This document shows positions 1 through 19,038 of a stretch of 19,038 nucleotides of DNA, one piece after another. A program made the position numbers and the translations under genes. Every line of letters starts with the position of its first letter. Within the stretch, counting starts at the first letter, position 1. The notes beneath the pieces are model-generated. The model made no database searches. It worked only from the letters and a program-made list of their open reading frames with translations, and was not told the DNA's origin. The stretch comes from Candidatus Hermodarchaeota archaeon (GTDB lineage Archaea > Asgardarchaeota > Hermodarchaeia > Hermodarchaeales > Hermodarchaeaceae), in assembly GCA_016840065.1 (NCBI GenBank), contig JAEOTB010000100.1:1-19038 (forward strand), read 5' to 3'.

Positions 1-2648
1 ACATTGATGACTTCTGCTTTGCTCCAGAGACTGTACTCGCCGTTATCATCCAGTGCCCTTACTCGGAAGTAACGGGTTCCGTACTCTGTCATCGTGATGT
101 TCTGCCAAGTTCTAGTCAAAACCCAGCTGTTAACGATATATGCGAAGTTAACTGAATGACTCATCTCAAGATAGTAAGACACAACCCCGGTATCATCGGT
201 GCTAGTACCCCATGTAACATTGAACAGTCCATCCTTATCGGGGTCAACCGGAATGTTAAGGACGGGTACTGTTGGTAGGGTATTGTAGGATAGGCTCAAG
301 GATAGGACGGTTGCTGTGCGATCCTCAAAGGTACTACTGATCTGAACACGCCAACGTAGGTCATCACCCTTGAAACTGAATTCATGGGGGACCCCAGGCG
401 TCACGCTTTCCCAATGACTTCCACCATCCGCTGAAAGAAACCAGGAAAGAGTAGTATTGTACGGTTGAATCGCATTACAGGTAATAGTTGTATTACCAAT
501 GTCGAATCCGGAGGGGTCCACATCAAGCGACTGGGCAATATTCGTGGTTTCATAGCAATTGGCTGCACTCCGGAAAAGCCGAAAGATTACCAAAGAGTCA
601 CGACAGGCGACGTACGCGTAATCGCCAGAAATCTTCACTCGTTCAAAATACCGGTCAAACGGCTGATATATCCGATACAATGTCATTAAGGCTGGATTTG
701 ACGCGTCAAAGAGAAATGTACCCGTATATCCGAGGGTAGCAAGGATGTAGGTACCGAAGAAATCCACACCACGAATCCACCAATTGGTGTAGGTATCTAA
801 AACTACAGGCGTACTCCAAGGATCAGTAACATTGATGAAGAGAATGCCACCGGTGGAATTCGCGACGACACAGAAGTCCCCAGACACAGCGACATCCAGT
901 GGAGAAACAATCCCAAGATTACTAGTAAGGCGGAGGTTCGTCAGGTCGGTTGCCTCGTAGATAAACAATCCATTATTGACTCCTGAGGCCACCGCGTAGA
1001 CATACCTTCCCTGCACACAAACAGCAGTATAGTTACTTCCATCATACACCCAATCAAGATCCACATCGATGTCAAAGGAATTTGTGACATTCACTACGGC
1101 AAGACCCTGCGTCCCTGCGGCAACGTATGCAACATCACCATCAACACAGAGGTCATAAGATTCCGTGAAGTCTCTCCTGGAACGGAAAACTGGTGAACTG
1201 GGGTTGGAAACATCGACTGCCCAGAGACCACGACTTCCAACAACGCTCGAGTTGTCAAGGATGTAGCAATAGGGTCCTTGAACATCAATAGCCAGATAGT
1301 TCACAGAAGTATTATGCTGATAATTAGTAATGAGTGTAGGATTGAAGGGGTCACTGGTATCGAGGATGACCAGCCCATCAGTGCCTGCAGCAATAAAAGT
1401 CATATCTCCCTGAACATCCACATCCAAGGCATCAAAGGCTGTATAGTTGTACACCGGGAGAAAGGGATTCACAATGCTATTACCGAGTCCATGGATTTCT
1501 ACAACTGCAATCACATAAGAATCCATGAATGATGAATATCCCACCATCACAAACCCCTCATTATAGACCTCAACATCATAGGAGTCGAGTGTGAAGTGAA
1601 CAAGGTATTCTGTATTGGTGGGATCTGAAACATCAAGAATCTGTAAGCCGCCGCTACCATCGGCTACATACAATGTGTGTTCTTGTAACGCTAGCTTCTG
1701 AGCATTCCCTGGTGTATTGTAGCTTCCAAGGATTGAGGGGCTAGCAGGATTACTGACATCAATTATCTGCACACCACTTGAACCATCAGCTACATAGCAG
1801 AGGTCTCCTTCAACGAAACAATCAGTCGCGTTCCCAGGAGTATTAACACCACCTACCGACGTAATGGCGTAGGGATTGGATATATTCAATATCTTGAGTC
1901 CGTTAATCCCAGCAGCCAGATATGCCAGTTGTCCATTGATGTCTAAACCAAGGATTTCAGGATAGTTCAGGCTATTGACCTCAAAGATGTTAGAGGGGTC
2001 TTGAATATCGAGGATGAGGAAGTCTTCGACAGCTTGATAAATGCTAACATAGAGGAAACGCCCCTGCACTGCAAAATCTGTGATGCTACCATTTATTGGA
2101 CCGAATGTGTCTGCAGGAGCTGGAACAGAATAGGGGTTGCTAACGTTGAAGGCACCTAGCCAGGTTCCACCACCCCGTCCATCAGTAGAGCCCAAATAGA
2201 ATATGTCTCCAGTTACTTCTCCTGCGATGAGGTCAGTTGATGCGGTTGAATTACTCATCTGACTGATATCAGAGGGATCAGAAATATCATAGATTTGGAG
2301 GGAAGCTGATGCATCCGTAGTATTATACATGGTCGCATATGCTTTGCGGCCCTGCACGCTAACAGATCGCAAGGGGCTTGGTGTGATAATATAATCGGTG
2401 ACACCTAGTTGATAACTTCGTGAGTTTCGAACAAACCCTGAGCCCCAACCTTCTGCGCTAGTATTCCCAACGTCAAGATAGGTTGTAGTCGAAAAGTCCT
2501 CAGAGTAAATAGTAATTCCTGGACGAGGAATATCCCGGTTTAACACAGGCGATGCTAGACCAATAGGAGGAGAGTGGGCAGGGATTGCCAACGGGATAAG
2601 ACAAGTTAGGATGATAGTAAATAGCAACCTCTTCTTATGGGAAAACAT
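1..2648 (-). CDS. Exported LVIVD-repeat (beta-propeller) surface protein with C-terminal fibronectin type III-like domain, >880 aa, 3' end outside the window
   Basis: Hand translation of sampled segments of the minus strand, all in one frame. ATG 2648 lies 6 nt after GGTGA (2659-2655); an alternative ATG is at 2654. The N-terminus MFSHKKRLLFTIILTCLIPLAIPA looks like a signal peptide. Repeated LVIVD units such as PSILGSYNTPGNAQKLALQEHTLYVADGSGGLQILDVSDP. The same frame at the edge reads GTRYFRVRALDDNGEYSLWS (FN3 strands F/G). Probably omitted from the ORF track because its stop is not in the window. Confidence 0.9.
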   Translation of the reverse strand, partial: MFSHKKRLLFTIILTCLIPLAIPAHSPPIGLASPVLNRDIPRPGITIYSEDFSTTTYLDVGNTSAEGWGSGFVRNSRSYQLGVTDYIITPSPLRSVSVQGRKAYATMYNTTDASASLQIYDISDPSDISQMSNSTASTDLIAGEVTGDIFYLGSTDGRGGGTWLGAFNVSNPYSVPAPADTFGPINGSITDFAVQGRFLYVSIYQAVEDFLILDIQDPSNIFEVNSLNYPEILGLDINGQLAYLAAGINGLKILNISNPYAITSVGGVNTPGNATDCFVEGDLCYVADGSSGVQIIDVSNPASPSILGSYNTPGNAQKLALQEHTLYVADGSGGLQILDVSDPTNTEYLVHFTLDSYDVEVYNEGFVMVGYSSFMDSYVIAVVEIHGLGNSIVNPFLPVYNYTAFDALDVDVQGDMTFIAAGTDGLVILDTSDPFNPTLITNYQHNTSVNYLAIDVQGPYCYILDNSSVVGSRGLWAVDVSNPSSPVFRSRRDFTESYDLCVDGDVAYVAAGTQGLAVVNVTNSFDIDVDLDWVYDGSNYTAVCVQGRYVYAVASGVNNGLFIYEATDLTNLRLTSNLGIVSPLDVAVSGDFCVVANSTGGILFINVTDPWSTPVVLDTYTNWWIRGVDFFGTYILATLGYTGTFLFDASNPALMTLYRIYQPFDRYFERVKISGDYAYVACRDSLVIFRLFRSAANCYETTNIAQSLDVDPSGFDIGNTTITCNAIQPYNTTLSWFLSADGGSHWESVTPGVPHEFSFKGDDLRWRVQISSTFEDRTATVLSLSLSYNTLPTVPVLNIPVDPDKDGLFNVTWGTSTDDTGVVSYYLEMSHSVNFAYIVNSWVLTRTWQNITMTEYGTRYFRVRALDDNGEYSLWSKAEVIN

Positions 2649-2779
2649 GTTCATTCACCAGCTCAGAAGGTCTTCTGGTAAATAACTGGTTTTCTTGTCT
2701 AAAAGCCTACTGTAATAGGCGAATATTTAGAACCATTTGTGATCCTCTCGGGTTACCTAGTATCTCTATCATTGGAGGA

Positions 2780-4171
2780 TCAATGTTCGTGATGGGCATG
2801 TGAGGGGTCGCGCAGGTTTCCTAGCGCTGATACAATCAGCTCTGTTAGTGCCGGGTGGATGTGCATTCCCTGAGCTAGAGTCCACATGTTCCCGCCTATT
2901 GCCATGATGTCGACTACTTCTTGGATGAGGATAGGCGCGTAAGGTCCAATAATGTGGTAGCCCAGAATCGTGTATGTTTCCTTCTCAACGATGGCTTTGG
3001 CGAAGCCTTCCTCCTCGACCATAGCTTCTCCCTTTGCGATATCAGAGTACTTAGCAACCCCGACCAGGATGTCATGACTTTTCTCTGCTTCTTCCTGAGT
3101 CATACCAACACCAGCAATTTGGGGATAAGAGAACACCGCATAGGGAACAGCGTGATATTCCATCTTACGTTTCTGTTGAGGTTGAGAAGCATTGTTCCAG
3201 GCGATTTGAGCTTCACGGTTCGCTGTGTGCTTAAACATCTGTTTCCCGATTATATCACCCAGAGCCCAGATTTTTGGCTTACTCGTTTCCATATACTCAT
3301 TGGCGATGATGAATCCCCGCTCATCGGTCTCGACACCGGTTTTCTCGACTTGTAGGACATCAGCGTTTGACCGGCGCCCTGTGGCAACCAATACACGCTC
3401 AGCCTTGAACTGCTGTTCTTTCCTGGTTCTCCTGTTCCTCCCCAGCACAACTTCTCCGGCTGATGTGTGCTTGACCTCTACTGCGCTGGTACTAGTATAG
3501 ATTTTCATCCGTCTGGAAAGGGCCTGCTCAAGGACCTGAGATATTTCTGGTTCCATATAGGGCACGAGGCGTTCACTCCGCTGTAACATTGTTACCTCAG
3601 ACCCCATGGCTGCCAGGAAGTGGCCATACTCAGCGGCGATGTAGCCGCCACCGATGATTACAATACTCTTTGGAAGCTTGGTAATAGAGAGAAGTGTTTC
3701 GTTTGTGAGATAGTTGATTTTGTCCAGTCCCTTGATTGGAGGAATCGATGGTCTGGCACCGGCTACTATGAATATCTTGTCTCCCCGGATTTTCTGACCT
3801 TCTACCTCCATCGTGTAGTCGCCGATGAAACGTCCCTCAGCCTCGTAGAAGTCCAAGTTTTCTGCATGTTTAAGCCCTGTACGCATGTGCCCCAGGCTTT
3901 CATCGATGGGTTTACGCATCCGTGTCATGATTGCCTTAAAGTCAATGCTCTTGATTTCTGCTTTAATTCCTAGCTTGTGGGCTTCCTGGATTTCCACGAT
4001 TCGGTCCGCTGGATAGATCAGCATCTTCGATGGAATGCAGCCCACATTAAGACAGGTCCCTCCCAAGGGACCACGATCAACATACGCGCATTTCAGGCCA
4101 GAACGATAGGCTGCATCTAAAATCGTGCCGCCCGAACCTGACCCAATTACAATAACATCGTAGTCCTTCAT
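2780..4171 (-). CDS. Class I pyridine nucleotide-disulfide oxidoreductase (dihydrolipoamide dehydrogenase / mycothione reductase-like)
   Basis: FAD motif VIVIGSGSGG, redox disulfide GGTCLNVGCIPSK, second Rossmann motif IIGGGYIAAE, ATGRRSN, ALGDI and C-terminal HIHPALTE. ATG 4171 (MKDYDV) is preferred over TTG 4177 because a TATA box lies about 25-32 nt upstream. Confidence 0.9.
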   Translation of the reverse strand: MKDYDVIVIGSGSGGTILDAAYRSGLKCAYVDRGPLGGTCLNVGCIPSKMLIYPADRIVEIQEAHKLGIKAEIKSIDFKAIMTRMRKPIDESLGHMRTGLKHAENLDFYEAEGRFIGDYTMEVEGQKIRGDKIFIVAGARPSIPPIKGLDKINYLTNETLLSITKLPKSIVIIGGGYIAAEYGHFLAAMGSEVTMLQRSERLVPYMEPEISQVLEQALSRRMKIYTSTSAVEVKHTSAGEVVLGRNRRTRKEQQFKAERVLVATGRRSNADVLQVEKTGVETDERGFIIANEYMETSKPKIWALGDIIGKQMFKHTANREAQIAWNNASQPQQKRKMEYHAVPYAVFSYPQIAGVGMTQEEAEKSHDILVGVAKYSDIAKGEAMVEEEGFAKAIVEKETYTILGYHIIGPYAPILIQEVVDIMAIGGNMWTLAQGMHIHPALTELIVSALGNLRDPSHAHHEH

Positions 4172-4193
4172 ACCCAAAGAAAGGGGTTAGGTG

Positions 4194-4203
4194 TTTTATA
4201 TAA
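4194..4203 (-). promoter_or_regulatory. TATA box for the disulfide reductase (probably leaderless transcript)
   Basis: TTATATAAAA on the minus strand, 23-32 nt upstream of ATG 4171, with no SD in between. Confidence 0.55.
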
Positions 4204-4261
4204 TCTCGGAAAATCCTAGACCACAAAACCTCCCTTTTCGAGTACTTCTGCTCAGAATTTA

Positions 4262-4278
4262 GAAAGGTATTTAATATA
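4262..4278 (+). promoter_or_regulatory. BRE-TATA-like promoter on the plus strand
   Basis: GAAAGG-TATTTAATATA, a purine-rich BRE followed by a TATA, about 22-28 nt upstream of ATG 4298. Confidence 0.5.
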
Positions 4279-4297
4279 TGCAAGGCAAGATTTTCTC

Positions 4298-4414
4298 ATG
4301 TCTCCTCGGGTCAGACGTCCAGAAATTCAACGCGAGAGCAAGCCCAAAGAAAAAGTCCCCTCAAAAGGTTTGATTGGCACAAACGGTTTCGCAGGCATAA
4401 GGTCCCGCGAATAG
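4298..4414 (+). CDS. Candidate small basic protein, 38 aa (MSPRVRRPEIQRESKPKEKVPSKGLIGTNGFAGIRSRE)
   Basis: ATG 4298 to TAG 4412-4414 in an otherwise empty ~340-bp intergenic gap, at leaderless-start distance from a good BRE/TATA. It is below the ORF-track size cutoff. Confidence 0.4.
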   Translation: MSPRVRRPEIQRESKPKEKVPSKGLIGTNGFAGIRSRE

Positions 4415-4456
4415 ATTCAAACCTAACCAATTACCAGCGCATAGTTCTTTGAAGGG

Positions 4457-4487
4457 ATAGCCACTTAGCTAGTGGAAAGTGGGCTGT
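4457..4487. terminator. Possible hairpin between the convergent sORF and EEP gene
   Basis: CCACT-tagct-AGTGG stem (4461-4475) and an alternative AGCCACTT...AAGTGGGCT pairing. Confidence 0.25.
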
Positions 4488-4515
4488 AACTATTCAGAAT
4501 CACTTATTGTGCTAT

Positions 4516-5433
4516 TCAACCCTTTATTGAACAAACCACTCTTTTGATTTCCTCGTCCTGACAGTTCACTACTATTCCTTCAGAACCGAAAATACGATTC
4601 GAAGCAAATGTTGCAGACGGGAGCTGTAGGGTTGCCATAACCGGAAGGTGATCAGAAGCCAGCGAGGACACGACACGATGCTCATCAACCGTGATACCAT
4701 TGGAGACAAAGACATAGTCGATGCGCTCAGTGGGGTCCCAGGAAGTGCTCGTACAGTTGCCATAACGGCTTCCACCGGGGACAATATCGAAGGTGTCGTT
4801 GAAACGGCTTAGAATGTTTGTCAGAATCCCCTGGTCGGTAGCGTTAGTCGTGTAAGCGTCGATATTGAAGTCACCCGCCCAGATCTTCAATCCAGACACC
4901 GCGTCGATATAGGGGAAGGCTAGTGTTGCCTGCTGAAGTCGACTCGCGGGACTCATCACGGTGAAGTGAACACCAAATACAGTCACGGTATCTGTTCCAA
5001 CATCGATGGTAGCCTTCAGCAGCGTATCAGTCTCTTCAGAACTCGGTAGTATCAATTCCTCGTAATTTATAATCGGATATTTGCTGAGAATGACATCTCC
5101 TTGCCAGGTGCTCTCAGTATCCGTGATGGGGGCAAGATACATGTTCAGCCTTTGGGCTAGCCAGCGAGCCTGATCCACCCACCCAGTCATGACTACGCCC
5201 ATATCGACTTCCTGAAGGACTAGAATGTCAGGATTCCAGGGCTGAATTGTGGCAAGGACTGCTTCTAGGTCTAAGCGGTTGTTTGCTCCAAATCCCTCGT
5301 GTATGTTGTATGTCATTACCTTAAGGCTCGCTCCAGGTTGGGGTGCAACGTTGTAGGTGAGGGCGCACCAGCTTGCTGAGGCGATTAGAGGAATTAGGAT
5401 TATAGCGAGGGCAAAGATGGTCTTCCTGTTCAT
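4516..5433 (-). CDS. Endonuclease/exonuclease/phosphatase (EEP) family protein with N-terminal signal/membrane anchor; Cwh43/PGAP2IP C-terminal-like
   Basis: Complete EEP motif set: VMTYNIH, LQEVD, ILSKYPI, GVHF, AGDFN, RIDYVF, ASDHLPV. Hydrophobic N-terminus. SD GGAGGTG upstream and an ATGA overlap (5430-5433) with the upstream gene. Confidence 0.88.
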   Translation of the reverse strand: MNRKTIFALAIILIPLIASASWCALTYNVAPQPGASLKVMTYNIHEGFGANNRLDLEAVLATIQPWNPDILVLQEVDMGVVMTGWVDQARWLAQRLNMYLAPITDTESTWQGDVILSKYPIINYEELILPSSEETDTLLKATIDVGTDTVTVFGVHFTVMSPASRLQQATLAFPYIDAVSGLKIWAGDFNIDAYTTNATDQGILTNILSRFNDTFDIVPGGSRYGNCTSTSWDPTERIDYVFVSNGITVDEHRVVSSLASDHLPVMATLQLPSATFASNRIFGSEGIVVNCQDEEIKRVVCSIKG

Positions 5434-6701
5434 GATTCAACACCTCCAACTTTGTACGCAGCAGCAGTCGATGTTAGGAGTAAGATAACAGTAGCTGCCA
5501 AGATGAGTGTTGGTGCCTGCCCCTCAAAGATGGCTCCAAGCGACCCAAGGTACGCGTACGCAAACGCAAAGCCAGTCATGAAGCAGAAGAGAAGCAGGAA
5601 TATCATGCTCAGGAAGAAGGACAAGCTGAGTACAGTGAATCTACCCCACCTGAATTGCCGCTGAACTATATACTGGACAAGAATGTAGAGATCAAGGACA
5701 ACAAAGAATTGCGCAACAAGCGCTAGTGCCGCAGAGAACCAGGTTCCAACAATTAACACACATGTTATTGCTGTAACCATAATGATGTTACCGATAAGGA
5801 AGAAAAACCAATTATCCAAAGGCAGCTTCGAAGCCAATGGTGTATAGAAGAGGGCCAGGACAGTCAGAGTGAACACCAATATCATGAGGATGATGAGAAC
5901 TGCAAGCTCCAACAAGGAGTATGTGGGCACAGCCCAGCGCAGCACATTCTGAGGGTTAGCAAGTAAACTCAATTCTAGGAAGAGTACCACACCAATTCCC
6001 AAGGGAATAAAAATACCGCCCAAGCGGGAGGCCGAAATACCGCTTACTCCAAGAACCCTGGGTCGCTTGGATTCACCAACCCGAAATTCCTTCACCATCA
6101 AGGCTAAAACGACGATTACTAAGATTAACTGGGGGATAAGGTAGAGGAAACTTCGGGATACATCATACATCCCATAGAAGGATCGAAAAAGAATATCGTA
6201 TCCAAAGGCAAGCGTAAAACCTCCGATGAAAAGCGCTACTTCGTTTTCCTTGTTGGTTCCAGATTCCCCTGTGATTTGACTCACTATATAAGATGGAAGG
6301 AAGATGGAGTAACAGGCAATTACTAGGGCAGAAAGTAAGAGCTCCACCCCCGAACTCAATCCGAAGCCAGAAGCTCCGAGAGCAGCTTCTAAGTAGCCTC
6401 CGAGGGTTATCGGGAGGATAAAGATTGAGGTCAAGATAGCAGAAATAATCATCAGGCTTCTGTCACTGATTCTCCTCCCAATGATAACCCCGAAGATGGG
6501 CATCAAGAATGCCAACATCGCAAGCAGCGGCAGGTAAGACGAACCAAACCAAATGACGTTCCAAACCGCCATATACATGTTAACCACAAAGGTCCTGAAA
6601 CCTTGAAGGAAGAAGAGAGTCACAAGCAGGGGCACCAGCAGACGAGTCGAAAACTCCTGGAAATCCATATCATCAAAGAGGAAGCTTCCCATGAAAGTCA
6701 C
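5430..6701 (-). CDS. Multipass membrane protein (about 11-12 TM), translationally coupled to the EEP gene
   Basis: 423-aa ORF made almost wholly of hydrophobic segments with one charged loop. Its stop overlaps the EEP start (ATGA). The true start may be ATG 6692, behind GGAGTG. Confidence 0.8.
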   Translation of the reverse strand: MTFMGSFLFDDMDFQEFSTRLLVPLLVTLFFLQGFRTFVVNMYMAVWNVIWFGSSYLPLLAMLAFLMPIFGVIIGRRISDRSLMIISAILTSIFILPITLGGYLEAALGASGFGLSSGVELLLSALVIACYSIFLPSYIVSQITGESGTNKENEVALFIGGFTLAFGYDILFRSFYGMYDVSRSFLYLIPQLILVIVVLALMVKEFRVGESKRPRVLGVSGISASRLGGIFIPLGIGVVLFLELSLLANPQNVLRWAVPTYSLLELAVLIILMILVFTLTVLALFYTPLASKLPLDNWFFFLIGNIIMVTAITCVLIVGTWFSAALALVAQFFVVLDLYILVQYIVQRQFRWGRFTVLSLSFFLSMIFLLLFCFMTGFAFAYAYLGSLGAIFEGQAPTLILAATVILLLTSTAAAYKVGGVES

Positions 6702-6813
6702 ACTCCGAAAACCACTAGAGATTGTGGCTATTCCAACCCTTTGTATGGTCCTTCCTAATATAGTTAAGTTCTAGGAGAAACAATGTCTAACTGTACTCGT
6801 GGGAGGTTTTTGC

Positions 6814-7998
6814 ATGCTCGAATTTTCGAAAGCTGCATCACGGTTAGACCAAGTATCACCCAGTGGGCTCAGAGCCTTTTTCGACCTGGGCGCACAGCTA
6901 GCAGCCAAAGGAGTAGATGTAATCTCCCTAGGTCTTGGGGACTTGGATCTTCCGCTACCAAAAATTATTGAAAAAGCACTAATCAGCGCTATCAAGCAGG
7001 GGTGTATTCGCTACACTTCGAATAAGGGGATTCCCGAACTCCGCTTGGCAATCGCGGAACGTTACAATGACACCTTCGGGCTCAAGTATGCCTGGGATGA
7101 GGAAGTCCTCGTCACCGTGGGAGCCCTTGAAGGGTTACTAGACATCATGTTAGGGCTGCTTAATCCTGGCGACCGGGTGCTAATACAGGAGCCAGCCTTC
7201 GGATATTTCCAGCACCAGGCAACACTCGCAGGCGCAGAAGTCGAACAGATTCCATTGACACCTCGGTTTGACCTCGATGTGGACCGATTCGCGGAGGCTC
7301 TCAGTCAGCGGAAAACCAGGATGATTGTGATAAACTCCCCCTGTAATCCAACGGGCTCCATCGCCTCCCGGTCAAAGGTTCTCAAGTTGGTGGAGCTAGC
7401 TCGGGACCATGGCTGCTTAGTGGTATCCGATGAAGCCTATGAGTTTCTTCGCTACGATGGTAAAGCCCACACCTGTGCAGCGGAGGCGTGCCAGGACAAT
7501 GTCATCATCGTGAACAGCTTCTCCAAGGCTTTCATCATGACGGGGCTTCGCCTCGGCTATGTTGTGGCCCCTGCCGCCCTCTTGAAGCCCATCGCGCAAA
7601 TCCATCAATATAACACCGCCTGTGCCGCAGCTCCCATCCAAGAAGCAGCAGCGGTTGCACTCCGTGATTCTAAGGCGATGAACGCCTTCATCAAACGTAA
7701 TCTTCGTGTTCTGAATGAACGCCGAAAAACAGCCATCGAACATTTCGTGAAGATTCCAGGATTAACACTCCCTTACAAACCACTTGGAGCTTTCTACCTC
7801 TTCCCGAACTGCAAGGGTACGGGATTGAATGGGTATGACTTTGCCACCAAGGTCTTGAACGAAGCAGGGGTCATCGTCATTCCAGGAGACAATTTTGGGA
7901 GTAGCTTCTCGGACTATATTCGGATTAGTTATTCCTCCGCACCATCCAGTAGGCTCTTAGAGGCTGCTTCACGAATCAAGCACTTAGCAGGACACTAG
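6814..7998 (+). CDS. PLP-dependent aminotransferase class I/II (aspartate aminotransferase-like)
   Basis: Motifs YTSNKGIPELR, NSPCNPTG, SDEAY, NSFSKAFIMTGLRLGY (PLP lysine), GAFYLF and YIRISY. Start moved to ATG 6814 because GGAGGT sits at 6802-6807. Confidence 0.92.
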   Translation: MLEFSKAASRLDQVSPSGLRAFFDLGAQLAAKGVDVISLGLGDLDLPLPKIIEKALISAIKQGCIRYTSNKGIPELRLAIAERYNDTFGLKYAWDEEVLVTVGALEGLLDIMLGLLNPGDRVLIQEPAFGYFQHQATLAGAEVEQIPLTPRFDLDVDRFAEALSQRKTRMIVINSPCNPTGSIASRSKVLKLVELARDHGCLVVSDEAYEFLRYDGKAHTCAAEACQDNVIIVNSFSKAFIMTGLRLGYVVAPAALLKPIAQIHQYNTACAAAPIQEAAAVALRDSKAMNAFIKRNLRVLNERRKTAIEHFVKIPGLTLPYKPLGAFYLFPNCKGTGLNGYDFATKVLNEAGVIVIPGDNFGSSFSDYIRISYSSAPSSRLLEAASRIKHLAGH

Positions 7999-8095
7999 CA
8001 AGGCCAGCTGGTCCCGGCTACAATGTAAAATAAGATGTTACTATATTAGAAGAGATTAGGTACAAATAGATAAAAAATATGCAACACCTTTAATG

Positions 8096-8112
8096 AGAAA
8101 CGCTTAATAAAA
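8096..8112 (+). promoter_or_regulatory. BRE/TATA-like element upstream of the LEA_2-repeat gene
   Basis: AGAAA-CGCTTAATAA in an AT-rich intergenic region. SD GGAGG at 8168-8172 precedes ATG 8182. Confidence 0.35.
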
Positions 8113-8181
8113 TTAACAGCGTAAAACGGAATCGGATTTTCATGAACAGACCTGTTCAAGACAACGCGGAGGAATAATCGA

Positions 8182-9933
8182 ATGGCATTTCAAACTATAC
8201 TCGCACACAAACGTCTAGTTGCCGTACTCCTCATCGCCATTATCGTACCAGCAAGTGTTGGCGGCTTCTTTTTGTTCAGCCAAATGGGCGCTCAGAGTAT
8301 GATAAATCAAACAGAAATTGAGGTCACCGAAGTCAAGATCATGGGGACATCATCCTCTACCCTAAGCCTGATGTTGACTCTTTCGGTTCTCAATCCTTCT
8401 CCTTACGTGGTAAATGTGGCTGAGGGGTCATTAGACGTGAATTATGATGGTTCCCTGCTGGGAACCATGGCCTTCCCAGGAACTACGGCAAATCCTGGTG
8501 AAAACGAACTCCAAATCGCCTGTACGTTAACGGTAGCAGCCGCGCGGCAGACTACTTTTACCCAGTTCCTTCAAGACTTCATCACCGATGCAGAACTCAC
8601 ACTGAATGTTGAAGGCTCTCTGTCACTAATGCCTGTCGGGCTAGCTATGGTTCTGGCCATGGCCCTCGACGAAACAGTGACAATGGTAGGGTTTGGAGGA
8701 CTCGCTAGAACGTGGATAACCGAGGTAGAATTCCTTAACTCCACAGTGACCACCATGGGTGTCAGAGTAGACGCGATTCTAGAAAACCCCACAGAGGTAA
8801 GCGTATCCCTCAGTGACATATCAATGGATGTCTTCTATGAAGAAAGCACGATCGGAGATTTTGTCACCGACGACTTTGACCTCGTCCCTGGCAATAACTC
8901 CATTGTAGCCGAAGGTATCCTCGATCCGGATGACGACGCCGCCCTCCAGGACCTAGCGGAATGCTTCCTTGCAGGCGTAGATTGCGACCTAGAAGTGAAT
9001 GTGACCGCGGACTCGATTGTCCCCGGACTTAGCGCTGCACTCACACTAGATGTAACAGTGGATACCGAGATGCCATCCCTAGACCTGAACCCACAAATTG
9101 TTGACTTCGCCCTCGTCGGGGCCACTGACACTGACCTACACGTCGAAGCCAACATCAGCATCACCAACCCCACGGAAATGGACATCACCCTCAACTCGTT
9201 GAATATGTCCCTCTTCTACGGAGGACATGAAATCGGCAATGCCAGCATAGGGAACACACTGATCGAACCCGGAGCCAACCTTGTTGAAGCCGACATCTAC
9301 CTCACCACTGACCATCACCAAGCATCGCTAGAAGCCCTTCTTTCAGAGTACGTCAGCGGAGCCGATGCTACAGTCGGAGTCGAGGGTGAGTTCTCAGGAG
9401 ACCTCGGACTCGTCAGCCTCACTGGAGTCGGTTTCGCCGACACTGCGACACTTGAGGGGCTCGACGAATCACTAATCAAAAGCGTTTCAATTCTCTCCAT
9501 GAGCGTAACAGTAAGTCCACCATTAACCTTCTCATGGTCGGCCACAGCACGAGTGATTGCCTATAACCCTATGCCCTTTGCGATCAACATCACCGCGCTC
9601 GAATATGATGTTCACTACGACGACGCTGATGGTGCTTCTCTTTCAATTGGAGGTATCTATACTTGGTCATTGGCTGCAGTCTATAATAGATTCTTGAAAA
9701 CCATTGACAATGACTACTCATCGAGTCCTATTGAAATCAGCGCAGAGTCGGACTCGCCAAACATTGACCAAGCGATTTCAGACACCATTGAGGAGGATGC
9801 CGTTCGGCTCTACTGTGAATACGTGGTCGACGGTGAACTAATCTGTCACGCCCGCAGCGGTTTAGTCACAATCTCGATAGGACCCTTTAGTGTCACAATC
9901 TCCTTCGAGGTAACAGACATCTCAGTGACCTAG
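8182..9933 (+). CDS. Single-pass membrane protein with about four tandem LEA_2/WHy (DUF3712-like) beta-sandwich domains
   Basis: N-terminal TM (LVAVLLIAIIVPASVGGFFLF). Recurrent motif: hydrophobic strand, NP (LNPS, ENPT, TNPT, YNPM), then x-x-Y-x-G/E-x-x-(L/I)G, then PGxN (PGEN, PGNN, PGAN). Very acidic ectodomain. Confidence 0.75.
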   Translation: MAFQTILAHKRLVAVLLIAIIVPASVGGFFLFSQMGAQSMINQTEIEVTEVKIMGTSSSTLSLMLTLSVLNPSPYVVNVAEGSLDVNYDGSLLGTMAFPGTTANPGENELQIACTLTVAAARQTTFTQFLQDFITDAELTLNVEGSLSLMPVGLAMVLAMALDETVTMVGFGGLARTWITEVEFLNSTVTTMGVRVDAILENPTEVSVSLSDISMDVFYEESTIGDFVTDDFDLVPGNNSIVAEGILDPDDDAALQDLAECFLAGVDCDLEVNVTADSIVPGLSAALTLDVTVDTEMPSLDLNPQIVDFALVGATDTDLHVEANISITNPTEMDITLNSLNMSLFYGGHEIGNASIGNTLIEPGANLVEADIYLTTDHHQASLEALLSEYVSGADATVGVEGEFSGDLGLVSLTGVGFADTATLEGLDESLIKSVSILSMSVTVSPPLTFSWSATARVIAYNPMPFAINITALEYDVHYDDADGASLSIGGIYTWSLAAVYNRFLKTIDNDYSSSPIEISAESDSPNIDQAISDTIEEDAVRLYCEYVVDGELICHARSGLVTISIGPFSVTISFEVTDISVT

Positions 9934-9954
9934 ACCCATCGATAACTCTCTTAT

Positions 9955-9996
9955 GGGAAGCCCAGCACCTGGCTGGGCACCTCCCCTCTTTTTCTT
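9955..9996 (+). terminator. Hairpin plus T-rich tract between the convergent LEA_2 and polB2 genes
   Basis: Perfect 7-bp stem GCCCAGC (9960-9966)/GCTGGGC (9972-9978), outer GGGA/TCCC pairing, followed by TCTTTTTCTT. Confidence 0.55.
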
Positions 9997-10019
9997 AATA
10001 CTCGTATCAATCAGGGAAT

Positions 10020-12218
10020 TTAAGATGAGAAGAGCAAGAGCTGGCGAGTGGGTGTGGGGGACCGGAGTCGCCGTGCAAGCCGCTGGTAATCCCAGCCAAG
10101 GGTGACGAGAAGGGTTTCAGCCGCTCGTAGCAGGAGCTCCGTGTACTTCTCTTTGTCATACTTTGCCGCCGCTGCTGAGGTGGCGAGGGCGACGCGACGG
10201 TGTGGACGGCGAGCATGGCTCCTCGTATGAACGTAGCTCACACACTGACCGGGACGAAGGTCTTGCCCCTCCTGAATAGCCATCTCTGCTGCGACGGCTT
10301 GGCTGCAGCGCTGGCGGTAGGCATCGGGGCTGCGGCTGATACGGCGCGTCACAGCAAGGTCTGCAGGATCCAAGTCTCCGCTCCGTATCCGCTCAACATA
10401 ATCTGCTATTATGAAGAGCAGCTTGGGGACAAGGCGTTGGAGCTCCTCGGCATCCTCCGCCCCCGCCATACGCGAGAGGAGGTCTAGCTGGAACTCACGA
10501 ATCAGGGGTGGGGTATCGCGTCGGCGGAGCTCAATGCCCCGCACCTTGATGGTGCCGTCCTCTTTTGCTCCGCAGTAGTGGGTTAAGGCTCCGTGAGACT
10601 GTCCCCGGCAGGGCAGGAACATAATCCAACGGTAGCGCCCTTCGAACTCGATGGGCAACCCAATCACTCTTTCGATGATTTCTGAGAGTTTCACGTATTC
10701 CTCGACTGTGGTACCCTCCCTCTGGAGCCAGAGACAATCAACGATTCCGTGCAGCACATTAAAGCCTTTCAGCTCGCAAAGCGCCTTGGTCTGCAGGAGC
10801 GTCTGCCTAGCATAGGCTGTGACACACTCATACGACTCAACCCGACCAAACCGCGCTGCCCTAAAACCTAGATAGCCGAATGAGGTAACTAAGAGCCATT
10901 TGAGGGCTTGCTGCCGTTCCTCATAGTGGGTTTCTTCGTGGCGGTGCTGCTTGTACCAGAGTCTCTTGTTGAGGAGCTGGGCTATGAAGGCGGGGACGAG
11001 GCCAAGGCGCCGACGGCAGAGCCTGTACTCAAGCTCGGGGACGATGGTGGCATCATCGGTGCAGCAGTCACAGAAGAGGCTGTCTGGAGATATGTTGTAG
11101 CGGCGGATGAGCGAGGGGTACATGGAGCTGAAATCTAGCTCTCCCACATCACTAAAGACCCCAACACGGGGGCTGAATGTGTGACCACCGCGGTCAGCAA
11201 TGAGAAGCTTGGTGCCGGTCTTGTAGCGTTCAGCTTGGGCCTTGGTTTCGGGGATGAGTACTCCGCGCTTGAAGGCCTCTCGCATCTGCAACATGTTGAT
11301 TCCGGTGCCCGGGCTGTTGCGGGCAGCGCGTTGCGGAGGGAGACTGGTTAACCGGCTGGCCTCCACCAGCCCCTCAAAGGAGCCGTAAGTCATGTGGCTG
11401 CGGTCAAGGTGCAGGCGGCCCCTAAGGCGGAACGGATGCGGACGATAAAAAACGGGGCCACCATACCTAAAGACAGCACGGCCAGAGGGAGTGGGTCGAC
11501 CTGGCTGGGCGAGAGGAGTCGAGTCCCGGCTCAGCGAGAGCTGGTGGAGGACACCGGTATTTTCAGCGCGGCTTATCAAGGTGGGGATTACTCTTTCATC
11601 CCCCTCTTCGGTGAATATGATGTCAGGGTCCTGCTCGGCGACCCAGCAAGAGAGTGTGAGGGGGTCCTCGGTTAGGAGGTTATCGCCCTCCGAGCTAGAA
11701 GCATAGAAGGTCTCTTCCCCTTCCAGGCGGAGGTCCACTGTGCGGAAGGTGGGAAGGGGGTAGTCGATTGCCCACTGGGAATCAAGAGAGTCAATGCGGG
11801 TGACTCGAAGCCCAGCAGAATCGGTGTGGACCTCCACCTGTTCGAAGGGGTAGTGACGCTGCTCAAGATACCAGAGCTGAGTGACTGGTAGATCACCATT
11901 ATAGAGATGGAATCTGGGAGCCAGGCGGGTCTTTACGTCACGGACAAGGCGGGTAAATTGAGTGCAGCTCGCAGAGGTAACAGCGAGGACCGGGCGGCGA
12001 GGACCACGCAGCCGAAGCCGGTGGAATTCTGGGACAACCTCGGTGACCAAGGGGTGGCTAGCAATTAGATTAGCGTAGTCCTCGAAGCGGACGCCCGGCG
12101 CGTGTAAGTAGAAGCGCGGCTGGTAGGGCAACTGGAGTGGGATTGTCTGGTTGGTTGTGCGGAGCCACAAGGTCAGGTGGTCCTGCTGTGGAGTCACATC
12201 CAATATCCAGCCGCGCAT
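10020..12218 (-). CDS. polB2: Family B DNA polymerase, PolB2 (Dpo2) group
   Basis: Motif A LDFSSMYPS, motif B KWLLVTSFGYLG and motif C altered to HGIVDCLW (vs YGDTDS), plus RGIELRRRDTP and KYDKEKY. The 3'-5' exonuclease motifs are degenerate. These are hallmarks of PolB2. Confidence 0.88.
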   Translation of the reverse strand: MRGWILDVTPQQDHLTLWLRTTNQTIPLQLPYQPRFYLHAPGVRFEDYANLIASHPLVTEVVPEFHRLRLRGPRRPVLAVTSASCTQFTRLVRDVKTRLAPRFHLYNGDLPVTQLWYLEQRHYPFEQVEVHTDSAGLRVTRIDSLDSQWAIDYPLPTFRTVDLRLEGEETFYASSSEGDNLLTEDPLTLSCWVAEQDPDIIFTEEGDERVIPTLISRAENTGVLHQLSLSRDSTPLAQPGRPTPSGRAVFRYGGPVFYRPHPFRLRGRLHLDRSHMTYGSFEGLVEASRLTSLPPQRAARNSPGTGINMLQMREAFKRGVLIPETKAQAERYKTGTKLLIADRGGHTFSPRVGVFSDVGELDFSSMYPSLIRRYNISPDSLFCDCCTDDATIVPELEYRLCRRRLGLVPAFIAQLLNKRLWYKQHRHEETHYEERQQALKWLLVTSFGYLGFRAARFGRVESYECVTAYARQTLLQTKALCELKGFNVLHGIVDCLWLQREGTTVEEYVKLSEIIERVIGLPIEFEGRYRWIMFLPCRGQSHGALTHYCGAKEDGTIKVRGIELRRRDTPPLIREFQLDLLSRMAGAEDAEELQRLVPKLLFIIADYVERIRSGDLDPADLAVTRRISRSPDAYRQRCSQAVAAEMAIQEGQDLRPGQCVSYVHTRSHARRPHRRVALATSAAAAKYDKEKYTELLLRAAETLLVTLGWDYQRLARRLRSPTPTRQLLLFSS

Positions 12219-12325
12219 GCTAGGTCGCTAGTGCCTCGCTCAATCATGTACTTAAAGAAGGAAAAACGGATGCAAGAGAATGCCCTGAATCAGTTCCCGC
12301 GTGGATATTTTTTGATTGGGTTAGT

Positions 12326-13048
12326 TTAGATCTCGGCGATGACAGCTGCTTCTCCGGTACCCACGGCTTCAGCTAGGATGTCCCCTTTTGGACTAATCAC
12401 GAAGGCCACACCCGTATTTTTAGCTCGGCTGCAGATCAGGTTGCAGCTCACTACGTGACATGAATGCTTACGGGCTTTAGGAAGCAGATTATCGAGTAAT
12501 CTTTGCCGTTTACGTTCTGGAGGTTCTTTGGCTAGAGAACCCGTAGGAATGAAAAACACCTGAGCGCCCTTTGACGCTTGAATTGCACTGACTTCAGGTG
12601 AACGCGACTCATAACAGATCTGAATCCCAAAAGTGATGCCATTGTATTGAAATACGCGGGTATGGTCACCTGCATGGAAGAAGGTCTTTTCTGTGTAGTA
12701 GAGTTTCGTTTTGCGATAGACCTCCATCAACCCTGTAGGGCTCACCACGACTTGGCTAATGTACAAGTGTCCATCGGCACCCTTCTCAGGGAGTCCCACC
12801 AGAAGACCTACGCCGTACCGCTCAGCAATAGCCTCGAGGGCATTAGTGACAGGTCCGGGAACGGATTGGCCTAATCGTGTGATTCGACTCCCCGCAGAAT
12901 ACCCTGTGATTGAAAGTTCAGGGAAGCAAATCAGCTGAACACCTTGGTGAGCTAGTTTTTCCGCCCAGTATTCAGTGTGAGCTAGATTCCGTTCAATATC
13001 ACCAAAGAACGAATAGAAATTAACAGCAGCTATTCTGAGGTTTTTCAT
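12326..13048 (-). CDS. Carbon-nitrogen hydrolase (nitrilase superfamily amidase)
   Basis: Glu-Lys-Cys triad motifs CFPELSITGY, YRKTKL and GIQICYE. Starts 6 nt after the pmbA stop. Confidence 0.88.
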   Translation of the reverse strand: MKNLRIAAVNFYSFFGDIERNLAHTEYWAEKLAHQGVQLICFPELSITGYSAGSRITRLGQSVPGPVTNALEAIAERYGVGLLVGLPEKGADGHLYISQVVVSPTGLMEVYRKTKLYYTEKTFFHAGDHTRVFQYNGITFGIQICYESRSPEVSAIQASKGAQVFFIPTGSLAKEPPERKRQRLLDNLLPKARKHSCHVVSCNLICSRAKNTGVAFVISPKGDILAEAVGTGEAAVIAEI

Positions 13049-13054
13049 GTTCTG

Positions 13055-14404
13055 TTAGCCTGATGTGATTTTAGCGGATTCGATGACTAGTGAGGGACTA
13101 ACAACGGATTTCAATACTCTGGTGTCTGCGCCTATGCGCTGCACCCTCTGAAGCAGGTCCCGCATATTGATTCCGATAAGTGTGTTTCTTAACGGATGCT
13201 GGATTTCTCCACCCTTAATGAAGAAACCCTCCATGACCATCGCGCTCAAATCGCCTGTTGTCATGTTGGGTCGATCACCGGTGTAGCGGCAGAGGACTCC
13301 CGTATCAATCTCAGATACTAGGTCCTCTAGTTTGCCTTTACCGGGTCTCACTACAAAGTTTGATGTTGCGATTGCAGGTAGGCTAGTATAGGAGGCACGG
13401 CTCGCGTTACCCGTGCTTTCTACACCTTCCTTGTTCGCTGAGTAGGAATTATGGAGAAAGTTCTTCAGAACACCGGAAGCGATGACAGGTGTTTTCTGGG
13501 ATGGAAATCCTTCCCCGTCGAATGGTCGGGACTTGATGCCATTAGGCATGAGGGCATTATCGGTGATTTTGAGTGCCTTAGAAGCAATAGGTTTGCCTAA
13601 CAGGCCTGTGAGATAGGAACGACCAAACTGTACCTCCTCTGCGTTCAAAGCCCCGGCAAATCCTCCTCCAAGGACCACAGCTGCAGCCAGTGGCGACAGG
13701 ATAACGGGGAACTCACCATTCTCACAGGTCTTCGTACCCAAAGCCTTGATCGTGTTCTCTGCGGCAGTCCTCCCAACCCATTCGGGGTCAATGCCCTTCA
13801 GGGCACGGGAATCCTGAAACTCGAAACTCGAGGACTGCCCATCCTCCTCCTTAACCGTCACATAAGACGAAAGGTTCACAATTGTGCTCTCTGAGGTACC
13901 TGAGACACCGAGAGAGTTTGTGATTGCACCAACACCTGAGGCGACAGTGAGTTGTGCCTCAACTATGCCTCTTCTCCCAACGACCACCTCTTTGCTGGCA
14001 TCCACGGACCTTAGAATCAGTTCTGCTGCTTCTTCAGCTGTCAGTTCTTTGATCGCTGAATCGAAAGTACCTTTGACCTTTGGATAGGTTCCGCTGAAGG
14101 AGGGAAGACTGGCAAAACTCGGGTCTGGCAAAGAAACTTTGGCCAGTTCCACAGAACTCTTCGCGGTGGCAAGGATGTCATCTTTGAGGATTGTAGTTAC
14201 ATAGGAATAGCCAACACTCTTTCCGACCACAGAACGAATCCCGCAGCCAGCATCAACCTTTTCACTGGCACTCTTGATAGCGCCCTTCTCAACTTCGATG
14301 GAGAAAACCCGAGAGGAAGCCAGGAAAGCCTCCGCCTGGTCGGCACCAAGCTTCACCGCTTCCTTAACAGCAATCTCTCCCAATTCAAGTAACTTGTCCT
14401 TCAT
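13055..14404 (-). CDS. pmbA: TldE/PmbA family protein
   Basis: GADQAEAF, GCGIR, SRPFDGEG, STGNASR and GFFIKGGEI, with no HExxxH. Start revised to ATG 14404 (MKDKLL): SD GGAGGT upstream, 1 nt after the tldD stop. The ORF-track start at 14548 lies inside tldD. Confidence 0.9.
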   Translation of the reverse strand: MKDKLLELGEIAVKEAVKLGADQAEAFLASSRVFSIEVEKGAIKSASEKVDAGCGIRSVVGKSVGYSYVTTILKDDILATAKSSVELAKVSLPDPSFASLPSFSGTYPKVKGTFDSAIKELTAEEAAELILRSVDASKEVVVGRRGIVEAQLTVASGVGAITNSLGVSGTSESTIVNLSSYVTVKEEDGQSSSFEFQDSRALKGIDPEWVGRTAAENTIKALGTKTCENGEFPVILSPLAAAVVLGGGFAGALNAEEVQFGRSYLTGLLGKPIASKALKITDNALMPNGIKSRPFDGEGFPSQKTPVIASGVLKNFLHNSYSANKEGVESTGNASRASYTSLPAIATSNFVVRPGKGKLEDLVSEIDTGVLCRYTGDRPNMTTGDLSAMVMEGFFIKGGEIQHPLRNTLIGINMRDLLQRVQRIGADTRVLKSVVSPSLVIESAKITSG

Positions 14405-14405
14405 C

Positions 14406-15791
14406 TTACATACCTCCAACTGGGACATCCCTTGCTCTGGCATGCGGACCACCCGACATGTCTGGGAGACTCTGACCAGCTTTCCCACAGGTTCCCGAGT
14501 CCATCTCGAAATCCTTGCAGATCGCATCAACCTTGGGTAGGAACTCAAGGATTAGCCCAGCAAGAGAACAGTCCCTAACCATTTGACTCTTCTCGCCTTT
14601 CTCGATTAGGTACCCATGACTAGCTTGAAACATGAACTGGCCCCGAGCACTGTTTGTGTAGCCATAATTGAACGAACATAGGAGTACACCCTCCTTAGTG
14701 TCTGCGATCAGCTCATCGAGATCCCAGTCTTGTGGCTCCATGAAGGTGTTACTCATCCTGGGGAGTGGAGGGAACCGGAAGGACTGGGCCCGTCCTGCTC
14801 CGTTAAGCTCGTACCCTAGGCGGCTGGAGGTTTCAAGGTTATGAAGCAGCTCGTTTAGGATCCCATCCTTCACGAGGTAACGTTTCCTTGCCCTTGTGCC
14901 CTCCCAGTCATATTCAAAGCTACCTCTCATTCCTTCCATGGTAGGGTCATCAACAATGCTCAGGTTCTCGGGTCCCACCGTCTTGCCAAACTTACCTTCA
15001 AGGCAAGTAGTGCCCGCCGTCCAATTGTCAGCCTCTGCAGCGTGTCCAAAGGCTTCATGGCACATCACTCCGTTGAGTATTGGGTCCATTATCACGTCAT
15101 ATTTGCCTCCCTTGATGGCAATTGAGGAGAGGAGTTCGATTGCGCGTTTTGCCGCCCTAGTTCCAAGTACTTGGCTTCGCTCTTCCTCCATGAGTTCATA
15201 GCCTCCTCTTCCACCAACGCTCAGAAAGGCTCTCTGCCGGTTGGCCCCTTCTTTGGCTGTGACAACAGAGAAAATACGGGGCACGAGGTGCACCATCCAC
15301 ACACTGGTTCCCAAGGAATTCGCAATATAGAGGTCCGTCTTGGTATCCGCATAGATTGTTCTGGTATTCACAACCCGCTTATCATGAGCGCGAGCCTGAT
15401 CGTCGATATGCTTGGTAAAGGCTATTTTCTCCTCAGCGGTCACGTCCTCCAAAGGGCGTTTAACCCTGAGCCTCACCTTGTATTCATACGAAGGAGCTTC
15501 AATGTCAAATCGTTCGGCTACCCGGTCCTTCGTTGCAAGAGCCATCTTGGCTACGGATTCAGCTGTAGTCCGCATCCCCTTCGCAGTTAGGTCAGTGGTC
15601 TGTGCAAACGCCCATGCCCCATCGACGAAGGCACGAATTCCAGCGCCTTTCGAGTGGGAACCAATTGACTGCTTAGTGATTCCATCCGTGATTTCAAAGC
15701 GGGTATCTCGGGTGTCCTCGATTCTAATATCTGCAAAACTGACACCTTGCCTGAGCGCCGCCTCGATAGCGATTCCTGCTAAATCTTCCAA
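14406..15791 (-). CDS. tldD: TldD family metalloprotease
   Basis: FADIR, GAGIRAF, metal motif HEAFGHAAEAD, DDPT...YDWEG, PRMSNT and C-terminal CGKAGQ...GGP. TTG start preceded by GGTGAG. Confidence 0.92.
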   Translation of the reverse strand: MEDLAGIAIEAALRQGVSFADIRIEDTRDTRFEITDGITKQSIGSHSKGAGIRAFVDGAWAFAQTTDLTAKGMRTTAESVAKMALATKDRVAERFDIEAPSYEYKVRLRVKRPLEDVTAEEKIAFTKHIDDQARAHDKRVVNTRTIYADTKTDLYIANSLGTSVWMVHLVPRIFSVVTAKEGANRQRAFLSVGGRGGYELMEEERSQVLGTRAAKRAIELLSSIAIKGGKYDVIMDPILNGVMCHEAFGHAAEADNWTAGTTCLEGKFGKTVGPENLSIVDDPTMEGMRGSFEYDWEGTRARKRYLVKDGILNELLHNLETSSRLGYELNGAGRAQSFRFPPLPRMSNTFMEPQDWDLDELIADTKEGVLLCSFNYGYTNSARGQFMFQASHGYLIEKGEKSQMVRDCSLAGLILEFLPKVDAICKDFEMDSGTCGKAGQSLPDMSGGPHARARDVPVGGM

Positions 15792-15811
15792 ATCATACTC
15801 ACCTGTCCATT

Positions 15812-16216
15812 CTAACTATCCTCTTCTTCTGGCTGTTCTTCAGTCCTTCCATACATCCTCTGCATCAGGGCACGCTGCTCTTCCCTCTTCCGTTTAAGTC
15901 GGCTGTCAATCTCTCTCCTGAGGAAAACATCGGTAGTGAAGTAGGCGATGGCAAATACGCAGCCAAAACCGATAACAACATACAGAAGGATAACACCGAG
16001 TAACCAGGCAGACCAGGCGATACCCCCTAGCCCAATACTTCGCCAATAGGTGCTGATAACAAGAAACAAAGCGCCGACGATAATCATCGCGGAGAAGAAC
16101 AAGATGATATCCCGTTTCCGTGGGTTCCAGGGATCAGCATCCCGTGTATCACTGCTACTATACCGCCGCCTGGAATACGTTTGTGTCTTCTGAAATGATA
16201 CTTGCATCTGGTCCAC
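15812..16216 (-). CDS. Hypothetical 2-TM membrane protein with Arg-rich N-terminus and charged C-terminal helix (RING-less, adjacent to the RING array)
   Basis: Two clear hydrophobic helices. Ends 20 nt before tldD. CTTAAA TATA-like element about 31-36 nt upstream of GTG 16216. Confidence 0.7.
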   Translation of the reverse strand: MDQMQVSFQKTQTYSRRRYSSSDTRDADPWNPRKRDIILFFSAMIIVGALFLVISTYWRSIGLGGIAWSAWLLGVILLYVVIGFGCVFAIAYFTTDVFLRREIDSRLKRKREEQRALMQRMYGRTEEQPEEEDS

Positions 16217-16332
16217 GCCCTAGTAACTACATCGGAACAACATCGGTTTAAGGGATAACTCTTATGGAAGAGGTAAAAGAGAGTTTAGCACAGCACCTTT
16301 CTCTTATACTCCTAGATGCGGAAATTCTTACT

Positions 16333-16776
16333 TCAGACTCCACGTAGCTTTCGACGACACATGGGGCAAACCCCCTTTGACTTAAGCCACTCCTCCAAAT
16401 GACTCCTATGAGCCTGTCCTCCACAATGGGGGCAAGATAGGATTAGTTCATCAGCATCAATCAGCCGAGCGCAAACCATGCAGGAACCTCCTCTACCACT
16501 ACTGACGGCTGGAACCGCCTTGGGCGAAAACAACCTCAAGGGCTCCACTCCCCCTTGTCCCCGCCCAACGAATATGTAACAAACTAATGAAACGAAAAAA
16601 GGAACCGCTGCCCCAACCAAGGCGACGAATAGCTGGAGTAAATCGATGCTTTTCGCAAGCATCAGATACAAGGCTGAAACAAAGATGAGGATCCAAATAA
16701 ACACTGACAAGCAAAGACAAACCGGAATCAAACTATTGATACCAGCATAATTAGCCCGCGGTTCTCGTCTTACCAT
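16333..16776 (-). CDS. 2-TM membrane protein with C-terminal RING-type zinc finger (putative E3 ligase)
   Basis: CMVC-x12-CPHC-x4-H-x2-H-LEEWL-x5-CPMCR. Two N-terminal TMs, SD GGGTGA and an upstream BRE/TATA GAAAGTATTTAA. Confidence 0.85.
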   Translation of the reverse strand: MVRREPRANYAGINSLIPVCLCLSVFIWILIFVSALYLMLAKSIDLLQLFVALVGAAVPFFVSLVCYIFVGRGQGGVEPLRLFSPKAVPAVSSGRGGSCMVCARLIDADELILSCPHCGGQAHRSHLEEWLKSKGVCPMCRRKLRGV

Positions 16777-16806
16777 CGTGATTCACCCTACCTGGAAAAG
16801 ACGTGG

Positions 16807-16818
16807 TTAAATACTTTC
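16807..16818 (-). promoter_or_regulatory. BRE/TATA-like promoter of the RING gene 16333-16776
   Basis: GAAAG-TATTTAA on the minus strand, about 31-42 nt upstream of ATG 16776. Confidence 0.5.
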
Positions 16819-16849
16819 ATAGAAACACCAGCTGAGAAGACACTCAGGG

Positions 16850-17248
16850 TTATTCAATCAGTGTACCCCGGCACATCGGGCATGCCATCTTTTTCTTAAG
16901 CCAGTTTAAGAGGTGGTTTTTGTGGGCTTGGCTCCGACAGTACGGACAGACTAAGATTGGCTCGCCCTCTTTCACAGTGCGGCGGCACACCATGTAGGGT
17001 TCAGGCTGCGCCGGTCGGGACTCTCGCCATTACTCGGTTGACTTCATATAGGCTGTTGTAATAAGAACTACAACAACCAAAGTGATGCTCCCTCCTATGA
17101 CCAATAGAAAATTATCACTAAAAAAGCCAATGAACAAGATCACCATGAGTATTGAAAACAACGTACAAAGCACCACAAATTCACATGGTGTGATTTTTCT
17201 ATTCGTTCCTCGCCACGTTCCTAGCCCCAAAATCTTCCAACCTAACAT
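16850..17248 (-). pseudogene. Disrupted TM-RING paralogue (in-frame TAA at 17032-17030, first Zn-ligand Cys changed to Tyr)
   Basis: The 2-TM ORF 17248-17030 continues in frame after TAA as WRESRPAQPEPYMVCRRTVKEGEPILVCPYCRSQAHKNHLLNWLKKKMACPMCRGTLIE*, with the stop at 16852-16850. TAC (16996-16994) replaces the TGC of the paralogues. Confidence 0.8.
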
Positions 17249-17438
17249 CGAAATAACATTCGCTTTAAAACCATAGCTCCAAACCTAATAGAACAGATAC
17301 TACAAGGAAATAAAAACTTTGCCGTAATACTCACCGCCGAGTTTCTACTTCTCTTTCTGTTCCATGTCAAGACGGCGTTCCGTACCTCGGAAGAACCTTT
17401 ACTGGATTCCTTCAAGTTCTTATCTTGACAAAATCGCT

Positions 17439-18002
17439 TCACCTAAGTTTTTGTCGGCAAATCGGACAAATCACGTGCGTCTCTAACCAATCTAGGAGGT
17501 GGTCCTTGTGAGCCTGACCCTGGCAATGCGGGCAGACCAACATCAGACTCCCCTCCACAATCGGGTGACGACACACCATGCAGGGCTCGCCCTTCCCATC
17601 ACTAACAAATTCCTGCACAGAGTTAACACGATGCCCTGTTGTCACAGAGCTCTCTGTTCTAGAAGGAATTGCGGTTGTGTCATCTTTCTGTAGCATTTCT
17701 TGTAAAATTCTTCTTTGCCTTCTGATTATCTCGGGTTCAACTAGGGGTAGTGAAGGTATGGTCTCTGTTCTAGAACGGACAGCGGTTGTGTCATCTTTCT
17801 GTAGCATTTCTTGTAAAATTCTTCTTTGCCTTCTGATTATCTCAGGTTCAACAAGGGGCAGCGAAGGTATGGATTCCATAGTGGTTCTCCTAAATACGTC
17901 TCTTTTCTTTCTTCGATCACTGCAAATAGTTTGGACAACCCAAATCCAACCCACACCTAGAAGGAAGAACCCCGCCATCATAATAACGAGGTACTCGATC
18001 AT
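17439..18002 (-). CDS. 1-TM membrane protein with internal 37-aa duplication and C-terminal RING-type zinc finger (putative E3 ligase)
   Basis: N-terminal TM followed by RRKKR. CMVC-x12-CPHC-x4-H-x2-H-LLDWL-x5-CPICR. SD GGAGG. Confidence 0.85.
   Translation of the reverse strand: MIEYLVIMMAGFFLLGVGWIWVVQTICSDRRKKRDVFRRTTMESIPSLPLVEPEIIRRQRRILQEMLQKDDTTAVRSRTETIPSLPLVEPEIIRRQRRILQEMLQKDDTTAIPSRTESSVTTGHRVNSVQEFVSDGKGEPCMVCRHPIVEGSLMLVCPHCQGQAHKDHLLDWLETHVICPICRQKLR
17651..17872. repeat. Tandem direct repeat, 2 x 111 bp, in frame (37 aa)
   Basis: Copies 17651-17761 and 17762-17872 have 8 mismatches in 111 bp by manual alignment. Confidence 0.95.
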
Positions 18003-18069
18003 CAGAATAAGTCCTCCATACTTCTCTCACACAACCAATCCTACAAAACCATTCTAAACCTAACTACTC

Positions 18070-18086
18070 TAAAGATTTAATCTTTA
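18070..18086. promoter_or_regulatory. 17-bp palindrome TAAAGATT-T-AATCTTTA in the spacer between two RING genes
   Basis: Perfect 8-bp arms with a 1-nt spacer, overlapping a TTAAAT TATA-like element on the minus strand. Confidence 0.35.
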
Positions 18087-18122
18087 CTAGCTACCTTTCC
18101 GTTCAGGGCTTCTTGTATATCC

Positions 18123-18671
18123 TCAACCAAGTTTTCGTCGACATATCGGGCAAATCCTCTTTTCCTTTAGCCAATCTAAAAGATGACTTTTATGGGCCTG
18201 GCTATGGCAGTAAAGACAGATGAGGATGGTATCCCCTTTCTCAATTGGATGGCGACACACCATGCAGGACTCACTTGTGCCATCGCTTATGGTCTCCTGA
18301 GCCCTTATTTCTCGAACCCTTGAAATCCTATGAGTTTCAGGTACATGCCTTCTGCGTCTAATACGAGTTATCTCTACTTGCCCTTCGGTAGCCATTCTTC
18401 TGGGTCTCGAGGGCTCTTTAACCCGAAGCCCTATTGAAAGGAGAAGGATTGTGCAAAAGGATGCCCACATTATAATTAGGGCTATTACCGCATAAAACTG
18501 AATATAGAGTTCTTCTATAGTGATAGGATAGTACAATCTTGGTCCAAATATTACTGGCACAAGAAACCAAGTCGAAATGATACTGATACACAAAAAACAG
18601 AAATTAAAAATAACACAGGGGACGGCGTTTCGATCGGAACGGTTGTTCTCCAATGTGCGTCTACTTGACAT
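18123..18671 (-). CDS. 2-TM membrane protein with C-terminal RING-type zinc finger (putative E3 ligase)
   Basis: Two TMs, an Arg-rich linker and CMVC-x12-CLYC-x4-H-x2-H-LLDWL-x5-CPICR. Confidence 0.85.
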   Translation of the reverse strand: MSSRRTLENNRSDRNAVPCVIFNFCFLCISIISTWFLVPVIFGPRLYYPITIEELYIQFYAVIALIIMWASFCTILLLSIGLRVKEPSRPRRMATEGQVEITRIRRRRHVPETHRISRVREIRAQETISDGTSESCMVCRHPIEKGDTILICLYCHSQAHKSHLLDWLKEKRICPICRRKLG

Positions 18672-18708
18672 ATACCATATCCCTATTCTACAGATGAGAC
18701 ACTAATCA

Positions 18709-18960
18709 TTAATTCGAGGATTTAAGCTTGCCTTGTCGCAACCTTGCCCTCTGATGGATCACTAGTACTATCGCGATGACCATAGGTATCGAGCTAACGC
18801 CCACCGTTAAGGGAATGTAAGGAATATTCGATGGGTCCCACAGAAGCCAGGTCACAGCAATCAGGATGAAGAATGCAAAGAGAATGACAGAGAAGCACAG
18901 ACAGGTCGTCAGGCAGCAACCTTCAGCTCGATCTGGATAGCTCCGTCTCCTTATCTGCAT
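18709..18960 (-). CDS. Small 2-TM membrane protein, probable RING-less paralogue of the array
   Basis: RRR-containing N-terminus, then TM1 with CLCFSV (compare CLCLSV in 16333-16776), TM2 and a short basic tail. No RING remnant in the 37 nt before the next gene. Confidence 0.65.
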   Translation of the reverse strand: MQIRRRSYPDRAEGCCLTTCLCFSVILFAFFILIAVTWLLWDPSNIPYIPLTVGVSSIPMVIAIVLVIHQRARLRQGKLKSSN

Positions 18961-19038
18961 GGGTCATCAAACCGAATCTACTTCATTTCCATTCCTAAAA
19001 TATAATTGCTTGATTCTCCCTCACCTTCATTAGGTTCC

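Follow-up and report, generated by a model that had tools for sequence, protein, structure and literature searches.

A tandem array of putative membrane-anchored RING-finger ubiquitin ligases in a Candidatus Hermodarchaeota genome

Gene organization and predicted topology of the array

The stretch of DNA analysed here, referred to as the window, is the entire 19-kb contig C101 (19,038 nucleotides) of a Candidatus Hermodarchaeota archaeon. The host is an Asgard archaeon, and its TldD has its closest relatives in Hermodarchaeota MAGs. Positions 15812-18960 harbor six small membrane genes (g1 to g6), all on the minus strand. An earlier sequence-only reading had described six co-oriented small membrane genes with four fingers, three intact and one broken, and this layout was confirmed by ORF listing and hydropathy. 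The finger (C-x2-C-x12-C-x2-C-x4-H-x2-H-x10-C-x2-C) is C-terminal in the three intact genes g2, g4 and g5 and in the broken g3, and all four window copies match its spacing exactly. g2 (16333-16776, 147 aa) pairs a 2-TM hairpin with a RING at its C-terminus (finger at 16357-16482) according to the ORF and hydropathy data; g4 (17439-18002, 187 aa) has one N-terminal TM segment, a repeat-bearing linker and the RING (finger at 17457-17582); and in g5 (18123-18671, 182 aa) a basic linker connects a 2-TM hairpin to the RING (finger at 18141-18266). The g4 linker contains a 111-bp tandem duplication (17651-17872, minus strand; 2.0 copies with 103 of 111 positions identical by Tandem Repeats Finder), the translation of which is a repeated 37-aa segment. 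These window copies are minimal (a TM anchor plus the RING, without a zinc ribbon) and form a four-gene array including one pseudogene. The motif occurs 26 times in the six-frame ORFs of the 2.59-Mb genome, and since three of these 26 lie within 2.4 kb here next to a broken neighbor, the array is not a product of chance.

The pseudogene is g3 (16850-17248, identified by read-through), in which a 2-TM part (17030-17248) and the finger (16871-16996) share one frame and are separated by an in-frame TAA at 17030-17032 (frame-1 read-through, codons checked). Additionally, ligand 1 of its finger has changed from Cys to Tyr (TAC, 16994-16996), the second of two point lesions in this pseudogene. A tRNA-type (BHB) mini-intron was considered as the origin of the break and rejected, as the region folds no better than shuffled sequences (z = 0.57); moreover, excision would be unable to restore ligand 1 because the Tyr codon lies immediately 5' of the MVC codons.

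The two outer genes carry no finger. g1 (15812-16216, 134 aa by ORF listing) shows TM segments at residues 37-55 and 72-90 by hydropathy, an Arg-rich N-terminal tail and a charged C-terminal tail, and g6 (18709-18960, 83 aa) has two TM segments and starts 78 bp from the contig end. In each of the three same-genus genomes an orthologue of g1 adjoins TldD (63-67% aa identity, dN/dS 0.10-0.17); g1 itself has no Pfam match reaching the cut-off and no paralogue in the genome. g6 has an orthologue in the same-genus genome G003 (53% aa identity, dN/dS 0.27), where it directly adjoins g1 with TM-RING genes beyond. The possibility that g1 and g6 are RING-less members of the family was rejected since neither is similar to any family member; both are separate genus-specific genes. 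The description of the locus as a paralogue array thus stands for the fingers of g2 to g5 and fails for g1 and g6, which are unrelated genus-specific orphans. A functional link of the array to the neighboring TldD/PmbA pair was also rejected, no RING being found within 5 kb of TldD/PmbA at 20 loci from other Asgard and other archaeal genomes. Within the window, nothing ties the RING array functionally to its neighbors, and the absence of a Ub, E1 or E2 gene, already remarked on from the sequence, extends over the whole contig.

Regarding topology, K+R counts are 3-14 in the tails and 0-1 in the inter-TM loops, and in g4 there are none before the TM segment and 10 after it. By the positive-inside rule, this charge distribution predicts a cytoplasmic location for each finger, in line with the placement first proposed. 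A single-sequence AF2 model of g5 is composed of helices 4-46 and 52-84, a linker (90-127) at pLDDT < 50 and then the RING. The N-termini of the window genes showed no significant mutual similarity, as expected for the highly divergent 1-2 TM modules that had been reported. Even among genomes of the same genus, no orthologues of these N-terminal modules were found, apart from one partial case: the sole near-full-length relative of g2 is located on G003:C309 (40% identity over residues 25-146) and carries an in-frame TAG. N-terminal of residue 57, g5 has no matching relative in 18 family genomes, and a word-based search with full-length g5 returned as its only match a 182-aa protein with 99% identity. 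At the DNA level, the 16.3-18.7 kb region has no match within the genus while its flanks match at 68-79%.

A RING-type finger and the ubiquitin machinery of the host

Assignment of the finger to the RING fold relies on several independent comparisons. With the Pfam zf-RING_2 model (PF13639, gathering cut-off 27.3 bits), g2 (27.8 bits), g5 (29.2 bits) and the g3 finger (27.4 bits) reach the cut-off, whereas g4 (22.0 bits) falls below it; g4 matches the family profile with E = 2e-23, and in a genome-frame search g5 and g2 scored 31.2 and 30.6 bits respectively. A profile of 24 fingers from the same genome retrieved RING-H2 E3s as top matches in the PDB, led by EL5 (5e-10) and followed by Arkadia, RNF24, RNF165, RNF4, Hrd1, gp78, ZNRF3 and RNF13. 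The AF2 model of the finger (pLDDT 89; strands 21-23 and 30-32, helix 33-42) gave RING or U-box domains for all of the best 50 Foldseek matches (TM-score 0.7-0.8, rmsd 1.1-2.5 A; EL5 TM-score 0.78), and likewise for all of the best 50 with the independent aligner VIA, where EL5 was at the top (Z 7.7 over 54 residues). The PHD reading was rejected on sequence grounds: Pfam PHD (PF00628) scores of 12.1-13.2 bits (E = 0.1-0.2) compare with a cut-off of 24 bits, and the alignment covers only the first half of that model. No PHD domain was among the matches listed by Foldseek or VIA, although absence from such a listing does not exclude a PHD fold. Judged from Pfam, the PDB profile search, the AF2 model and both fold aligners, the finger is a RING-fold domain with variant ligands and, on its sequence, not a PHD finger, as had been anticipated. 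The ligands themselves depart from the canonical RING-H2 type. Alignment with EL5 reveals a C4H2C2 set with a C-x2-C knuckle at site 2 in place of the canonical C-x-H; the fourth ligand is a Cys that lies three residues ahead of the usual ligand 3 instead of a His after it. Each of the eight ligands, whose spacing fits two interleaved zinc sites, shows little or no variation among 24 paralogues, and because the set is non-canonical, E2 docking geometry could differ.

The E2-contact features pointed out from the sequence (the helix Trp, the CPxC proline and the Arg after the last Cys) were found by alignment in four of four copies. All four also keep a Val in the stretch flanked by ligands 1 and 2 (CMVC, with Tyr at ligand 1 in g3), and the proline motif reads CP[MI]C. 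Operon RINGs of this type act as E3s in vitro. In the srfp of Caldiarchaeum subterraneum, the substitutions I30Q, W58A and R69A compromise the cascade, and an additional Cys designated 'C3B' has been recorded (PMC5654768); the equivalents of Ile30, Trp58 and Arg69 are Val, Trp and Arg in every window copy. An E1/E2/RING cascade from Helarchaeia has been reconstituted in vitro, and its operon RING binds UEV-Vps23 directly and ubiquitylates it in vitro (bioRxiv 10.1101/2023.07.25.550441).

The Asgard Ub, E1, E2 and ESCRT components to which the sequence-only reading had appealed are present in this genome, on contig C69 and not on that of the array. The C69 operon consists of a RING (81 aa, G000:C69:44480-44725), Ub with a GG end, E2 and E1, and it is adjoined by ESCRT-I/II/III genes and Vps4, with two Snf7 genes and a second UQ_con-fold (UEV/E2-like) gene among its neighbors. 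Window fingers share 36-48% identity and identical ligand spacing with the C69 operon RING. Since the finger has a predicted RING fold and the genome encodes Ub, E1, E2, two JAB proteins, ESCRT-I/II/III and Vps4, neither computational result that would speak against the ligase proposal (a non-RING fold, or a genome without E2 and ubiquitin) was obtained. In the sequence of the host E2, HPN and the catalytic Cys are conserved, as are PY in loop 4 and PS in loop 7. A predicted complex of this E2 with the g5 RING domain and two Zn scored 0.01, below the mark, in a run without controls, and speaks neither for nor against binding.

Family turnover and interpretation of the array

The array belongs to a large family. 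At least 26-35 copies, most with TM segments, occur in this genome, compared with 10-21 in same-genus relatives and 3-7 in the sister genus, which agrees with the expansion that had been suspected. Among the best 149 family representatives from public data, one or more TM segments are predicted in 62%, and the finger is C-terminal in 87%. A tree of 24 fingers (56 columns), on which the window label is clustered, contains no well-supported branch and places g3, g4 and g5 loosely with copies on C106 and C113. Between paralogues, the finger shows dN of 0.26-0.45 with saturated dS, and on these substitution values it is under purifying selection. Diversification is visible as similarity decayed below detection, internal duplication and pseudogenes, in-frame stops being found in the paralogues G002:C196, G003:C309 and G000:C24, and the module comparison across relatives bears out a fast turnover of N-termini. 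Given the highly variable N-terminal modules and the frequent pseudogenes, some copies may be drifting and not functional.

Because the array finger is of the type used by the genome's own ubiquitin operon, these proteins are probably membrane-bound ubiquitin ligases. Our preferred explanation, considered likely from the profile and model comparisons, is that g2, g4 and g5 encode putative membrane-anchored srfp-type RING E3 ligases in a birth-and-death array to which g3 formerly belonged as another such gene. We infer that the proteins bind zinc and E2, act as ligases and select targets through their TM modules, though these modules may only anchor the finger rather than recognise substrates. 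In the proposed mechanism, the TM hairpin (the single N-terminal TM in g4) would anchor the protein in the cytoplasmic membrane, and a flexible basic linker would display the cross-brace RING, at the C-terminus, on the cytoplasmic side. For binding the Ub-charged E2 of the C69 operon, the RING would use the helix Trp, the proline of CPxC and the Val that lies between its first two ligands, with the Arg after the last Cys locking E2~Ub in its closed state. Ubiquitin would then be transferred to lysines of neighboring proteins in or close to the membrane, or of the ligase itself, and the products of the UEV/ESCRT genes adjoining the Ub operon could recognise the tagged proteins. The array would represent one hotspot of a lineage-specific birth-and-death family, changing by tandem duplication, N-terminal module replacement, internal repeats and pseudogene formation. 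The sub-cut-off score of g4 (22 bits) and the non-canonical ligand set were counted against the E3 reading. The presence of one clear E2 for some 30 RINGs was counted in the same way, such a ratio being normal in eukaryotes.

It is quite unlikely that the RING fold serves only as a docking module devoid of ligase activity, either tethering ESCRT-I/UEV or another partner to the membrane or acting as an E2-sequestering decoy. Non-E3 RINGs (GATOR2, IFT zinc tails, alpha-COP) do occur among the fold matches, the ligand set is non-canonical, and direct binding of UEV-Vps23 by the Helarchaeia operon RING (bioRxiv 10.1101/2023.07.25.550441) provides a precedent for tethering. However, active RING-H2 E3s head both the sequence and the fold matches, every copy keeps the three residues on which srfp activity depends (PMC5654768), and the linchpin Arg has no known role beyond E2~Ub activation. 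A ligase role could also be served with partners other than the C69 operon, the fingers then being E3-like adaptors for another ubiquitin-like kit, for which a ThiF/JAB cluster on C84 is a candidate. The genome has four ThiF-family E1-like genes, one of them adjoined by the second JAB; yet the window fingers and the RING of the C69 operon are paralogues and the genome search found only one full UQ_con E2, which leaves this reading highly improbable.

Drift gives a different account of the same locus, in which the array is mostly evolutionary debris composed of young, drifting RING-cassette duplicates whose function is not maintained, with g3 as the first visible break. The stop and lost ligand of g3, the in-frame stops of the three paralogues mentioned above, the lack of orthologues of the N-terminal modules within the genus and the unmatched 16.3-18.7 kb DNA between matching flanks are all compatible with it. 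On the other hand, synonymous sites are saturated and yet the eight ligands and the E2-contact residues remain intact in g2, g4 and g5, which would be unexpected in the absence of selection, and the reading frames run uninterrupted for 147-187 codons, encoding TM segments and a charge pattern of the positive-inside type. We regard drift as very unlikely to explain most of the array.

Beyond the preferred reading of g2, g4 and g5 as putative membrane-anchored E3 ligases, a broader proposal would make them part of a repertoire-like and rapidly diversifying set of membrane E3 ligases, whose species-specific TM modules select self or virus/mobile-element membrane proteins for Ub-tagging and ESCRT-dependent removal. 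It is rather unlikely; if true, it would constitute a prokaryotic forerunner of ATL-/MARCH-type membrane-proteome control and the missing writer of the Asgard ubiquitin-ESCRT pathway. The novelty implied by the sequence-only reading was set too high, since the array is one locus of a large family and an operon member has already been assayed in vitro.

Asgard ubiquitin binds UEV/ESCRT-I (PMC9192718), and Hatano et al., who did not survey RING ligases, proposed that ubiquitylated substrates recruit ESCRT-I. Small TM-hairpin-RING proteins are the simplest candidates for the enzymes that would mark membrane cargo in the Asgard ubiquitin-ESCRT system, and they are short enough to be expressed and assayed. 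Their lineage-specific expansion and turnover raise the question of what drives them. No description of Asgard RING families with membrane anchors was found in the literature searched; related architectures may be covered by the work of Burroughs, Iyer and Aravind (2011) on prokaryotic RINGs.

Comparison with known RING systems

The window fingers resemble the srfp of archaeal operons (Caldiarchaeum, Helarchaeia and C69 of this genome) in the C4H2C2 ligands with the 'C3B' Cys, the Val/Ile, the Trp, the CPxC and the linchpin Arg. srfp is soluble (about 80-100 aa) and its gene adjoins Ub, E2 and E1, whereas the window proteins (147-187 aa) have 1-2 TM helices and long linkers and their genes lie far from any Ub gene. 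Also unlike srfp, the window RINGs form a tandem array with fast-changing N-termini.

The MARCH and viral K3-K5 RING-CH proteins are likewise small; they combine a TM hairpin with a C4HC3-type RING variant on the cytoplasmic side and select membrane proteins through TM contacts, a resemblance best taken as a functional analogy. Their RING-CH is N-terminal to the hairpin (C-x2-C-x10-45-C-x-C-x7-H-x2-C), whereas the window proteins show the reversed order and a different spacing, and K3 (1VYX) matches the finger profile weakly (E = 0.005).

Plant ATLs form a multigene family with tandem copies and carry a GLD motif before the RING. Like ATL/RNF24-type ligases, the window RINGs constitute a multigene family with tandem copies; the GLD motif is absent from every window linker. 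Plant ATL (EL5, PDB 1IYM) and RNF24 (PDB 2EP4) share with the window proteins the N-terminal TM anchor(s), basic linker and C-terminal RING-H2-like finger with Trp and CPxCR. Compared over the RING only, EL5 and RNF24 are the best PDB profile and fold matches of the window finger, although their spacing is C3H2C3 (C-x-H-x2-H-x2-C) and that of the window is C-x2-C-x4-H-x2-H. Together with the best matches (EL5/ATL, RNF24, RNF13, Hrd1), obtained from profiles and predicted models, this architecture suggests that membrane-anchored RING ligases predate eukaryotes.

The array and its surroundings

The source assembly comprises 2.59 Mb in 131 contigs (84% complete), and the window corresponds to the entire contig C101. 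On the minus strand, the ORF listing contains the six co-oriented small membrane genes (15812-18960) that the sequence-only reading had described, four of which carry a zinc finger, three intact and one broken. g2 (16333-16776) and g5 (18123-18671) encode a two-TM hairpin followed by a C-terminal finger, and g4 (17439-18002) a single N-terminal TM, a linker and then the finger. In the broken copy g3, the two-TM part (17030-17248) is closed by an in-frame TAA, and the finger lies in the same frame beyond this stop, with the Cys of ligand 1 changed to Tyr. The exact spacing C-x2-C-x12-C-x2-C-x4-H-x2-H-x10-C-x2-C is found in all four fingers and only 26 times in the ORFs of the whole genome; that three intact fingers and the g3 one fall within 2.4 kb is therefore not a matter of chance. 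Judged from hydropathy and K+R counts, the hairpin proteins have both tails on the cytoplasmic side and g4 has its C-terminal side there, which agrees with the earlier assignment of every finger to the cytoplasm. In the single-sequence AF2 model of g5, a pair of long helices is followed by a linker of low confidence and then the finger. Additionally, g4 harbors an internal 111-bp duplication (103/111 bases identical) that, judged from its sequence, is of recent date.

The outermost genes, g1 (15812-16216) and g6 (18709-18960), encode two-TM proteins without a finger. They are found in the genus only, are under purifying selection (dN/dS 0.10-0.27) and showed no kinship to the RING family in similarity searches, so that the proposed six-gene array of paralogues holds for the finger-bearing g2-g5 and not for these two. 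The same orphans flank or adjoin TM-RING genes in two species (locus L026: 958-1353 and 1483-1713, in addition to the window).

A TldD/PmbA metallopeptidase pair (13055-14548 and 14406-15791, minus strand) neighbors the array, and the closest TldD relatives come from Hermodarchaeota MAGs (87-88% identity). The TTG start listed for the downstream member of this pair gives a 143-bp overlap with the upstream one, which makes an actual start further inside the gene probable. Another neighbor, a family-B DNA polymerase paralogue (10020-12218, minus strand), lies in a stretch with a GC content of 0.56-0.59 compared to 0.47 for the genome and shows 66-85% identity across the archaeal family; in the related genomes G008 and G012 this polymerase carries an in-frame insert of ~1.6 kb after residue 445, probably an intein. 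The plus strand encodes a 583-aa protein (8182-9933) with DUF3712 and LEA_2 domains, families known mostly from eukaryotes. A 423-aa ORF (5430-6701, minus strand) has no Pfam match at 1e-5; it shares 4 bp with the start of the Exo_endo_phos gene that lies downstream, suggesting that both belong to one operon.

Nature of the finger

Several lines of sequence comparison and modelling agree that the finger is a RING. Pfam zf-RING_2 scores the g2, g5 and g3 fingers at or just over its cut-off and g4 under it, whereas the Pfam PHD model scores the window fingers far under its own. A profile built from alignment A2 (24 fingers of this genome) and compared with solved structures ranks RING-H2 ubiquitin ligases first, led by EL5 (5e-10) and followed by Arkadia, RNF24, RNF165, RNF4, RNF126, Hrd1, RLIM, RNF38, gp78, ZNRF3 and RNF13. 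With the A2-based AF2 model of the finger (pLDDT 89), the best 50 Foldseek matches are all RING/U-box (TM-score 0.7-0.8, rmsd 1.1-2.5 A), as are the best 50 of an independent all-against-representatives aligner, with EL5 at the top (Z 7.7). With a domain of only 54 residues, both E-values and Z-scores stay modest, and the weight rests on the uniformity of the RING/U-box matches rather than on score size. This agrees with the RING identity first proposed, and a PHD finger is set aside on the Pfam scores.

The HMM alignment with EL5 revealed that the His normally found after ligand 3 is absent and replaced by a Cys three residues upstream, so that site 2 would be built from two C-x2-C knuckles. 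The same ligand shift, with an extra 'C3B' Cys, was described in the small RING finger protein (srfp) of Caldiarchaeum (Hennell James et al., PMC5654768), and prokaryotic RINGs, according to a review, tend to be C4HC3 (PMC11354881).

Family expansion and turnover

The genome holds 26 copies by motif and 30-35 by HMM, compared to 10-21 copies in same-genus genomes, 3-7 in the sister genus and 0-7 in other Asgard genomes, which bears out the claim of an expanded family; one unrelated genome holds 29. Some 18 of the 26 motif copies have predicted TM segments, and many combine a signal-like N-terminal TM with a large outer domain, followed by a second TM and then the RING. Of the 26, 13 fall in five tandem arrays. 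In a library of 1.84 billion proteins, 764 representatives reach 1e-10 or better; among the best 149 of these, a TM is predicted in 62% and the finger is C-terminal in 87%. Two adjoining single-TM proteins (contig C30, 22379-24130) each appear to carry two RING-like fingers, the extra one being a second BLAST segment at residues 109-171 besides the C-terminal one.

The assembly appears to be interrupted at RING arrays: 14 of the 26 genes are no more than 1.5 kb away from a contig end, compared to 15% expected (binomial p ~5e-6, arrayed copies not being independent), for example C5:764-3499, C5:23256-26446, C106:3618-5196 and C56:881-2765. The counts given are thus minimum values, with the true number probably higher, and the window array may run past the contig end.

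The locus itself differs between genomes of the genus. The array flanks match same-genus DNA at 68-79%, but no DNA match was found for 16.3-18.7 kb. The gene order in G003 is TldD, g1, g6, a 116-aa TM-RING and an ectodomain-TM-RING protein, g1 and g6 adjoining without any g2-g5 counterpart between them; in G002, g1 adjoins a RING copy that is interrupted by an in-frame TAG. Among 18 family genomes, g5 has no protein relative matching N-terminal of residue 57, and g2 has a single one (40% identity, with a stop codon inside), in line with the high N-terminal divergence noted before. In-frame TAG/TAA stops occur in other paralogues (G002:C196:1282-1557, G003:C309:3227-3595 and, in the source genome, C24:9687-9845), and putative pseudogenes would thus be frequent in the family.

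Function and comparison with known ligases

We consider it probable that g2, g4 and g5 encode membrane-anchored RING E3 ligases using the single clear E2 of the genome, g3 being a dead copy. Ubiquitin, E1 and E2 genes, absent from the window, lie on contig C69 of the same genome in an operon whose co-directional genes encode an 81-aa RING, a 78-aa ubiquitin with a Gly-Gly end, a 153-aa E2 (UQ_con, 117 bits) and a 359-aa E1. Near it lie a second UQ_con-fold (UEV/E2-like) gene, ESCRT-II Vps25, Vps4 and two Snf7, and two JAB proteins are encoded elsewhere. The window fingers share 36-48% identity and the ligand pattern with the operon RING; that they would be adaptors for a different ubiquitin-like kit appears very improbable. 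That the RING fold would serve here for docking only, with no ligase activity, is an unlikely, though the least unlikely, alternative. The E2 retains its HPN, catalytic Cys and PY + PS loop residues. In vitro E3 activity has been demonstrated for operon RINGs of the same type from Caldiarchaeum (PMC5654768) and Helarchaeia (bioRxiv 10.1101/2023.07.25.550441). The Caldiarchaeum reaction is impaired by I30Q, W58A and R69A (PMC5654768), and the counterparts of these residues, Val (CMVC), Trp and Arg, are retained in 4/4 window fingers; the alignment thereby upholds the E2-contact Trp and linchpin Arg reported for all copies. Functionless drifting duplicates, a reading to which the broken g3 would conform, are improbable: synonymous sites are saturated between window copies while the finger has a dN of 0.26-0.45, with every ligand kept in g2, g4 and g5, which indicates that the finger is maintained by selection.

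For the putative membrane-anchored ligases, it is an attractive inference, by analogy with MARCH or ATL ligases, that the TM modules pick substrates, but they may do no more than localise the finger. A specialist would not be greatly surprised by the array, but its proteins are short and tractable, and as such are candidates for the enzyme that marks membrane proteins with ubiquitin, the 'writer' of the Asgard ubiquitin-ESCRT pathway. No description of membrane-anchored RING families in Asgard archaea was found in the literature searched. By type, the window finger is an archaeal srfp RING, but the proteins that bear it are neither operon-located nor small and soluble. On the other hand, small eukaryotic TM-RING-H2 ligases (EL5/ATL, RNF24) offer the best resemblance and would work in a like manner, although their canonical ligand spacing is not that of the window fingers.
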